Assembly (NCBI GenBank): GCA_016934035.1
Contig: JAFGTP010000009.1
Location: forward strand, 1,459 to 65,458
Reading direction: 5' to 3'
Source: Fidelibacterota bacterium
GTDB lineage: Bacteria; Fidelibacterota; UBA2242; JAFGTP01
DNA length: 64,000 bases
Part shown: one piece after another, positions 1 through 64,000 of the stretch
How the letters are laid out: each line of letters starts with the position of its first letter
Position numbering within the stretch: position 1 is the first letter of the stretch
Translations under genes and position numbers: made by a program
Notes under the pieces: generated by a model
Told to the model about the DNA's origin: nothing
What the model saw: the letters and a program-made list of their open reading frames with translations, nothing else
Database searches by the model: none

Positions 1-4
1 TACA

Positions 5-1561
5 TTGGAGGAAGTTGATCTTGTTGCTGTGCAAGTAAAATCCACACCACAGCAGGCTACCGTATTCATTGACAATATTGAAAAAGGCCAAACCGATTGC
101 GGCATCTGGCTCTATCCGGGAGAGTATGAATTGAAACTCTCAAAAACCGATTACCTGGATGCAAAAGAAACCATCAACGTTACCGAATCGGGAAATAATG
201 TTTTCAATTACAACCTGGTAAAAAATATCGGGACTTTATCACTCACTTTATCACCGTCAGATGCAACCATAAAACTCAACAATCGGATATATTCATCACA
301 TTCTATTGAACTGGTTCCCGGCAACTACCAACTGGAAGTCAGCAAGTCCGGCTACCTGCCTGTCAGCAAGTCAATCACGGTTGTACTGGGGGAAACTGTG
401 CGGGAAAATATCACCCTGACACGAAATGCCGGCTATCTGGATATATCAGTAACACCATCCGGTGCAAAAGTTTTAGTGAACAAAGAAGATCATTCCAACC
501 AGTCCCGAATAACCCTGGCACCGGGGCAATATAAAATCGAGATCAGCCAGCAAGGATACAGGGACATTTCAGAAGTTGTATCCATTGAATTGGGACGGGC
601 AATCTCAAAATCTTACAATCTTGAACAAATAACCGGTAATCTGCTTTTCAATATATCACCCCTGGAAGCGAAAGTGGAACTGAAAAGAAACGGACGGACA
701 ATAGAAAACTGGACAGGCATGAAATCCCTGAAAGACTTACCAATTGGTGAATATCAAGTATCATCTTCCGCCTCCGGCTACGACAACCAGTCCAAAACCA
801 TCACTATCAGCGAAAACAAAACCACCAATATTGATATCAAGATGGAAAAGCGGTCTGTAGCATCATCAAACTTAGGAGGTCAGCGAGACCTCGGAGGTTT
901 AAATTCCGGCAACAACATGATCCTGGTGAGAGGCGGCACTTTCCAGATGGGCAGCAATAATGGCGATAGCGATGAAAAACCGGTCCATAGCGTGACAGTG
1001 AATGACTTCTATATCAGCAAGTATGAAGTGACCTTCGCAGAGTATGATAAGTTCTGTGAAGCAACCAATCGAGAAAAACCGAGTGATGAAGGCTGGGGCC
1101 GTGGCAACCGCCCGGTGATCAATGTCACCTGGGATGATGCAGTGGCTTACTGCAAGTGGGCCGGCGGACGATTGCCCACCGAAGCAGAATGGGAATATGC
1201 AGCCCGGGGCGGTAACCAGAGCAGAGGCTACACCTATTCCGGCAACAATGATATAGATAAAGTCGCCTGGTACACCTCCAATAGTGGCAACAAAACTCAT
1301 CCGGTAGGTGAAAAACAAGCAAATGAATTGGGCATCTATGATATGACAGGCAATGTCTGGGAATGGTGCAGTGACTGGTATGGAACTTATCCATCATCCA
1401 GCCAGACTAATCCTGATGGTGCTGCATCGGGTTCGAGCCGTGTGCTTCGCGGCGGCAGTTGGTTCAATGACCAGTCGGGTTGCCGGGTGGCCAATCGCGG
1501 TAGGAATGGTCCTGAGGATCGCAGCAGCGGTATTGGCTTCCGCCTTGCCCATAGTTTATAG
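5..1561 (+). CDS. PEGA-repeat protein with C-terminal FGE-sulfatase (SUMF1/CLec-like) domain; 5' end probably lies outside the window
   Basis: Repeated PEGA-like units (VKSTPQQATVFID, ISVTPSGAKVLVN, ...PG.Y.LEVSK.GY), then FGE-family motifs FQMGS, PVINVTWDDA, RLPTEAEWEYAARGG, GIYDMTGNVWEW, RGGSW, GFR. The frame is open to the left edge. Confidence 0.9.
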   Translation: MEEVDLVAVQVKSTPQQATVFIDNIEKGQTDCGIWLYPGEYELKLSKTDYLDAKETINVTESGNNVFNYNLVKNIGTLSLTLSPSDATIKLNNRIYSSHSIELVPGNYQLEVSKSGYLPVSKSITVVLGETVRENITLTRNAGYLDISVTPSGAKVLVNKEDHSNQSRITLAPGQYKIEISQQGYRDISEVVSIELGRAISKSYNLEQITGNLLFNISPLEAKVELKRNGRTIENWTGMKSLKDLPIGEYQVSSSASGYDNQSKTITISENKTTNIDIKMEKRSVASSNLGGQRDLGGLNSGNNMILVRGGTFQMGSNNGDSDEKPVHSVTVNDFYISKYEVTFAEYDKFCEATNREKPSDEGWGRGNRPVINVTWDDAVAYCKWAGGRLPTEAEWEYAARGGNQSRGYTYSGNNDIDKVAWYTSNSGNKTHPVGEKQANELGIYDMTGNVWEWCSDWYGTYPSSSQTNPDGAASGSSRVLRGGSWFNDQSGCRVANRGRNGPEDRSSGIGFRLAHSL

Positions 1562-1632
1562 CGGCCATCCGGTATTGAGCAAAGAAATTGATAATGATTT
1601 TTGAATAAGGAACGTAGCGGAGCAGTGACGAT

Positions 1633-1992
1633 GTTCATGTAGAGCGAATATCTGATTCGCTTTTCCAATAGCCCGGCAGGGCGATTGGAACACTTTCGAA
1701 GTGACATCCCAAAAAGCCGCGCAAACCTCAATTAGTCGCAGCCATTGATTTTTCCCGTTCGGCAAAAATCAAAAACGATTATGGAAAATCGTTCCACAGT
1801 TCATGTAGAGCAAGTATCTGACTTGCTTATCAAATTCCTCCGATAGGAGAATTTGATTACTTTCGGAGTACGGAAAATAAAGTTTATGAACACTTTCGAA
1901 GTGGCAATCCAAAAAGCCACGCAAACATCGATTATTCACAGCCATTGATTTTTCCCGTTCGGCAAAAATCAAAAAGGATTATGGAAAATCGT
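1633..1992. repeat. Imperfect tandem duplication of a multi-hairpin REP/BIME-like unit
   Basis: 1633-1661 resembles 1799-1827 (GTAG followed by a 7-bp hairpin). 1688-1792 resembles 1888-1992 (105 nt each). Several internal palindromes. Confidence 0.8.
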
Positions 1993-2067
1993 ATTATTGA
2001 TGCCAAACAATTTGAAATATTGTTTTACAAAGTTAAATTCCATCGTATTACAAAAAAAAGGGTCATA

Positions 2068-3873
2068 ATGAAACGGATATTTTTTTCACTGCTTTTTGCT
2101 GCGGTATTATTTTCACAAACCTTTGATAAAAGTGAGATAGCAAACTCAGATCAGTATTATTACGGTGAAGGCATTTCCATAGTGGCAGACGAAGCCCGTG
2201 ACAAAGCCCTCGCAGAACTCACCAGCCAGATCGCTGTGCGGGTATCATCCACCTTCAAGGAAAAACTCAGCGAAAGCAACCGGGAATTGCAGGAAAAAAC
2301 TGAAAAGGTCCTGGAGACCTACAGTGCCGCCACCCTAAACAATGTCAATATTCAGAAATTCCCTGCCGGCAATAGACAGGTGGGTGTCTTTTGTTACCTG
2401 AAGAAAAGCGAAGTGGAAAAGATTTTCAATGAACGTCGTAAACTGATCTCAGAAATCTTCGCTAAAGCGGAGCAATTCGAAAAAGAATACAACTTTGCTT
2501 ATGCCCTCAAACTCTATTACTTCACCACGATCCTGATGAATTCTCTGCCAGACCAGCAGGTGAAATACAACAATGTCAACTACAGTGTGGAAGTCCCCGA
2601 TAAGATCAATGGCATCATTCTCCGGACAAAATTCCAGTACATCGATGAAAGAATGGCATCGGACAAGGAACGGGAAGTCACCCTGCAGCTGACCAACAAA
2701 AACCATGAAATTTCTTTATTGGATTTTACTTTCTGGGACGGTAAAAACCAGGTAGCCGTCACCGCCCGTGATGGTATTGCCACCGTCAGCCTGCTGGGAA
2801 GTAGTGTCACCTTTGATGAATTAAAACTTAATATCAAGTACCAGTATTATGAATGCCGGGACGAGTATAAAACCATTTCGGAACTATGGAACCTGGTCAA
2901 TAAACCCACTTTCAAAAGTGATTGTCTTGTGCCTTTAAAATTAACCCAAAAATCTAAGCAGGCGACAGAGCAATCATCTTACACCCATGCCAAAGACTTC
3001 AACCTCAATCTTGTCTGTGAAGACCCGTTGAATGTAGGCGAAGCAATCACCCAGTCAACCATCCGGTTTCTGTCAAACCTGGAAGCCAACACAACCGATT
3101 ACGACAATGATGAATTTCTCAAAATTAAAATTCGGGACTATATGGGATACAACCATCCATCGGTGACCCATAAAAATATCGAAGCCCGAATCAATAAAAC
3201 TGAAACCGGCTGGGAATTGCGCCGAATACCGGTACTGCACAAATATCCATCCATGAACCGTCAGAGCCTGGAATTCCTGGTGCTGGACTTTGATTCTGCC
3301 GGTGTCTTGCAGGACTTCAATATCGCAGTAAATGAATTTCTGTATGAAAAATTCGCCAAAGCCGGTGAATACGGCAGCGACTGGCACAACCGCCATGAGA
3401 TCATCAAGTTCCTGGAAAAATACCGCACGGCCTACATGGTCCGGGATATCAGGACCGTGGATATGATGTTTGCCGAAGATGCCCTGATCATTGTGGGACG
3501 TAAGATCGAAAAGACCAAACTGCCACCGGACATGGTACGATATAACAAATTGGGCAAAGAACCGGACTATGAATATCTGCGCTTCACCAAGGAAGAATAC
3601 CTGAAACGCCAGCAACAAATATTTGAATTGCAAAATGATATTCTGCTGGATTTTGCTTCCTTCAGCATCAACCGCAAAAACAAAACACCGAACATCTATG
3701 GTGTGGAAATGCGGCAGAATTATTTCTCAACCACCTATTCCGATGAAGGGTACTTGTTCCTGTTAATTGACTTTTCAGATGTTGACCCGTTGATTTACGT
3801 GCGCGCCTGGCAGCCCAATACCTGGAGCGAGGACGAACTAATCCGGACAGCGAATTTTAGGATTTATAAATGA
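2068..3873 (+). CDS. Secreted protein with LPP20-like N-terminal domain and uncharacterised C-terminal domain
   Basis: Signal peptide MKRIFFSLLFAAVLFSQ from ATG 2068 (in frame with track ORF 1945). YYYGEG...ARDKALAELTSQIAVRVSS is LPP20-like. Confidence 0.65.
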   Translation: MKRIFFSLLFAAVLFSQTFDKSEIANSDQYYYGEGISIVADEARDKALAELTSQIAVRVSSTFKEKLSESNRELQEKTEKVLETYSAATLNNVNIQKFPAGNRQVGVFCYLKKSEVEKIFNERRKLISEIFAKAEQFEKEYNFAYALKLYYFTTILMNSLPDQQVKYNNVNYSVEVPDKINGIILRTKFQYIDERMASDKEREVTLQLTNKNHEISLLDFTFWDGKNQVAVTARDGIATVSLLGSSVTFDELKLNIKYQYYECRDEYKTISELWNLVNKPTFKSDCLVPLKLTQKSKQATEQSSYTHAKDFNLNLVCEDPLNVGEAITQSTIRFLSNLEANTTDYDNDEFLKIKIRDYMGYNHPSVTHKNIEARINKTETGWELRRIPVLHKYPSMNRQSLEFLVLDFDSAGVLQDFNIAVNEFLYEKFAKAGEYGSDWHNRHEIIKFLEKYRTAYMVRDIRTVDMMFAEDALIIVGRKIEKTKLPPDMVRYNKLGKEPDYEYLRFTKEEYLKRQQQIFELQNDILLDFASFSINRKNKTPNIYGVEMRQNYFSTTYSDEGYLFLLIDFSDVDPLIYVRAWQPNTWSEDELIRTANFRIYK

Positions 3874-3956
3874 TCAGGAATCAACATCTCAAATAAAATG
3901 AAACCAGCACCTCTGTTTTGTCTTTGTAGCCCCGATGAATTAGACCAAAGGTTTGA

Positions 3957-4163
3957 TCATTCCCCTGCAATCCGGATAAAAATCTTTCGGTTTCCGGGTC
4001 GGTTATCATGGTCAATGACAACGATTTGTTGCCAGGTCCTGATGGCAGAGACCAAAATAATACCATCGTCCAGGCCTGATTTGCGGATAATTTTTTGCAC
4101 CTCACCGGTGATATGGACAATATTTGAAAACCCCTTTGTTGTCATGAAAAGCACTTCATTCAA
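3957..4163 (-). pseudogene. yjbQ: YjbQ/UPF0047 family gene with an in-frame internal deletion
   Basis: N-terminus (TTKGFSNIVHITGEVQKIIRKSGLDDGIILV) joins directly to the C-terminal motif (TWQQIVVIDHDNRPGNR...IAGE). 68 aa versus about 135-140 aa typical; SD GAGGAG upstream. Confidence 0.7.
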
Positions 4164-4266
4164 TACTTTAGAAAATTCTCCTCAATTTTAAAAAAGATAA
4201 TTAAAATCTGGTTTCTGAATGTTTTAATTTCTAATTTTAACTCCGATAAATAAAAATAAAATAGGA

Positions 4267-4300
4267 GCCTTTTAAATCTAACCCGTGAGTTGGCAAAGGC
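4267..4300 (+). promoter_or_regulatory. PyrR-binding RNA stem-loop (pyr attenuator leader)
   Basis: GCCTTTTAAATCTAACCCGTGAGTTGGCAAAGGC resembles the PyrR-binding loop layout (CUUUAA...CCGUGAG...AAGG) and lies directly upstream of pyrR. Confidence 0.75.
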
Positions 4301-4316
4301 AAAATAATAAAAATGT

Positions 4317-4360
4317 AAATCTACCAGTTGCCCCAAAAGCAGCCCGGTAGATTTTTTTTT
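4317..4360 (+). terminator. Attenuator intrinsic terminator upstream of pyrR
   Basis: AAATCTACC...GGTAGATTT stem followed by a T run, just before the pyrR SD (AAGGAG). Confidence 0.8.
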
Positions 4361-4370
4361 ATAAGGAGAA

Positions 4371-4925
4371 ATGATGCAATTCAAAGAAAAATCTAAAATG
4401 GCAGATGCCAAAGACCTGAACAGGACACTGAACAGATTGGCGCATGAGATACTTGAAAAAAACAAAGGTTCAGAAAACCTGGCTGTCATTGGTATCAGGA
4501 CCCGGGGCGAATTTTTGGCCAAAAGAATCGCAGACAAGATCCGGGAAATTGAGAAAAAAGACATTCCGGTCGGGGTCCTGGATGTGGTCATGTACCGGGA
4601 TGATTTTCGGGTCAAACATAAATTACCGGCTGTGGAAGTGACGGATATACCTTTTGATATTGATGAAAAAATCCTGATTCTGGTGGATGATGTGGTCTAT
4701 ACCGGAAGAACTGTCCGTGCTGCTCTGGATGCATTGATTGATTTTGGACGGGCCTCAAAAATTCAACTGGCCTGCCTGGTGGACCGCGGCCATCGCGAAA
4801 TGCCCATCAAGGCCGATTATGTCGGTAAAAACTTTCCCACCGCCGATGATGAGGAAATTCGCGTGAAAGTCACTGAAATTGATGATGAAGACGCCATTCT
4901 ATTAGTGCAACGAATTGAAGAATAA
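4371..4925 (+). CDS. pyrR: Bifunctional pyr operon regulator / uracil phosphoribosyltransferase
   Basis: LNRLAHEILE, GIRTRG, LVDDVVYTGRTVRAALDAL, VDRGHREMPIKADYVGKN. Confidence 0.96.
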   Translation: MMQFKEKSKMADAKDLNRTLNRLAHEILEKNKGSENLAVIGIRTRGEFLAKRIADKIREIEKKDIPVGVLDVVMYRDDFRVKHKLPAVEVTDIPFDIDEKILILVDDVVYTGRTVRAALDALIDFGRASKIQLACLVDRGHREMPIKADYVGKNFPTADDEEIRVKVTEIDDEDAILLVQRIEE

Positions 4926-4941
4926 TAATAAGGGGTGACTG

Positions 4942-5865
4942 ATGAATTTAAGCATAAAACATTTAATCGGGCTGGAAGGTGTTCCCAGAGAAGATCTCGA
5001 TATCATTTTTGATACTTCCTTTTCTTTTCGGGAAGTGCTTGAACGTCCGGTCAAAAAGGTTCCGACACTAAAAGGTAAAACCATTGTGAACCTGTTCTTT
5101 GAGAACTCAACCAGGACCAAAATGTCCTTTGACCTTGCCGAAAAAAGATTGTCCGCCGATTCCATCAGTTTCGCAGCCAGTTCAAGCAGTTTGAGCAAAG
5201 GTGAGACTTTCAAAGACACGATAAAAAACATTCACGCCATGAAAATTGATGCTGTGGTCATGCGTCATCCAACACCGGGTTCGGCAAAATTACTCTCCCA
5301 GTTTGTCGATGCTGTTATCATCAACGCCGGAGACGGGACCCACGAGCATCCGACCCAGGCGATTTTGGATATGATGTCCATCAAAGAAAAATTTGGAGAT
5401 TTCAAGGGGCTTAAAGTATCTATCATCGGTGATATTCTTCACAGCCGCGTGGCCTTATCCAATATTTACGGCTTGAAAACAATGGGGGCCGAGCTGATGG
5501 TCTGCGGGCCGCCAACATTCATGCCCAAGGGGATTGAGCACCTGGGGGTCCGGGTGACCCACAATATTATGGAAGCCCTGGAGTGGAGCGATGTCATCAA
5601 TGTATTGCGAATCCAGATGGAGCGGCAGGGAAAATCACTGATACCATCATTGAAAGAGTATCGTGAAGTTTTCGGAATCACCCGAGAGAAATTGGAGAAA
5701 ATCCACAAAAACCTCACGATCATGCATCCGGGCCCCATCAATCGCGGTGTTGAGATTGATTCCGAAATAGCAGACAGTGAACATTCCATCATCCTGCACC
5801 AGGTCCTGAATGGTGTCGCTTCAAGAATGGCGATCCTCTACCTGCTGGTTGGTGGTTTAAAATAA
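4942..5865 (+). CDS. pyrB: Aspartate carbamoyltransferase catalytic subunit
   Basis: FFENSTRT, NAGDGTHEHPTQA, MHPGPINRGVEI. Confidence 0.97.
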   Translation: MNLSIKHLIGLEGVPREDLDIIFDTSFSFREVLERPVKKVPTLKGKTIVNLFFENSTRTKMSFDLAEKRLSADSISFAASSSSLSKGETFKDTIKNIHAMKIDAVVMRHPTPGSAKLLSQFVDAVIINAGDGTHEHPTQAILDMMSIKEKFGDFKGLKVSIIGDILHSRVALSNIYGLKTMGAELMVCGPPTFMPKGIEHLGVRVTHNIMEALEWSDVINVLRIQMERQGKSLIPSLKEYREVFGITREKLEKIHKNLTIMHPGPINRGVEIDSEIADSEHSIILHQVLNGVASRMAILYLLVGGLK

Positions 5866-5882
5866 ACTATCCGGAGAAAACT

Positions 5883-7175
5883 ATGCATATCCATGAATTT
5901 AACGGAAAACTATTACTGAAAAACGGCACGATCCTCGATCCGTTTAATAATCAAGAATATAAAAGCGATATCCTGTTTGAAAAGGGTGTTATTGCAGAAA
6001 TCGGTGAAAACCTTAGCGAAGCCGGCATGGATAAGGTGCTCGATGCTTCCAAAATGTATGTCTCGCCGGGTTTTGTGGATATCCATGTCCATTTTCGGGA
6101 ACCGGGGAATGAGATCGCAGAGACCCTGGAATCGGGAGCAAAAGCAGCCCTTGCCGGGGGCTTTACAAAAGTCTGCACCATGCCCAATACCTCACCCTGT
6201 GTAGATAATGAAGCGGAAGTCCTGGCTGTTTATCGCAAAACCGCTCACCTGCCTACAGATGTATATCCCATTGCCGCAATTACCCAGGGACGGGAAGGGA
6301 AAGTCATTACAGAAATGGCGATTCTGAAAAGGGCCGGTGCTGTGGGTTTTTCCGATGACGGCACACCCCTGGCCAACGGACAAATTTTACGAAATGCCCT
6401 GGAATATTCCCAGATTACCGGAAATGCCATTATCAATCATGCCGAAGACCCGGAATTGCGGGGAAATGGTATTATGAATGAAGGCCTGGCGTCGACACAA
6501 ACCGGACTTCCCGGCAATCCCTCTATCGCCGAAGAAACCATGATCAACCGGGATATCGAAGTTGCCAGGTTTACAGGCGGAAGACTCCATGTCCCGCATG
6601 TATCTACTGCCGGCTCTGTGGATCTCATTAGACGGGCCAAGGCTACAGGTGTCCATATAACAGCAGAAGTTACGCCCCATCATCTCTCTCTCACTGATGA
6701 ATATATGAAAACTTTTGATGCCAACGGCAAGGTCGCACCGCCGCTGCGTACGGAAAATGACAGGAAAGCCCTGATTGCTGGTCTGAAGGATGGGACCATT
6801 GACGCTATTGCCACCGACCATGCCCCCCATGTCATTGATGTCAAAGAAACGACTCTGGATCTGGCTTCTTTCGGCATGATCGGTCTGGAATCCGCCTTTG
6901 GATTGATAATGACAAAATTATATCACGAAGAGCAGATGCCCTTGTTGGATATCATCAAAAAACTGACAATCAATCCGGCCAAAATCATGAACCTGACATT
7001 ACCTGAATTTAAGGTGGGAGAAAAGGCCAATGTGACTGTTTTCAGTGCTGATGAGTGGTGGGTTTTCAGCCGTAAAAATGTGGAGTCCCGTTCCCATAAC
7101 TCACCCTTTTTCGGGACGGAGATGACCGGGAAAGCAAAACTCATTGTGAAAGATAATTTTATTGTAAATTGCTAG
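5883..7175 (+). CDS. pyrC: Dihydroorotase (type I)
   Basis: DIHVHFREPG, CTMPNT, AEVTPHHL, KVAPPLR, ATDHAPH. Confidence 0.95.
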   Translation: MHIHEFNGKLLLKNGTILDPFNNQEYKSDILFEKGVIAEIGENLSEAGMDKVLDASKMYVSPGFVDIHVHFREPGNEIAETLESGAKAALAGGFTKVCTMPNTSPCVDNEAEVLAVYRKTAHLPTDVYPIAAITQGREGKVITEMAILKRAGAVGFSDDGTPLANGQILRNALEYSQITGNAIINHAEDPELRGNGIMNEGLASTQTGLPGNPSIAEETMINRDIEVARFTGGRLHVPHVSTAGSVDLIRRAKATGVHITAEVTPHHLSLTDEYMKTFDANGKVAPPLRTENDRKALIAGLKDGTIDAIATDHAPHVIDVKETTLDLASFGMIGLESAFGLIMTKLYHEEQMPLLDIIKKLTINPAKIMNLTLPEFKVGEKANVTVFSADEWWVFSRKNVESRSHNSPFFGTEMTGKAKLIVKDNFIVNC

Positions 7176-7181
7176 CCGTTG

Positions 7182-7218
7182 AATCTGGTTCCTGAAATCA
7201 ATTCAGGGACCAGATTTT
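7182..7218. terminator. Hairpin between convergent pyrC and yitJ-like genes (terminator or REP-derived palindrome)
   Basis: AATCTGGTTCCTGAA-ATCAA-TTCAGGGACCAGATT followed by TT. Confidence 0.6.
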
Positions 7219-7337
7219 AGTCAGGACAGGGCCTTTTGAAAATAAAAATGAAAGATGGCACACGAAGAGCATTATTTATTCTTTTTATCGTTCTGATACT
7301 GGCAATCCTGGTGGTAAAAATCTGGGGATGCTGATGC

Positions 7338-9164
7338 TCACTTTTTCAAAACTTCCAGAACTTGCAAGGGAAATTTAACATTTCCAAAAGGCATTGATAT
7401 TTGCACGCCCTGGACCTGGTCTTTGATATCCAGGATGGTCTGCTGAGCAATCTGAATGCCTGTTTCCTGGGCTTCTTCTTTTGATTTTGCTGCTTTCATT
7501 TTTTCCATGATATCAGCCGATACTGAAGCGCCGGGAACTTCATTGTTCATGAATTCCGCATTGCGCAGGCTGACCAGAGGCCAGACACCGGCTATGACTG
7601 GAATTTTATAGGGTCTGACATGGTCGAGAAACCGGCTTAAAATTTCAAGGTCAAAAACCGGCTGGGTGATAAAATATTCAGCGCCGGCCTTGATCTTCCT
7701 CTCAAATCGTTTCATCTCAAGACCAATGTCCAGGGCACCGGGATTGACACCGGCACCGATGAGATATTGAGTCGGCTCACCGATGGAATTTCCGCCGATA
7801 TCCCGGCCATTATTAAGATTATTGGCAATGGTAATGAGGCCGATGGAATCCACATCAAAGACTGCTGTCGCGTCGGGAAGGTCACCCATTTTTGGCGGAT
7901 CGCCGGTGATCAGCAGCAGGTTTCGTATGCCAATGGCATGAATACCGATAAAGTCAGAAATGATACCCAGTAGATTTCTGTCTCTGGCAGTATAGTGCAG
8001 GACCGGCTCAATGCCGGCCTTGTCGAGAATTTCTTTGGCGATAAAGGGCGCCCCCATTCTCGATGAAGCACGTGGCCCGTCGGGCAGATTGATACAGTGG
8101 ACCCCTGCGCTCCTGAGGGTCCTTGCAGTGGTCAGGGATTTTTCGGTATTGATGCCTCGCGGCGGCACCATTTCAACAGCACAGATAAATTCATTGGAAT
8201 AAAGTTTTGCTGCCAGCCCTGATTTGGTGGCCGGATCAATTTTGTTTTTTATTTCTTCTTTATCTTCAGGAATTTTTAAATCAATAATTTCTTTTTTGGG
8301 TTGAAAAGAAGAAATGGCATGTTTGATGGTTTTAATGTGCTCCGGCGTGGTGCCGCAACAACCGCCGATGACCCGGGCGCCTGATTGTATAAACCGTCTG
8401 GAATATTCCGCCAGATATTCGCTGGATGTGAGATAGAGTTTTCTGCCGTTGATTTGTTGCGGATATCCGGCATTGGGCAGAATGGAGATAGGTTTTTTTG
8501 TCAGATGATTGATTTTTTCCAGGGCTTCGTGCATTACTTTGGGGCCCACACTGCAATTCAATCCGATGATGTCGGCATCGCTCCGGTCGAGAGTCGAGAT
8601 AATCTCCTCAACACGAATACCGTAAATAGTAAAGAGGTTATCATTGATGGTCATCTGGGCAATGACCGGAATATTTTTTAGTTGCTTGGCAACAGTGACG
8701 GCCAGCAATAGTTCCTGAAGATCAAAAAAAGTCTCAAAAATAATGGCATCAGCTCCTGCTTCCATTATGGGCATCAACTGTTCACGGTAGGCTTTTTTAA
8801 ATTTTTCACGGTTTTCTTTTTGTAGTTTTTTCCCCAAAGGGCCGACACTGCCAATGACATAAACATTATCACCGGCAACTTCTTTGGCTATTTTGACGCC
8901 CTGGTAATTGATATCATAGATTTTTTCTTCAAGCCCGTAAGGCTGCAGTTTATAATGATTGGCCCCAAAGGTGTTGGTCTCAATGGCTTTGGCGCCGGCT
9001 TCGATAAAATCCCGATGGATTTCCCTGATCAGTTGGGGCCGGGAAAGATTGAGTTCATCATAGCACTGGTTGATAAACACGCCCCGGGCATAAATTTCAG
9101 TTCCCATACCGCCATCAAACAAGAGGATGTTGGATTGGATATATTCCAGTAAATTCTGCTTCAA
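7338..9164 (-). CDS. yitJ: Bifunctional homocysteine S-methyltransferase / methylenetetrahydrofolate reductase
   Basis: LFDGGMGT, ETNTFGAN, GLNCSVGP, GGCCGTTPEHI, then an MTHFR domain (NLLLITGDPPKMGD, ITQPVFD). Confidence 0.92.
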   Translation of the reverse strand: MKQNLLEYIQSNILLFDGGMGTEIYARGVFINQCYDELNLSRPQLIREIHRDFIEAGAKAIETNTFGANHYKLQPYGLEEKIYDINYQGVKIAKEVAGDNVYVIGSVGPLGKKLQKENREKFKKAYREQLMPIMEAGADAIIFETFFDLQELLLAVTVAKQLKNIPVIAQMTINDNLFTIYGIRVEEIISTLDRSDADIIGLNCSVGPKVMHEALEKINHLTKKPISILPNAGYPQQINGRKLYLTSSEYLAEYSRRFIQSGARVIGGCCGTTPEHIKTIKHAISSFQPKKEIIDLKIPEDKEEIKNKIDPATKSGLAAKLYSNEFICAVEMVPPRGINTEKSLTTARTLRSAGVHCINLPDGPRASSRMGAPFIAKEILDKAGIEPVLHYTARDRNLLGIISDFIGIHAIGIRNLLLITGDPPKMGDLPDATAVFDVDSIGLITIANNLNNGRDIGGNSIGEPTQYLIGAGVNPGALDIGLEMKRFERKIKAGAEYFITQPVFDLEILSRFLDHVRPYKIPVIAGVWPLVSLRNAEFMNNEVPGASVSADIMEKMKAAKSKEEAQETGIQIAQQTILDIKDQVQGVQISMPFGNVKFPLQVLEVLKK

Positions 9165-9358
9165 ATTAGCCTCACTTGTTGGTTTTATAAAATCAGTCGA
9201 AATGTTGTAATTCAGAATTTACAAATGTTTTCAAAAAATAAAAATCCAATATCCAGGGTCAGAAGTGTAAAAAATATGTCAATTTCCAGAGTAACCTTGC
9301 TTATTGACCGGTAAAATAATTATATTGAAGTCCGCTGCAACATAGAAAAGAGGATATT

Positions 9359-10303
9359 GTGTCGAGAAAAGAAAAAATATTGAATTGTTTCAATGCTCGG
9401 GATGAACTTTCCATCGACAATGCCAGGTACCAGGATTTTACCCGTCGCCTGTTTAATTTCCTACTGGAGGAGGATCTGGGAAAAGGAGATGTTTCCCAGT
9501 ATCCGCCAGCGGCCTTTGGAAAAAAAATAGAATGTGCCATTATTGTCAAGGAAGAGGGCGTTGTTGCCGGACTGGAGGAAATCATTTTTCTGTTGGGGCA
9601 ATACCGGGTAAAGGTACTGACAGATTTTTTGGATGGAGATATAATTAAAATCGGCGATGTCCTTTTAAAATTGCAGGGAGAAGCTGGAAAAATATTGGCT
9701 CTTGAACGGACAGTTTTGAATATTCTGCAGCGCTTCTGCGGCATTGCGACCATGACCGCCAGATATCAGTCCCGGATTGGCCGCCAGGATTGTTTTATCA
9801 TCGGTACCAGAAAAACATTGTTTGGGTTCTGGGACAAAAAGGCCGTTCAAAGCGGTGGCGGCCTCACACATCGATTAAATCTGGAGGATGCGGTGATGCT
9901 CAAAGAGAATCATCTCGACCTTTTGAAAAAAAATGGCGTCAGTATTTTTGAAACACTGGAAAATATAATCCGGAAAAATAAAGGGTTGCGGTTTATTGAA
10001 ATCGAAGTGACCTATGAACAGGAATTTTGGGAAATGGCCCGAAATCTGGAAAAGGTGAAGTTTGACGTTCCCAAAGTGCTTATGTTTGATCATTTCACTG
10101 TTCATCAAATTCGAAACCTGATTGAAGAAATGCAGAAAAGAGGCATTTATGATGATTTGCTGCTGGAAGCCTCCGGAGATATTACACTGGAAACGGTCAG
10201 CAGCTATGCTGAAGCAGGTATTGATGTGATTTCTTCGGGCGCCTTGACTCACTCGGTCAAAGGCCTGGACCTGACTTTACTTTTTAACTATCAGAATAAA
10301 TAA
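9359..10303 (+). CDS. nadC: Nicotinate-nucleotide pyrophosphorylase (carboxylating), divergent
   Basis: LEEDLGKGD, ERTVLNILQR, TRKT, GGGLTHR, LKENH, EASG, ISSGALTHS. Confidence 0.85.
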   Translation: MSRKEKILNCFNARDELSIDNARYQDFTRRLFNFLLEEDLGKGDVSQYPPAAFGKKIECAIIVKEEGVVAGLEEIIFLLGQYRVKVLTDFLDGDIIKIGDVLLKLQGEAGKILALERTVLNILQRFCGIATMTARYQSRIGRQDCFIIGTRKTLFGFWDKKAVQSGGGLTHRLNLEDAVMLKENHLDLLKKNGVSIFETLENIIRKNKGLRFIEIEVTYEQEFWEMARNLEKVKFDVPKVLMFDHFTVHQIRNLIEEMQKRGIYDDLLLEASGDITLETVSSYAEAGIDVISSGALTHSVKGLDLTLLFNYQNK

Positions 10304-10305
10304 AT

Positions 10306-12474
10306 ATGAAACCGATTTATTTGGACCATAATGCAAGTACACCGTTGGACCCGGAAGTCATTACCAGGATGAGACAGGTACTGGAAAATAATTTTGGGAA
10401 TCCTTCCAGCGCCCATGTGTACGGCTTAGAAAGTAAAAAACTGGTCGAAGAAGCACGGGACCAGGTGGCCCTGTTGATCAACTGCGAGCCGGAAGAAATA
10501 GTCTTTACCAGCGGCGGCAGTGAATCCAACAACATGGCGATTACTGGTATTGCTGACAGCTTTCCCGGCTGCCATCTGATAACAACTGCCATCGAGCATC
10601 CATCAGTGGAAAAGGTTTTTAACAGGCTTTCTGAAAAGAATTACCGGGTGACCATTGTACCGGTTGACCATCATGGAATCGTCAATATTACCGATATTGA
10701 AAAAAATATCCATGAGAATACCCGCCTCATTTCCGTGATGCTGGCCAATAATGAAACCGGAGTAATCCAGCCGGTTCAGAAGATAGTGGAGATTGCTCAT
10801 CGTCATAATATCTTAGTGCATACCGATGCTGCCCAGGCTGTCGGAAAGATAAAAGTCGATGTCCGGGAACTGAGTGTGGACCTGATGACCATCGCTGCTC
10901 ATAAGATGAATGGCCCCAAAGGGATTGGCGCCCTCTATATTCGTAAAGGAGTAAAAATCCCGCCCATGATTCTGGGAGCAGACCACGAAAGCGGATTGCG
11001 GGCCGGCACGGAAAATGTCCTGGAAATCGTTGGTTTAGGTGTCGCCGCTCAAATTTTTCATTATAATTCGGAAAACATCATCCTAAAACAAAAAGAACTC
11101 AGAGATGCTTTTGTCCAGTTGCTAAAATCGACAATTCCATCGATTCAGATCAACGGTGATGTCAAAAATAAACTTCCCAATACAGCGAATATTTATTTTC
11201 CCGGCTTGAATGCCAACACAATTCTGGCTAAAATACCGGAAATTGCCGCTTCGGCCGGGGCTGCCTGTCATGCCACCTCAATCCTGCCGTCCAGTGTGCT
11301 GAAAGCAATGGGGTGCTCTGATGAGCGGGCCCTGGGTTCCATTCGTTTTTCCCTGGGACGAAGGACCGACCATGAAGAAATCAAATTTGCAGTTGAGCGG
11401 TTAGCCGAAGTTTGTCAAGAACTTCGCCCCAAAACTAATGACATGGATAAGGGTAAAATATCATTGCGTGAAGCTGCTCTGGGCTGTTCCTGCAAACTGA
11501 GCCCTGAAGGACTGAACAATATTCTTCGAAAAATAGCCAAATCCAATCTTGAACCTACGATGACAATCGGGTTTGAAAATTCGGATGATGCTTCGGTTTA
11601 TTATCTCGATGATCAGCAGGCGATTTTAAATACTGTGGATTTTTTTTCTCCCATTGTAGAGGACCCTTTTGATTTCGGACGCATAGCCGCCGCCAATGCA
11701 CTCAGTGATATTTATGCAATGGGGGGCACGCCGCTTTTTGCCAATAATATCGTGCAGTATCCCGAAGCAAACCTGCCGGCTGATTTACTGGTTGAAATCC
11801 TCAATGGAGCCCAGTCGGTTGCAGAGGAAGCGCGCATACCCATATTGGGGGGGCATTCCGTCAAAGATGACAACATCAAATATGGCCTGTCGGTCACCGG
11901 AATTGTCAAGCGGGAACAGATATGGCAAAATTCCGGGGCCCGGGCTGGTGACAAACTGGTAATCACCAAACCCATTGGAACGGGAATTCTTTGTGAAGCC
12001 CTGAAAAACAATCTTTTAGAGGATAAAGAAAAGGCAAACCTGATTGATGTCATGGCCCGGCTCAATCAAGAAGCTGCTGAAATCATGAAAAAATACCCCA
12101 TTACTTCCTGTACTGATGTGACGGGATTCGGTTTGATGGGGCATTTGTCAGAAATGATGGAAGCCAGTGCATTGACAGCGATTGTCCGCTATGATCATGT
12201 ACCGGTGTTGGGTGAAGCGAAAAAAATAGCCAGACTAGGCATGATCGGTGAAGGCTATCGGGGGAACCTGGAATTTTTTGAAAAATATGTTGACTGGTCC
12301 GATAAAGTCGATAATATTTATAAAAAATTATTTTTTGATCCCCAGACCTCCGGCGGGTTATTGTTTACAATAGACGAAAAACACGACCAGGGCCTATGTC
12401 AAACCCATCCCGGCCTGTTCACAATTTTGGGAGAGATAACTGAAAGAAAAAATAAATTGATTGTTGTTGTATGA
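10306..12474 (+). CDS. selD: Cysteine desulfurase (NifS/IscS-like) fused to selenide,water dikinase SelD
   Basis: N-terminal about 375 aa: YLDHNASTP, GNPSS, FTSGGSESNN, AAHKMNGPKG, SAGAACH. C-terminal: LGCSCK, DDASVY, TVDFFSP, AAANALSDIYAMGG, TDVTGFGLMGH, DPQTSGGLL. One uninterrupted frame. Confidence 0.93.
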   Translation: MKPIYLDHNASTPLDPEVITRMRQVLENNFGNPSSAHVYGLESKKLVEEARDQVALLINCEPEEIVFTSGGSESNNMAITGIADSFPGCHLITTAIEHPSVEKVFNRLSEKNYRVTIVPVDHHGIVNITDIEKNIHENTRLISVMLANNETGVIQPVQKIVEIAHRHNILVHTDAAQAVGKIKVDVRELSVDLMTIAAHKMNGPKGIGALYIRKGVKIPPMILGADHESGLRAGTENVLEIVGLGVAAQIFHYNSENIILKQKELRDAFVQLLKSTIPSIQINGDVKNKLPNTANIYFPGLNANTILAKIPEIAASAGAACHATSILPSSVLKAMGCSDERALGSIRFSLGRRTDHEEIKFAVERLAEVCQELRPKTNDMDKGKISLREAALGCSCKLSPEGLNNILRKIAKSNLEPTMTIGFENSDDASVYYLDDQQAILNTVDFFSPIVEDPFDFGRIAAANALSDIYAMGGTPLFANNIVQYPEANLPADLLVEILNGAQSVAEEARIPILGGHSVKDDNIKYGLSVTGIVKREQIWQNSGARAGDKLVITKPIGTGILCEALKNNLLEDKEKANLIDVMARLNQEAAEIMKKYPITSCTDVTGFGLMGHLSEMMEASALTAIVRYDHVPVLGEAKKIARLGMIGEGYRGNLEFFEKYVDWSDKVDNIYKKLFFDPQTSGGLLFTIDEKHDQGLCQTHPGLFTILGEITERKNKLIVVV

Positions 12475-13382
12475 TCAAACTGTTGCGGGAATATAAAAAA
12501 ATCGCTAAAAAAATCACCAAAAGTGATATTCAGGCAGGTTGTGATGATGAAGAAATCACTCTTGAAAGCTTGTTGAATTTTGGACGTATTCAATCCAAAT
12601 CAAAACTCTTTTTGGGGATTTTCAGTAATGCCGGCTTGAAATATATGCTCAATCAGTTTCATCTGATTGAAGAACTGGAAAATTTAGGGCTGACCAATAT
12701 TACCTCAGAAATTGAAACCAGTGATTCCCACACCCACAAATTGTACATCTACAGTGGCGAACCCAATCCTTCCAATGTAATCTGCGAACTGGTTGCCAAA
12801 AAAGGGCCGCTCCATTTTGAAAAAGGCCTTTTGAAAAATTATCCCAAAGTCCAGATGAATTTTCTCCAGATAGAATGGCTCCTGCTTCAAAATCCCAAAA
12901 AGCGGTTTGCCGATGACCGGCCCCGGCTTCCCGGTCAATCCTATCCGGGATTGGGATTGGGGAAAAACCTTATGGTCCTGATTATGATTCTGGCCCAAAA
13001 TGCAGGGCTTGACGGAATTATTAATAAGCCCCATTTTTTTCATACGGCCTTCATGTTTACAAAAAAATTTGTTTTTGTAGACCCCTACAAGCAGGCTGAA
13101 ATTGAAATGCTGTCCAAGGATTTGCTGAAAAAATATTCTTTTTATCATCTTTCCTGGGCCTCCTTTTTTGAATGTATAGTCAATGAAAAAACAGGATCGG
13201 TTTTTCATTGGGAACCCGATTTTTTGATATTCCCCATGACAAAAAGACTATTGAAGTATTTTGATTCCAAAGAATACAAAAAACAGGTGATGATGTATAA
13301 AAATGATTTTAAGTATCGGCTGGATGAGGATAAATATAAACAGATGATCGAGGAGCACAACCTGGTGCGCAAACTTGAATGA
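12471..13382 (+). CDS. Hypothetical protein, possible GNAT-like fold
   Basis: 303-aa ORF overlapping both neighbours by ATGA. IEWLLLQNP...RPRLPGQSYPGLGLG resembles an acetyl-CoA-binding loop. Confidence 0.55.
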   Translation: MIKLLREYKKIAKKITKSDIQAGCDDEEITLESLLNFGRIQSKSKLFLGIFSNAGLKYMLNQFHLIEELENLGLTNITSEIETSDSHTHKLYIYSGEPNPSNVICELVAKKGPLHFEKGLLKNYPKVQMNFLQIEWLLLQNPKKRFADDRPRLPGQSYPGLGLGKNLMVLIMILAQNAGLDGIINKPHFFHTAFMFTKKFVFVDPYKQAEIEMLSKDLLKKYSFYHLSWASFFECIVNEKTGSVFHWEPDFLIFPMTKRLLKYFDSKEYKKQVMMYKNDFKYRLDEDKYKQMIEEHNLVRKLE

Positions 13383-14035
13383 AACCGTCGACAATGATGA
13401 TTCAGTTTGAAAATGAGAAATATGCGATGGTGGTGGCTAATGGCGATCAACTCTCTTTTAATCTATTAAAAAAAATGGCCCAAAAATCCGATTTCCTTCT
13501 GGCGGCCGATGGCGGAGCGAACCATCTTTTCCAGATGAAAATCCGGCCTCATGCAATCCTGGGAGATCTTGATTCCTTACATATAAATTTTTTTCAGGGG
13601 GATGTGAAGGTCATACCCCGCCTTTCCCAGGAAGTCAATGACCTGGAAAAATCAATTCTGTTTTTACGGAGTTCCGGATATCAGAATATCCTTTTGACCG
13701 GTGTTCACGGACAGCGGGATGACCATTTTTTTGCGGCCCTGCAATTGGTCAAAAAATACCTGCGAAAAGTTCGAATTTCCATTTTGACAGATTATTCTGA
13801 AATTTTTGCATTAGGCCCTGGAAACCACCGAATTTTTGCAGATAAGGACAAGTTATTTTCTGTATTCGGATTTCCCAGAGGATACGAAATTCGAACAGAA
13901 AATTTAAAATATCCCCTGAAGGGAGAAAATTTGTTTGAAAGTTCAAGAGGAATAAGTAATGTATCCTTAGCAAATCAGGTCACCATTCAAATCAGCAAAG
14001 GATGCCTTTTGATTTTTAGAAACACCGTTCGATGA
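13379..14035 (+). CDS. thiN: Thiamine diphosphokinase
   Basis: LAADGGANHL, ILGDLDSL, QEVNDLEK, GQRDDH, NLKYPL, GISN. Confidence 0.9.
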   Translation: MKPSTMMIQFENEKYAMVVANGDQLSFNLLKKMAQKSDFLLAADGGANHLFQMKIRPHAILGDLDSLHINFFQGDVKVIPRLSQEVNDLEKSILFLRSSGYQNILLTGVHGQRDDHFFAALQLVKKYLRKVRISILTDYSEIFALGPGNHRIFADKDKLFSVFGFPRGYEIRTENLKYPLKGENLFESSRGISNVSLANQVTIQISKGCLLIFRNTVR

Positions 14036-15426
14036 ATAGACTAAATTTACATATAATAGATTATGTATTGATTGCAATTTACTTTGTAGTGACCCTGCTG
14101 TTGGGCTTTCATTATTCCAGAAAAAAAATAAAAACCGATGTCGATAATTACCTTTTGGCAGGAAGAAAAATATCGCTGCCGGCTTTTACGGCCACCCTGG
14201 TCTCAACCTGGTATGGCGGCATTCTCGGTATTGGTGAATTTACCTGGTTGTATGGCATATTGAATTGGGTCACCCAGGCCTTGCCCTATTACCTGTTTGC
14301 AGTTGTGTTTGCTTTATATTTTGCACCGAGGATTCAGCGCAGCAAGCAATATACAATTCCCGATCTTCTCTACCGAAATTTTGGAACCAAAACCGGGCTC
14401 ATGGGCAGTTTGCTCATATTTGTCCTGGTCACACCTGCTCCTTATCTCTTAATGATGATGTTTTTTTTGAGCAATGTCATGGGAATTCCATTGATATACG
14501 GGTATGTGATTGCAATTATTTTTTCGGTTCTCTATGTGTATTTTGGCGGGTTTCAATCCGTGGTCAAAACAGATATTCTACAGTTTGTGCTAATGTTCGT
14601 GGGTTTTTTTATCCTTATTATCATGCTGATCAGCAATTATGGCGGTTTTGAATTGCTGCGGCATAAACTGCCGACAAACCATTTGACCTTTACCGGGGGA
14701 ATGGGTTTTCAATATGTTCTGGTCTGGTTTTTTATTGCTTTGTGGACTTTTGTGGATCCCGGGTTTTATCAGAGATGCTATGCAGCTGAATCGCCCCAGG
14801 TTGCCAAAAATGGAATCTTAGTCGCTGTGGGTTTTTGGATTTTGTTTGATTTAATGACCACTACTTCCGGGCTCTATGCCAGAGTCCTGCTTTCTGATGT
14901 CAATCCTGTAATGGTTTTTCCGAAATTGGGTGAAATGGTATTGCCGCCCTTTTACCTGGGACTCTTTGTGATTGCACTGTTGGCCACTGTCATGTCCACA
15001 CTGGATTCCACCGCTTTCCTGTCAGCCGTCACCTTTGGCCGTGATTTTTTATGGCGGATTCGCCGAAAAAGCAATCTCACCAAATACACAAAAATTGGTC
15101 TTATTCTGAGTATTCTTATAGCTACTTTATTGATTATTGTTCTTCCTTCGGTTGTGAAGATATGGTATACGCTGGGAAGTGTCATTATTCCTGCCTTAAT
15201 CTTTCCGGTAATCATCACATTTTTTCGTTCACGTAAGTATTTGAATGATAATATTGTTTTTTCTGCTATTTTTTTTACTTTTCTAGCGACGATTACCTGG
15301 TTTATAATTGGTGTTTCAAAGGGCTCAATAAGCACGCCGGTTTATTTATATAACCTTCAACCTTTTTACGTTGGATTGGGCGTCAATGGTATCATTATGC
15401 TGGGAGGTCTATTCGTAAACAGGTAA
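14032..15426 (+). CDS. Sodium:solute symporter family transporter (possible thiamine uptake)
   Basis: About 13 hydrophobic segments; YLLAGR, TLVSTWYGG, YTIPD, VKTDILQF, QRCYAA, ATVMSTLDS. Confidence 0.88.
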   Translation: MNRLNLHIIDYVLIAIYFVVTLLLGFHYSRKKIKTDVDNYLLAGRKISLPAFTATLVSTWYGGILGIGEFTWLYGILNWVTQALPYYLFAVVFALYFAPRIQRSKQYTIPDLLYRNFGTKTGLMGSLLIFVLVTPAPYLLMMMFFLSNVMGIPLIYGYVIAIIFSVLYVYFGGFQSVVKTDILQFVLMFVGFFILIIMLISNYGGFELLRHKLPTNHLTFTGGMGFQYVLVWFFIALWTFVDPGFYQRCYAAESPQVAKNGILVAVGFWILFDLMTTTSGLYARVLLSDVNPVMVFPKLGEMVLPPFYLGLFVIALLATVMSTLDSTAFLSAVTFGRDFLWRIRRKSNLTKYTKIGLILSILIATLLIIVLPSVVKIWYTLGSVIIPALIFPVIITFFRSRKYLNDNIVFSAIFFTFLATITWFIIGVSKGSISTPVYLYNLQPFYVGLGVNGIIMLGGLFVNR

Positions 15427-15623
15427 CCGGAAGAAAAAAAAATTATCCGGAAAAACATATTTATTGTTTTAAAACCAAATTATAAATAAGTTTCTGATTG
15501 ATAAAATAGTGGAATAAAAGAGAGTTAAAATATTGAGATTAATGGATTTATTGAAAAAATTTTTTTTGGACCGCTTGAAAAATACATTGAATTATTTTTG
15601 TTTAAAATAGAAAAAATAAATCG

Positions 15624-15655
15624 TAAAAATTGCACCTCGACGGGTGCAATTTTTA
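15624..15655. terminator. Perfect 13-bp inverted repeat just upstream of the zinc-ribbon gene
   Basis: TAAAAATTGCACC-TCGACG-GGTGCAATTTTTA. Confidence 0.45.
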
Positions 15656-15680
15656 TTTGATCTTTTAATTGGAGGACTGG

Positions 15681-16481
15681 ATGATACACGAACTTAGCAA
15701 GTTGGTTAAGTTGCAAAAGGTTGATAATCAACTTTTTGAAATCAAAAAAATCAAAGGAGATTTACCTCAAATTGTCAGCGGGTTACAGGAAGAAATTGAT
15801 ATTTTGCAAGTGCGTCTGAAAAAATGTGCCGACAGGTTACAAGAGATTAAAGTTGAAATCGATGAAGCAAACCTGGATATCAATGATAAAAAAGGGCACC
15901 AAAAAAAATATGAGGACCAACTTTACCTGGTAACCTCAAATAAAGAATATGATGCCCTGACAGTGGAAATCGATACTGTGAAACACAAAATTAATGAACA
16001 GGAATATCGAAAACTGGAACTGGAGCGGGAAAAGAAGGACTTGTTGGAAAAGGAAAAAGGTTACAAACTCGATTTTGAAGAAAAAGATAAGGTCCTGACT
16101 GAACACAAAGAAGAACTGGAAAAAAGAGAAAAGGAAACCCTTGAGGCTGCAACAAAATTTAATAAAGAACGTGATGCCATTGTTGCAGGAATATCCCAAA
16201 GATTTTTAAATGAGTACGAAAGAATAGCCAAAGCAAGAGATGGCAAAGCCATTGTTCCTGTCAATCAGTTGTTCACAGAAAAAGTTGATAAAAAAGGGAA
16301 TATCGAATATATACCCGGAGCATCATCTTGTGGCGGATGCCATAAAAGTGTTCCAGCACAGAAATTAATGGAAATTAAAAGAGAAACCAGACTGATCAGA
16401 TGTGAATTTTGTGGCCGATTGTTGTACTGGGATGAAAATACCAGCGAAATTTTACCTAATGACGAAGAAGTAATAATCTGA
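15681..16481 (+). CDS. Coiled-coil protein with C4-type zinc ribbon (DUF164/CT398-like)
   Basis: Long heptad region, then CGGCH...RCEFCGRLLY. SD GGAGGA before ATG 15681. Confidence 0.88.
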   Translation: MIHELSKLVKLQKVDNQLFEIKKIKGDLPQIVSGLQEEIDILQVRLKKCADRLQEIKVEIDEANLDINDKKGHQKKYEDQLYLVTSNKEYDALTVEIDTVKHKINEQEYRKLELEREKKDLLEKEKGYKLDFEEKDKVLTEHKEELEKREKETLEAATKFNKERDAIVAGISQRFLNEYERIAKARDGKAIVPVNQLFTEKVDKKGNIEYIPGASSCGGCHKSVPAQKLMEIKRETRLIRCEFCGRLLYWDENTSEILPNDEEVII

Positions 16482-16855
16482 AGCCGATCAAACAGCCGCC
16501 CCGATAATTCGGGGAGGAAAGTCCGGACTCCACAGGGCAGGGTGCTCCGTAACGCGGAGTCTTTGAAAAAAGAGGAAAGTGCCACAGAAACGATACCGTC
16601 CCGGTCTATGATCGGGATAAGGGTGAAAAGGTGCGTCCTGCAATCAAGCGGGATTAAAGTAAGAGCGCACCGTCCCGACTGTGAAGTCGGGAGTTGGGTA
16701 AACCCCACCCGGAGCAAGATCAAGCAGAGTAATGGATGGCCCGTTTTTTTACTCGGGTAGATCGCTTAACTTGCACCGAAAGGTGTATTGTAGACAAATG
16801 GCTGTTGAACCGGTATTTTTACCTGGTGAACAGAATCCGGCTTATCGATCGGCTT
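16480..16855 (+). ncRNA. rnpB: RNase P RNA, bacterial type A
   Basis: GAGGAAAGTCCGGACTCC, GAAAGTGCCACAGAAA, AGGGTGAAA, GTAAACCCC..CCGGAGCAAG, ACAGAATCCGGCTTAT; termini GAAGCCGATC/GATCGGCTTC pair. Confidence 0.97.
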
Positions 16856-16873
16856 CCTTAATTAGAAAACAAT

Positions 16874-18571
16874 ATGAATTATAAATGGAACATTAAAGAA
16901 ACAGATAGTAAAAAAGTTGAAGAGATATCCCGAAAATATAACCTATCCCGATTAATCAGTAAAATCCTGGTCAATAAAGGCGTTGAAGATATCGAGCAAT
17001 TTCTCAATCCGACACTCGATAAACTTCATGATCCCTTTTTGATGAAGGATATGGATAGGGCAGTTGACAGAATTCAAACTGCCATCGAAAAGAAGGAAAA
17101 AATTCTGGTTTTCGGTGATTATGATGTGGATGGGACAACTTCAACAGCTTTACTGATCCTGGTTTTGCAGGAAATGGGATTGAACCCCGATTTCTATATT
17201 CCCAACCGGGAAAATGAAGGCTATGGGCTATCTGTTACCGGTATCAATCTCGCCATCGAAAAAAAAACAAAACTTATCCTCACCTGCGATTGCGGTATCA
17301 ACGCCCTGGACGAGGTGGAATATGCCCGGGCAAACGGTATTGATGTCGTCATTACAGACCATCATGAACCCATGGAAGTCTTACCCAATGCTTTGGCTAT
17401 TGTGGACCCAAAGAGAAAAGATTGCCCTTATCCTTTCAAGGAACTTTGCGGTGCCGGCGTAGCGTTTAAGGTGTTGCAGGCATTGATCACCCGTTTTTCC
17501 TGGTTTCATGTTGAAAAACTCTATAAGCACCTTGACCTGGTCGCAATCGGTACAGCTGCAGATATTGTCCCACTCATCAATGAAAACAGAATTCTCACTT
17601 CCGAAGGGTTAAAAAGAATGGCCACTACTCGAAAACTGGGTATCCAGTCATTGTTAAAAGTGTCCAACTTTTCCGAAAACCAAATTATACGTGTCTCAAA
17701 TATTGTTTTTGGTGCAGCTCCCAGAATCAATGCAGCAGGCCGTCTTGATGAAGCTTCCCAGGCTGTAAAACTTTTGATCAGCGAAAGCCCCAATGAGGCC
17801 GGCATGATCGCCCAAAACCTCGATAAAATCAATCTTGAGAGAAGAAATATAGAACGTAAAACCGTTGATGCAGCCATCATGGAATTAAAATATTCCCACG
17901 ATCTTGAAAAGGACAAGATTATCATCCTTCATAAACGTGGCTGGCACCAGGGTGTCATTGGAATTGTCGCTTCTAAATTAAAGGAAACCTACAATCGGCC
18001 TGTCATTATGATTTCTATTGATAATGGCATCGGTCGCGGCTCTGGCCGCAGCATCCAGGATTTTGACCTCCACAATGCTCTGCAGGAATGTTCAGAATAT
18101 CTGGAAAATTATGGTGGTCATATTATGGCGGCCGGATTGACAATCAAAGAAGAAAATATTGGGCCTTTCATTCAAAAAATGAAAGAAGTTGCCAATAGAA
18201 AAATCACTGATGAAATGTTGCTTCCTGTTCTCGATATTGATTCCGAAATTACTTTTTTGGACATCAATCATGAAAATATTCACTATTTGAATAAAATGGC
18301 CCCCTTTGGTCCGGCGAATATGCGTCCCAAACTAGTGGCCAGAAACGTGACAATCTCTGGCATTCCAAAAATCATTGGAGAAAAACATCTGAAATTTCGT
18401 GTTTGTCAGAATAAAATAGTGATTAGTGCGATTGGCTGGAAATTAGGTGAATTTTATGAGATGCTGATCAGTAATCGCCCCCTTGATATTGCGTTTGTCA
18501 TCGAGGAAAATGAGTATCGAGGCCTTCGGGAAATACAGTTAAATATTAAAGATATTAAATATTCCAATTAA
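16874..18571 (+). CDS. recJ: Single-stranded-DNA exonuclease RecJ
   Basis: VFGDYDVDG, PNRENEGYG, ITDHH, APRINAAGRL, RGSGRS, GGHIMAAG. Confidence 0.96.
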   Translation: MNYKWNIKETDSKKVEEISRKYNLSRLISKILVNKGVEDIEQFLNPTLDKLHDPFLMKDMDRAVDRIQTAIEKKEKILVFGDYDVDGTTSTALLILVLQEMGLNPDFYIPNRENEGYGLSVTGINLAIEKKTKLILTCDCGINALDEVEYARANGIDVVITDHHEPMEVLPNALAIVDPKRKDCPYPFKELCGAGVAFKVLQALITRFSWFHVEKLYKHLDLVAIGTAADIVPLINENRILTSEGLKRMATTRKLGIQSLLKVSNFSENQIIRVSNIVFGAAPRINAAGRLDEASQAVKLLISESPNEAGMIAQNLDKINLERRNIERKTVDAAIMELKYSHDLEKDKIIILHKRGWHQGVIGIVASKLKETYNRPVIMISIDNGIGRGSGRSIQDFDLHNALQECSEYLENYGGHIMAAGLTIKEENIGPFIQKMKEVANRKITDEMLLPVLDIDSEITFLDINHENIHYLNKMAPFGPANMRPKLVARNVTISGIPKIIGEKHLKFRVCQNKIVISAIGWKLGEFYEMLISNRPLDIAFVIEENEYRGLREIQLNIKDIKYSN

Positions 18572-18608
18572 GATTTTTCTTATTTATATTGTACAAAACT
18601 GAGTCCTT

Positions 18609-20831
18609 ATGTTTAAGAATAAAAACAAAATAAGAACATTGAACATTCAAATAAAGAAAATCCCTCTGAGTGTCCTTGGAATATTGATTTTTATCGTATT
18701 TTTTTCGACCTTTTTCTTTCAGAAAAACCAGTATCGGGATTTTCAGTATGAATTGAACAGCATTACCCATGAATCCGTCATCGCTCCCTTTACCTTTCCG
18801 ATTTTAAAATCCGAAGAAGTACTCAAAGAAGAGCGAAATGCCATGATAGTGAAGACGCCTTTTGTTTTTGTTTTTCATGAAAATTCACAAAGTATCATGA
18901 AAAAACTGGATGAATTTCAGAAGGACCTCAATGATTTGAACAAACTTATCGCTGATTCAGCGGCTTTTTTTTCAAAGAAAAACAGCATATTCGCTGATTA
19001 TAACATTCATGAAAATACCAATGTTGCCCTGATTGCCGGAAGCCCCAAAAAATACGATAAAAATTTCTTTCGGTTGATCAAGAAAAGCCTGGAAAATATC
19101 TATGACAATTTTATTATCAATATCAATCCAGCCAGTATCAGGTCCGATAAAATTGCCATTCAAAGTTCCGGTGAAGAATTTATTGAATATCCCGAAAATG
19201 TTCTTGATCTGAACATTGCCAGAACCGAAATCAAAAACCAATTGGAAACATCTCTGGATCATGAATGGGCAGAAACAGCATTTGTGATTGCCAATCATTT
19301 TCTGGAACCCAACCTGATTTTTGACGAAACAACAACTGAAAAAAGACAAACTGAAGCGATAAAAAAAGTACCCATCAGTCAGGGAATTGTTCTGGAGAAT
19401 GAAAAAATCGTAGACGCCAACACCAAGGTTACTCCGGAAATATATCGCAAATTGGTTTCGTTGTCCAGAGAACGGGCAAAAAGAGCGGAATTAAAGGGTG
19501 GGATTCGTAAATTCATTCCCCTGATTGGCGATCCGGTGATATTTCTGGGACATTTTGCACTCATTGGAATTATTATCTCCTTCTTTGTAACTTTTCTACT
19601 GTCCTATAAACCCGAGATCACCAGAGATAACAAATTGATGATTTTAATGGGATTATTGATTGTTTTTCAGGTGGTTGTCAGCTTTATATTCAAATACAAA
19701 TTTAACATATCGGAATATGCCATACCCATTACCATTTCGGCGATGATGATGACAATTCTGTTCGATCCGAAAATCGGGTTCGTGGGAACAGCCTGCATAT
19801 CAATATTGATTGGTGCACAGATTGGTGGTGATGTTTATTTTATTGTCATCTCCATCTTTGTCAGTTCCTTTGCAATTTACTCGGTTCGGAAATTGAGAAA
19901 CAGGTCCCAGTTGTTTATGTCAATTATCTATATTCTCCTGGCATACCTCTTTGCCATTACAATCTCTGAATTATTGCAGTTTTCGGTATGGCAAAATATT
20001 TCAAAACATTATCTGTTTGCAACCTTTAATGGTATTGTTGCACCTTTCCTGACCTATGGATTTATCGGACTTTTGGAAAAACCCTTTGATCTTACAACGG
20101 ACCTGACTCTTTTGGAACTGGCGGATTTTAATCACCCTCTCTTGAAACGATTGTCAAAAAATGCCCCGGGGACTTTTGCCCATTGTATTCAGGTTGGTAA
20201 CCTGGCAGAAGCGGCTGCCGACGCAGTGGGAGCCAATGCACTGCTGGCCAGGGTCGGTTCCTATTATCATGACGTTGGAAAAGTCATCAAGCCGGAATAT
20301 TTTGTGGAAAATCAGTCCTATATTTCAAACAAGCATGACAATCTTGCACCCAATATGAGTGCCCTGATCATTATTAATCATGTGAAAGAAGGTTTAAAAC
20401 TGGCCAAAGAATACAAACTACCCCAGGTGGTTACCGATTTTATCCCTTCCCATCACGGGACAACCCGAGTCGAGTATTTCCTGAACCGGGCCCAAAACCA
20501 GGCTGAAAACCCTGAAGACATTAATGAAGCCGACTTTGGATATCCGGGCCCAAAACCTCACACCAAAGAGACAGGTATCGTTATGCTGGTGGAATCTATT
20601 GAAGCCGCCTGTCGTTCTATTGAAAAACCGACAATCAGTAACATCATCAAAGTCATCGATATGATTATATCTATGAGATTGGAAGAAGGACAATTGGACG
20701 ACTGCCCATTGACCTTTTCCGATCTCAAAAAAATAAAAGGTAATATTAAAGAGAACTCTGGAATTCTTCCGGTATTGAAATCCATTTACCATTTAAGGCC
20801 GGAATACCCGGAGCAAGACAAGAAAAGTTAA
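18609..20831 (+). CDS. 7TM-HD family phosphohydrolase (PgpH-like)
   Basis: Extracytoplasmic 7TMR-HDED region, multiple TM helices, APGTFAHC, YYHDVGK, HHGT, YPGPKP. Confidence 0.9.
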   Translation: MFKNKNKIRTLNIQIKKIPLSVLGILIFIVFFSTFFFQKNQYRDFQYELNSITHESVIAPFTFPILKSEEVLKEERNAMIVKTPFVFVFHENSQSIMKKLDEFQKDLNDLNKLIADSAAFFSKKNSIFADYNIHENTNVALIAGSPKKYDKNFFRLIKKSLENIYDNFIININPASIRSDKIAIQSSGEEFIEYPENVLDLNIARTEIKNQLETSLDHEWAETAFVIANHFLEPNLIFDETTTEKRQTEAIKKVPISQGIVLENEKIVDANTKVTPEIYRKLVSLSRERAKRAELKGGIRKFIPLIGDPVIFLGHFALIGIIISFFVTFLLSYKPEITRDNKLMILMGLLIVFQVVVSFIFKYKFNISEYAIPITISAMMMTILFDPKIGFVGTACISILIGAQIGGDVYFIVISIFVSSFAIYSVRKLRNRSQLFMSIIYILLAYLFAITISELLQFSVWQNISKHYLFATFNGIVAPFLTYGFIGLLEKPFDLTTDLTLLELADFNHPLLKRLSKNAPGTFAHCIQVGNLAEAAADAVGANALLARVGSYYHDVGKVIKPEYFVENQSYISNKHDNLAPNMSALIIINHVKEGLKLAKEYKLPQVVTDFIPSHHGTTRVEYFLNRAQNQAENPEDINEADFGYPGPKPHTKETGIVMLVESIEAACRSIEKPTISNIIKVIDMIISMRLEEGQLDDCPLTFSDLKKIKGNIKENSGILPVLKSIYHLRPEYPEQDKKS

Positions 20832-20836
20832 TCAAA

Positions 20837-21283
20837 ATGCCGACCATCAACATTACAAATCTCACTTCAAAATTCAAAATTAACGGGAAAATTGCGGAAG
20901 AATTAATCCTTTCGGTTTTGATGGCAGAAAAATATGATGCCAAAGAAATTTCACTGATCCTTGCTGATGATGAATATGTTAATCGTCTCAAACTGCAGTA
21001 TTTTGACGAAGATGTCTATACTGATACCATCACTTTCAATCTGAATGATGAAGAAGAAGCGGTGGAAGGGGAAATGTATCTCAGTGCAGACAGCATCAGC
21101 CAAAACGCTCAGGAACTGAATATCAAACTCGACCGCGAATGTGCCAATGTAATCATTCACAGTGTATTACATCTTCTGGGGTACGAGGATGACAACCCGG
21201 AACAACAGCAAATAATGTTTGATTTGCAGGAAAAGTATCTGGATCAGTTCGATTATGACGGTATCCTGACCCGGGAAGTCTGA
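20837..21283 (+). CDS. ybeY: rRNA maturation endoribonuclease YbeY
   Basis: TDTITF, GEMYLS, IHSVLHLLGYED. Confidence 0.9.
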   Translation: MPTINITNLTSKFKINGKIAEELILSVLMAEKYDAKEISLILADDEYVNRLKLQYFDEDVYTDTITFNLNDEEEAVEGEMYLSADSISQNAQELNIKLDRECANVIIHSVLHLLGYEDDNPEQQQIMFDLQEKYLDQFDYDGILTREV

Positions 21284-22071
21284 TGGAAAAATTGGCACAG
21301 GCTTCTGAAGCACTGGAAAGACTGATAAAAATTGTTCAAACCCTGCGCGGACCTGACGGTTGTGAATGGGACCGGGCCCAGACATCAAAATCCCTGCGGC
21401 CTTACCTACTGGAAGAGGCTTACGAGGTGATTGAATCCATCAATGAAGAAGACCCTCAAAAAATTAAAGAGGAACTCGGGGATTTGTTACTCCATATTGT
21501 TTTTCAGGCAGAGTTGGGCAACGATAATCAGGAATTTCATTTAGCAGAATCAATCAACTACATTTCTGATAAACTGGTTCGTCGCCACCCCCATGTCTTT
21601 TCAAATACCCAAGTCAGGGATCTAAAGGATATTAAGAGAAACTGGGAAGAGATCAAAAAAGCTGAAGGCCGCAAATCTTTGATGGAAGGCCTGCCGAAAA
21701 GTCTGCCGGCACTTTTACAGGCCCGCAGAATTCAGGAGCGGGCAGCAGAGGTGAATTTTGAATGGGATGATATCAAATTTGTCTGGGAAAAATTGTCTGA
21801 AGAAATTGATGAACTGAAAGAAGCCGTCGCCGAGAAGGACCTGGATAAAATTGAAGATGAAATGGGGGATGTACTCTTTTCCATTGTCAATCTGTCCCGA
21901 TTTCTGAAAACCAATCCGGAAGAAGCTTTGAAACGAACCAATAAAAAATTTATCAATCGCTTTAAACAAATCGAAAACCATCTGGAAGCCAGGGGCCTGG
22001 CATTCAGCGACATGAGCCTTGATGACCTCGATGCCATCTGGGAACAAATCAAAAAAGACGAGAAAATCTAA
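21283..22071 (+). CDS. mazG: Nucleoside triphosphate pyrophosphohydrolase MazG
   Basis: LRGPDGCEWDRAQT, EEAYEV, EELGDLL, KLVRRHPHVF, EMGDVLF. Confidence 0.95.
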   Translation: MEKLAQASEALERLIKIVQTLRGPDGCEWDRAQTSKSLRPYLLEEAYEVIESINEEDPQKIKEELGDLLLHIVFQAELGNDNQEFHLAESINYISDKLVRRHPHVFSNTQVRDLKDIKRNWEEIKKAEGRKSLMEGLPKSLPALLQARRIQERAAEVNFEWDDIKFVWEKLSEEIDELKEAVAEKDLDKIEDEMGDVLFSIVNLSRFLKTNPEEALKRTNKKFINRFKQIENHLEARGLAFSDMSLDDLDAIWEQIKKDEKI

Positions 22072-22080
22072 AGTTTTGTA

Positions 22081-22109
22081 TTGAACATCTTCCCTGAATT
22101 GGATATATT
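22081..22109 (+). promoter_or_regulatory. Putative sigma70 promoter for the 6S RNA candidate
   Basis: TTGAAC-17 nt-TATATT. Confidence 0.45.
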
Positions 22110-22132
22110 GTAAATAAGATTTGACGCTTTTT

Positions 22133-22312
22133 AAAATTTCCTGTGAATCATAGTTCTGACGATTTTTGGAACCAACATAAACAAATTGGGAACTGAACTT
22201 TGACTAGCTAAAGCATGCCTTCATTGCGCTTGGATCCTTGATCTAGTCAAGAGGTTACCCACTGTGGATCTTTTCGGATTCCATTAATCCCAGGATTATC
22301 ACAGGAAATTTT
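22133..22312 (+). ncRNA. ssrS: 6S RNA candidate
   Basis: 180-nt irregular hairpin: AAAATTTCCTGTGA/TCACAGGAAATTTT closing stem, TAGTTCTG/CAGGATTA, TGGAACC/GGATTCCA, an A-rich central bubble, TGGGAAC/GTTACCCA and TTGACTAG/CTAGTCAA. Confidence 0.72.
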
Positions 22313-22355
22313 TTATATACCCACTTAATCAACACAAGCTCTGACTTGTGTTTTT

Positions 22356-22949
22356 TTACAGCACTTTAATTATTATATCAGGAAAGGGATTGAAACGGGA
22401 ACAGATTTCCGGGACATCTTTTTCCGGCAGATTCAATCGTATTACAGCGCCATCCAGACTATATTCCTGCTCAAATTTTAAACCGGTTTGTTCCATGATG
22501 AACATAACGTCAGAGTAGTTTCTGTGAGGAGTATGGATCTGGACGATCGAGTGTTTGATGATCTCTCGGGTTTTGGTTCGATCCAATAATCTTGCGGCAG
22601 AACCGCCATAAGCACGAATAAGGCCACCAACACCCAGTTTGATACCACCAAAATAGCGTACAACCACAACCAGGGTGTTGACCAGATTTCGTCCTTCCAG
22701 CGCCGCTTCAATAGGCGGGCCGGAACTTCTGCCGGGTTCACCATCGTCGGTATTATAAGCGATAATTCCCTGGGTTGTCAGCATACGATAGGCACGGACG
22801 ATATGATTGGCTTTGTGATGTTCTGCTTTGTACTGTTCAATGAGGACTTCAACTTCTTTCAAATTTCTCACCGGATGTACAAAGACCAGAAATTTAGAGT
22901 TTTTTATTTTTTCCAGTGAAGATGTGGATTCGACGACTTCTCTGTACAT
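22356..22949 (-). CDS. yigZ: YigZ/IMPACT family protein
   Basis: IKNSKF, HKANH, TDDGEPGRSSG, VVRYFGGIKLGVGGLIRAY. Confidence 0.92.
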   Translation of the reverse strand: MYREVVESTSSLEKIKNSKFLVFVHPVRNLKEVEVLIEQYKAEHHKANHIVRAYRMLTTQGIIAYNTDDGEPGRSSGPPIEAALEGRNLVNTLVVVVRYFGGIKLGVGGLIRAYGGSAARLLDRTKTREIIKHSIVQIHTPHRNYSDVMFIMEQTGLKFEQEYSLDGAVIRLNLPEKDVPEICSRFNPFPDIIIKVL

Positions 22950-24556
22950 TATTTTAGGATTGTAAATTTTTGGGTTTTAAATTTGCCGCCTGATTCAACC
23001 TGGATAATATAGGTTCCGGATGGTAGTGGTTGGCCGAATTCATGATTCAGGGAAATTGAATAAAGGTTATTGTCCTGGTGGTTATACTTTTTTCTCATTA
23101 GTTCCTGTCCCAGCAGATTGAAAATTTTTAGCTGAATTCCATCGCCGGTGTTTTTTGTTGTCACTGACAGGTTTAACGGACCATTGGTCGGGTTTGGATA
23201 CAGTTTGCTGAAACTGAACATATTGACCGGGGCAATGTAGTTCAATTCAATTTTCAGTTCAATCGCAGCGTTTTCATTGATATTGGTAATGAAAAGCAAA
23301 AGAGTATCCTCTAGGGATGAAATGCCAACAAATTCATCGGCTTTCAGATCAAATTGATTGATGGAATATTTCCCGTTTTTAATATAAATGTATCGGCCTA
23401 ACAGTTCTTTTGAAAAATCATCGCTGTTTATTATTCCGAAATATTGTGAATTTTCAAAAGTGATCTGAATCGGTAACGTCGTTACATAATTGATATAATC
23501 ATTGATTTCCAGACTGTTGTTAAATTCATATTCATGAGACCAGTGAATGTGCATTGGCGGAAAATATTGTGCATCTTCACTGACTGATAATTCCAGATCA
23601 TACAGGGCACCCGAAAAATACATACGCTGGCAGTATTCGTTGTAAAGCTCTGCTAATGTGGTATTGGTTTCATCTTTGATCACATCGTCAATGGCGAAAT
23701 AGGCTCGTTCACCACTTTTTATTTTGTTCCATGTCTTAACGAGGATATTTGTAGAATAGCGGTCAATTATAAATTTCAGGAAAATCCCCTGTGCATATTC
23801 AAAACTATTGTTGTAGGACCAGATAGGAGAATCAACGGAATACATGAAATTTTTTGCATAAGCCACATAATCATTGACTTCAGGATACATGAATTCCTCA
23901 AACCAGGTGGAAGACCATTCAAAGAAAAAAGCATCTCCGGAATACATTTGGGAGAGATAGTTGCTGGTGTTAAAATTATAACCGATCTGAACCATGTGAA
24001 AAAATTCATGCGAAACGGTTACTTTTAATGCTTCGAAACCACGGGTTGCATAACTATTTTCAACAAAATCATTGTCCACAACCAGATATGTCGTATAATC
24101 TTTGGGTCGGGATGTGTTTTCTACCGGATTTTCAGGGTAAGTGTTTGCGTAAGGGTTGCCGCCCCAGTTTTTAAAATAGATATCGTATTCGTCTCCATCG
24201 ACACCATCAAAGGGCGGTGCATCAAAGCCCATGGAATCGACTAAAACATGATATGCCCGTTCTGCATAGTTTGCTGCATTGTAAATCCAATCCGGCACAC
24301 CATCGGGATTGTTGGTTTCTGTTGGCACCGCATCAGTTCCCGAAATTGTGTAATGAAGTTTGAAATGGCCTTTTTGGGAAATATAGGTTTCCGGCAGGTC
24401 TGGCCGGCCCCAGGATTTTTTGGAAAGAAAATTTTGTGAAAAACTGCTTTTTACCGGAGATGGTTGAGGAACATCATTTTTTTGCGGTATTTCACCATAA
24501 GCAAAGGCTGCCATGACTAAAAGACCCATCATTCTATGTAATTTTTTCTCTATCAT
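22949..24556 (-). CDS. Secreted putative zinc metallopeptidase with T9SS-type C-terminal sorting domain
   Basis: Signal peptide; HFKLHY; SHEFFH (HExxH) with downstream FEWSSTWFEE; C-terminal LYPNPTNG...IFNLLGQ...SGTYIIQV. Confidence 0.75.
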   Translation of the reverse strand: MIEKKLHRMMGLLVMAAFAYGEIPQKNDVPQPSPVKSSFSQNFLSKKSWGRPDLPETYISQKGHFKLHYTISGTDAVPTETNNPDGVPDWIYNAANYAERAYHVLVDSMGFDAPPFDGVDGDEYDIYFKNWGGNPYANTYPENPVENTSRPKDYTTYLVVDNDFVENSYATRGFEALKVTVSHEFFHMVQIGYNFNTSNYLSQMYSGDAFFFEWSSTWFEEFMYPEVNDYVAYAKNFMYSVDSPIWSYNNSFEYAQGIFLKFIIDRYSTNILVKTWNKIKSGERAYFAIDDVIKDETNTTLAELYNEYCQRMYFSGALYDLELSVSEDAQYFPPMHIHWSHEYEFNNSLEINDYINYVTTLPIQITFENSQYFGIINSDDFSKELLGRYIYIKNGKYSINQFDLKADEFVGISSLEDTLLLFITNINENAAIELKIELNYIAPVNMFSFSKLYPNPTNGPLNLSVTTKNTGDGIQLKIFNLLGQELMRKKYNHQDNNLYSISLNHEFGQPLPSGTYIIQVESGGKFKTQKFTILK

Positions 24557-25878
24557 TTGTTTCTAAAAGAAATTCCTATTGGTACTCCGATGAATTGAAA
24601 ATGTTTCCTGAGTTGGTTTTCCAGAAAACGCTTGTAATCTTCAAGGAGAAATTTCGGGTGATTGCAGTAAAAGGCGAACAGGGGTGGATTATTACGGATT
24701 TGTGCTACGTATTTGATCTGTATATATTTACCATAATTTGCCGGCGGAGGTGTTTTTTGAATAATAGGAAGCATCACATCATTGAGTTCTTTGGTGCTGA
24801 TTTTTGCCATGAAAGTTTCATGGACTTCTTTGGCTTTGCTGATGATGTCAAAAACCCGGCGATTGTTTTTAGCTGATGTGAAAAGGATGGGGTAATATTG
24901 CAATTGACGGTCTTTAAGGATAATTTCTTCGGTGTATTCTTTCATGGTATTGGTGTCCTTTTCCACCAGGTCCCATTTGTTCATGACAATAATCAATCCT
25001 TTTCTTTCTTTGAGAATCGCATTGCAGATAGTCACGTCCTGGTTCTGAAAGCCCAGGGTTGAATCAATGACCAGAACACAGACATTGGCCCTGGAGATGG
25101 CACGGTTGGAACGTACTGTACTAAAAAATTCTACATTGTCCTTGACCTTGGCTTTTTTGCGTAGACCGGCAGTGTCGATGAGGACAATATCTTCTCCGTA
25201 ATACTTAATTTTGGTATCGATTGAATCTCTGGTGGTGCCGGGTATGTCTGTAACTATGGCTTGTTCTTTTCCCAGAAGGCAGTTGGTGAGTGATGATTTT
25301 CCGGCATTGGGTCGACCGACAAAAGCCAGTTTCAATAACTCTTCTTCGTCAAAGGTTTCCGGAATTTCCCGGGGTAATTTTTCCATGATCAGGTCCAGCA
25401 GGTCTCCGGTCCGGCGTCCGTTTAAGGCTGAGATTGGAAAAGGTTCACCAAGTCCAAGGTTGTAATAATTAAAAATTTCATGTTCACGGAGTTCATTATC
25501 GCTTTTATTGACTACCAGGATGGCTTCTTTGTTGAGTTTTCGAATATAGTCGGCAAACTCTCTTTCCGTGGATGTCAGTTCCTGGGTCACGTCAACCAGG
25601 AAAATGACCAGGTCGGCTTCATCGATAGCATAAAAAATATGAGTTTTCACAGCATTGTTGATTTCATCATCTTTGTCGGGAATAAAGCCGCCGGTGTCGA
25701 TTAAAATAAATTGTGAGCCGGCCCAGGACACAGTATCGTAGATCCTGTCCCGAGTGACTCCTTCTTCGTCGTGAACAATCGATTTTTGTTTTTGTAAAAA
25801 ACGGTTGAATAAAGTGGATTTTCCTGTATTTGGTTTTCCAATGATTGCGACTACAGGTTTATTTAGAGGCATATTCAA
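24553..25878 (-). CDS. der: Ribosome biogenesis GTPase Der
   Basis: Two GTPase domains (GKPNTGKS/DTGG/NKSD and GRPNAGKS/DTAG/NKWD) plus a KH-like tail. Confidence 0.97.
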   Translation of the reverse strand: MNMPLNKPVVAIIGKPNTGKSTLFNRFLQKQKSIVHDEEGVTRDRIYDTVSWAGSQFILIDTGGFIPDKDDEINNAVKTHIFYAIDEADLVIFLVDVTQELTSTEREFADYIRKLNKEAILVVNKSDNELREHEIFNYYNLGLGEPFPISALNGRRTGDLLDLIMEKLPREIPETFDEEELLKLAFVGRPNAGKSSLTNCLLGKEQAIVTDIPGTTRDSIDTKIKYYGEDIVLIDTAGLRKKAKVKDNVEFFSTVRSNRAISRANVCVLVIDSTLGFQNQDVTICNAILKERKGLIIVMNKWDLVEKDTNTMKEYTEEIILKDRQLQYYPILFTSAKNNRRVFDIISKAKEVHETFMAKISTKELNDVMLPIIQKTPPPANYGKYIQIKYVAQIRNNPPLFAFYCNHPKFLLEDYKRFLENQLRKHFQFIGVPIGISFRNK

Positions 25879-27148
25879 TAATCTCCATGAAATTGTTATT
25901 TGAGCATATAATCGGCAGGTTTAGTTTTGTTGCCAGTGTATCCGGTGACATATTATCCAGAAATAAACCATCATCATTGAGGCATCTTGGCGGAAGGACC
26001 ATGAAGTTGTAATTTACAGCGATTTCTTTTGTCTGGTCCAGAATATCCTGACCGGTCAATAATCCGCTGACAGTCACGGAATCACCGTAAAAATTATTTT
26101 TTATTGCCAAGAATTCCGCTGTCAGGTTTTTTATTTTTTTCAATTCCGGCAATATTTCTTTGTCCATGACGGGTTTAATCATTTTTCCGGTTATAAAAAG
26201 GATTTTTTGGGGATAAGGAATACTCTTGGGGAATTCCAACTTATACTGGGCAAAATCATCCAGCATATCACGAACAAGGCCGACACCGTTTTCGATCTGG
26301 TAGTAGGGTCCGTAATAGGTGCCGGATGGTAAGGGTTCCTCGCCCAGGAGAAAAAATTCATCGGCGATTGTGACAAAAGGGTCGCCCTCAATATTATGAA
26401 ATTCTTTTTCCCATTGCCGGGAAGATACCACGATATTCTTTGCATAGGCTGTGTCGATGGCTTTTAACATGGGTAAACTCTGACGGTGCCTGGTCAATCC
26501 GACAGGCACAACGGCCACAGATAATATATGGTCCCTCAGATGGAAAAGATCCTGAAGGGTTTTTTGCAGTATCATACCGTCATTTAATTGGGGAACCAGG
26601 ACGATTTGCGCATGGATGAGAATGCCGTTTTGGGTTAAAAATTGAAGTTTTTCCATCAAATGATCATCTTTTTTGTGACAAAATAGGGCTTTGCGCACAT
26701 CATTATCAGTGGCATGGATGGAGATATAAAGCGGCGATAATTTTTGTCTGACAATTCGGTTGAGTTCATTTTTAGTCAGGTTGGTGAGTGTAATAAAATT
26801 GCCATAAAGAAAGGAATAGCGATAATCTTCATCATGAAAATAGATTGGGGCCCGCATCCCTTTTGGATTTTGGTCAATAAAGCAAAAAATACAATGATTG
26901 CCGCATCCCCGGATTTTAGGTGGCTCCAGGACAAAACCTAGCTCATCATCATACTCTTTTTCGATTGGTGACCAGAGATTCTGTCCATTGCGCCGGACCT
27001 GGACGACAAGATATTCTTCTGATTGATAAAACATATAATCTAGAAAATCGTTGACCTTCTCATCATTGATTGTCACAATTATGTCTCCGGGAAGGGCGCC
27101 GATTTTTTCTGCCGGACTACCGGGTTTTATGCCGATAACTTTTAGCAT
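25859..27148 (-). CDS. PDZ plus radical-SAM-like DUF512 protein
   Basis: N-terminal PDZ-like region, CGNHCIFCFIDQ, DEDYRYSF, VPVGLT, QIENGVG. Confidence 0.88.
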   Translation of the reverse strand: MLKVIGIKPGSPAEKIGALPGDIIVTINDEKVNDFLDYMFYQSEEYLVVQVRRNGQNLWSPIEKEYDDELGFVLEPPKIRGCGNHCIFCFIDQNPKGMRAPIYFHDEDYRYSFLYGNFITLTNLTKNELNRIVRQKLSPLYISIHATDNDVRKALFCHKKDDHLMEKLQFLTQNGILIHAQIVLVPQLNDGMILQKTLQDLFHLRDHILSVAVVPVGLTRHRQSLPMLKAIDTAYAKNIVVSSRQWEKEFHNIEGDPFVTIADEFFLLGEEPLPSGTYYGPYYQIENGVGLVRDMLDDFAQYKLEFPKSIPYPQKILFITGKMIKPVMDKEILPELKKIKNLTAEFLAIKNNFYGDSVTVSGLLTGQDILDQTKEIAVNYNFMVLPPRCLNDDGLFLDNMSPDTLATKLNLPIICSNNNFMEIIEYASK

Positions 27149-29310
27149 TAGAGAACATCTTTCATACTGAGACCAATCCTTCCTCTCATTTTATCAATGG
27201 TCATAATTTTCACATCAACAATATCACCGACAGAGACCACTTCTTTGGGGTCCTTGACGAATTTATTGGCCAACTGGCTGATATGAACTAATCCTGCTTC
27301 CTTGAGTCCGATATCAATAAAGGCTCCAAAATCTACGACGTTGCGGACAGTGCCTTTTAAAACCATGCCTTCTTTGAGATCATCGATTTTGAGAATACCT
27401 GACTTAAAAATCGGTTTCGGTAATTCATCTCTGGGGTCAATACCTGGTTTTTCAAGGTTTAGTAAAATATCTTCTAGAGTGGGAAGGCCAATGTTGATTT
27501 CCTGGGCCAGTTCAGCTATGTTTGCACCGGCTATTTGATGTCTCAGAATAAAACTTTCAGTGGCGATATTCTGAATTTTGTATCTTTTTAATAGTTTTTT
27601 TGTTGCTTCATAGGATTCGGGATGAATGGCTGTGTTATCCAGTGGATTTTTTGAGTCTGGTATTCGCAAAAAACCGGCAGACTGCTGAAAGGATATCAAA
27701 CCGATGCCCGGAACATTTTTTAATTCACTGCGGTCTAAAAATTTTCCATGTTTCATTCTGTATTCAATAATATTGCCAGCGGTCCGGCTAGTCAAGCCAG
27801 CCACGTGTTGCAGCAGGGAAGATGAGGCTGTATTAACGTTGACACCCACCTGGTTGACACAATTTTCAATAACATATCCCAGGGTTTCTGTCAGTCGTTT
27901 TTGGTTGACGTCATGCTGATATTGCCCGACCCCGATGGATTTGGGATCAATTTTGACCAATTCTGATAATGGATCCAGCAAGCGCCGGGCGATGGAGATG
28001 TTGCCGCGCATACTGGCTTCCAGGTCAGGGAATTCCTCTTTGGCAATTTTGGAAGCTGAATAAACTGAGGCTCCCGCTTCATCAACAATTATATATTTTA
28101 ATTCAGGAACTTTTATATCTTCAATTAAATCAGCCACCAGTGCTTCCGTTTCACGCGAAGCGGTGCCGTTGCCAATGGCTATGGCTGAAACAGAATGTTC
28201 AAAAACCAGACGGGTAAGGATTTTTTTTGCATCTTCGTATTGGTTTTGGGGCGGATGTGGAAAAATGGTAGTACCTTCAAGATATTTGCCTGTCGGGTCA
28301 ATGATCGCAACTTTACAACCGGTTCTGAAAGCGGGATCGATTCCCATGATGATTTGATTTCGTAAGGGTGGTTGAAGCAGGAGATTTTTAAGGTTAGTGG
28401 CAAACACTTGGATGGCCTTTTCTTCGGCTTTTTCAGTTAATTGATTTCTTATTTCGCGTTCAATGGCCTTTGAAATCAGACGTGTATAACTATCTTCAAT
28501 GACTTCTGAAAGAGTCGCTGCATAAATGGAATGAAAATCCTTGATATATTTCTTTTTTAAAAACTCGATTATCTTGGAAGTATCAATAGAGATTTTGACG
28601 TTGAGAATTTTTAAATTTTCCCCCCGGTTGATGGCCAGAATTCGGTGGCTGGGGATCGTTGAGATTTTTTCTGAATAATCAAAATACATTTCAAATACAG
28701 CTGTATCTGTATCCGTTTTGGATTTAATTGATGATTCTAGCAGACCGTGATTTGTGGTATATTCTCGAATAAACCTACGATTGTCGGCATCGTCAGAAAA
28801 AATCTCTGCCAGAATATCTTTGGCACCCTGAAGGGCCGCTTCTGCCGTATTTACTTCATGCTCGCTTTTGATAAACTGGGAAGCGATTTCCAAAATAGAA
28901 TTGGATATAGGTTGCTGTAAAAGAATCAGGGATGCCAGGGGTTCAAGGCCTTTTTCTCTGGCAATGGTGGCTCGGGTCAATTTTTTGGGTTTGTAAGGCA
29001 GATAGAGGTCTTCTAATATCTGGATGTCCTGGCAGTTGATTATTTTATTTCTGAGTTCATCAGTGAGTTTGCCTTGTTCACCAATGGTTTTAAGGATGGT
29101 TTCTTTGCGACTTTCCAGAGCTCTCAGGAATTCAATTTTTTCAATGATAGATCGGATTTGGTCTTCATCCAGTTTGCCGGTGGCCTCTTTTCGGTATCTT
29201 GCTAGAAAAGGAACGGTATTGCCCTCGTCAACCAGTTGAATGGTTTTTTCAACCTGAAAGGGTAAAAGAGTGAGTTCCTGTGCGATTTTTATAAAAATTT
29301 TTGTTTCCAT
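27148..29310 (-). CDS. tex: Tex family RNA-binding transcriptional accessory protein
   Basis: GNTVPFLARYRKE, GIDPAFRTGCK, IGNGTASRET, DPKSIGVGQYQHD, C-terminal S1 domain. Confidence 0.95.
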   Translation of the reverse strand: METKIFIKIAQELTLLPFQVEKTIQLVDEGNTVPFLARYRKEATGKLDEDQIRSIIEKIEFLRALESRKETILKTIGEQGKLTDELRNKIINCQDIQILEDLYLPYKPKKLTRATIAREKGLEPLASLILLQQPISNSILEIASQFIKSEHEVNTAEAALQGAKDILAEIFSDDADNRRFIREYTTNHGLLESSIKSKTDTDTAVFEMYFDYSEKISTIPSHRILAINRGENLKILNVKISIDTSKIIEFLKKKYIKDFHSIYAATLSEVIEDSYTRLISKAIEREIRNQLTEKAEEKAIQVFATNLKNLLLQPPLRNQIIMGIDPAFRTGCKVAIIDPTGKYLEGTTIFPHPPQNQYEDAKKILTRLVFEHSVSAIAIGNGTASRETEALVADLIEDIKVPELKYIIVDEAGASVYSASKIAKEEFPDLEASMRGNISIARRLLDPLSELVKIDPKSIGVGQYQHDVNQKRLTETLGYVIENCVNQVGVNVNTASSSLLQHVAGLTSRTAGNIIEYRMKHGKFLDRSELKNVPGIGLISFQQSAGFLRIPDSKNPLDNTAIHPESYEATKKLLKRYKIQNIATESFILRHQIAGANIAELAQEINIGLPTLEDILLNLEKPGIDPRDELPKPIFKSGILKIDDLKEGMVLKGTVRNVVDFGAFIDIGLKEAGLVHISQLANKFVKDPKEVVSVGDIVDVKIMTIDKMRGRIGLSMKDVL

Positions 29311-29561
29311 TATTATCTAAGTTATGTTAATAAAATGACTTCGAAATATAGTAAAAAAGTAGTTAAAATAGAATGTATTTAATTTATTTAGTGACTTATT
29401 GGTTGAAATGTTGTAAATTTTGCGGCTTTAGGTTTTTAAGATTATTAAATCAGGTGTCGTAAAGCCCGCCTAATTAACCCGAGAAATTGACGGGGTTTTA
29501 TTTGCATAATGGTGTGGAAAATCATTGTGTTGAAATCTGGTTTATTAATCAGAAAAAAAAC

Positions 29562-29592
29562 TTGATTATAAAAAAAGTGGATATTAAGTTTG
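29562..29592 (+). promoter_or_regulatory. Putative rplM promoter (TTG-N20-TAAGTTTG, Bacteroidota-like -33/-7 layout)
   Basis: TTG at 29562 and TAnnTTTG at 29585-29592, about 50 nt before the rplM ATG. Confidence 0.35.
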
Positions 29593-29641
29593 TCTGCTTT
29601 TTTGAAGGTGGAAATTATTAATATAATAAACGAGAGAAGAA

Positions 29642-30079
29642 ATGTTTAAAACATATTTTCCTAAAAAAAACGACGTTCAGGAGAAATGGCACATTGTTGA
29701 TGCCGACGGTGTTGTTCTGGGTCGTTTGGCTTCTCAGGTCGCAGCTGTTCTGAGAGGAAAGAATAATCCGCTGTTTACACCATATCATGATATGAAGGAA
29801 TTTGTAATTATTGTAAACGCTGAAAAAGTCCGACTGACCGGTAAAAAAAGTGAAATTAAAACCTATTTCTCACACTCCGGTTACCTGGGACATGAAAAAA
29901 CAACCAGTCTGAGAGAATTGCTGGAAAAACATCCTGAAAGAATCATTGAAAAATCGGTCAAAGGTATGCTTCCCAAGAATTCGCTCGGACGGGAAATGTT
30001 CAGAAAATTAAGAGTATACGCAGGACCGGAACATCCCCACAAAGCTCAGCAACCAGTTGAATTAAAAGTAGAAGGATAG
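29642..30079 (+). CDS. rplM: 50S ribosomal protein L13
   Basis: WHIVDA, LGRLAS, LRGK, SGYLG, KGMLPKN. Confidence 0.98.
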   Translation: MFKTYFPKKNDVQEKWHIVDADGVVLGRLASQVAAVLRGKNNPLFTPYHDMKEFVIIVNAEKVRLTGKKSEIKTYFSHSGYLGHEKTTSLRELLEKHPERIIEKSVKGMLPKNSLGREMFRKLRVYAGPEHPHKAQQPVELKVEG

Positions 30080-30086
30080 GACCGAT

Positions 30087-30476
30087 ATGAAAGAAGAATT
30101 TATTGCAGTTGGACGAAGAAAAGCTTCTGTAGCAAGAGTTATTGTACGTCCCGGAACCGGAAAAATCCTAATCAATAATCGTGAACTGAATGATTATTTC
30201 GATCGTGATTGTCATAAAACTGATGTTATGTCACCTTTGGTTCTCACCGAGACAGCCACTAAATATGATTATTTGGTCAATGTTCAGGGGGGTGGCCAGA
30301 CTGGTCAGGCTGGAGCGATAAAAATGGCTTTTGCCAGAGCTTTGGACAAATCTGATGGTTCTCTGAGAGGCAAACTGAAAACAGCCGGCATGTTGACCCG
30401 AGATGCAAGAGTTGTCGAAAGAAAGAAATTTGGTCTGGCTGGTGCACGTCGTGGCTATCAGTTCTCAAAACGTTAA
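30087..30476 (+). CDS. rpsI: 30S ribosomal protein S9
   Basis: GRRKASVARV, GGGQTGQAGA, LTRDARVVERKK, QFSKR. Confidence 0.98.
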   Translation: MKEEFIAVGRRKASVARVIVRPGTGKILINNRELNDYFDRDCHKTDVMSPLVLTETATKYDYLVNVQGGGQTGQAGAIKMAFARALDKSDGSLRGKLKTAGMLTRDARVVERKKFGLAGARRGYQFSKR

Positions 30477-30500
30477 TTTTTAAAGAAGAGATTAAATAAT

Positions 30501-31205
30501 ATGAGTGAAGTAAGTTTTAAACAATTGTTGGAGAGTGGTGCTCATTTCGGTCACTTAACCAGTAAGTGGAACCCCAAAATGCAGAATTTCGTATTGATGA
30601 AAAAAAACGGAATTCATATTCTCGATTTAAACAAAACTGAGCAATGTCTGCGGGACGCCAGGGAGTTTTTAAGAAATGTCGTCAGCAAAGGTGGCGATGT
30701 GCTTTTTGTGGGTACAAAAAAACAGACGGTTAATATCATTCGCAAAAATGCTGATATGTCCGGTATGTTTTATGTCGTTGAACGCTGGCTGGGTGGAACA
30801 TTGACAAACTTTGCCACAATCAAAAAAAGTATCAAACACTTAAATTCTCTGGAAAAAATGAAAACAGCTGGCTATCCGGACAGTTTAACCAAAAAAGAAA
30901 AACTGAGACTGGAGCGTGAAAGACTGAAACTTGCCGAATTACATCGTGGAATTAAAAGTATGAAAAAAATTCCGGATGTATTGATTGTATCCGATGTGGT
31001 TTATAACGATACTGCTGTCAAAGAAGCGAAAAAATTAAATATTCCTGTTATTGGCATTGTCGATACAAATGCGGACCCCAATCCAATTGACTTCCCGATT
31101 CCCGCAAATGATGATTCTGTTCAGACTGTTGAGTTGATCATCAGTGACCTGGCCCAAGCCATTGTGGAAGGGAAAAAAGCCAATATCGATGTACAACCCA
31201 AATAA
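30501..31205 (+). CDS. rpsB: 30S ribosomal protein S2
   Basis: LLESGAHFGH, WNPKM, FVGTKKQ, RWLGGTLTN, DTNADP, PANDD. Confidence 0.98.
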   Translation: MSEVSFKQLLESGAHFGHLTSKWNPKMQNFVLMKKNGIHILDLNKTEQCLRDAREFLRNVVSKGGDVLFVGTKKQTVNIIRKNADMSGMFYVVERWLGGTLTNFATIKKSIKHLNSLEKMKTAGYPDSLTKKEKLRLERERLKLAELHRGIKSMKKIPDVLIVSDVVYNDTAVKEAKKLNIPVIGIVDTNADPNPIDFPIPANDDSVQTVELIISDLAQAIVEGKKANIDVQPK

Positions 31206-31242
31206 ATAAAATAAACTAGTATCAATATAAGAGAGATTTATA

Positions 31243-31836
31243 ATGGAAATTTCTGCAAAACAAGTTAAAGAATTAAGAGATAGAACCGGCATTGGCATGA
31301 TGGAGTGCAAAAAAGCACTTTCTGAAAGCGATGGAGATATAGAAAAAGCCATTGAATTACTGAGAAAAAAAGGCATGGCGAAAGCTGCCAAAAAATCTGG
31401 TCGTGATGTCAATGAAGGTGTTATTCAGGCCTACATCCATCAGGGCAACAAAATTGGCGTTTTAATTGAAGTCAACTGTGAGACAGACTTCGTTTCCAAT
31501 AACTCTGATTTTAAAAACTTTGTTAATGACGTTTGCATGCAGATAGCAGCCTCAAACCCGATGGCCATTGACAGAGACGGAATTCCGGAAGAAGTTCTCG
31601 AAAAAGAAAAAGAGATCTTTAGAGCCCAGGGCGCTAATGAAGGAAAACCGGCTGAAATCGTTGAGAAAATCATGGTCGGACGAATTGAGAAATTCTATGC
31701 CCAAAGTTGTTTACTGGAACAGGAATTTGTAAAAGAAACCAGTAAGACAATTAAAGAATATCTGAACGAAACAATCATGAAAATTGGTGAAAACATCAGT
31801 ATCAAAAGGTTTACACGTTACGAACTTGGCGAATAA
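31243..31836 (+). CDS. tsf: Elongation factor Ts (short form)
   Basis: VKELRDRTGIGMMECKKAL, EVNCETDFV, LLEQEFVK. Confidence 0.97.
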   Translation: MEISAKQVKELRDRTGIGMMECKKALSESDGDIEKAIELLRKKGMAKAAKKSGRDVNEGVIQAYIHQGNKIGVLIEVNCETDFVSNNSDFKNFVNDVCMQIAASNPMAIDRDGIPEEVLEKEKEIFRAQGANEGKPAEIVEKIMVGRIEKFYAQSCLLEQEFVKETSKTIKEYLNETIMKIGENISIKRFTRYELGE

Positions 31837-31853
31837 TCTTTGAATAAGGTTTT

Positions 31854-32585
31854 ATGCCCGATAATAATTATAAAAGAATTCTGATAAAATTCTCCGGCGA
31901 AGTCCTCGCCGGAGAAAAACTTTCCGGTATCGATCCCAAAATGGTTGATCAAGTTGCGGAAGAAATCTTCTCCCTCCAAAAATATAAAAAAGAGATCGCC
32001 CTTGTGTTTGGTGGAGGTAATATTTTTCGTGGGCTGAGTGCCTCTGAAAAGGATAATACCGACCGGGTGACAGGGGATTACATGGGAATGCTGGCAACTG
32101 TGATAAATGCCTTGGCAGTTCAGGAGTCTCTATCCAGGAAAGGTGTAAAAGCCAGAGTTATGTCAGCGATCCACATGCCGGAGATTGCTGAACCGATGAT
32201 TATTCGAAATGCAGATAAATTCCTCCATGATGGTGAGATCGTGATCTTTAGCGCCGGCACAGGAAGACCCTTTTTCAGTACGGACACCGGAGCAGCCCTT
32301 AGAGCAGCTGAAATCAAAGCCGATTTGTTAATTAAAGGTACGAAGGTTGATGGTGTATATGACAAAGATCCGATTCGATATCCTGATGCAATTTTTTATC
32401 CCACCCTTGATTATCAGACATGTATTGAAAAACAATTAAAAGTCATGGATACCACAGCTTTTAGCTTGTGTCAAAACAACAATATTCCAATCGTTATATG
32501 CAATATGACAGTCGCAGGCAATATTGAAAAAGTAATTGCAGGTAAAAATATAGGTACCTTAATCGTTGGAGGTAATAATGGTTAA
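31854..32585 (+). CDS. pyrH: UMP kinase
   Basis: LIKFSGEVL, GGGNIFRG, DYMGMLAT, PFFSTDT, VDGVYDKDP. Confidence 0.97.
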   Translation: MPDNNYKRILIKFSGEVLAGEKLSGIDPKMVDQVAEEIFSLQKYKKEIALVFGGGNIFRGLSASEKDNTDRVTGDYMGMLATVINALAVQESLSRKGVKARVMSAIHMPEIAEPMIIRNADKFLHDGEIVIFSAGTGRPFFSTDTGAALRAAEIKADLLIKGTKVDGVYDKDPIRYPDAIFYPTLDYQTCIEKQLKVMDTTAFSLCQNNNIPIVICNMTVAGNIEKVIAGKNIGTLIVGGNNG

Positions 32586-33135
32586 TGATGTAGTAAAAGA
32601 CGCTGAAAACAGAATGAAAAAATCAGCCACAACTCAGCAGGTTAAACTCGGTAACATACGGACCGGGCGCGCCAATCCGGCAATGCTTGACGGTATTCAG
32701 GTTGACTATTATGGATCGAAAACACCTCTGAAACAATTGGCCAATGTTGCTGCCCCTGATCCCCGATTGCTGGTGGTTCAGGTTTATGACCGTTCTGCCA
32801 TTGATGCTGTTGACAAAGCCATTAAAAGCGCTGATATTGGACTAAATCCTCAAATTGAAGGAAGTCTCTTAAGACTGCCGGTACCTCAGCTCAATGATGA
32901 AAGACGGCGGGAACTGATCAAATTTGCCCATTCAATAGTGGAAGAAGGTAAGGTGTCTGTCAGGAATATTCGTCGGGATGCCAATGAAATGCTGAAACAA
33001 TTACAAAAAGACAATGATATTTCTGAAGATGATATGCACAAAGGCCTTGATGAAGTGCAGAAACTCACCGACACTTATATCAAAGACCTTGACCAGATGC
33101 TGAAAAACAAAGAAAAAGATATCATGGAAGAATAA
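32578..33135 (+). CDS. frr: Ribosome recycling factor
   Basis: IRTGRANP, VDYYG, GLNPQ, NIRRDA. SD GGAGG before ATG 32578. Confidence 0.97.
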   Translation: MVNDVVKDAENRMKKSATTQQVKLGNIRTGRANPAMLDGIQVDYYGSKTPLKQLANVAAPDPRLLVVQVYDRSAIDAVDKAIKSADIGLNPQIEGSLLRLPVPQLNDERRRELIKFAHSIVEEGKVSVRNIRRDANEMLKQLQKDNDISEDDMHKGLDEVQKLTDTYIKDLDQMLKNKEKDIMEE

Positions 33136-33159
33136 TTATTCGAGTCCATCAAATTTTAC

Positions 33160-33192
33160 AGGGGGTTCTTGATGCAAGGCCCCCTTTTTTTA
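33160..33192 (+). terminator. Intrinsic terminator after frr
   Basis: AGGGGG-TTCTTG-ATG-CAAG-GCCCCCT followed by a T run. Confidence 0.7.
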
Positions 33193-33258
33193 TTTTTTGG
33201 ATTGTCTAATTGTGCTGGTTTAATTAAACTTTATCTCTGTAAATTTCAGATTGATTGC

Positions 33259-34698
33259 ATGAAAAAACTTAAGCAGGTAATACAAAAAATTTATTATTAC
33301 TCCGGTGGTTGGATCGGTGCGCGGTATATTTTCAGAGAGCTGATCAGCCCGTTCTTTTTCTCGATCAGTGTGGTTACTTTTGTTTTATTGATGAATTTTT
33401 TATTGAAAGAAATCGACCGTCTTTTAGGCAAAGAATTGCCGGTCTGGGTGATACTGGAATGGATCTATCTGAACATGGCCTGGATCATTGCCCTCGCAGT
33501 CCCCATGGCTGTACTGGTGGCAAGTATTATGGCCTACGGACGTTTAGCCGAAGACAATGAAATTGTTGCCATGCGATCATCCGGCATCAGTTTTATCGGT
33601 ATTCTGACACCGGCCATTTTCTTTGGAATAATTGTAACTGTGCTAATGGTTCTTTTTCAAAATAATGTTTTACCGGATTATAACCATCGTGCCCGATTGC
33701 TCACAGGGGATATTTATCATAAAAAACCAGGACTGACAATTGAGCCCGGTTATTTTATCGATGATATGGAAGGGTACTCTATTTATATTAAAGAAAAAAA
33801 AGATGAACTACTTCTGAACATGATAATCTATAAAGATGATCCGGATAAAGTACAGACGACAATTTATGCGGATAGTGGAAGAATCGAAGTCCAGGGAACC
33901 AATGTGGTGATTTCCCTCTTTGATGGCGAAATTCATGAGTTGGACCTTATCAAACCGGACAAGTACCGCAGAATGTATTTCACAAAGCACAAGATCGGTA
34001 TTCCTGTGGATGATATGATTCTGGAACGCCGGGAACAGGGGCGTCGGGGTGACCGGGAAATGAACATCTCTATGATGAAAAAACAGGTTGAAACATTTCT
34101 CGAATCCAAAGAGAAAATTGCCATGAAAATCCAGGAAATAGCTAAAGAGCAACTGGACATCCATCATTACAAAAACCTGAAAGAAATTAAGAAAACCATT
34201 GATGCCAGGATTGACAGCAACAATCAGGTTTTATCCGAAGCCAAAGCCAAAATTGAAAACCGCCGGTTGGAAGGCATATTCAATCGCATCAAAACTGAAA
34301 CCAATATGATTCAGAATTATCAGAAAAAGGTGAATAAATACATGGTTGAAATTCATAAAAAAATATCCATGCCCTTTGCCTGCCTGGTTTTTGTGCTTAT
34401 TGGTACACCACTTGGCGTTATGTCCAGGAAAGGCGGCATCGCCCAAGGCGCTGTCACCAGTATCTTATTTTTTCTCATCTACTATGTTTTCTTAATCGGT
34501 GGAGAGGAACTGGCTGATATGGCAATTATCTCGCCCTTCATAGCAATGTGGGCTCCCAATTTTTTGTTGCTGGGTGTTGGAATTTATTTGATCTATTCAG
34601 CAACTTTTGAAGTGAGGACTTTTGATATTTTGGAAGCCTTTAACCTGACGAAAAAAATCAAAGAAAGAAAAGGAAAATCGAATCATGCTGGCGGTTAA
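33259..34698 (+). CDS. lptF: LptF/LptG family LPS export permease
   Basis: RYIFRE, LAVPMAVL, GRLAEDNEIVAMRSSGIS, EIHKKISMPFAC, AMWAPN. Confidence 0.85.
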   Translation: MKKLKQVIQKIYYYSGGWIGARYIFRELISPFFFSISVVTFVLLMNFLLKEIDRLLGKELPVWVILEWIYLNMAWIIALAVPMAVLVASIMAYGRLAEDNEIVAMRSSGISFIGILTPAIFFGIIVTVLMVLFQNNVLPDYNHRARLLTGDIYHKKPGLTIEPGYFIDDMEGYSIYIKEKKDELLLNMIIYKDDPDKVQTTIYADSGRIEVQGTNVVISLFDGEIHELDLIKPDKYRRMYFTKHKIGIPVDDMILERREQGRRGDREMNISMMKKQVETFLESKEKIAMKIQEIAKEQLDIHHYKNLKEIKKTIDARIDSNNQVLSEAKAKIENRRLEGIFNRIKTETNMIQNYQKKVNKYMVEIHKKISMPFACLVFVLIGTPLGVMSRKGGIAQGAVTSILFFLIYYVFLIGGEELADMAIISPFIAMWAPNFLLLGVGIYLIYSATFEVRTFDILEAFNLTKKIKERKGKSNHAGG

Positions 34699-35986
34699 TT
34701 TTATTGAACAAAAAAAGCAGGGAAAAGAACATAAACCTGAAGACATAAAAGCTTTTATCGATGCCTATGTAAGAGGAGATATTCCGGATTACCAGGTATC
34801 GGCCTGGCTGATGGCCGTAAATTTTCAGGGCATGACGACTCATGAAATTGTAGCCCTCACAGACGCCATGTTAAACAGTGGTGAAAGAATTGATTTGTCC
34901 CAAATCGATAAATTTAAAACAGATAAACATTCCACCGGAGGTGTTGGGGATAAAGTTTCTCTCATTCTGGCTCCTCTGGCTAAAGCAGCCGGATGTGTCG
35001 TGCCCATGATCTCCGGAAGAGGTTTGGGACATTCTGGTGGAACTCTTGATAAACTGGAAAGCATTCCAGGATTCAAGGTCGGAGTATCCTGTAAAGAATT
35101 TACGCAACTGGTAACGGAAAATTCACTGGCGATGGGTAGCCAGACAAAAAGTATTGTACCGGCAGACAGAAAAATGTATGCTTTGAGAGATGTTACGGCA
35201 ACCGTGAAGTCCATTCCCCTGATTTGTGGCAGCATTCTCAGCAAAAAAATTGCTGAAGGAATCAATGGTCTCGTCCTCGATGTTAAAACCGGAAACGGCG
35301 CTTTCATGGAAGAATATTCTGAGAGCAGAAAATTGGCTGAGACTCTGAAACAGGTGGGTGAACAATTCGGAATCAAAGTCAAAGCAGTAATTACAGACAT
35401 GAACCAGCCGTTGGGCAATGCCGTTGGCAACTGGTTGGAAGTAGTCGAGTGTATCGATGTACTCAAAGGCCAGGGCCCTTCGGATTTAATCGAAGTCACC
35501 CTGACGCTCACTACCTGGATGGTCGTTATGTCAGGAATTGAAAAAAATTTTGAAAAAGCAAAAGATATACTGCGAGAATTATTGGCCAAGGGTAAAGCAT
35601 ATGAGGAATTTGAAAACATGGTCAGGGCCCAAAAAGGAGATGTGGAATATATAAAACATCCGGAAAATTATAAACAAGCTGCCGTCATAAAAGAGGTTCT
35701 GGCCGAAAGCACTGGCTACATCAAAGCCATGGATACAGAACAAATTGGTATGATATCATTGAACTTGGGGGGAGGCCGAAAATTGATTACCGATGAAATT
35801 GTTCCGGAAGTAGGTTTAATCGTCAAAAAGAAAATAGGAGACAAGGTCGAAATAGGTGATATGCTATGTCTTATTCATGCAAATAGTGAATCTGATTTTG
35901 AAACAGCCAAAGCGAATTATTTGCAATCCCTAAAACTGGATATGAAACCGGTCGAACCGAAACCTTTGATTTATGAATCCTTTTAA
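34685..35986 (+). CDS. pdp: Pyrimidine-nucleoside / thymidine phosphorylase
   Basis: [50 protein letters not shown]. Confidence 0.95.
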
Positions 35987-36506
35987 TATTTCAATTCAAA
36001 AATGTGATATTACCATCCTGAAAGTGGATGCTATCGTCAACGCTGCCAATTCCAGCTTGCTGGGAGGCGGTGGTGTGGATGGGGCAATACACAGAGCCGC
36101 CGACAGTGACTTACTGGCTGAATGTCGTCAATTACGAAAAACCCAGTTACCTGCAGGATTACCGACAGGGAAAGCAGTACTGACAAAAGGCTATAAATTA
36201 CCGGCAAAATATATTATTCATACCGTTGGGCCGGTCTGGCGCGGCGGAAGTTTGGGCGAACCGGAATTACTGGCGGATTGTTACAACAATTGCTTGAACC
36301 TTTGTCAACAGATGAATTTTAAATCTGTTGCTTTTCCGGCAATCAGTACAGGCGTTTACGGATATCCGAAAGAAAAAGCGGTGAAAATAGTCTTTGATAC
36401 TCTATGGACCTGGCTGAAAGTAAAGGACTATGAAATCCAGATTATTTTTGCCTTGGTCAACGATAACTATGAAATCTACCGGAAATATTTTGGGGAAAAT
36501 CAATGA
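35973..36506 (+). CDS. ymdB: Macrodomain O-acetyl-ADP-ribose deacetylase
   Basis: [40 protein letters not shown]. Confidence 0.92.
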
Positions 36507-37015
36507 AAGGTTATGTTCAGGTTTATACCGGAAACGGGAAAGGGAAAACCACAGCTGCCATCGGATTGGCAATTCGGGCTGCAGGGGCCGGGAAAAAAGT
36601 ATATATTGCCCAGTTTGTCAAAGGCATGAGGTATAGTGAAATTAAAGCTCTGGAGAGATTTGACGAAATCACTGTGGAACAATTTGGTCTGGAATGTTTC
36701 ATTGTCAAGAAACCCAAACAGGAAGATATCGATGCTGCTCTCTATGGATTAAAAAAAGTAAAGGAGGTCATCGTGTCCGGCCAATATGACATTATTATCC
36801 TGGATGAGGCCAATATTGCTGTCTTTTTTAAACTTTTTTCTGTAGATGATTTAATGAGTATTATTGATCTGAAGCCGGATAATGTTGAACTCGTTATTAC
36901 AGGTCGCTATGCTGAAGAAAAATTGATTCAGAGAGCTGATCTGGTGACAGAAATGAAAGAGATCAGGCATTATTATCAATCTGGCGTGGAGGCACGACCC
37001 GGAATTGAATCCTGA
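36503..37015 (+). CDS. cobO: Cob(I)alamin adenosyltransferase (CobO/BtuR type)
   Basis: [37 protein letters not shown]. Confidence 0.92.
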
Positions 37016-37420
37016 TTGACTGTTGCAATCAAAGGTTGCCAAACACAGAAGATAAGGACAGGCTTTTAAAAAAAGTCTAAAGCAGTCCGTTAGCGATCAA
37101 TATTTTAGAAAATCAGTGTAATCGGTAAAAAATATTTTGTTGTGGAATAATTTTCCAAAATTTTTTTTAAAGACCCATTGATAATTTATCCTTCCCCCTT
37201 AAAAAAAATATTAAAAAATTAAAAAAGGAATTTTGGCATACATGTTGAAAAAGAGATAAATGATTTTTAAAACTGACTCCTCCCCAAGATGGTATAGATC
37301 CCCTGCCCCTATTTCTCCCCCTCTGGAATAGGGGCATCTATTTTTATAAACCATTAAAAATTCCACCTTTTAAAAAAAAAAAATATTTGATATGAAAAAT
37401 ATTCTTCTAAATTATTTGCC

Positions 37421-37516
37421 ATGTTAAAGGACTTGGAAATATTAAACAATAATCAGAATGCAAATTTTTGGTGGTGGCGTCGCAGTTTATATTCTTCAGG
37501 TCAATCGATGAACTAA
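37421..37516 (+). CDS. trpL: Tryptophan leader peptide (31 aa, WWW)
   Basis: MLKDLEILNNNQNANFWWWRRSLYSSGQSMN*, not in the ORF track; lies directly upstream of the attenuator and trpB. Confidence 0.85.
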   Translation: MLKDLEILNNNQNANFWWWRRSLYSSGQSMN

Positions 37517-37585
37517 TCATTTTTATATATAAAAATTAAAAATTTAAAAATCGCAGACCTGAAGAGGGCCTGCGATTTTTTTTTG
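37493..37585 (+). promoter_or_regulatory. Trp transcription attenuator (antiterminator/terminator)
   Basis: TCTTCAGGTC (37493-37502) is perfectly complementary to GACCTGAAGA (37556-37565), which overlaps the terminator AATCGCAG...CTGCGATT plus T run. Confidence 0.85.
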
Positions 37586-37619
37586 TACAATCGAAATGAA
37601 ATATTAAAAAGGAGAACAA

Positions 37620-38825
37620 ATGATGAATAACACACTACCCAATGAACAAGGATTTTTCGGAGAATACGGCGGCAGTTTCATTCCGCCTCAATTGCAGGAA
37701 ATTATTAATGACATTACTGCCAGTTATTTGAAATTGAAAGACGATCCGGAATTTAAAGCTGAACTGGCTGATCTGTATAAGCATTATGTCGGTCGTCCCA
37801 GTCCTATTTTCTATGCTAAGAATCTGTCTAAAAAATTAGGAGGGGCCCAAATCTATTTGAAACGTGAAGATCTGAACCACACCGGCGCCCATAAAATCAA
37901 TCATTGCCTGGGTGAAGCCCTGCTAGCCAAGAAAATGGGCAAGAAAAAACTCATCGCTGAAACTGGTGCCGGACAGCATGGTGTTGCTCTCGCTACTGCC
38001 GCTGCCCTGGTCGGATTGGAATGTGATATTTATATGGGTGAAGTGGATATTGTAAAAGAACATCCCAATGTCGTACGTATGAAAATTCTCGGTGCCCGTG
38101 TTATTCCGGCAACCCATGGTCGTAAAACACTTAAGGAAGCTGTCGACGCTGCTTTTGAAGCCTATGTCAAAGATCCAATCACTCAGCTCTATGCCATCGG
38201 TTCTGTAGTGGGACCGCATCCTTTTCCGATGATGGTCCGTGATTTTCAGCAGGTAGTCGGCCGTGAAGCCAAAGAGCAATTTCTGGACATGACGGGCAGA
38301 CAACCCAACAACCTGGTAGCCTGTGTGGGCGGTGGTTCCAATGCTATCGGGCTTTTTACAGCCTTCCTTGATGATGAAAATGTTAATATTTATGGCGTTG
38401 AACCCTCGGGACTGAGTTTTAAAGATGGTGAACATGCCGCAACGCTGACCAAAGGCACTCCGGGAATTATCCATGGTTTCAAATGCTACCTGTTGCAGGA
38501 TGAAAATAATGAACCTGCCCCGGTTTACTCCATCGCTTCCGGTTTGGACTATCCGGGAGTCGGACCTCAGCATAGTTATCTGAAAGATATCGGAAGAGTA
38601 CAGTACGAATGTATCAATGATAAAGAAGCTGTCGAAGCCTTTTTTGAAATTTCAAGAGTGGAGGGAATTATTCCAGCCCTTGAAAGCGCCCATGCCATTG
38701 CCTATGCAATGAAACTTGCCCCCACACTTCCGCAGGATGAAACCATTCTTGTCAACCTTTCCGGACGAGGGGATAAGGATATTGATTACATTGCTGAAAA
38801 TTATGGTCAGGAATATAACGTTTAA
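37620..38825 (+). CDS. trpB: Tryptophan synthase beta chain, stand-alone
   Basis: [50 protein letters not shown]. Confidence 0.95.
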
Positions 38826-38847
38826 AAAAAAATTTCAATCACTGATT

Positions 38848-38880
38848 AATGGCAGAAGGGTTCACTTTCTGCCATTTTCT
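38848..38880 (+). terminator. Intrinsic terminator after trpB
   Basis: AATGGCAGAA...TTCTGCCATT followed by T-rich sequence. Confidence 0.7.
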
Positions 38881-39240
38881 ATTTTGTTAAAATAATTTAA
38901 TTGATGTTGGTTTTAATATTAAACCCAAGGATCATCCTTTTATGAAAATCAGATGATGTTTTGAAATTTTTTTTCTGGATTGTAATTTTTTTATTCTTTA
39001 AATCTTTTTAATTCAACGTAATGGTTTTTCGATGCATGAATTTTCAAAGGAAACAATGAAAGAAAAGAAAAAATAATGACAAGTTAAACTAAAAAGAAGG
39101 AAGTTCCCTGATTTGGGGTTTTCGGCAACACGTTTTTCTTTTAGGAAAATATAAAATTGACTATATTTTCCCACGTGAAAATTGGATTTAAATTATGAAA
39201 AGTTTTTACTATATTTTGACTCTAACTGAAAGGAATATTC

Positions 39241-40377
39241 ATGCAGGTACCATTACTGGATTTAAAAGCACAAATGGATACAATCCGTGGTGAAGTGAAA
39301 GCAGCGATTGATGACGTGGTTGAATCGACCCATTATATTCTGGGACCGGAAGTTGAAAAGCTGGAAAATACAATTGCTGAATACTCCGGTTCAAAATATG
39401 GTGTTGGACTGTCATCCGGTACCGATGCGTTACTGATTGCATTGATGGCACTGGATATTAAAACCGAAGATTTGGTCATCACTTCTCCCTATTCCTTTTT
39501 TGCCACTGCCGGTACTGTCGCCAGGTTGAATGCAACACCGGTTTTTGTGGACATTGATCCCAAGACCTATAATCTGGATCCAAATCTGCTTCGAAAATGG
39601 TTTTCTGAAAATCCGGACAAAACTGAGAGAGTCAAAGCCATTATTCCTGTCCATTTGTTTGGCCAATGTGCTGATATGGATGCCATTCTGGAGATTGCGT
39701 GCCAATATAAAATTCCTGTAATTGAGGACGCAGCACAGGCCATTGGAGCCAAATACCCTTCTAAAACAGGCAGTCAGCGAGCAGGTTCCATGGGGATTAT
39801 GGGATGCTTTTCCTTTTTTCCCAGTAAAAATCTCGGTTGTATGGGTGACGGAGGTATGGTGGTAACTAATGATGAAACCCTTTACCAGAAGCTGATAAAA
39901 CTTCGCAATCATGGTTCTGCTCCTAAATATTATCATGCCCTGATTGGCGGAAATTTTCGTCTGGATGCTATTCAGGCGGCAGTGCTCAATGTCAAAATCA
40001 AATATCTTGAAGAGTGGCATAAAGGCCGCCGGAAAAATGCTGAATATTATGATAATAATCTCACAGTTCCCGGACCGGTGAAGCCTTTTGCCGTCTATGG
40101 GAGAGACAATCATATTTATAACCAGTACATATTATTGGTCCCTGAAAAACGAAATGAATTGCGGAAATTTCTCAATGATTCGGGGATCGGCAATGAAGTC
40201 TATTATCCGGTGCCGTTTCATGAACAGGAATGCTTTGAATATCTGGGCTATAAAGCCGGTGATTTTCCTCATTCGGAATATGCCTCTGTGCATACCATTG
40301 CTATTCCGATTTATCCGGAATTGACCATTGATATGCAAAATTACGTCATATCCAAAATTGAAGAATTTTATAAATAA
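39241..40377 (+). CDS. DegT/DnrJ/EryC1/StrS aminotransferase (WbpE-like)
   Basis: YILGPEV, SGTDAL, PVHLFGQ, IEDAAQA, SFFPSKNLG, NFRLDAIQAA. Confidence 0.9.
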   Translation: MQVPLLDLKAQMDTIRGEVKAAIDDVVESTHYILGPEVEKLENTIAEYSGSKYGVGLSSGTDALLIALMALDIKTEDLVITSPYSFFATAGTVARLNATPVFVDIDPKTYNLDPNLLRKWFSENPDKTERVKAIIPVHLFGQCADMDAILEIACQYKIPVIEDAAQAIGAKYPSKTGSQRAGSMGIMGCFSFFPSKNLGCMGDGGMVVTNDETLYQKLIKLRNHGSAPKYYHALIGGNFRLDAIQAAVLNVKIKYLEEWHKGRRKNAEYYDNNLTVPGPVKPFAVYGRDNHIYNQYILLVPEKRNELRKFLNDSGIGNEVYYPVPFHEQECFEYLGYKAGDFPHSEYASVHTIAIPIYPELTIDMQNYVISKIEEFYK

Positions 40378-40388
40378 GCGGTGAAATC

Positions 40389-40979
40389 ATGAGTGAACAA
40401 AAATATTTTGTCCATGAAAGCAGTTATATAGATGAAAATGTTACAATTGGCGAAGGCACAAAAATTTGGCATTTTTCCCATATTCAATCCGGCTCAGTCA
40501 TTGGTGAAAAATGTGTTTTCGGACAAAATGTGAATGTCGGTAATAATGTCCGAATTGGTAACTTTGTAAAAGTGCAAAACAATGTTTCCATCTATGAAGG
40601 TGTAGAATTGGAAGATTATGTTTTTTGTGGACCTTCGATGGTGTTTACCAATGTCTTGGATCCTCGCTGCAAATATCCTCAGGCAGGGTCCCAATTTTAC
40701 CACAAGACCATCGTCAGGGAGGGTGCTTCAATGGGTGCCAATTCTACCATTGTTTGCGGCAACACCATTGGCCGACACGCTTTTGTGGCGGCTGGCTCTG
40801 TCGTCACTCGCGATGTGCCTGATTTTGCCTTGATGGTTGGCGTGCCGGCCCGTCGTAAAGGGTGGGCTTGTGAGTGTGGTGAATTATTAGGAGAATTTGA
40901 TGGTCAGAAAAAATGCCCCCGTTGTGGTATTGAATATCAAAAAACAGAAAATGATAGAATAGAACAGGTCGATAAATGA
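40389..40979 (+). CDS. Hexapeptide-repeat N-acetyltransferase (WbpD-like)
   Basis: IGEGTKIWHFSH, VKVQNNVSIYEGV, FCGPSMVFTNV, GANSTIVCG. Confidence 0.9.
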   Translation: MSEQKYFVHESSYIDENVTIGEGTKIWHFSHIQSGSVIGEKCVFGQNVNVGNNVRIGNFVKVQNNVSIYEGVELEDYVFCGPSMVFTNVLDPRCKYPQAGSQFYHKTIVREGASMGANSTIVCGNTIGRHAFVAAGSVVTRDVPDFALMVGVPARRKGWACECGELLGEFDGQKKCPRCGIEYQKTENDRIEQVDK

Positions 40980-41929
40980 AAAATTTTGCAATCATCGGTG
41001 TCGGTGGATATATTGCACCCCGTCATCTGAAAGCCATTAAAGACACCGGAAATAATCTGGTCGCAGCTACTGATCCCTTTGACTCCGTTGGAATTTTGGA
41101 CCGGTATTTTTTTGATGTTAATTATTTTAAGGAATTTGAACGGTTTGACCGGCATATTGAAAAATTGAGACGAATGGACCAGGGACAGCAGATTGATTAT
41201 GTCTCCATCTGCTCTCCGAATTATCTTCACGATGCGCATATACGGTTTGCCTTACGGGTTGGGGCTGATGCCATTTGTGAAAAGCCCCTGGTGCTGAATC
41301 CCTGGAATATTGATGCTCTGGCAGAAATTGAAGAAGAAACCCATAAAAAAATCTATAATATCCTTCAGTTGCGGGTCCACCCGGCCATAATTGCGCTTCG
41401 GGAAAAAGTGCTTCATGCCGGGAAAAAAGAAAAATATGATGTCGATTTGACCTACATTACTTCACGGGGTAAATGGTATTTTTATTCCTGGAAAGGGTAC
41501 CCGGAAAAATCCGGCGGAGTCGCCACCAATATTGGTATTCATTTTTTTGATATGCTGACCTGGATTTTTGGTGATTTGCAAAAAGTGGAAGTCCATGTGC
41601 AAAATGACCGTAAGGCTGGCGGTTTCCTGGAACTGGAAAATGCCAATGTCCGCTGGTTCCTCTCACTGGATAAAAATGACCTTCCTGAAAATGCTGTTGA
41701 AAGCGGCAATACTACCTACAGATCAATTCTTGTAGAAGGCGAAGAAATTGAATTTTCCGGTGGATTTACTGATTTGCATACAGTCGTCTATCAGGATATC
41801 ATAAATGGAAAAGGTTTTGGAATAAAAGATGCCTATACATCAGTGAAAATTGCTCATGATATACGTCATGCCCTTCCAAAGGGAGTTGATCCGGAAAAAT
41901 CCCATCCGCTTTTGTTGACACAGAAATAA
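40976..41929 (+). CDS. Gfo/Idh/MocA oxidoreductase (WbpB-like UDP-GlcNAcA 3-dehydrogenase)
   Basis: GVGGYIAPRH, SICSPNYLHDAH, ICEKPLV, WKG..EKSGGVATNIGIHFFD, FTDLHT. Confidence 0.9.
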   Translation: MKNFAIIGVGGYIAPRHLKAIKDTGNNLVAATDPFDSVGILDRYFFDVNYFKEFERFDRHIEKLRRMDQGQQIDYVSICSPNYLHDAHIRFALRVGADAICEKPLVLNPWNIDALAEIEEETHKKIYNILQLRVHPAIIALREKVLHAGKKEKYDVDLTYITSRGKWYFYSWKGYPEKSGGVATNIGIHFFDMLTWIFGDLQKVEVHVQNDRKAGGFLELENANVRWFLSLDKNDLPENAVESGNTTYRSILVEGEEIEFSGGFTDLHTVVYQDIINGKGFGIKDAYTSVKIAHDIRHALPKGVDPEKSHPLLLTQK

Positions 41930-41938
41930 GGGACACTG

Positions 41939-42784
41939 ATGAAACAAAATTATGACCTACACACCCATACCACTGTTTCCGATGGCACCCTGACTCCGGA
42001 AGAATTGGTGCAAAAAGCATTGAATGAAGGATTTAAAGTCATCGCAATCACGGATCATGACAATATCAGCGGCATCGAAAAGGCCCGGACTGTTGCCTTG
42101 GGTACAGGACTGGAAATTGTTGCTGGTGTTGAAATCAGTGTGGAATATGGCCCCGGGACGCTGCACATGTGCGGTTATTTTCTGGATTTGAAGAATGAAC
42201 TTTTGAATGATCGGCTGGATTTTGTCCAGGAGGCCCGGCGAAACCGAAATCCCAAAATTGTGCAAAAACTTCAGGAAACCGGGTTTGAAATCACCATGGA
42301 AGAAATCGAAAAGGTCGCCGGCGGAAAACAGGTTGGCCGCCCGCATTTTGCCACCGTCATGTTTGAAAAAGGATATGTAACCAGTAAACAGGAAGCCTTT
42401 GACAAATATCTGGACAAAAATGCTCCCTGCTATGTCAATAAAGAACGTTTATCACTGGAAGAATCGGTGAAAAGTATCAGGGCAGCTGGCGGAATTCCGG
42501 TTTTGGCCCATCCGATTCAGTTAAAGTTGGCAAATGAAAAAGAATACCGAGAGATGTTTACCTATCTGAAACATAAAGGTGTCCTGGGAATTGAAGCTTA
42601 CACCAGTCGGCAGACTGATGAAGAAAATGAACTTTTTCGGCAAATGGCCGAAGAATTGGGAATGCTGATTACCGGCGGAAGTGATTTCCATGGTGCCAAT
42701 AAACCCAATGTCAACCTGGGTGTTTTTGGCAGGGACGTGAAAATCAATTTTCCCGACCTCATCATGAAAATGAAATCACTATGA
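41939..42784 (+). CDS. PHP-family phosphoesterase (YciV/TrpH-like)
   Basis: [39 protein letters not shown]. Confidence 0.9.
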
Positions 42785-43383
42785 ATGAAAATATCATCTG
42801 GCACAATACGGAAATAACCCGAAGAGATCGGGAAGAACAACAGGGCCACCAGGGCGTTGTACTTTGGCTCACCGGTTTGTCCGGAAGTGGAAAATCAACT
42901 GTCGCTACTGCTTTGCAAAAAAAATTGTTTGAAACCGGGCATCGGGTCTATATACTGGATGGAGATAACATTCGCCATGGGTTAAATGCCGATCTTGGTT
43001 TTTCCGAACAGGACAGAATGGAAAATATTCGTCGGATCGGTGAAGTGGCAAAATTATTTATGGATGCCGGTGTGATCACAATTACTGCTTTCATATCTCC
43101 GTTTCGAACAGACCGAAACAGGATTAGAGATATTTTACCTGAGGGAAAATTTATCGAAGTTCATGTTAGCGCCCCTCTGGAAGTTTGTGAATCCCGGGAC
43201 CCCAAAGGTCTTTATAAAAAAGCCCGCACAGGGGAACTATTTCAATTCACCGGAATTGATTCTCCTTATGAAGAACCAGAAAAGCCGGAGATTGTTATTG
43301 AGACCTTCAGAGTGTCCGTGGAAGAGAACGTCGCGCAGATCTATTATTATTTGGTGAAACATCATTATATAAAAACAGAATAG
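42781..43383 (+). CDS. cysC: Adenylyl-sulfate kinase
   Basis: [44 protein letters not shown]. Confidence 0.96.
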
Positions 43384-43390
43384 GAAAAAT

Positions 43391-44272
43391 ATGGATCATT
43401 TACAGCAACTGGAAAACAAAAGTGTACATATTTTCAGAGAAGCCTATGCAAATTTTAAAAATTTAGGAATGCTCTGGTCTATCGGAAAGGACAGCACAGT
43501 CTTGTTGTGGTTGGCCAGAAAAGCCTTTTTTGGTCATGTTCCCTTTCCTTTGATTCACATTGACACGAGTTATAAAATTCCTGAAATGATTGAATATCGG
43601 GACCGGCTGGCTTTGGAATGGAAACTGACCATGGTGGTTGGGCAAAATAAAGAAGCCCTGGCAGCCAAACAGACATTTCCGAATGGAAATGCTGATCGGA
43701 TTACCTGTTGCCGACTGCTGAAAACCCAGGCTCTCAAAGATACACTGGCCGGAACACGGGAACGCTATGTCATGAATCTGGAAACCGGGCAATATGAGGT
43801 GGATAAAAGTTCAGAAGCCTTTACCGGGGTAATTGTCGGTGCTCGTGCTGACGAAGAAGGATCCCGTTCCAAAGAGCGTTATTTTTCTGCCCGCAGCAAA
43901 GATAATGACTGGGATGTTGCGGACCAACCGCCGGAATTTTGGAACCAGTTCAAGACTGACTTCGCACCGGGAACACATGTCAGAATTCATCCTTTGCTGG
44001 ACTGGACAGAATTGAATATCTGGGAATATATCAAACGGGAAAATATTCCAACAGTTTCACTTTATTACAATCAGGGAAATGGCAAAAGATACCGTTCGCT
44101 GGGCTGCTGGCCCTGCACTTCGCCCATTGAATCCGCATCCCGAAATGTCGATGAAATTATTCAGGAGCTAAAGACTGGAAAATTGTCCAATATCGCTGAA
44201 CGATCTGGCCGGGAACAGGACAAAGAAGATGGTGGCGGTCTGGAATCTCTTCGTCGTGACGGATATATGTAG
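43391..44272 (+). CDS. cysD: Sulfate adenylyltransferase subunit 2
   Basis: [51 protein letters not shown]. Confidence 0.93.
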
Positions 44273-44332
44273 ACAAGATTAGGAAATTGAGGCTGAGATT
44301 AAGATAAAAAATTTATAGTAACGAGGTTAATT

Positions 44333-46147
44333 ATGATAGATGACAGACAGCAGATGAATATCGTGATTGCAGGACATGTGGACCACGGTAAAAGTACAAT
44401 CATCGGAAGATTGCTGGCTGATACAGACTCTCTTCCCGATGGAAAACTGGAAGCGGTAAGAGAAAATTGCAGACGAAATTCCAAACCCTTTGAATATGCA
44501 TTTTTGCTGGATGCACTGAAGGATGAACAGGCCCAGGGAATTACCATTGATTCAGCCCGTGTCTTTTTCAGCACACCCCTGAGAGATTATATTATTATTG
44601 ATGCACCGGGACATATCGAATTTCTCAAAAATATGGTCACCGGAGCCTCCCGAGCAGAAGCTGCGCTTCTGGTCATCGATGCCAATGAGGGGGTGCGTGA
44701 AAATTCACGCCGGCATGGTTATATGATATCTATGTTGGGTATTAAACAAATGGCGGTGTTGGTTAACAAAATGGACCTGGTCGGCTACAGTGAAGCAATT
44801 TACAGGGCTATCGTAAGTGAATATTCAGAGTTCCTGAAAGGAATCAATGTAAAGCCCCGATGTTTTCTGCCGGTTTCCGGGTTTCAGGGTGACAGCATCT
44901 CAAAACTGACTGCTCAGATGCCCTGGTACAAAGGCAAAACGGTATTGGAGGTCCTGGATGATTTTCAAAAAGAAAAGCCCCAAAAGGACAAAGCTTTTAG
45001 AATGCCGGTACAGGGAGTCTATAAATTCACCCGTTTTGGGGATGATCGTCGTATTGTAGCTGGCACTGTTGAAACCGGTGAGTTGAGAATCGGTGATGAA
45101 GTTGTATTTCTGCCATCGGGTAAAAGAAGCCGGGTAAAAACCATCGAATCATTTAATACCGGTCCCCAATCTTTCATCGCTGCCGGAGATGCCGCCGGGT
45201 TTACACTGGATGAACAAATCTATATAACACGGGGTGAAATTGCAGTAAAAGCCAGAGAAAAAGCACCAAAAGTATCGACTCGTCTGCGTGTTAATCTTTT
45301 CTGGATGGGCAAAGACCCTTTTGTCAAAAATAAAGATTATAAATTGAAAATCGGCACCATCAATGTACCGGTGAGAATTGAAGAAATCATTAAAATTATC
45401 GATGCTTCAGACTTAAACCTGAATGTCGAAAAAGACCGCGTCGAGAGACACGATGTGGCTGAATGTCTTCTGAAAGTCAAAACCAACATTGCCTTTGATA
45501 TCGCTGAAGAAATTGAAGGGCTCAGCCGTTTTGTGATTGTGGATAATTATGAAATTCGCGGTGGTGGTATCATTCGTGAAGAGCTGGATGATGAACAGTC
45601 CTGGATCCGTGACAAAGTCTACCTGCGAAACACCAAATGGATCCGCGGCGATATCATGCCCAAACAGCGGGCCGAAAGATATAACCAGAAAGCAAAACTG
45701 ATTCTTATAACCGGACAAAAAGACGCCGCCAGAAAAGAACTGGCTAAGGCCCTGGAAAAACGTCTTTTCGAAGAAGGCAAACTGGTCTATTATCTGGGCC
45801 TCGGCAGCTTACTCTACGGTGTGGATGCCGATATAAAATCCGAGGAAATCGGTACAGAAAATGGAAACCGTACCGAACACTTCCGCCGTCTTGCCGAGGT
45901 GGCTAACATCATGCTGGATTCGGGAATGATCATGATTTTATCAGCTGCGGATATGACTCAGGAAGACCTGGAAATTATCAAAGTGGTGGTCAACAGCAAC
46001 CAAATCGACACCATCTGGCTGGGCGATGATGTCACCACAGACCTGCAGTTTGATGAAAAATTATCAGACCTTCTGTCCATTCAGGAAAACCTGGAAAAAA
46101 TCAAATCCCGGCTGCAGGAAACCGGGGTCATTTTCAGCCCCTGGTAA
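44333..46147 (+). CDS. cysN: Sulfate adenylyltransferase subunit 1 with degenerate C-terminal APS-kinase-like domain
   Basis: [27 protein letters not shown]. The C-terminal domain has [12 protein letters not shown] in place of a P-loop. Confidence 0.9.
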
Positions 46148-46284
46148 GATAATTTAACTGGATTAGGATGGATGTTTTGTGTCTATCCTTATTTTTACCA
46201 TTATTCTAATAAGGGGTACCAGAAGAATACTTTACTAATTCGGTTTTATTTAATAGAATGAAGTATTGTATTTATGAGGTTAAT

Positions 46285-46839
46285 ATGAAAAAATTATTAT
46301 TATTACTGATTATTGGCCTGGTCACTTGTACCGAATATGAAACAGATTTGGATAAAATTAACAATTTCAATAAAAAAAATAATTATCTGAAAGCCAATAT
46401 GATCAGTCTGCATTTTATGATTGAGACTGACGATCCCGCTGATACAGATACCAGTTTTGCCAATCTGATAAAAAATTTGGATTTGCCCGTAACCGCTAAA
46501 GGATGTAAAGACGGTAAATATACTGGAACCTCTCCCCAGGATGCTTTTGATTTTTACCATCAGGTTGAACTGGAAATTAAAGATGAAAAAATCATTTCGG
46601 TTAAATATGACGAGTATAATGATGAAGGACTGAGCAAGCGGAAAAATAAAATCTATGGCAGACAGATGGCGAAAGAGGGTACTTCTCCGGAAGCGGCCTA
46701 TGATAAAATGCAGGAAATGCTGAAAGCAAAGCAATCCCTGCTGGAAGTGGATGGTGTGTCCGGCGCCACCTATTCACTTTATCGTTTTCGTTATGCAGTG
46801 GTCATTGCTCTGATCAAAGCAAAAATGGGGATCGTTTAA
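46285..46839 (+). CDS. FMN-binding domain lipoprotein
   Basis: Lipobox-like MKKLLLLLIIGLVTC; KDGKYTG, VELEIKDEKIISV, VDGVSGATYS (FMN-attachment S/TGAT motif). Confidence 0.8.
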   Translation: MKKLLLLLIIGLVTCTEYETDLDKINNFNKKNNYLKANMISLHFMIETDDPADTDTSFANLIKNLDLPVTAKGCKDGKYTGTSPQDAFDFYHQVELEIKDEKIISVKYDEYNDEGLSKRKNKIYGRQMAKEGTSPEAAYDKMQEMLKAKQSLLEVDGVSGATYSLYRFRYAVVIALIKAKMGIV

Positions 46840-48186
46840 TTGGACGAAAATTTATATCAGGAAATTCCCTCGATCGATAAATTATATCAAGATTTCTCTG
46901 GTACACGGTTGATGTCCGAAGTCCTGCTGTCAATCCTGCGGGAGGAAGTGGGCTTCATTCGCCAAAAAATTTTAAACCATGAAATTGCGACTTCGAAAGT
47001 TGGGAGACAACTTCATGAAAATATTCACAACCGAATCAATACAGAAAAATTCGGACACATAAAAAAAGTGGTCAATGGAACTGGAATTCTTCTGCATACC
47101 GGATTGGGACGGGCACCTTTTTCGATAGATTTTTTTGATGATCTCAAAGAAAAGGCCTCGGGCTATTTCAATCTGGAATTTGATCTGAATACCGGCAAGC
47201 GGGGGGAACGTCTGGACCTGGTCCGAAAGTCTCTCCGTCTCCTGTCGACCGCTGAAAATTCTGTTGTAGTCAACAATAATGCTGCTGCGCTCATTCTGAT
47301 TCTAAATACCCTGGCCAGTGGCAAAGAAGTTCTTGTTTCACGAGGGGAATTGATTGAAATTGGTGGGTCCTTCAGATTGCCCGATGTCATTGAAAAAAGT
47401 GGCGCTGTCATCAAAGAAATCGGCACAACCAACCGGACTCATTTGAAGGACTATGAAAAAGCCATTTCAGCTAACACCGGTGCGATTCTGGTGGTCCATA
47501 CCTCCAATTATAAAATTGAAGGATTCACAAAGACGCCGGAATCCGGAGATATCATCCAATTGGGCCATAAGCATCGAATTCCGGTAATTTTAGACCAGGG
47601 CAGTGGTGACTTTGACACCGGTGAAACTTATATTGTTCCATTCATCAAAAAAGGATTTGACCTGGTTTGTTTCAGTGGTGACAAATTGCTGGGAGGTCCC
47701 CAGTCCGGCATCATTTTGGGAAAAAATGAATGGATTGAAAAAGTCCACAGCAACCCCTTCTATCGTGCTTTTCGGTGTGACAAATTTACCTTGCTCGCAC
47801 TGGACTGGACCCTCAGAAAACTTATAAATGGTCAATCGAATGAGATTTATAAAAACCGGTTGCTGATCCGGTCTTTAAAAGAATTGGAATCATTAGCCAG
47901 CGAAATATTAAAAAATTTAAAACCCGAAATTATTGAATACTACGGCGTGGAAGTCACAAAAACATCAGTTGAGGCAGGAAGCGGCTCATTGCCTGGCAAA
48001 AAAATTGACAGCATGGCCCTGGTCTTTAAAAAAACAGATGCGGAAAAATTGAGAACATCTTTCAGAACTTGCAACGTTCCGGTTATCGGCTACATTTCCA
48101 ATGGTTGTTTTTACATTGATTTTAAAGCTATTGCCGAAAGTGAGGCGAAGGTTTTAAAAGAGCAGATGACCCAGGTACTGGTTTAA
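46840..48186 (+). CDS. selA: L-seryl-tRNA(Sec) selenium transferase
   Basis: NGTGILLHTGLGRAP, VNNNAAA, SRGELIEIGGSFR, EIGTTNRT, FSGDKLLGGPQSG. Confidence 0.95.
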   Translation: MDENLYQEIPSIDKLYQDFSGTRLMSEVLLSILREEVGFIRQKILNHEIATSKVGRQLHENIHNRINTEKFGHIKKVVNGTGILLHTGLGRAPFSIDFFDDLKEKASGYFNLEFDLNTGKRGERLDLVRKSLRLLSTAENSVVVNNNAAALILILNTLASGKEVLVSRGELIEIGGSFRLPDVIEKSGAVIKEIGTTNRTHLKDYEKAISANTGAILVVHTSNYKIEGFTKTPESGDIIQLGHKHRIPVILDQGSGDFDTGETYIVPFIKKGFDLVCFSGDKLLGGPQSGIILGKNEWIEKVHSNPFYRAFRCDKFTLLALDWTLRKLINGQSNEIYKNRLLIRSLKELESLASEILKNLKPEIIEYYGVEVTKTSVEAGSGSLPGKKIDSMALVFKKTDAEKLRTSFRTCNVPVIGYISNGCFYIDFKAIAESEAKVLKEQMTQVLV

Positions 48187-48797
48187 TCATAGACGCCTCT
48201 GGTCTGTTCATCCCATATATTTTTAGCCACCACAACATAAGCCGGATTGTAAAGTTTTTCAAAATAGTCTGAATGATTGGGACAGGGATAATTATTTTGT
48301 TCTATTTTTTGCAGAAATTCCAACCATTTTTTTCGATCATATCTGATTTGGCCTTTTTTGATTTTTTGTGTCAATTCATTCAAAACCTTTTCAATTTGTG
48401 TTTTATTGGGCTTTTGATAAGACAAATAGACCATTTCCGATAAAAGTAAAAGATCTCCTTGTTTGGCTTTATATTTTCTCAGGTCGACTCTTACATACTG
48501 GTTGTCGGGAGATATTTTTTCCAGCAGTTCAAAATTTTCTTCGGGATTTAGTTCTCTGAAATCATTTTTTATGGATTTATAGATATCATTGCGATTGCAA
48601 TTAGCTTCATTGAAGCCATAAGTACCTTCATTAATCAGTCGATAGATATCCATGGGCTCCAAACCCGGATATTTTTTAAGGTGTTTTTCAATGAGATGCT
48701 CCCAGGATCGGGACCGTGTGCTCTGGTTAATCCTGATGAGCAACACTGCCACAACCGGAATAAAAATAAAAATTAGGATAACATTTTTAAATTTCAC
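48183..48797 (-). CDS. Hypothetical membrane-anchored protein, paralog of 48867-49457
   Basis: N-terminal hydrophobic helix; colinear with its neighbour (YP..P.DIY.L, ISPD..Y.R..L.KYKA, QNNY..P.HSD.....Y.PAY.V). Confidence 0.75.
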   Translation of the reverse strand: MKFKNVILIFIFIPVVAVLLIRINQSTRSRSWEHLIEKHLKKYPGLEPMDIYRLINEGTYGFNEANCNRNDIYKSIKNDFRELNPEENFELLEKISPDNQYVRVDLRKYKAKQGDLLLLSEMVYLSYQKPNKTQIEKVLNELTQKIKKGQIRYDRKKWLEFLQKIEQNNYPCPNHSDYFEKLYNPAYVVVAKNIWDEQTRGVYD

Positions 48798-48866
48798 TTA
48801 TCTCTCCACTCTTGCCGTGTTGAAGTAAAGTTAAAAGTTAATAATATAAAATAAAAGTGTTCTGTG

Positions 48867-49457
48867 TTATTCTTTCCATAATTTTTTAGCAATGACCCGA
48901 TAAGCCGGGGTATAGGACCTCCGGTAAATATCCGAATGATGAGGAGTGAAATAATTGTTTTGCTTTATTTTTTTGTAATAACCCTGCCATTCCCGGGAAT
49001 CCAGTAGGATTTTTCCGGAATGAATAAGTCTGTCGATTTCTTCCAATACCAGGATCAATCGGGAAATATCTTCCGGCTGGCAGGATTCAAATAATAATCT
49101 GCCCAGTTCATCAATACTGCCATTTTGTGCTTTGTATTTTTTCAGGTTTATTCGAATATATTTTTTATCAGGTGAAATTATTTCCACCGTTGGTATTGAA
49201 GGGTCCGCTTCAATTTGCTCCATTTCTTTCCTGAGATAGTCAGTCATTTTTTGTCGGGAACTGTGAAGGTGAAAGGGCCCCAGCACACCCTGGTATACCA
49301 ATTTGTAAATATCCTGGGGTGTTGATGCAGGATATTGTTCCAGATGCCAGTTGATGACCCTTTCCCAATTGGGTTTTGGCGTGATATGGCAATGAGTTAA
49401 AAAGGAAAGGGCCCATAGGACCAGAATCCCTTTTGTAAAAAGTTTGATAATCATCAT
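48867..49457 (-). CDS. Hypothetical lipoprotein, paralog of 48183-48797
   Basis: Possible lipobox FLTHC; QDIYKLVYQGVLGPFH and HHSDIYRRSYTPAYRV. Confidence 0.75.
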   Translation of the reverse strand: MMIIKLFTKGILVLWALSFLTHCHITPKPNWERVINWHLEQYPASTPQDIYKLVYQGVLGPFHLHSSRQKMTDYLRKEMEQIEADPSIPTVEIISPDKKYIRINLKKYKAQNGSIDELGRLLFESCQPEDISRLILVLEEIDRLIHSGKILLDSREWQGYYKKIKQNNYFTPHHSDIYRRSYTPAYRVIAKKLWKE

Positions 49458-49587
49458 TAATCCTTTGTTTTTTTAGAAAATTTTAAAAGCGAAAATAATT
49501 TTTATCATCGGAAAAAAATATAAGGATAATATTGGATGAACAGAAAATTGTTTTAAGAAATTTGTTCGATTTTTTATAGATTACTCA

Positions 49588-50388
49588 ATGTTTAATTTTG
49601 ACAGGTTTTTTATGGGAGAAAAGACAACACAAAATATTAATCCAGACGAAATGGGATTTCTGGAACACCTTGAAGAATTACGCTGGCGTATCATCAAAGC
49701 TCTGATTGCCATAGTACTGTTTTCAGTGATTGCTTTTCTATTCTCTGATTTTTTTGTGGCTGCTTTAATGTTTCCGTCAAAAAATATTGAAAATATGGTG
49801 GTCCAGGTCTTAAAGGTCCAGGAAATGCTGATGCTCAAGTTCAAAATCGCTTTTATAATGGGAATCATCGCAGCCATTCCTGTTGTCGCTTATCAGTTCT
49901 GGGCTTTTGTTGCACCGGGCCTCTATCCCAGAGAAAAAAAATGGGGGCCGGCCCTGGTGATTTTTGTGACCCTGTTTTTTCTCATCGGAGCTGCTTTTGC
50001 GTATTTTGTGTTGATCCCCTTTGCCCTGGAATTTCTGGTAGCAATCGGGGCCGATGAAATCAAACGACAGTTTTCGCTGGATTATTATTCCAAATTTATC
50101 ATTCAGTTGGTATTGGCAACGGGAATTGTCTTTCAAATGCCAATCCTTTCTTTTCTTTTGGCCAAAATGGGATTGATCACAAAAAAGTTTTTGCGAAAAT
50201 ACTGGAGATTTGCCGTCGTCATTTCATTCATCCTGGCGGCATTTATTACACCTCCTGATCCCGTCAGTATGCTCATGATGGGGTTCCCTTTGATTTTACT
50301 TTATGAAATCAGCATTTATATTGCAGGAGTTGCCCAACCTAAAGAAGAGCCAGAACCTGAATGTAAGGAAAAAACCAAAGAGACATAG
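49588..50388 (+). CDS. tatC: Twin-arginine translocase subunit TatC
   Basis: FLEHLEELRWR, WAFVAPGLYPREK, FQMP, AAFITPPD, LLYEISI. Confidence 0.96.
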   Translation: MFNFDRFFMGEKTTQNINPDEMGFLEHLEELRWRIIKALIAIVLFSVIAFLFSDFFVAALMFPSKNIENMVVQVLKVQEMLMLKFKIAFIMGIIAAIPVVAYQFWAFVAPGLYPREKKWGPALVIFVTLFFLIGAAFAYFVLIPFALEFLVAIGADEIKRQFSLDYYSKFIIQLVLATGIVFQMPILSFLLAKMGLITKKFLRKYWRFAVVISFILAAFITPPDPVSMLMMGFPLILLYEISIYIAGVAQPKEEPEPECKEKTKET

Positions 50389-50393
50389 GCAAA

Positions 50394-51341
50394 ATGCTAA
50401 GCGCTTTAACAGAAAAACTGGATAGTCTGGACTTAAATAAAGTCGATTATCTTTTCCGGGAATATTATTTTGATTTTGGATTACCTTCATCAAAATTTGT
50501 CGCCTTTTTACTTAATCAGACGGGTAAAAAATTGCGGCCGTTGCTTCTGCTCTTATCAGCCCGAATTGCGGGAGACATCAATGAAAATTCCTATAAATAT
50601 GCGACTATATTTGAAGCCTTGCACACTGCAAGCCTGATCCATGACGATATAATTGATTTGGCAGAGTTGCGCCGGGGTGAAAATTCCATGAACCAGCAAT
50701 TTGGGAATAAACTGGCTGTCCTGACGGGTGATTTTATTCTGAGCCGTAGTCTTTCAATCCTGGCACAGGAACAGAACCCTGAAATTTTACGGGTCTATGC
50801 AACAGCCTCTGAGGAACTCTGTCTGGGCGAAATTCAGGAGCAACAAATTAAGAGTTCCGGAAAAATCACTCTGGATAAATATTTTGAAGTCCTTCGCTTA
50901 AAAACCGCTTCTTTGTTTTCCGCCTGCTGTGAAGCCGGCGTTCTGTCGACTCAAGGTCCTGAAAATATTCGCCAAATTCTGCGCGCTTTCGGTGAAAATC
51001 TGGGTATTGCTTTTCAAATCAAGGATGATCTTCTGGATTTTACCGGAAATGTCGGTGAGACCGGTAAGGACACCGGTAAAGACATTGCCGGCAATATCAT
51101 CACTTATCCCATATTATCGGTGGTCAACGACCTTCCCAAACACCTTCAAAAGGAATTTTCGCACTATTCTTTTTCAGAAATGAAAAAACTGATTACAGAT
51201 TATTCCGGGTTTAAAAAAACAGAAGATGAAATTTTGAAATATTCCTCCATTTGTCTGAATATTCTCGACCGGTTGGAGTCAACGGACAAAGTTGAGGTCC
51301 TGAAAAAGATTGTTAAATTAAATATTGACAGAAAATTTTAA
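50394..51341 (+). CDS. Polyprenyl diphosphate synthase
   Basis: GKKLRP, HTASLIHDDIID, AVLTGDF, KTASLF, AFQIKDDLLD. Confidence 0.92.
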   Translation: MLSALTEKLDSLDLNKVDYLFREYYFDFGLPSSKFVAFLLNQTGKKLRPLLLLLSARIAGDINENSYKYATIFEALHTASLIHDDIIDLAELRRGENSMNQQFGNKLAVLTGDFILSRSLSILAQEQNPEILRVYATASEELCLGEIQEQQIKSSGKITLDKYFEVLRLKTASLFSACCEAGVLSTQGPENIRQILRAFGENLGIAFQIKDDLLDFTGNVGETGKDTGKDIAGNIITYPILSVVNDLPKHLQKEFSHYSFSEMKKLITDYSGFKKTEDEILKYSSICLNILDRLESTDKVEVLKKIVKLNIDRKF

Positions 51342-52370
51342 GTGGACGAAAAAAAATTAAAAATATTAATCATGCGGTTAAGCGCTTTGGGAGACATTGT
51401 CAACCTTACGGTAATTTTTTCAAAAGTACGTGAAAAATATCCAACGGCAGAGATCCACTTGGTCACAAAAAAACAATTTCGGCCCATTGTTGAGCCAAAT
51501 GATTATGAGATCAGGGTTATAGACTATGACACCGAAACCAGGTTGAAAGGCTGGCTTCAGCTTTGTCGCCGGCTTCAGCATGAAAATTATGATTGTTTTC
51601 TGGATATGCATGCAAATATGCGCAGTTGGATTTTAAAAAGACACCTCAACAATGTGAAAACCGCTCATTTTGTAAAACCTCGTATTCGGAGGTTTTTTCT
51701 GTTTTATTTAGGGCTGAATTTTTTTTCGAAATCCTTCACTCTGATCAGCGAATATCTCAAGGTCCTGAGGGTGATTGGTATTGATGAAAGTGAGGGCGAG
51801 ACAGAAATACTACTGGATGGCCAGGTCCGAAAGGAAGCTGAAAATCTTTTGTCCGGCTGTGGTGTTAATCGGAATTTTGTTGTGATTCTCCCCATTGCTG
51901 CCTGGAAAAATAAACGCTATGATTTAGAAAATTATAAAAAAGTATCCGAAATGATCATTGCTCAAAAGGACCTCCAGGTTGTCTGGCTGGGCGGCAAAGG
52001 TGATGATTATTTAATGGATATCAATTTTGATAGCAGAGATATCATAAAAATTATTGGAAAATCCTCTCTCACGATTTCTATGGCAATTTTAAATATGGCC
52101 GTAGCGGTTATTGGCAATGATACCGGACTGACCTATGCTGCCCAGGCCCTGGGAACACCATCCCTGATTATCATCGGACCCACATCCCGGGAAACCGGCG
52201 CCGGCCATATCCAAAAAGGCAGCCTGGTGCTAGAAAAAGAACTTTGGTGCCGGCCCTGCTCTCAAAAAGGCGATCGGAGATGTTATCGCCGGAAACAATA
52301 TTGCCTGGATTTTTCAGCCGCTGAAGTCTATCAAAAATTTCTAACCGTACTTTCCGGAGAAAGCAAATGA
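51342..52370 (+). CDS. Glycosyltransferase family 9 (LPS heptosyltransferase-like)
   Basis: RLSALGDIV, KNKRY, IGNDTGLTYAAQALGTP, ELWCRPC. Confidence 0.88.
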   Translation: MDEKKLKILIMRLSALGDIVNLTVIFSKVREKYPTAEIHLVTKKQFRPIVEPNDYEIRVIDYDTETRLKGWLQLCRRLQHENYDCFLDMHANMRSWILKRHLNNVKTAHFVKPRIRRFFLFYLGLNFFSKSFTLISEYLKVLRVIGIDESEGETEILLDGQVRKEAENLLSGCGVNRNFVVILPIAAWKNKRYDLENYKKVSEMIIAQKDLQVVWLGGKGDDYLMDINFDSRDIIKIIGKSSLTISMAILNMAVAVIGNDTGLTYAAQALGTPSLIIIGPTSRETGAGHIQKGSLVLEKELWCRPCSQKGDRRCYRRKQYCLDFSAAEVYQKFLTVLSGESK

Positions 52371-53641
52371 ATTTTATCTGGAATTCACTATACAATATTT
52401 TAATTGTGCATCTGGGTGTGTTTTTTTATCATGTTTTTTCAATCTTCAGTCAGAAAATGAGAAAAGGCATTGCCGGTCGCCGAAAAACCCTGGGAGAAAT
52501 AGAAAAACTCCGACGAAAATACCCGGATCAAAAACTATTTCTTTTTCATTCGGCATCCCTGGGCGAATATGAACAGGTAAAACCGGTGGTGAAAGGCATT
52601 AAGGAAAAGGCCAATGAAGTGATTGCTGTGGTCAGTTTTACGTCACCCAGTGGCTATGAAAATGCCGATCGCATTGAAGCCGTTGATCTCTATATCTATC
52701 TTCCTTTTGATACCTATTTTACCACACGAAAATTTTTACAATTATTAAGGCCAGATAAAATTATTTTTGTTACCTATGAATTGTGGCCCAATCTTCTGGC
52801 TGTGGCCAAAAAATTGGGTATTTCAACCTATCTCATATCGGCCCGTATCCGGTCAACCAGCAGAAAATGGAAGTTCTATACCAAAAACTATTTTGCTTCC
52901 CTATATCGGTCAGTCGATTTTATCTTTTCCGTTACCGATGATGACAAATACGAACTGGAAAAAATTTTGAAAGATGATAAAAAGGTGATCAAAACACTGG
53001 GTGATCCACGTTACGACCAGGTGATTCAGCGGTCAGAAAAACGAAATACAAAAAATATTCCGAGGTTTTTTGACGAAGGCTTTATCATCAGCGCAGGTAG
53101 TGTCTGGGAACAGGACCTGGCTGTCATTACCCGGCCCATGATTGAATTATTGAAAACAAATCCTCAGGTTAAATTGATTATTGCGCCCCATGAAACCGAT
53201 GATGGTCATGTCGTTCCGATTATTAATGATTTTTCATCAGCAGGCCTCCCGGTTTCCCGCTATTCGGAAATGTCTGGCCAATGTGAAACCCAGGTGCTGG
53301 TAGTAGACCGGATTGGCATTCTGGCTGAACTCTATCATCAATCCCATCTCGCTTTTGTCGGAGGCAGTTTTAAGAAAGCCATTCATAATGTCATGGAGCC
53401 GGCCATTGCCGGAATTCCTGTGATTTTCGGCCCCTTTTATCAGAATTCCAGGGAAGCTCAACTTCTGGTAAAAATGGAGGGCGGTTTCTCTCTGACTACG
53501 GGTGATGCGTTTCTGTCGAAAGTAAAAGAGTTGATGAAGAACCCTGAAAACTACCAGCGGATTGCCAGGGCTTCCAAAAATGTCATTCTCAGCAATAAGG
53601 GAGCCGGTGAAAAGATTGTTATGGAGATTTTAAAAGATTGA
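52367..53641 (+). CDS. waaA: 3-deoxy-D-manno-octulosonate (Kdo) transferase
   Basis: FHSASLGE, YLPFD, ELWPN, GDPRYD, IAPH, DRIGILAELY, FVGGSF, HNVMEPA. Confidence 0.92.
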   Translation: MNFIWNSLYNILIVHLGVFFYHVFSIFSQKMRKGIAGRRKTLGEIEKLRRKYPDQKLFLFHSASLGEYEQVKPVVKGIKEKANEVIAVVSFTSPSGYENADRIEAVDLYIYLPFDTYFTTRKFLQLLRPDKIIFVTYELWPNLLAVAKKLGISTYLISARIRSTSRKWKFYTKNYFASLYRSVDFIFSVTDDDKYELEKILKDDKKVIKTLGDPRYDQVIQRSEKRNTKNIPRFFDEGFIISAGSVWEQDLAVITRPMIELLKTNPQVKLIIAPHETDDGHVVPIINDFSSAGLPVSRYSEMSGQCETQVLVVDRIGILAELYHQSHLAFVGGSFKKAIHNVMEPAIAGIPVIFGPFYQNSREAQLLVKMEGGFSLTTGDAFLSKVKELMKNPENYQRIARASKNVILSNKGAGEKIVMEILKD

Positions 53642-54318
53642 TGAATATTTGTTTAAAAGAGGTCAGTTTTACATACCAAAATCATTTTACCTTAAATATC
53701 GATCTTGAAATACCCGCCAACAGCTGGACTATGATTGTAGGAAAAAACGGCGCCGGCAAATCAACATTGCTGAAACTGCTGGCCGGTGTGATTCAACCGG
53801 ATCAAGGCACCCTTTCTTTCGGTCCTTCACGGGTTGGCTATATTTTTCAAAATCCTGACGACCAGATCATCCAGCTGAGCCTTGCCAAAGAATTGGCTTT
53901 TGATCTGGAAAACCTTGGTCTGCCGGTGCAGCAGATTGAAAATAAAATTACAGATTTTTTAAGGGAATACGATTTTCAGGGAAGGTCGGAACAATCGCCC
54001 AATACACTCTCGGGCGGAGAAAAACAACGGCTGGCCCTCGCCTCAACGCTGATCAGCGACCCGGATATTTTGGTCTTTGATGAACCCACTGCATTTTTGG
54101 ATTACAGGCAAAAAGAAAAACTCTACCAAAAAATTGAAATGCTGAAAAAAAATAAATCCATCCTCTGGGTAACCCATGAACTGGACGAATTGTTTTTAGC
54201 CGATTCCATTATTGAAATGGAACAGGGTCAAATCTCCTTCAAAGGGAGCCGGGAACAATACTTAAAACGATTGTCTGAAATACCCTTTATCAGGAAACAT
54301 TATCTCTCATGCATCTGA
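53638..54318 (+). CDS. ECF-type ABC transporter ATPase (EcfA1-like)
   Basis: GKNGAGKST, FQNPDDQ, LSGGEKQR, VFDEPT, VTH. Confidence 0.85.
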   Translation: MMNICLKEVSFTYQNHFTLNIDLEIPANSWTMIVGKNGAGKSTLLKLLAGVIQPDQGTLSFGPSRVGYIFQNPDDQIIQLSLAKELAFDLENLGLPVQQIENKITDFLREYDFQGRSEQSPNTLSGGEKQRLALASTLISDPDILVFDEPTAFLDYRQKEKLYQKIEMLKKNKSILWVTHELDELFLADSIIEMEQGQISFKGSREQYLKRLSEIPFIRKHYLSCI

Positions 54319-55010
54319 AAATTAATCATCTTGAATATCAGTATTCGAATAATCAAAATTTTAAACTGGAAATCGAAAAGGCCGATGTTTTCCTTGATGA
54401 AAGCCTTGGGATTTACGGATTATCTGGTTCTGGCAAAACGACACTGGGTAAAATTATGGGCGGATTGCTGAAAACCACCGCAATTGATTTTTTCGGTGCT
54501 GAAGTGTTGTATTTGCCACAGGTGGCAGAAAACCTGCTTCTGGGGACTTCTGTCCGGCAGACCCTGAAAATAATATCAGAATGGAAATCCCGGACTTTTG
54601 AAGAAAATTTTGCGATGCACTTGCAAAAATTTGGCCTTCAACTTTCGAATATAGAAAATAAACATGGATTTGAACTCAGTGCCGGTGAATTGCGCATCAT
54701 CTCACTCAGCCTTGCTTTCTCGTACGAAACCGATATTCTGGTCCTTGATGAACCCAGTATCGGGCTGGATTGGTCTGCCCGGATTGAGCTGATCCGGCAA
54801 CTACAAAATTTTAAAAAGCCATTGGTGCTGATATCCCATGATTATGAAATGCTGAGAAAATTATGCGCCAGGGTCTGGATTATGGACCGGGGAAAACTAG
54901 TTTTTCAGGGAGACTTTTATCAATTGGAAAAGAATGATAAATTATGCAGTGAAACTGGAATCAATTTTTACAAGAATTTAGTTAAAAAGAGAAAATTGTT
55001 ATTAAGTTAG
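54309..55010 (+). CDS. ABC transporter ATPase (EcfA2-like, divergent)
   Basis: GLSGSGKTT, LSAGE, VLDEPSIGLD, ISHD. Confidence 0.78.
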   Translation: MHLKINHLEYQYSNNQNFKLEIEKADVFLDESLGIYGLSGSGKTTLGKIMGGLLKTTAIDFFGAEVLYLPQVAENLLLGTSVRQTLKIISEWKSRTFEENFAMHLQKFGLQLSNIENKHGFELSAGELRIISLSLAFSYETDILVLDEPSIGLDWSARIELIRQLQNFKKPLVLISHDYEMLRKLCARVWIMDRGKLVFQGDFYQLEKNDKLCSETGINFYKNLVKKRKLLLS

Positions 55011-55018
55011 GAGAATAT

Positions 55019-56512
55019 TTGAGCAAACAAATCAAAGAACCGCTAAATACCCGGGAAGCAGACAAAATTATCACTGTATCCAATCTGATTTCCTTGTTTC
55101 GTGCTTTTCTGGCCCTGCCCATTATCTATTTTTTAAAAACCGGTGATATGGAAAATGCCTTGATTGTAATAATTGTGGCTATCATCACAGACCTACTGGA
55201 CGGCTGGATTGCCCGTGTTGCAAATTCTATCACGCACCTTGGCAAGATCCTGGACCCCTTTGCTGACAAGGTCGTGATTTTTAGTGTAATGATCTATATG
55301 GTGCTGGAAGTTGAAGAATTTCCACTATGGTTTTTGGTTTTCCTGATGAGCCGGGATTTTATCATTTCAGTCCTTGGCATGACCATGTTGAATAAAAGAA
55401 AAGTATCGCCGATGGCCAACAAAATGGGGAAAGTATCCATTGTTTTTACTTCCGCAGTCATTCTTTCCTATCTTTATTCAGGTCAATATTTTTCCGTAAA
55501 TATCAACCAGCCTTTACTTTACACAACTGTTGCCTTTCAAATCATTTCCCTCATTCAATATGTTGTCACCTATGTCAATATTATTCACAAAGGTGAAGCT
55601 GCCTGCAAAAAACCGGGAAAACAAGGAACTTCCAAACTGAGTCTGGGCCTGGCCAAAACTGAAATAGGAATTGCCGCCCGGTTGCCGTTGATCCGGAAAT
55701 TTTTCAAGGTTGACGAAGATGTGCTTGGCCAGATTGAAGAAACACTGCTGACGGCAGATATGGGGGTTGACCTGACGGAAAAGTTGATTGAAAAGCTGCG
55801 CAAAGTCAACAAAACAGAGGAGACAGAACTAAAAGAAATCCTCAAAGAAGAAATGAAAAAACTGATTCATCATAGTCCGTCGGAAAAAGAGGAAACAATA
55901 AAACCCAGTGTGATCTTTTTTATTGGAATCAACGGAACCGGAAAAACAACTACCATCGGGAAGTTGGCTAATAAATTTAAAAATGAAGGAAAAAATATTC
56001 TGCTGGCTGCGGCCGATACCTTCCGGGCGGCGGCCTATGAACAATTGGAAGTCTGGGCCCAAAGAGCCGGGGTGGACTTCGCCGGTGCCAGTGACGCAAC
56101 AGACCCGGCAGCCATTGCCTTTGATGCTGTCAGACGCGCCATAGATGAAAAAAAAGATATTCTGCTGGTTGACACTGCGGGAAGGCTTCATACCAAATCC
56201 AACCTGATGGAAGAACTTAAAAAAGTGAAGCGGGTTGTTGACAAGGCCCTGCCAGGCGCACCCCATGAAATCTGGCTGGTAATTGACGCCAATATCGGGC
56301 AAAACGGAATTGTCCAGGCCCAAAAATTTATGGAAGCTGTCGGCGTGACCGGACTCATCCTGACAAAACTCGATGGCACCGCCAAAGGAGGCGCAGTTCT
56401 GGCTATTCATGACCAACTCAATATTCCGATTAAATATCTGGGGGTTGGCGAAAAACTCGATGATATTCTGGAATTTGAACCCACAGCTTTTATTGATGAA
56501 TTATTAAGTTAA
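55019..56512 (+). CDS. ftsY: CDP-alcohol phosphatidyltransferase (PgsA-like) fused to SRP receptor FtsY
   Basis: aa 1-190: DLLDGWIAR-x8-G-x3-D-x3-D motif and TM helices. aa about 205-497: FtsY NG domain (GINGTGKTTT, DTFRAAA, DTAGR, TKLDGTAKGG). Single frame; SD AGGAGA before TTG. Confidence 0.92.
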   Translation: MSKQIKEPLNTREADKIITVSNLISLFRAFLALPIIYFLKTGDMENALIVIIVAIITDLLDGWIARVANSITHLGKILDPFADKVVIFSVMIYMVLEVEEFPLWFLVFLMSRDFIISVLGMTMLNKRKVSPMANKMGKVSIVFTSAVILSYLYSGQYFSVNINQPLLYTTVAFQIISLIQYVVTYVNIIHKGEAACKKPGKQGTSKLSLGLAKTEIGIAARLPLIRKFFKVDEDVLGQIEETLLTADMGVDLTEKLIEKLRKVNKTEETELKEILKEEMKKLIHHSPSEKEETIKPSVIFFIGINGTGKTTTIGKLANKFKNEGKNILLAAADTFRAAAYEQLEVWAQRAGVDFAGASDATDPAAIAFDAVRRAIDEKKDILLVDTAGRLHTKSNLMEELKKVKRVVDKALPGAPHEIWLVIDANIGQNGIVQAQKFMEAVGVTGLILTKLDGTAKGGAVLAIHDQLNIPIKYLGVGEKLDDILEFEPTAFIDELLS

Positions 56513-56602
56513 CCACCTGGATTTAAAAATTCGGGTTAGTCGAACCGACAGCAAAGTGGAATCAGATTATAAATAGCGTTCTTTGCGGTTAAAAAGGAAT
56601 AA

Positions 56603-57889
56603 ATGAAAAAATATACCATCATATCACTGGGATGCCCCAAAAATACAGTGGATTCCGAAGTGCTGAAAGGCAGCCTGAACCGTATTGGCTTTACTTTTAC
56701 AGAGGATGTGGAGACTGCTGAAATCATTATTATCAATACCTGTGGTTTTATCAAAGATGCCAAAGAGGAATCTATTGAAACAATCCTGGAAGCAGCGGAA
56801 CTGAAAAAGGAGGACCCAAATAAAAAAGTCATTGCCTTTGGGTGTCTCACTGAAAGATATCATGATGAACTAGTGAAGGAAATGCCGGAAGTGGATGCTG
56901 TATTTGGAATTGATTCTCAGGCTGAAATCATCAGGTATCTGACCCGGGAGCGCTTTACCCTTCCTGATATTGCCACTGTTCGCGACCTGATGACACCACC
57001 CTACCAGGCTTATCTCAAAATCGCAGAAGGTTGTGATAACAAGTGCGCCTTTTGCGCCATTCCCGGCATACGCGGACCGCAGCATAGCCGAACCATCGAA
57101 GATATACTTCGAGAAGCAGAATATCTGCAACAAAAAGGCGTCAAGGAAGTCGTGCTGACAGCCCAGGATTTGACCCGCTTCGGCCGAGACAATTACGGCA
57201 CATTGAAACTCTTTGAGCTGGCAGACGAGTTGCTCCGGGGACGGTTTTTTCATTGGGTGCGCATCATGTACACCAATCCGGATTTCTGGAACCCGCAATT
57301 GCTCGAACTTTACAATAAATATCCGGAACTCTGCCGATATCTAGACATTCCCGTTCAACATGCTGCGGACCGAATTTTAAAATTGATGAACCGCGGCAGG
57401 AAATCGGCGCAGATCAGAAACATCATTACTGAAATCAGAAAGCAGGTCCCCGACATGGCGATACGCACTTCCATCATTACCGGATTCCCGACAGAAAGCG
57501 AAGATGATTTCATTGAACTTCTGGATTTTGTGGAGGAAATGAGATTTGAACGGCTGGGTGTGTTTACCTATTCCGAAGAGGAGGAGACCCAGGCGGCAGA
57601 AATGAACGATGATGTACCGGAAGAAGAAAAAGAGCGCCGCCGGGAGTTACTGATGGAGACCCAATATGACATTGCTTCAGATTTTGCCAAATCAAAAGTC
57701 GGACAAGAAATTGAGGTGATGATTGAAAAAGAAGACAAGGGCCATTACATCGGCCGGACGATGTGGGACGCGCCGGAGGTGGACTGTTTTGCGTTGGTGA
57801 AAAGCAACCGGGAACTTCAACCTGGTGAGTTTTGTAAGATAAAAGTAATAAAAAATATCAATATGGACCTATACGGAGAAAATATATAA
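56603..57889 (+). CDS. rimO: Ribosomal protein S12 methylthiotransferase
   Basis: LGCPKNTVDSE, INTCGFI, EGCDNKCAFCAIP, FTYSEEE, DAPEVD. Confidence 0.95.
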   Translation: MKKYTIISLGCPKNTVDSEVLKGSLNRIGFTFTEDVETAEIIIINTCGFIKDAKEESIETILEAAELKKEDPNKKVIAFGCLTERYHDELVKEMPEVDAVFGIDSQAEIIRYLTRERFTLPDIATVRDLMTPPYQAYLKIAEGCDNKCAFCAIPGIRGPQHSRTIEDILREAEYLQQKGVKEVVLTAQDLTRFGRDNYGTLKLFELADELLRGRFFHWVRIMYTNPDFWNPQLLELYNKYPELCRYLDIPVQHAADRILKLMNRGRKSAQIRNIITEIRKQVPDMAIRTSIITGFPTESEDDFIELLDFVEEMRFERLGVFTYSEEEETQAAEMNDDVPEEEKERRRELLMETQYDIASDFAKSKVGQEIEVMIEKEDKGHYIGRTMWDAPEVDCFALVKSNRELQPGEFCKIKVIKNINMDLYGENI

Positions 57890-57900
57890 GAGGGGAAAAC

Positions 57901-58965
57901 ATGAAAGCATTAATTACAGCCGGCGGACACGGCACACGACTCAGACCGATTACTCACACACAAAATAAACATTTGATTCCAATCGCCAACAAACCAATTC
58001 TCAACTATGCCCTGGAATATGTCAAAGAAGCCGGTATAATGGAAGTCGGTATCATCACCAATAAAGATGGTTCGGAAGTAAAAGAAGTGTATGGCGATGG
58101 CAGCGGGATGGGCCTGAAAATTACCTACATTCCCCAGGAAAGGCCCAGCGGGCTGGCAGATTGTATTCGTATTGCCCAGCCATTCCTGAACAATGAACCC
58201 TTTGTCTTTTACCTGGGTGATAATATCATCGTTGGTGGAATCAAACGGTTTATTGATGAATTCAGAAGCATGGGCTCCAATTGCCACCTGGTGCTATCCA
58301 AAGTTCCGGACCCGGAAAGATTTGGTGTTCCGGAATTAATTGGCAACCGGATTGTGTCCATCGAAGAAAAACCCAAAGTACCTAAAAGTGAATATGCTGT
58401 CACCGGTATTTACATTTATGATGAAAATATTTTTGAAGCCGTCAATGCAATTCAGCCCAGCGCCCGGGGGGAATTGGAAATCTCAGACGCCAATCAGTAT
58501 TTGCTGAATAAAAAACTGAAAGTCACCTATTCTGAAATTACCGGCTGGTGGAAAGATACCGGAAAACCTGATGATCTGTTGGAAGCGAACCGGCTGGTGT
58601 TGGACAATATCAAAGGGAATATCCTGGGAAGAGTCGACGAAGAGTCCCATATCAACGGGCGTGTTATCATCGAAGAAGGTGCGGAAATCATCAAAAGCAA
58701 TATACGCGGCCCGGTGATGATTGGGAAAAATACAAAAATTGAAAACAGCTATATCGGTCCCTATACGGCTATCTATAATAATTGTTATATAAAAAGTTCC
58801 GAAGTGGAATTTAGCATCGTCTCGTCCGGATGTGAAATTTTGGATCAGGACGTACGGATCGAAGATAGTATTCTGGGCGAAAATGTTTCCATGAAAAAGG
58901 TGGTCAGCCGTCCCAGAGTCAACCGCTTCATCATCGGAGAAGGTTCCAATATTCGCCATTGCTAA
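57901..58965 (+). CDS. Glucose-1-phosphate thymidylyltransferase (long form)
   Basis: AGGHGTRLRP, KHLIP, YLGDN, IEEKP, SARGELEISDA, WWKDTG, C-terminal beta-helix. Confidence 0.88.
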   Translation: MKALITAGGHGTRLRPITHTQNKHLIPIANKPILNYALEYVKEAGIMEVGIITNKDGSEVKEVYGDGSGMGLKITYIPQERPSGLADCIRIAQPFLNNEPFVFYLGDNIIVGGIKRFIDEFRSMGSNCHLVLSKVPDPERFGVPELIGNRIVSIEEKPKVPKSEYAVTGIYIYDENIFEAVNAIQPSARGELEISDANQYLLNKKLKVTYSEITGWWKDTGKPDDLLEANRLVLDNIKGNILGRVDEESHINGRVIIEEGAEIIKSNIRGPVMIGKNTKIENSYIGPYTAIYNNCYIKSSEVEFSIVSSGCEILDQDVRIEDSILGENVSMKKVVSRPRVNRFIIGEGSNIRHC

Positions 58966-59032
58966 AAAAATGGAACGGGGAATTGATTCGGCCTATAAAA
59001 AATTAAAAAAGAGGTTGTCTCATAATTTCGAA

Positions 59033-59107
59033 GCTGTCATGTTGAACCAAATGAAGTATCCCTCATTCCAAGTCACCGGGATTCTTCACGAAGTTCGGAA
59101 TGACAGC
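59033..59107. repeat. Solitary palindromic REP-like element
   Basis: Termini GCTGTCAT/ATGACAGC with GGATTCTTCACGAAGTTCGGAATGACA, resembling from memory a widespread TGTCAT...GATTCTTC...AATGACA repeat family. Confidence 0.5.
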
Positions 59108-59136
59108 AATAAAAATTACAAGCCAGCCTCTTTTGA

Positions 59137-60456
59137 TTGAAAATAATGAATTATAAAAATAAGAAAGTATCCTTTCGCGTTCTTGGCTGCCGACTCAATC
59201 AATCGGAAGTTGCCAGTCTGAAGAATCAATTTGCCCACAGAGGCTATAGGGTAGTGGGCAGTGATGATGTTGCCGATATTACGATCATCAATTCCTGTGC
59301 GGTCACCACCCAAGCGGAAGCCAAGACCCGGGCTGAGATAACGGCTGCCGCTAAAGTTTCACCCAAAGGAAAAATAATACTCACCGGTTGCTATGCCCAG
59401 GAAAAAAAAGCCGACCTACTGAATCTTAAAAATGTTCATATGGTGATTGGTAATCTTGAGAAAACCCGACTGGTTGAGTTTGTTGAGAATATGGATCAAT
59501 GGGCAAATAAAGCTGAAGTGGCTGATGTCAATGACCCGCGATTAGTCCAGTCTCATGATTATTACACTTTTTCCCAGGACAGCATTGCGGAAACAGACCG
59601 CACTCGCGCTTTTGTAAAAATTCAGGATGGGTGTAATTATTTCTGTACCTATTGCATTATTCCCTTTTTACGGGGAAGAGTTCGGTCACGGAAAAGTGAT
59701 GAAATTTTGCAGGAAGTAATGGCTCTGGAACAAAAAGGCTATAAGGAAATCGTTCTTTCGGGAATTAACATCGGAACCTACAAGCAGGATGAAGATTTTG
59801 ATCTGACTGCGCTTTTAAGGTCATTATTGGAAAACACATCCACAACCAGGTTTCGTCTCAGTTCCATTGAGCCAAATCTTATTACGGGTGAAATGATAAT
59901 GCTGATGAAGGTCAGCACCAGATTATGCAATTATTTTCATATTCCCTTACAGCATGGCTCGGATAAAATCCTCAAATTGATGAACCGGAAATATAATCTG
60001 GATGATTTTGCTGAAGTCATAACAAAAATCAGAAGAGCAATTCCTAATATCGCGATCGGAACCGATGCAATTGTTGGATTCCCTGGAGAAGATGAAGAAG
60101 ATTTTCAGGGAATGTACGATTTTATCCAGAAATATGAGTTCCCCTTTTTACACATTTTTCGCTATTCCAAAAGGGATGGAACAAAGGCAGCCAAAATGCC
60201 TCACCAGGTCAGAGATATTGATAAGAAAAACCGCTCAGCAAAACTGAGAAAATTAGGTGATCAACTTCAGGAAAATTACATCAAAAAATTTCTGAATAAA
60301 GAATTGGATGTCCTTTTTGAATCACCATCAGGAGGAAATTCTGATAACTTTGTCTATGTAAAAGTTAATTCCGACAAAGATTTGACTAATGAGATGAAAA
60401 AGGTTAAAATAACCAAAGTTTTTAAATCACAAGCAGAGGGTGTCATCATTGAGTAA
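59137..60456 (+). CDS. mtaB: tRNA t6A37 methylthiotransferase
   Basis: LGCRLNQSE, INSCAVT, KIQDGCNYFCTYC, RFRLSSIEP, HIFRYSKR. Confidence 0.93.
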   Translation: MKIMNYKNKKVSFRVLGCRLNQSEVASLKNQFAHRGYRVVGSDDVADITIINSCAVTTQAEAKTRAEITAAAKVSPKGKIILTGCYAQEKKADLLNLKNVHMVIGNLEKTRLVEFVENMDQWANKAEVADVNDPRLVQSHDYYTFSQDSIAETDRTRAFVKIQDGCNYFCTYCIIPFLRGRVRSRKSDEILQEVMALEQKGYKEIVLSGINIGTYKQDEDFDLTALLRSLLENTSTTRFRLSSIEPNLITGEMIMLMKVSTRLCNYFHIPLQHGSDKILKLMNRKYNLDDFAEVITKIRRAIPNIAIGTDAIVGFPGEDEEDFQGMYDFIQKYEFPFLHIFRYSKRDGTKAAKMPHQVRDIDKKNRSAKLRKLGDQLQENYIKKFLNKELDVLFESPSGGNSDNFVYVKVNSDKDLTNEMKKVKITKVFKSQAEGVIIE

Positions 60457-61078
60457 AAAAGAATATTTTGTAGGTGTGGCAGGAAATATCGGCGTTGGCA
60501 AGACAACCATGACCGACATCATTGCAGACCACTTCGGCTGGAAATCCTATTATGAATCAGTCATCGACAATCCCTATCTGGATAAATTTTATCACGACAT
60601 GAAACGGTGGAGCTTTCATCTGCAAATCTATTTCCTGTCTAACAGGTTCAGGACACACAAGCAAATGATAGAAAATTCCGGCTCTGCCATCCAGGACCGG
60701 ACAATCTATGAAGATGTGGAGATCTTTGCCCGAAATCTCCATGAGATGGGCAATATGGATAAAACTGACTGGGACAATTATCGCTCCCTGTTTACCGAAA
60801 TGACCGCCTACCTGAAAAAACCGGACCTAATCATCTACCTGAAAGCCAGTGTTGATACACTCATTACCCGTATTAAAAAACGTTCCCGCGATTATGAGAA
60901 GACCATTGATCCGGAATATCTCTATCGACTCAATGTTTCCTATGATCAATGGATCAAGAGGGAACAGGAACGCAACAAAGTCATGATCATTGAGACCGAC
61001 GATTTCAATGTCTTCGAGCATAAAGACCAGTTGAATGCTTACTTTGAAGAGATCAGACAACGATTGGGGATGGAGTAA
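60440..61078 (+). CDS. Deoxynucleoside kinase
   Basis: AGNIGVGKTT, YLDKFY, LQIYFL, QDRTIYED, RIKKR. Confidence 0.92.
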   Translation: MSSLSKKEYFVGVAGNIGVGKTTMTDIIADHFGWKSYYESVIDNPYLDKFYHDMKRWSFHLQIYFLSNRFRTHKQMIENSGSAIQDRTIYEDVEIFARNLHEMGNMDKTDWDNYRSLFTEMTAYLKKPDLIIYLKASVDTLITRIKKRSRDYEKTIDPEYLYRLNVSYDQWIKREQERNKVMIIETDDFNVFEHKDQLNAYFEEIRQRLGME

Positions 61079-61081
61079 TCT

Positions 61082-62071
61082 CTATTTCGCAGATCGGCAG
61101 ATTCTGAAGCCAATTTCACCGTTTACAGTATTTGGTCCCCCGCAACTTGTTAGATTTCTATAGGATGTTTTACACAATAATTCATGATATCTATAGATAC
61201 CACCTTTAATTATAAAGGATGAACCAGTATAACATTGGTTTGATTGAAAAATACTAGTGTCACTTTTAACATTCCTATTAAAATCATAGCAGAATTCAAG
61301 AACATTACCACACATGTCATAAATGCCTAATGGATTTGGTAATTTTTCTCCCACTGGATGGGTTTTGCAATGGTTACTGTCAAGCATAAAATTTACTAAT
61401 TCCATACCAGAATATTTTTCCATTACCTCAAAAGTTAATTTTTTATCTCCTGAATTTTTATAATACCAGGAATATTCGCCAAGAGAAGTTGTGTCATCTG
61501 TACCACTCCATTCCTGTTTCATACCAACACCGCCTATAGCAGCATATTCCCACTCTGCTTCAGTTGGTAATCTATAACCATTAGCATCGGTGTTACAGAT
61601 TATCGTTTCGGTTTTTATTGTATAAAAAGGTCTTAGTTTTTCCTTTTCACTTAGCCAGTTACAATACTCCATGGCACCAAACCATGTTGCCCATGTAACG
61701 GGACATTTGTTATTATCAGAAATTCTATTTTGGTCAAAAATAAACTTACCGGATTTATGTTGAATGGCTGACTTAAAAAAAGCAAAAGAATCTAACTGAA
61801 CAATATAATTCCCATGTAGTTTTCCATCATTAGTAACGCCATCTGCATCATTGAGAAATTTTATAAACTCCTCAAAAGTTACATTGTACTTTGCCATGTA
61901 AAAATCATCAACTGTAACTTCGTGGACTGTTAATGCGTTTCTATCGTTATACTCCTTCCAAATATCACCCATCTGAAAAGTACCGCCTTCAATAAATACC
62001 ATATCATCATTTTGAGGTTTTAAACATGAAGATAGAAAAATTACTGTTAGTAAAATAATTTGTTTGTACAT
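61082..62071 (-). CDS. FGE-sulfatase (SUMF1-like) domain lipoprotein
   Basis: Lipobox LSSC; FQMGD, PVTWATW, YRLPTEAEWEYAA, GIYDMCGNV, GFR. Confidence 0.88.
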   Translation of the reverse strand: MYKQIILLTVIFLSSCLKPQNDDMVFIEGGTFQMGDIWKEYNDRNALTVHEVTVDDFYMAKYNVTFEEFIKFLNDADGVTNDGKLHGNYIVQLDSFAFFKSAIQHKSGKFIFDQNRISDNNKCPVTWATWFGAMEYCNWLSEKEKLRPFYTIKTETIICNTDANGYRLPTEAEWEYAAIGGVGMKQEWSGTDDTTSLGEYSWYYKNSGDKKLTFEVMEKYSGMELVNFMLDSNHCKTHPVGEKLPNPLGIYDMCGNVLEFCYDFNRNVKSDTSIFQSNQCYTGSSFIIKGGIYRYHELLCKTSYRNLTSCGGPNTVNGEIGFRICRSAK

Positions 62072-62239
62072 GATGTGCCTTTAGTTTTGCTTAACTTAAA
62101 ACAAACATAATGTGAAAAATCAATAAATTAAAATGTTAAATTTTATAGTTTTTTATACTTTTTTATATTTCTTTTTAACCTTTTTGGAATTACTCTGTCA
62201 AAACCGTGTGATTCATAATAAACATGAAAGGAAAGACAG

Positions 62240-62659
62240 ATGGATATTCAAAGTATTCAAAACGGTATGGGAAATTTTCCACAAATTTCTAATGAACCTT
62301 TGACTGATGACCAAAAATCCATTATCGAGGAAATATTATCCCAATATGATCCGGTAAATATGACGGATAAAGATAAACATTCTTTGATGGAGGAATTGAA
62401 AGATACTGGTATCGGGCCAAATCGTGAAATCAGGAGCATGGTCAAAGATGCCGGCTTCGAAATTGGCCGCCCACCCCAGGGACCACCGCCTCCAGGTGAT
62501 TCAATGCAGCAAATGAAGGAAATGAATCCTGAAATTGCGGCACTCTTTGAACAAATGAAAAACGGTGAAATGACAGAAGAAGACCTGATGCTAAAGTTAC
62601 AGGAATTCAAGCCTGATATGGGTGAGATGCCCGGTGACTTTTTTGATCAGTTTGTATAA
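62240..62659 (+). CDS. Hypothetical acidic, Met/Pro-rich protein
   Basis: SD-like GGAAAG upstream, PPQGPPPPG tract, downstream terminator. Confidence 0.7.
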   Translation: MDIQSIQNGMGNFPQISNEPLTDDQKSIIEEILSQYDPVNMTDKDKHSLMEELKDTGIGPNREIRSMVKDAGFEIGRPPQGPPPPGDSMQQMKEMNPEIAALFEQMKNGEMTEEDLMLKLQEFKPDMGEMPGDFFDQFV

Positions 62660-62667
62660 GAAAAGTT

Positions 62668-62694
62668 TACAAGCCTCCGTACTGGAGGCTTGTA
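62668..62694. terminator. Hairpin between convergent genes
   Basis: TACAAGCCTCC-GTACT-GGAGGCTTGTA. Confidence 0.75.
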
Positions 62695-62704
62695 GTAATA
62701 AAAA

Positions 62705-63358
62705 TTATCTGCTCTTGTACTTTTGAAAACTATTTATTCCAATAGTTAATATTGGATTAAATAGATAATCTATATTTCCGTTTTGATATTCTGCGAAAGT
62801 AAATAGATCAAGTGCAATATTAAACTGTTTTATTGATAAACTGATATTTGGAATTATTGATAATCCCCCTGAAAATTTTTTATTATCATTAGTCATTAGA
62901 GGAAATAAATTTGATACTAGTTCAAAATGAAAGTTTTTATTTTTACCGATTTTTTTATCATAGTATTGAAATGTTCCAACACCTAGGCCTGTTTTACTAT
63001 TTTTAATGTTATTTTGTATCCAGACAAGTGCTGAAAAATGAATATTATTAAATCTTTTTATATCACTTTGTAATTGCATATAAATTGATTGGATCCAATA
63101 TTGTTTATTATTATCATCAATATCAAATCTAAAATAGGCTGGATTGGTTAAGATATTTTGTTCATCTATATTATATTTATTCAAAATAAAAATAGATCCT
63201 GATGAATTAAAAAGTTCATCAGGATATGAATTTATATATTGCTCTTTATTTACAATACTTGTAGCAAGTTTATTGTAAAATTTTTGTAAGTTATTTTCTT
63301 CTTGGCTGAATGCATAGGTTGATATTAAAATCAATAAAAAAATACTATGTTTTATCAT
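62705..63358 (-). CDS. Hypothetical secreted protein, AT-rich (possible outer-membrane beta-strands)
   Basis: Signal peptide MIKHSIFLLILISTYAFSQ; alternating hydrophobic stretches in the C-terminal half. Confidence 0.6.
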   Translation of the reverse strand: MIKHSIFLLILISTYAFSQEENNLQKFYNKLATSIVNKEQYINSYPDELFNSSGSIFILNKYNIDEQNILTNPAYFRFDIDDNNKQYWIQSIYMQLQSDIKRFNNIHFSALVWIQNNIKNSKTGLGVGTFQYYDKKIGKNKNFHFELVSNLFPLMTNDNKKFSGGLSIIPNISLSIKQFNIALDLFTFAEYQNGNIDYLFNPILTIGINSFQKYKSR

Positions 63359-63361
63359 TTG

Positions 63362-64000
63362 TTACTCTTCATTTATTACTTTTATTTGAAATCCATTACC
63401 TTCTAATAATCGCTGGTCATTTCTATTAAGATATGCTTGAATCATTTTTGTATCAAAATCAGTAATTTTTCCAACAACATCATCTTCTTCGTTATAGATT
63501 GCACCCCAGCCATCTTCTTCTATTCGCCAGTAATATAGCATTGTGGCAGCATATGCTGCATACCAGTAATTAGTATTTCCCATAAAAGATTCAAGGTAGA
63601 AAAAGCCTGTGACTATTAAATTTGCCATATCATTCAGAGCATTAGCGTCTTTACCAAAATCAAATTTACATGGATCATATTCGATTAATTTTAAATTAAG
63701 ATCAGTAAATTCATCATAATCAGGATAGGGCCATTCAGTTGTACCATTTATTGTTTTCCAATAATGTCTATCATGATAGCTTAAACCACTACGTTCCCAA
63801 CAAGTATATTTAATTTAATTTTATTTTCATTATTCGGATATTTTGCTCCAATGTGCCATCCGTGATCATTGTCTTTATCAGGATCGTAAAGTTGAAAATA
63901 AAGTTCGGCTTTTCCTTTCCATCATGGTTCATAATCCATTGCATCTTTTGTTACTTTTACAGAAACAATTTTAAAACTTCCGCTAATAACTGGATTGTCG
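63362..64000 (-). pseudogene. Disrupted gene of unknown function (in-frame TGA plus frameshift), running off the right edge
   Basis: Frame from the edge reads ...DAMDYEP*WKGKAELYF... (TGA at 63922-63924). A 5-nt duplication at 63812-63821 shifts it out of the frame that continues KYTCWERSG...MANLIVTG to the stop at 63362. Confidence 0.65.

Follow-up and report, generated by a model that had tools for sequence, protein, structure and literature searches.

The gene at 10306-12474 on the forward strand of the window (the whole stretch of 64,000 nucleotides of Fidelibacterota DNA that was analysed) is a genuine fusion of a NifS-like domain with a Cys-type SelD, encoded in one uninterrupted ORF. 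The product is probably a bifunctional selenium-activation enzyme, and the only selenophosphate synthetase of the genome, in which selenium is handed from Cys321 of the first half to Cys394 of the second. The fusion and the genes considered with it are laid out as follows.

9359-10303, + strand: nadC, upstream of the fusion (TIGR00078, 211.6 against a cut-off of 198.4), 2 bases from its stop to the fusion ATG
10306-12474, + strand: fusion ORF, 722 aa plus stop (ATG at 10306, stop at 12472-12474)
10306-11430, + strand: class-I (group I) NifS/IscS-like PLP domain, residues 1-375 (Aminotran_5, 270 bits)
10903-10905, + strand: codon of Lys200, the PLP Schiff-base lysine in TIAAHK, invariant in 120/120 homologues
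11251-11271, + strand: mobile catalytic loop SAGAACH, residues 316-322, with His322 and Cys321, the predicted persulfide/selenopersulfide carrier
11431-11469, + strand: inter-domain tether KTNDMDKGKISLR, residues 376-388, of low sequence conservation and pLDDT <50
11470-12471, + strand: complete SelD (selenide, water dikinase) domain, residues 389-722 (TIGR00476)
11482-11496, + strand: GCSCK on the flexible N-terminal arm of SelD, residues 393-397, with Cys394 (the Sec/Cys position), Cys396 and the catalytic Lys397
12471-13382, + strand: orf303, a syntenic conserved hypothetical gene whose ATG overlaps the fusion stop (ATGA)
46840-48186, + strand: selA (TIGR00474, 482 bits against a cut-off of 268)

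The initial annotation had described this ORF as such a fusion, with catalytic residues kept in both halves and a SelD of the Cys rather than the Sec form, and all three statements are borne out. The domain-architecture search that it had suggested finds Aminotran_5 (residues 4-360, 270 bits), AIRS (427-534) and AIRS_C (546-716) in that order within the 722 continuous codons. The NCBIfam selD model TIGR00476 covers residues 392-692 with 365.1 bits against a cut-off of 125, and scores the fusion at 367 bits in a genome-wide profile search. The motifs AAHK (197-200), SAGAACH (316-322) and GCSCK (393-397) are all present. The homologue set comprises at least 120 protein clusters at 90% identity, and in an alignment of 120 full-length members His199, Lys200, Cys321, His322, Gly393, Cys394, Cys396 and Lys397 are invariant, as are S, G, A, A, C and H of the loop (120/120). 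H98, D174, Q177, N149 and R347 are likewise invariant in the PLP half; we take these to be PLP- and substrate-binding residues. The SelD half matches E. coli SelD (3U0O) with 234 bits over chain residues 13-315, and its GCSCK aligns with the E. coli GCGCK (Cys17 and Lys20). D428, D445, N464, D468 and D604, invariant in the family and aligned to the E. coli enzyme, are presumably the ATP and metal ligands known from SelD structures. The TGA of Sec-type relatives (G*ACK) falls on Cys394, and the codons of the Cys394/Cys396 region at 11485-11493 are TGT/TGC, not TGA. An AF2 model gives the PLP domain a pLDDT mostly above 90, falling below 50 at 319-325 around Cys321. Low confidence is confined to this loop and to the tether with the SelD arm, segments that are expected to move, and at a pTM of 0.61 the relative placement of the two domains is not predicted.

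The genome is a 69-contig draft of 88.6% completeness, in which an assembly or sequencing artefact might in principle have merged two neighbouring genes, yet this explanation is extremely unlikely. The same continuous frame recurs in two genomes of the same genus (G001 and G002, 729-aa frames), in 35 genomes from this order, in at least 11 genomes of species from other phyla and in 120 protein clusters of independent origin, and five independent contigs that carry the 65%-identical P0002 keep it as well. No slippery sequence, homopolymer or repeat prone to frameshift artefacts occurs in the junction DNA (11431-11469). The distance from R347 to C394 is 53-54 residues in 102 of the 120 homologues versus 47 in the window's fusion, and the alignment indicates a tether that is tightly constrained in length and poorly conserved in sequence across the family. 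Relative to other fusions, the window's subclade has a tether shorter by 6-10 residues and has lost the conserved SelD N-terminal motif [IV][KR]LT[QH][FY]THG.

The fusion is the only SelD detected by profile search in the draft genome at its 88.6% completeness. The selA gene that the initial annotation had placed at 46840 is confirmed at 46840-48186 by its TIGR00474 score, and the genome also carries selB and tRNA-Sec. The combination of a sole SelD with this machinery means that the fusion almost certainly supplies selenophosphate for selenocysteine synthesis. A search of the genome for selU gave no match. Selenoprotein genes were not identified in the genome either, there being no molybdopterin enzyme, no TGA-interrupted AhpC/Prx and no Rdx/SelW, and two home-made read-through scans yielded nothing beyond shadow frames and neighbouring genes such as HPr and HypE/HypA. 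For this reason we infer the end use of selenophosphate in this genome from the Sec machinery. Synteny between nadC and the fusion is kept throughout the order, and orf303 adjoins the fusion across it. A role for orf303 as a selenium partner was rejected: its 35-38%-identical relatives lie in a TetR/MMPL/TP_0789-like context without SelD and fusion loci of other phyla lack the gene, so that the adjacency is taken as synteny and orf303 is probably not selenium-specific. The genome holds two further standalone NifS-like genes. Neither groups with the fused domain in the tree, so that the fused PLP copy is an additional, specialised paralogue rather than the housekeeping desulfurase.

The best HMM matches of the N-terminal half are NifS, IscS and DndA, and it falls short of the equivalog cut-offs of both NifS (423.6 against 530.75) and IscS (372 against 643). 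The fused PLP domain belongs to a separate ACH clade in the tree and is distinguished by an invariant GAAC-H loop and Ala197. These features mark it as a NifS-like paralogue rather than NifS or IscS proper. Foldseek searches with this domain give TM-scores of about 0.9 (normalised to the target) for NFS1, IscS and SCLY at 37-41% identity. The fold, the PLP Lys and the catalytic Cys on a mobile loop of the long group-I type are those of class-I NifS/IscS/NFS1 and of mammalian SCLY (PDB 1P3W, 5WKP, 3GZC, 3A9X), whereas the loop reads SAGAACH in place of the NifS/IscS consensus SSGSACTS.

The initial annotation had also called this half a selenocysteine lyase, a label that goes beyond what the sequence supports. 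The only experimentally validated Sec-specificity position is Asp146 of human SCLY (PMC3266270). At this position, where mammalian SCLY owes its Sec specificity to the Asp and IscS has a Lys, the window's lyase half has Pro98 (EHP), a residue invariant in the fusion family and common to the two standalone desulfurases of the genome. A preference for selenium over sulfur is thus not indicated at the one validated position. The SclA model NF040779, which describes a group-II enzyme, gives the fusion 125.8 bits, far below its cut-off of 525. The Cys-His and Ala positions of the fusion do resemble H389 and V256 of mammalian SCLY: His322 is invariant and Ala197, which is non-polar, occurs in 119 of the 120 homologues. 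They are weak evidence of SCLY-like character, because changing H389 and V256 of the human enzyme to desulfurase residues gave on its own no detectable cysteine desulfurase activity (PMC3266270). Genomes with the closest standalone relatives, which share the ACH loop, are not enriched in selD (21/28, against 29/39 for other loop types, in a sample of 28 + 39 genomes biased towards anaerobes and MAGs), and none of these relatives has selD within 6 kb. The notion of an ACH-loop NifS clade dedicated to selenium was therefore set aside as unsupported.

These same observations could be read to mean that the N-terminal half is a plain cysteine desulfurase mobilising sulfur for Fe-S clusters, thio-cofactors or tRNA thiolation. 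The linkage would then be neutral or regulatory and channel no selenium, and free selenide would be the substrate of SelD, as it can be for the E. coli enzyme. The NifS, IscS and DndA matches, the Pro98 shared with ordinary desulfurases and the missing selD association of the ACH-loop relatives all favour such a role. It is nevertheless unlikely, given that the genome already holds two standalone NifS-like genes, that the fused domain forms its own clade with a distinct invariant loop and Ala197, and that both the fusion and the length of its tether are conserved across phyla. Known NifS-like enzymes, moreover, act on selenocysteine as well as on cysteine (PMC3266270).

Under the preferred reading, a bifunctional selenium-activating enzyme, the PLP domain would remove selenium from free L-selenocysteine (and possibly also act on cysteine), releasing alanine and leaving the selenium on Cys321 as an enzyme-bound selenopersulfide. 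The Cys321 loop would then meet the SelD arm, which begins only about 20 residues past the last helix of the PLP domain, and selenium would move to Cys394 with no release of free selenide. The SelD half is predicted to make selenophosphate using ATP, and SelA would consume this in converting Ser-tRNA(Sec) to Sec-tRNA(Sec). Since both parent enzymes form homodimers, the selenium could be passed on inside a single chain or from one chain to the other. The proposed channelling from Cys321 to Cys394 is a plausible inference, and published lyase-SelD complexes support such a hand-over. NifS-like proteins deliver selenium to SelD (Lacourciere 2000, as cited in PMC4561486). In T. brucei, SCLY and SEPHS2 form a complex that depends on the N-terminal region of SEPHS2 and in which the PLP site becomes buried; Itoh et al. 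proposed that selenium passes directly from loop to loop (PMC7595633).

It has also to be considered that the N-terminal half serves mainly as a selenium carrier, with Cys321 loaded non-enzymatically from selenide or glutathione selenotrisulfide and no lyase action on free selenocysteine. Bacterial pools of free selenocysteine are probably very small, which suits such a role, as does the position of Cys321 on a flexible, exposed loop in the AF2 model. A passive carrier would not need the invariant Lys200, H98, D174, Q177, N149 and R347, and this alternative is very unlikely.

NifS-SelD fusions have been described before. The first (NifS-SPS) was reported in Geobacter sp. FRC-32 (Zhang et al. 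2008, PMC2398784), and two prokaryotic cases together with Acanthamoeba castellanii and Naegleria gruberi were reported later (Mariotti et al. 2015, PMC4561486). Over both papers these amount to FRC-32, one other prokaryote and two protists. All have the domain order of the window's fusion in one ORF, NifS-like at the N terminus and SelD at the C terminus; all except FRC-32 share its Cys-type SelD; and the window's fusion likewise resides in a genome with Sec machinery. Marinimicrobia/Fidelibacterota, where the fusion is the rule and not the exception, are not discussed in these papers. The same two activities and the same proposed hand-over, from the Cys loop to the Gly-rich arm, are found in trans in T. 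brucei SCLY-SEPHS2 (PMC7595633), and the supply of SelD by E. coli IscS, CsdA and CsdB (Lacourciere et al. 2000, as cited in later work) also involves partners in trans with the same activities and proposed hand-over. The partners in those complexes are separate, whereas in the window's protein they are joined covalently, and the tether is attached to the same SelD arm through which the partners interact. The Ndh-SelD (NADH-dehydrogenase-like/SelD) fusions (Zhang et al. 2008) similarly place an N-terminal extension, presumed to feed reduced selenium, on a Cys-type SelD, but they have another partner domain and another SelD motif, CxxC. Lower-scoring SelD frames of roughly 750-1020 aa in three genomes (G089, G103 and G109) may be of the Ndh-SelD type; that of G089 has no NifS homology.

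In a sample of the phylum, the fused SelD has Cys at the active site in 21/21 cases and the standalone SelD has Sec in 17/17, and two genomes keep both forms. One reading of this pattern is that tethering to a selenopersulfide donor functionally replaces the Sec of SelD, the fused Cys enzyme being a Sec-independent starter. If true, the fused Cys SelD would overcome the bootstrapping problem of a SelD whose own synthesis requires selenophosphate. The idea is rather unlikely: the fused SelDs belong to one clade that has spread horizontally, so that the correlation may go back to one historical event; the Geobacter FRC-32 fusion in the literature has Sec; and Cys-type SelDs that stand alone, such as that of E. 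coli, function well without a fused partner.

Going by genome labels, the fusion spans about nine phyla. Of the 37 SelD matches in the order to which the window belongs (Marinimicrobia/Fidelibacterota), 35 are clear fusions, and contig ends may have truncated the remaining two. The fused domains from all sampled phyla fall on one side of a single branch of the SelD tree (96/93), a placement that fits the view of a single origin plus transfer (Mariotti et al. 2015). Retention across the phylum labels and throughout the order argues for selection on the linkage. Two kinds of candidate were rejected: betaproteobacterial loci with 2.3-kb matches, which are tandem desulfurase genes, and a 652-aa frame with one TGA in genome G063, which had looked like a possible Sec-type fusion but is GC-rich, open by chance and without homology to NifS. 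The initial annotation had considered the architecture rare rather than unprecedented. The precedent stands (published in 2008 and 2015), whereas rarity does not, in view of the at least 120 clusters, about nine phyla and 35/37 matches in the order; it reflects the literature of 2008-2015 and is not true of current data.

As a fusion already published, and the normal form of SelD in this order, the gene is a sound but ordinary annotation. Its discovery value is small and its worth lies in annotation; public names for the family are inconsistent ('SelD', 'cysteine desulfurase', 'cysteine desulfurase NifS/selenium donor protein'). As a search of the PDB found no structure of a lyase-SelD assembly, a family member would be a reasonable structure target. 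For Marinimicrobia/Fidelibacterota of this order the fusion is the sole route to selenophosphate, and the abundant, compact family may provide a convenient natural system for the long-standing but still indirect idea of lyase-to-SelD selenium channelling.

The gene at 10306-12474 is, as the initial annotation accurately described, an intact, genuine fusion of a NifS-like domain to a selenophosphate synthetase (SelD). It appears in the ORF list directly ahead of an overlapping gene:

10306-12474, + strand, fusion ORF, single open frame of 722 aa
12471-13382, + strand, orf303, 303 aa, its ATG overlapping the stop codon of the fusion (ATGA)

Pfam places Aminotran_5 on residues 4-360 (270 bits), AIRS on 427-534 and AIRS_C on 546-716. 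The SelD half matches the NCBIfam model selD TIGR00476 with 365 bits over residues 392-692 (cut-off 125), and for the N-terminal half the matches are NifS (424 bits), IscS (372) and DndA (360), in each case below the equivalog cut-off. Aminotran_5, AIRS and AIRS_C are shared by all of the 120 best database clusters, which are 47-65% identical to the fusion and 710-776 aa long. The frame measures 729 aa in two genomes of the same genus and is uninterrupted, at 701-762 aa, in 35 genomes of the same order; P0002, a 65%-identical homologue, is encoded by five independent contigs (JGI, ENA, Logan). Since the junction DNA is also free of homopolymers and repeats, an assembly or sequencing artefact can, on this comparative evidence, be regarded as effectively excluded.

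The catalytic motifs quoted in the initial annotation lie at residues 197-200 (AAHK), 316-322 (SAGAACH) and 393-397 (GCSCK), and its reading that both halves retain their catalytic residues extends to 120 homologues, in which His199, Lys200, Cys321, His322, Gly393, Cys394, Cys396 and Lys397 are invariant (MAFFT alignment). In a 27-sequence alignment (A1) the PLP half also keeps H98, N149, D174, Q177 and R347, which correspond to residues that bind PLP and substrate in IscS-type enzymes, and the SelD half keeps D428, D445, N464, D468 and D604. The latter half aligns to E. coli SelD (PDB 3U0O) with 234 bits over chain residues 13-315, placing GCSCK on GCGCK. In GCSCK the two Cys are encoded by TGT and TGC, as expected of the Cys form of SelD that had been proposed. 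Sec-type SelD relatives carry an in-frame TGA exactly at the Cys394 column (G*ACK), which makes Cys394 the equivalent of Sec/Cys17.

The label of selenocysteine lyase for the N-terminal half could not be established. Three positions set Sec-specific mammalian SCLY apart from non-specific enzymes: Asp146, where the other enzymes of group I have Lys, Val256 in place of Ser, and His389 in place of Thr or Ala; only D146K confers cysteine desulfurase activity (Collins et al. 2012, PMC3266270). At these positions the fused domain carries Pro98, Ala197 and His322, and the two standalone paralogues of the genome carry Pro, Ser and Ser. The fused domain thus resembles SCLY only at two positions without detectable effect on their own and is indistinguishable from ordinary NifS-type enzymes at the decisive one (Pro98); its score against the bacterial SclA model is also far under the cut-off of that model. 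The clade with the ACH loop does not track selenium use, selD being present in 21 of 28 genomes with a standalone ACH-type gene versus 29 of 39 with other types, and nowhere within 6 kb of the standalone ACH-type genes. Judged in this way, selenium specificity of the fused domain is unproven. Nor is such specificity needed, since NifS-like enzymes that lack it reportedly use both substrates (PMC3266270) and reportedly supply SelD (Mariotti et al. 2015).

The best-supported reading, on indirect evidence, is a selenium relay within the fusion. Selenium would be taken off selenocysteine in a PLP-dependent step onto Cys321, handed to Cys394 on the SelD arm and converted with ATP to selenophosphate, which SelA would consume. 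This reading draws on the conservation of the fusion across phyla, on largely constant spacing, on the low-confidence segments of the AF2 model and on published work with T. brucei, where SCLY binds SEPHS2 via the SEPHS2 N-terminal region and the PLP site is buried by this binding. Between the last invariant NifS motif (R347) and Cys394, 102 of the 120 homologues have a distance of 53-54 residues. Confidence in the AF2 model (mean pLDDT 84.9) is high except at the Cys321 loop (319-325) and at the tether plus SelD arm (376-426); the model's pTM of 0.61 means that the arrangement of the domains is not predicted, and a PDB search found no solved structure spanning both halves. In the subclade of the fusion (P0001, P0002, P0004 and P0005; DNA 11431-11496) the spacing is 47 residues versus 53-54 in the family, and the tether is 6-10 residues shorter than the norm. 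This subclade has also lost the SelD N-terminal motif [IV][KR]LT[QH][FY]THG, showing ISLREAAL-type sequences instead, and has Ser in place of Ala between the two Cys.

The fusion is the sole SelD of its genome (4.2 Mb in 69 contigs, 88.6% complete; the window is contig C27). The selA gene noted earlier at 46840 is present (482 bits), selB (328 bits) lies on C18 and tRNA-Sec on C65; selU was not found in this 88.6% complete genome. Immediately upstream of selA, 43391-46839 (+) holds cysD, a cysN/cysC-like gene and then a small gene for a PplA-like FMN-binding lipoprotein, ending at 46839. Despite a complete Sec machinery (selA, selB, tRNA-Sec and SelD), crude scans of the incomplete genome identified no selenoprotein gene: the candidates from two read-through scans were all false positives, none of 11 AhpC/Prx matches was a TGA-interrupted peroxiredoxin, and neither a molybdopterin oxidoreductase nor an Rdx/SelW-like protein was found. 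The fusion sits in a tightly packed run of nadC, fusion, orf303, thiamine diphosphokinase and sodium:solute symporter, which is kept throughout the order and not at fusion loci of other phyla. The product of orf303 has no Pfam or NCBIfam match. It directly follows the fusion across the order at 45-80% identity, better conserved than the adjoining thiamine diphosphokinase, and all names attached to its family (57 clusters) are Marinimicrobia/Fidelibacterota; the more remote members adjoin TetR, MMPL and TP_0789-like genes, where SelD is absent. At 7338-9164 (-) a 608-aa ORF joins homocysteine S-methyltransferase (residues 14-283) to MTHFR (322-584), and the relative that encodes P0002 has a counterpart at 81% identity.

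Two further NifS-like genes (395 and 384 aa) occur in the genome, so the fused domain is an additional paralogue. In a tree of 105 NifS domains the fused domains fall within a clade marked by EHP[AS], xAGHKxYAP and the ACH loop, distinct from the two standalone paralogues (support 100/95). The fused domains have a few standalone genes of Desulfobacterota, Bacteroidota and Dehalococcoidia nested between them, a placement that requires no fewer than two events of gain or loss. Class-I desulfurases that stand alone and bear the same three marks are widespread (loci L029-L050, L052-L054, L062, L069 and L088) and include those of cultured Geobacter argillaceus and Providencia burhodogranariea; this standalone clade is either sister or parent to the fused domain.

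In the SelD-domain tree (50 sequences) one branch separates fused from standalone domains (96/93, 98% of bootstrap trees), standalone Cys-type SelD lying outside the sample, which makes this a partial test of origin. Fused SelDs of all sampled phyla form one cluster, away from the Sec-type SelDs found in the fusion's own phylum, which fits a single origin followed by horizontal spread. Among sampled loci of the phylum (genomes G042-G060; loci L101 and L111-L126) all 21 fused SelDs are of the Cys type, whereas all 17 standalone ones are of the Sec type with an in-frame TGA; two genomes (G054, G059) have both forms. An apparent exception in genome G063 was a chance open frame.

The fusion had been considered rare, a view in line with the literature and now out of date. 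Zhang et al. 2008 reported it only in Geobacter sp. FRC-32, as a Sec type, with none in GOS data. Mariotti et al. 2015 found it in two prokaryotes and in the protists Acanthamoeba and Naegleria, tracing the fusions common to protists and bacteria back to one bacterial event spread by transfer; a 2026 review on the prokaryotic selenoproteome does not mention it. At 90% identity there are at least 120 clusters, with scores still above 720 bits at the 120th, and about a dozen at 50% identity. Close homologues are named Marinimicrobia, Neomarinimicrobiota and Fidelibacterota, and the species genomes with a full-length fusion bear the labels Caldisericaceae, Calditrichaceae, Zixiibacteriota, Phycisphaeraceae, Anaerolineaceae/Anaerolineales/Chloroflexota, Lentimicrobiaceae, Bacteroidales, KSB1 and Deltaproteobacteria. 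The 61 nearest genomes include 42 from the same order; 37 of these have SelD, clearly fused in 35 and in shorter frames in two, at least one of these frames (in G031) beginning at the end of a contig. In the other families of the phylum, 15 of 19 genomes have a SelD that stands alone, about 350-385 aa long and with a single in-frame TGA, and two of the 15 carry a fused copy too. The fusion is a member of a published, widespread family and the housekeeping SelD of its lineage.

What the first reader, a model, noticed from the sequence alone, without database searches (positions are those of the whole stretch)
55019..56512. Phospholipid synthase-SRP receptor fusion (PgsA-like domain plus FtsY)
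An intact CDP-alcohol phosphatidyltransferase with several TM helices replaces the usual acidic A domain of FtsY, joined by a short basic linker to the amphipathic helix (SKLSLGLAKT) and a complete NG GTPase. Bacterial FtsY is normally peripheral and is stimulated by anionic lipids such as PG. The fusion would make the receptor integral and place anionic lipid synthesis at the site of co-translational membrane protein insertion. I do not know of a description of this architecture, and it is the strongest novelty candidate here.
Basis: partly seen in the sequence, partly recalled or inferred. Interest (0 to 1): 0.82.

Follow-up and report, generated by a model that had tools for sequence, protein, structure and literature searches.

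The report
Lipid-synthase paralogue fused to SRP receptor
In some uncultured marine bacteria (Marinimicrobia), the receptor that docks ribosomes making membrane proteins is made as one protein with a six-helix phospholipid enzyme; the fusion is real and arose at least twice from two neighbouring genes, but the enzyme is a remodelled extra copy, not the ordinary PgsA.

Summary
Window 55019-56512 (+) is one 497-aa ORF. It joins a CDP-alcohol phosphatidyltransferase domain (residues 19-175) to a complete short FtsY through a variable linker.

It is not an artefact. Uninterrupted fusions occur in 32 of 401 genomes of the phylum (13 genera). An exhaustive search of 1.84 billion representatives finds the architecture only in two Marinimicrobia clusters.

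- The genome has a canonical pgsA (beside pgpA) elsewhere, so the fused domain is a third, divergent paralogue.
- In most families sampled, this paralogue lies directly upstream of ftsY, with the ftsY start 0-9 codons after, or slightly overlapping, the paralogue's stop codon. The fusion is the loss of that stop.
- AU tests on both halves reject a single origin.
- All catalytic and CDP-DAG-contact residues are invariant. Three contacts for the glycerol-3-phosphate head group (SaPgsA R118, K137, T138) are replaced in 53-54 of 54 linked paralogues and kept in 17/17 canonical PgsAs. The acceptor is therefore probably not G3P, and "local PG synthesis" is unproven.

No paper describing the fusion was found; three earlier notes of this scan reached similar conclusions.

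Side finding: nine genera of the phylum appear to have lost Ffh, and the sampled genomes among them also lack FtsY and SRP RNA yet keep the paralogue.

The parts
55019..56512 (+). Whole fusion gene (497 aa): PgsA-like CDP-alcohol phosphatidyltransferase paralogue, linker, short FtsY
   Evidence: identical 497-aa protein P0001 in the protein collection
55009..55013 (+). Shine-Dalgarno-like AGGAG, 5 nt before the TTG start, overlapping the stop codon (55008-55010) of the upstream ABC-ATPase gene
   Evidence: Sequence; ORF ends
55073..55543 (+). CDP-OH_P_transf domain (residues 19-175); with the sixth helix the membrane module runs to about residue 190
   Evidence: Pfam PF01066, E 5e-30; closest solved structure S. 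aureus PgsA 7DRJ; helices H20-41, 44-68, 73-97, 103-127, 135-152, 163-190 in the AF2 model
55190..55267 (+). Catalytic signature D58-x2-D61-G62-x2-A65-R66-x8-G75-x3-D79-x3-D83
   Evidence: Invariant in 39 fused proteins and in all 71 canonical, split and fused sequences
55376..55441 (+). Remodelled acceptor-pocket positions: G120 (SaPgsA R118), S140 (SaPgsA K137), I141 (SaPgsA T138). K138 (SaPgsA K135, a CDP-DAG contact) is kept
   Evidence: Residue roles from PMC8640168; column counts by group
55589..55633 (+). Variable basic linker (about residues 191-205, HKGEAACKKPGKQGTS). It corresponds to the stop codon and short spacer of split relatives and holds no in-frame ATG, GTG or TTG
   Evidence: Alignment A1; AF2 pLDDT below 50 at 193-203; junctions; start-codon scan
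55634..55681 (+). Conserved FtsY N-terminal motif KLSLGLAKTEIGIAAR, equivalent to the lipid-binding amphiphilic helix at the start of the N domain of E. coli FtsY
   Evidence: L207, L211, T214 invariant and G210, K213 nearly invariant; standalone FtsYs of relatives start just before this motif; role of the helix from PMC2928010
55697..55855 (+). SRP54_N helical-bundle domain (residues 227-279)
   Evidence: Pfam PF02881, E 7e-10
55904..56506 (+). SRP54-type GTPase (G) domain, residues 296-496, with G1 GINGTGKTT (303-311), DTAGR (385-389) and TKLD (449-452)
   Evidence: Pfam PF00448, E 5.5e-77; TIGR00064 337.8 bits; invariant motif residues; Foldseek match to FtsY structures
53638..55010 (+). 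Two ABC-transporter ATPase genes (226 and 233 aa) immediately upstream, overlapping or abutting. An ABC-ATPase gene precedes the paralogue in every family sampled for it
   Evidence: same context in L009-L019 and in G063, G206, G146, G055 and G134
56603..57889 (+). RimO/MiaB-family radical-SAM methylthiotransferase downstream; it also follows ftsY in G063

Best explanation
The gene encodes an integral-membrane SRP receptor. It arose when the stop codon was lost between two translationally coupled neighbouring genes that are adjacent in most families of the phylum Marinimicrobia (Fidelibacterota). The upstream gene is an old, divergent paralogue of PgsA and the downstream gene is a short ftsY.

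Shown:
- The N-terminal module is a six-helix CDP-alcohol phosphatidyltransferase.
- Its metal/catalytic motif and its CDP-diacylglycerol contacts are under strict purifying selection.
- Its last helix ends at the cytoplasmic face, so the FtsY NG domain is cytoplasmic.
- The FtsY part keeps its lipid-binding N-terminal motif and all GTPase motifs, and it is the only FtsY in the genome. Ffh and SRP RNA are also present.

Inferred:
- The protein works as the cell's SRP receptor while permanently tethered, through a flexible 15-60-residue linker, to an active lipid synthase.
- The synthase still uses CDP-DAG, but its acceptor pocket has lost two basic residues and one hydroxyl residue that hold the phosphate and 2'-OH of glycerol-3-phosphate.
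- It therefore most likely transfers the phosphatidyl group to a less anionic acceptor. Phosphatidylglycerol, giving cardiolipin, is one candidate, because no PLD-type cardiolipin synthase is recognisable in the phylum.
- Conserved adjacency, translational coupling and repeated fusion argue that the two proteins act together at the same membrane sites. Whether the lipid product activates FtsY or the translocon locally is untested.
For: Reality and anatomy.

Sole FtsY, with Ffh and SRP RNA present.

Third paralogue beside canonical pgsA-pgpA and psd-pssA.

Adjacency across the phylum: in 30 sampled genomes nearly all have a canonical PgsA plus a second copy directly upstream of ftsY. Of the 54 loci examined are fused, 36 are split but adjacent and 2 are unlinked. 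The ftsY ATG lies 0-9 in-frame codons after the stop, or -8 to +13 nt from it.

One clade of linked paralogues (SH-aLRT 94) is separate from canonical PgsA (87).

At least two fusion events: g37 nests among split f8 (98*/99*), and the window's order has split relatives (98*) in both the lipid-half and NG-half trees. AU tests reject a single fused clade (NG p = 8e-55; lipid half p = 4.8e-5).

Restricted distribution: only two full-length representatives among 1.84e9. Long proteins carrying this N-domain are all FtsY fusions. All named members of the paralogue family come from this phylum.

Catalytic competence and the changed pocket (with residue roles from PMC8640168):
- The 8 motif residues plus R65, K135, R110 and Y181 equivalents are invariant in all groups.
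- R118 becomes A/G/S in 52 of 54 linked paralogues (plus one V and one K).
- K137 becomes S/A/F/T/M/G (0 of 54 are Lys).
- T138 becomes I/V and others (0 of 54 are Thr).
- All three are kept in 17 of 17 canonical PgsAs.

Topology: SaPgsA Y181, at the end of TM6, is near the intracellular surface.

[quoted passage not shown] 1997).

Anionic lipids, cardiolipin most strongly, activate FtsY through the N-terminal helix (PMC2928010).

No PLD-type Cls above the cut-off in 81 genomes.
Against: No expression, protein or lipid data exist, and read-level support could not be obtained.

AlphaFold2 predicts no fixed contact between the two modules (pTM 0.54, disordered linker), so a physical functional interface is not supported.

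The paralogue is retained in nine sampled genomes that lack detectable FtsY, so its enzymatic role does not depend on FtsY.

The fused state is a minority (32 of 401 genomes), and fused and split genera are interleaved, so the fusion may be nearly neutral.

The inference about the acceptor rests on homology to one structure (SaPgsA). K83, R110 and Y181 are kept in the fused proteins, so G3P use is not excluded.

The domain scores lower on the CDP-type cardiolipin synthase model (NF053678, 73.9 bits against a cut-off of 240) than on the pgsA model.
Confidence: 0.7

Rival explanations
1. Neutral or anchor-only fusion. The two genes are neighbours for reasons of co-expression only. Loss of one stop codon is tolerated because the C-terminus of the lipid enzyme is cytoplasmic and a tethered FtsY still works. 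The lipid product has nothing to do with protein targeting.
For: Fused and split states interconvert by a single substitution and are interleaved within the order. AF2 predicts no inter-domain interface. The paralogue persists where FtsY is lost. Engineered anchoring of NG to an unrelated membrane polypeptide is functional.
Against: The gene order paralogue then ftsY, with coupling distances of 0-27 nt, is kept in most families of a whole phylum, while other neighbours change. The fusion was fixed at least twice and then kept through 40-87% sequence divergence. Such 'Rosetta-stone' fusions usually mark functional partners (general knowledge).
Confidence: 0.25
2. The domain is a working PGP synthase (a PgsA isozyme), and the fusion places synthesis of anionic PG at the site of co-translational insertion.
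For: The best family match is pgsA (94 bits) and the nearest structure is SaPgsA. The catalytic motif, CDP-DAG contacts and K83, R110 and Y181 equivalents are kept in the fused proteins. FtsY is activated by PG and cardiolipin.
Against: It scores below the TIGR00560 cut-off. A canonical pgsA-pgpA pair exists elsewhere in the genome. The R118, K137 and T138 equivalents, whose mutation changes SaPgsA activity, are replaced in 53-54 of 54 linked paralogues but in none of 17 canonical PgsAs of the same phylum. In half of the split relatives K83 is lost as well.
Confidence: 0.18
3. The ORF is translated or processed into two proteins, by internal initiation or proteolysis in the linker, so FtsY acts alone as in the split relatives.
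For: The linker is disordered and basic. The ancestral state had an independent ftsY start at this place.
Against: The window's gene has no in-frame ATG, GTG or TTG between helix 6 and the FtsY motif. No own-order fused gene has an in-frame ATG there, and only sporadic GTG/TTG codons occur, one of them with an SD-like sequence. The ancestral start codon was therefore not kept.
Confidence: 0.08
4. Assembly or gene-calling artefact: a sequencing error removed a stop codon or frameshift in this MAG.
For: The genome is a draft MAG (69 contigs, 88.6% complete). Reads could not be checked.
Against: The same open frame occurs in 32 genomes of 13 genera and in about 50 protein clusters from NCBI, JGI, ENA and Logan assemblies at 40-87% identity.
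Confidence: 0.01

Closest known systems
Short bacterial FtsY (NG plus an N-terminal amphiphilic helix), e.g. Thermotoga maritima TM0570 (PDB 1VMA) and the E. coli FtsY 'NG+1' construct (2QY9)
   Same: Residues about 206-497 are a complete FtsY: TIGR00064 is above the cut-off, the TM-score to 1VMA is 0.91 with 52% identity, all GTPase motifs are present and the N-terminal lipid-binding motif is conserved.
   Different: These proteins are peripheral and bind the membrane reversibly. Here the receptor is covalently joined to a six-helix integral membrane enzyme.
[quoted passage not shown]
   Same: The SRP receptor is permanently anchored in the membrane. The experimental precedent shows that tethering is compatible with function.
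   Different: In those cases the anchor is a passive helix or an arbitrary polypeptide. Here it is a conserved enzyme with an intact active site that is also FtsY's operon partner across most of a phylum.
Eukaryotic SRP receptor SR-alpha/SR-beta
   Same: The FtsY homologue (SR-alpha) is held permanently at the membrane by an integral membrane partner (PMC2780400). The split paralogue/FtsY pair, if the two proteins bind each other, would be a two-subunit analogue.
   Different: SR-beta is a GTPase with one transmembrane helix and is not a lipid enzyme. The two are not homologous, and the association there is non-covalent.
PgsA, CDP-diacylglycerol:glycerol-3-phosphate 3-phosphatidyltransferase (S. 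aureus, PDB 7DRJ/7DRK)
   Same: Same fold class (six TM helices), the same D-x2-DG-x2-AR...G-x3-D-x3-D signature, the same CDP-DAG contacts (N5, R65 and K135 equivalents), and it is the nearest solved structure.
   Different: It falls below the equivalog cut-off. The R118, K137 and T138 equivalents of the G3P head-group site are replaced. It is a separate clade from the phylum's own canonical PgsA and is not next to pgpA.
CDP-DAG-dependent ('eukaryote-type') cardiolipin synthase (NCBIfam NF053678 ClsA)
   Same: It would use CDP-DAG with an acceptor that lacks a terminal phosphate. This fits the less basic pocket and the absence of a recognisable PLD-type Cls in the phylum.
   Different: It scores only 73.9 bits against a cut-off of 240, which is lower than the canonical PgsA of the same genome scores on that model (82.6 bits). 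If it does make cardiolipin, it evolved that activity independently. No solved structure was available for comparison.

Membership tests
FtsY (SRP receptor; TIGR00064) | NG domain scoring above the curated equivalog cut-off | tested here: met
   337.8 bits against a cut-off of 260.7, residues 230-496; Pfam SRP54_N plus SRP54
FtsY (SRP receptor; TIGR00064) | Intact SRP-type GTPase motifs (G1 GxxGxGKTT, DTAGR, TKxD) | tested here: met
   G303, N305, G306, G308, K309, T310, T311; D385-R389; K450, L451, D452 are invariant in 39 homologues
FtsY (SRP receptor; TIGR00064) | FtsY-type fold of the NG domain | tested here: met
   The top 43 Foldseek hits are all FtsY structures; 1VMA has TM-score 0.91 on the target and rmsd 2.2 A
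FtsY (SRP receptor; TIGR00064) | Acts as the cell's receptor: it is the sole FtsY, and its partners Ffh and SRP RNA are present | tested here: met
   The own genome has one FtsY, one Ffh and one FlhF, and an SRP RNA at C5:44912-44998
FtsY (SRP receptor; TIGR00064) | GTP-dependent docking of SRP-ribosome complexes | not testable with these tools
   Needs biochemistry or complementation
CDP-alcohol phosphatidyltransferase superfamily (PF01066) | D-x2-DG-x2-AR-x8-G-x3-D-x3-D signature on helices 2-3 of a multi-helix membrane domain | tested here: met
   PF01066 at 105 bits; the signature is invariant; the model has six helices
PgsA (PGP synthase; TIGR00560) | Score above the curated equivalog cut-off | tested here: not met
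   91-94 bits against a cut-off of 109.1; the genome's other copy scores 122.9
PgsA (PGP synthase; TIGR00560) | Residues that bind the glycerol-3-phosphate head group (SaPgsA K83, R110, R118, K137, T138, Y181) | tested here: not met
   K84, R112 and Y181 are kept. R118 is G120, K137 is S140 and T138 is I141. The same pattern holds in 53-54 of 54 linked paralogues, while 17 of 17 canonical PgsAs keep all six
PgsA (PGP synthase; TIGR00560) | Groups with bona fide PgsA of the same organisms in a tree | tested here: not met
   Separate clades: linked paralogues at SH-aLRT 94 and canonical PgsA at 87, with long connecting branches
CDP-DAG-dependent cardiolipin synthase (NF053678) | Score above the curated cut-off | tested here: not met
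   73.9 bits against a cut-off of 240
CDP-DAG-dependent cardiolipin synthase (NF053678) | Makes cardiolipin from CDP-DAG and PG | not testable with these tools
   Only indirect support: a less basic acceptor pocket and no PLD-type Cls above the cut-off in 81 genomes

The most novel reading that the evidence does not exclude
The ftsY-linked paralogue and FtsY form a functional module, a bacterial counterpart of SR-alpha/SR-beta. In this module the membrane partner is an active CDP-DAG transferase that makes cardiolipin or another non-PGP lipid at the foot of the SRP receptor. That would create the local lipid environment that switches on FtsY (and SecYEG/YidC). The module is covalent in two lineages and non-covalent in most of the rest of the phylum. 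The lipid enzyme is kept even where the whole SRP pathway has been lost.
Probability: 0.2. Interest if true: 0.85.

Novelty: new variant of a known kind. Interest (0 to 1): 0.62.

Why it matters
Bacterial FtsY is the textbook peripheral receptor. It cycles on and off the membrane and is switched on by anionic lipids, and how those minor lipids reach it in vivo is an open question raised explicitly in PMC2928010.

Here nature has made the receptor integral at least twice, by welding it to a lipid synthase that is its conserved operon partner in most of a globally abundant marine phylum. This provides:
1. A natural test of whether FtsY needs a soluble phase.
2. A concrete candidate for spatial coupling between phospholipid synthesis and co-translational insertion.
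3. An uncharacterised clade of CDP-alcohol transferases with a remodelled acceptor site, whose product is unknown.

The same phylum also appears to contain lineages that have lost SRP altogether, which makes it an unusually good system for asking how dispensable and how plastic the SRP pathway is.

Tried and rejected
Conservation in independent assemblies was used instead.
2. Fusions outside the phylum: an exhaustive phmmer search, an N-domain-restricted search among long proteins and a paralogue-profile search found none. A distant fusion whose total score falls below 269 bits could have been missed.
3. Hypothesis that the domain is the housekeeping PgsA: rejected.
4. Hypothesis that a PLD-type cardiolipin synthase makes a CDP-type one unnecessary: the two PLD-family proteins of this genome score 72.6 and below 10 bits on TIGR04265 against a cut-off of 290, and none of 81 genomes reaches the cut-off. 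The cardiolipin idea stays open but unproven.
5. Comparing the pocket with a solved CDP-type cardiolipin synthase: none is in the PDB copy.
6. Inter-domain packing: AF2 gives pTM 0.54 and a disordered linker, so no interface can be claimed.
7. Internal start codon for a free FtsY: no conserved one.
8. Promoter and terminator scans of 49000-58200: counts do not differ from shuffles, so they are uninformative.
9. Masking as an explanation for the 'missing' SRP genes: the loci L042, L043, L084-L087 and L089-L094 contain no N runs. Only L095 has a 100-N scaffold gap.
10. Polar lipid data for the cultured Fidelibacter multiformis: only fatty acids are reported.
Full report
**1. The observation**

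Window 55019-56512 (+) is one uninterrupted ORF of 497 aa with a TTG start. An AGGAG lies 5 nt upstream and overlaps the stop codon of the preceding ABC-ATPase gene (sequence).

Pfam finds three domains:
- CDP-OH_P_transf at residues 19-175 (E 5e-30)
- SRP54_N at 227-279
- the SRP54 GTPase at 296-496 (E 5.5e-77)

NCBIfam places residues 230-496 in TIGR00064 (ftsY) at 337.8 bits, above the 260.7 cut-off. An AlphaFold2 model built on 39 homologues has mean pLDDT 79.4. It shows six long helices between residues 20 and 190, a low-confidence linker at 193-203 and a well-folded alpha/beta domain. Foldseek matches that domain to FtsY structures, the best being T. maritima 1VMA (TM-score 0.91 on the target, 52% identity).

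**2. It is not an artefact, and it is confined to one phylum**

The protein collection holds about 50 clusters with the same architecture. They are 460-534 aa long, 40-87% identical, and come from NCBI, JGI, ENA and Logan assemblies. Those that carry names are called Marinimicrobia or Neomarinimicrobiota.

In 401 genomes of the phylum, 32 genomes of 13 genera carry an uninterrupted fusion. These are the window's own family f1, families f3 and f4 of the same order, and, separately, genus g37 of family f8.

An exhaustive phmmer search of 1.84 billion cluster representatives returned only two full-length representatives, one for each of these two groups. Every other protein in the top 150 matches the NG part only. 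A search restricted to the N-domain, but limited to long proteins, again found only FtsY fusions.

No paper in the searchable library holds both FtsY and the transferase family in any relevant sense. Three earlier notes of this scan describe the same fusion in other genomes with similar conclusions. I re-derived the shared claims independently.

**3. What the lipid domain is**

The window's genome has three CDP-alcohol transferase genes:
- One is a canonical pgsA. It scores 122.9 bits on TIGR00560 (cut-off 109.1) and lies in a recR-pgsA-pgpA cluster.
- One is pssA, next to psd.
- The third is the FtsY-fused domain, which scores only 94 bits on the pgsA model. It is 37% identical to the genome's own PgsA over 117 residues.

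In 30 sampled genomes of the phylum nearly all have both a canonical PgsA and a second, lower-scoring copy. In a maximum-likelihood tree of 72 domains the second copies, fused and unfused together, form one clade (SH-aLRT 94). That clade is separate from the canonical PgsAs (87). NCBI names the standalone members only 'CDP-alcohol phosphatidyltransferase family protein', and all named members come from this phylum.

**4. Origin of the fusion**

In the unfused genomes the second copy lies directly upstream of ftsY. Among the 54 loci examined:
- 16 are fused.
- 36 are split but adjacent.
- 2 are unlinked.

In the split loci the ftsY ATG follows the stop codon by 0-9 in-frame codons (for example TAA-ATG), or lies -8 to +13 nt from it in another frame. 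This is the classic arrangement of translational coupling. In 19 split loci the two frames are separated by exactly one in-frame stop codon, so a single substitution creates the fusion. The linker of the fused proteins (15-60 residues, variable, basic) occupies the place of that stop and spacer.

Both the lipid-half tree and the NG-half tree place the g37 fusions among split relatives of family f8 (98* and 99*). Both place the window's fusions with split relatives of its own order (98*). AU tests reject a single clade of fused genes (NG half: delta-lnL 158, p = 8e-55; lipid half: delta-lnL 99.6, p = 4.8e-5). The fusion therefore arose at least twice.

The unfused FtsYs are short NG-type proteins of 294-330 aa. 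Nothing was 'replaced'; a membrane enzyme was added.

**5. Is the enzyme alive, and what does it make?**

All eight residues of the catalytic signature are invariant in 17 canonical, 38 split-linked and 16 fused sequences. So are the equivalents of SaPgsA R65 and K135 (CDP-DAG contacts), R110 and Y181. This rules out a dead domain kept only as an anchor.

The S. aureus PgsA structure paper identifies K83, R110, R118, K137 and Y181 as contacts of the 3'-phosphate of the G3P head group, and T138 as a contact of its 2'-OH. Mutating these residues alters activity (PMC8640168). The counts at three of these positions are:

| SaPgsA residue | 17 canonical PgsAs of the phylum | 54 ftsY-linked paralogues |
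|---|---|---|
| R118 | R in 17 | A/G/S in 52, V in 1, K in 1 |
| K137 | K in 17 | S/A/F/T/M/G; never K |
| T138 | T in 17 | I/V and others; never T |

K83 is kept in all 16 fused proteins but in only 19 of 38 split ones. In the window's protein the six pocket positions read K84, R112, G120, S140, I141 and Y181.

I infer that the donor is still CDP-diacylglycerol but that the acceptor is probably not glycerol-3-phosphate. The pocket is smaller in charge and more hydrophobic.

Cardiolipin synthesis from CDP-DAG and PG is one candidate:
- For: no PLD-type cardiolipin synthase reaches its cut-off in the window's genome or in 81 high-quality genomes of the phylum (best 78.9 bits against 290).
- Against: the domain does not resemble the known CDP-type synthase model any better than canonical PgsA does.
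- Untestable here: no solved structure of that enzyme class is available for comparison.

The product remains unknown.

**6. How the fusion protein most likely works**

SaPgsA Y181 lies at the end of helix 6, near the intracellular surface. The equivalent Y181 here is about 25 residues before the FtsY motif, so the NG domain is cytoplasmic.

The FtsY part keeps the motif KL-x2-GL-x-KT at its start (L207, L211 and T214 invariant). This corresponds to the amphiphilic lipid-binding helix through which PG, and even more strongly cardiolipin, activates E. coli FtsY 50-100-fold (PMC2928010).

FtsY permanently tethered by a transmembrane domain is functional in E. coli (PMC2780400, citing Zelazny et al. 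1997). The window's genome has no other FtsY, and it has Ffh and SRP RNA. The fused protein must therefore be the working receptor.

There is no in-frame ATG, GTG or TTG between helix 6 and the FtsY motif in the window's gene, and no conserved one in its relatives. Internal initiation of a complete free FtsY is therefore unlikely.

AlphaFold2 gives no confident inter-domain packing (pTM 0.54). The evidence for functional coupling is evolutionary only: adjacency kept in most families, translational coupling and two independent fusions.

**7. Evidence that limits the coupling hypothesis, and a side finding**

Several lineages of the phylum gave no FtsY match at all. Ten genomes from these lineages were sampled across, nine of them in all three searches. 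They belong to families f12 and f25, genera g43 and g59 of f19, and genus g80 of f20, and several are closed and 95-99% complete. Follow-up in them showed:
- TIGR00064 finds no FtsY above the cut-off in any of the ten.
- PF00448 finds no SRP54-type GTPase, or only a FlhF-like protein.
- RF00169 finds no SRP RNA.
- The controls G000, G063 and G185 have all components.

Among 200 genomes at least 90% complete, 31 lack Ffh, and these account for 9 of 92 genera.

This is not masking, because the loci contain no N runs. Synteny supports clean deletions:
- G063 has ABC-ATPase, paralogue, ftsY, rimO. G206, of the same family, has ABC-ATPase, paralogue, rimO.
- G063 has tRNA, SRP RNA (RF01854), dnaX-ybaB-recR-pgsA. 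G134 has the same genes with only 143 nt between the tRNA and dnaX, and no detectable SRP RNA.

All nine genomes searched keep the paralogue (163-228 bits on its profile, against 72-92 bits for their canonical PgsA). The enzyme therefore has a role of its own. This weakens the idea that it exists to serve FtsY but does not exclude a local effect where both are present.

**8. Verdict**

The architecture is a new variant of a known kind: a membrane-anchored SRP receptor and a Rosetta-stone fusion of operon partners. It is undescribed in the literature I could search and is restricted to two Marinimicrobia lineages.

- The domain is a paralogue with a remodelled acceptor pocket, distinct from PgsA.
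- The paralogue-ftsY gene pair is kept in most families of the phylum.
- Formal tests reject a single origin of the fusion.
- The SRP pathway itself appears to have been lost in other lineages of the phylum.

The cultured Fidelibacter multiformis IA91 (2.79 Mbp, 45.6% G+C; PMC11652737) is probably genome G029 (2,788,509 bp; sampled pieces 44.6% G+C). G029 has the split, adjacent arrangement (L026). The pair could therefore be studied in a living organism.

Noticed in passing
Other genomes of the phylum: G024, G071, G079 (f12), G055, G146 (f19), G206 (f20 g80), G134, G392, G179 (f25); loci L084, L089-L095: The SRP pathway appears to be lost. No FtsY (TIGR00064), no Ffh or other SRP54-type GTPase except a FlhF-like protein (PF00448), and no SRP RNA (RF00169) were detected, although several genomes are closed and 95-99% complete. 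In a census of 200 genomes at least 90% complete, 31 lack Ffh (9 of 92 genera). Synteny shows clean deletions: G206 has ABC-paralogue-rimO where G063 has ABC-paralogue-ftsY-rimO, and G134 has 143 nt where G063 has the SRP RNA between a tRNA and dnaX. There are no N runs. Natural loss of SRP in apparently free-living bacteria would be remarkable and needs independent verification.
   Followed up: partly
Split loci L020-L024, L033-L038, L068, L072, L075-L077, L079-L081: In 19 of 36 split loci the paralogue and ftsY are in the same reading frame, separated by exactly one stop codon (TAA, TAG or TGA); four more are in frame with 2-3 stops. This exceeds the one-third expected by chance, though the loci are not phylogenetically independent. 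It suggests repeated toggling between fused and split states. Low-level stop-codon readthrough producing some fused protein was not examined.
   Followed up: partly
81 genomes of the phylum; own genome G000:C41:4233-4658 and C12 (L060, L061): No PLD-type cardiolipin synthase (TIGR04265) reaches its cut-off anywhere in the phylum sample (best 78.9 bits against 290; 47 of 81 genomes have no hit). Many genomes carry a two-HKD PLD-family protein of about 400-430 aa of unknown role.
   Followed up: partly
G000:C5 (L005), G063:C1:136000-146000 (L087), G185, G134 (L084): A conserved cluster tRNA - SRP RNA - dnaX - ybaB - recR - pgsA - pgpA places the canonical pgsA about 2.5-3 kb from the SRP RNA gene. 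In G063 the SRP RNA is the large (Alu-containing) type, RF01854, 265 nt, 141 bits.
   Followed up: partly
window 49588-58965: The fusion gene sits in a tightly packed same-strand run of envelope and translocation genes: tatC, a polyprenyl synthase, a GT9 heptosyltransferase, the Kdo transferase (waaA), two ABC ATPases, the fusion, a RimO/MiaB-type methylthiotransferase and a sugar nucleotidyltransferase. From waaA through the fusion gene, the genes overlap or are separated by at most 10 nt.
   Followed up: partly
protein P0123: A 317-aa protein from a Logan assembly combines PgpA (PF04608) with a CDP-OH_P_transf domain. This is a fusion of consecutive steps of PG synthesis and is unrelated to the FtsY fusion.
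   Followed up: no
G157 (f3 g14): C359:3213-4583 and C98:4429-5259: One genome bin holds both a fused copy (query 4-465) and a separate NG-only FtsY (281 aa). The bin is 70% complete with 5% contamination, so it is probably a mixture of two strains or species.
   Followed up: no
protein P0088 (alignment A1, columns about 150-240): In this 504-aa fused homologue the last two helices of the lipid domain are replaced by unrelated, arginine-rich sequence. This looks like a local frameshift, either an assembly error or decay of the enzyme half in that lineage.
   Followed up: no
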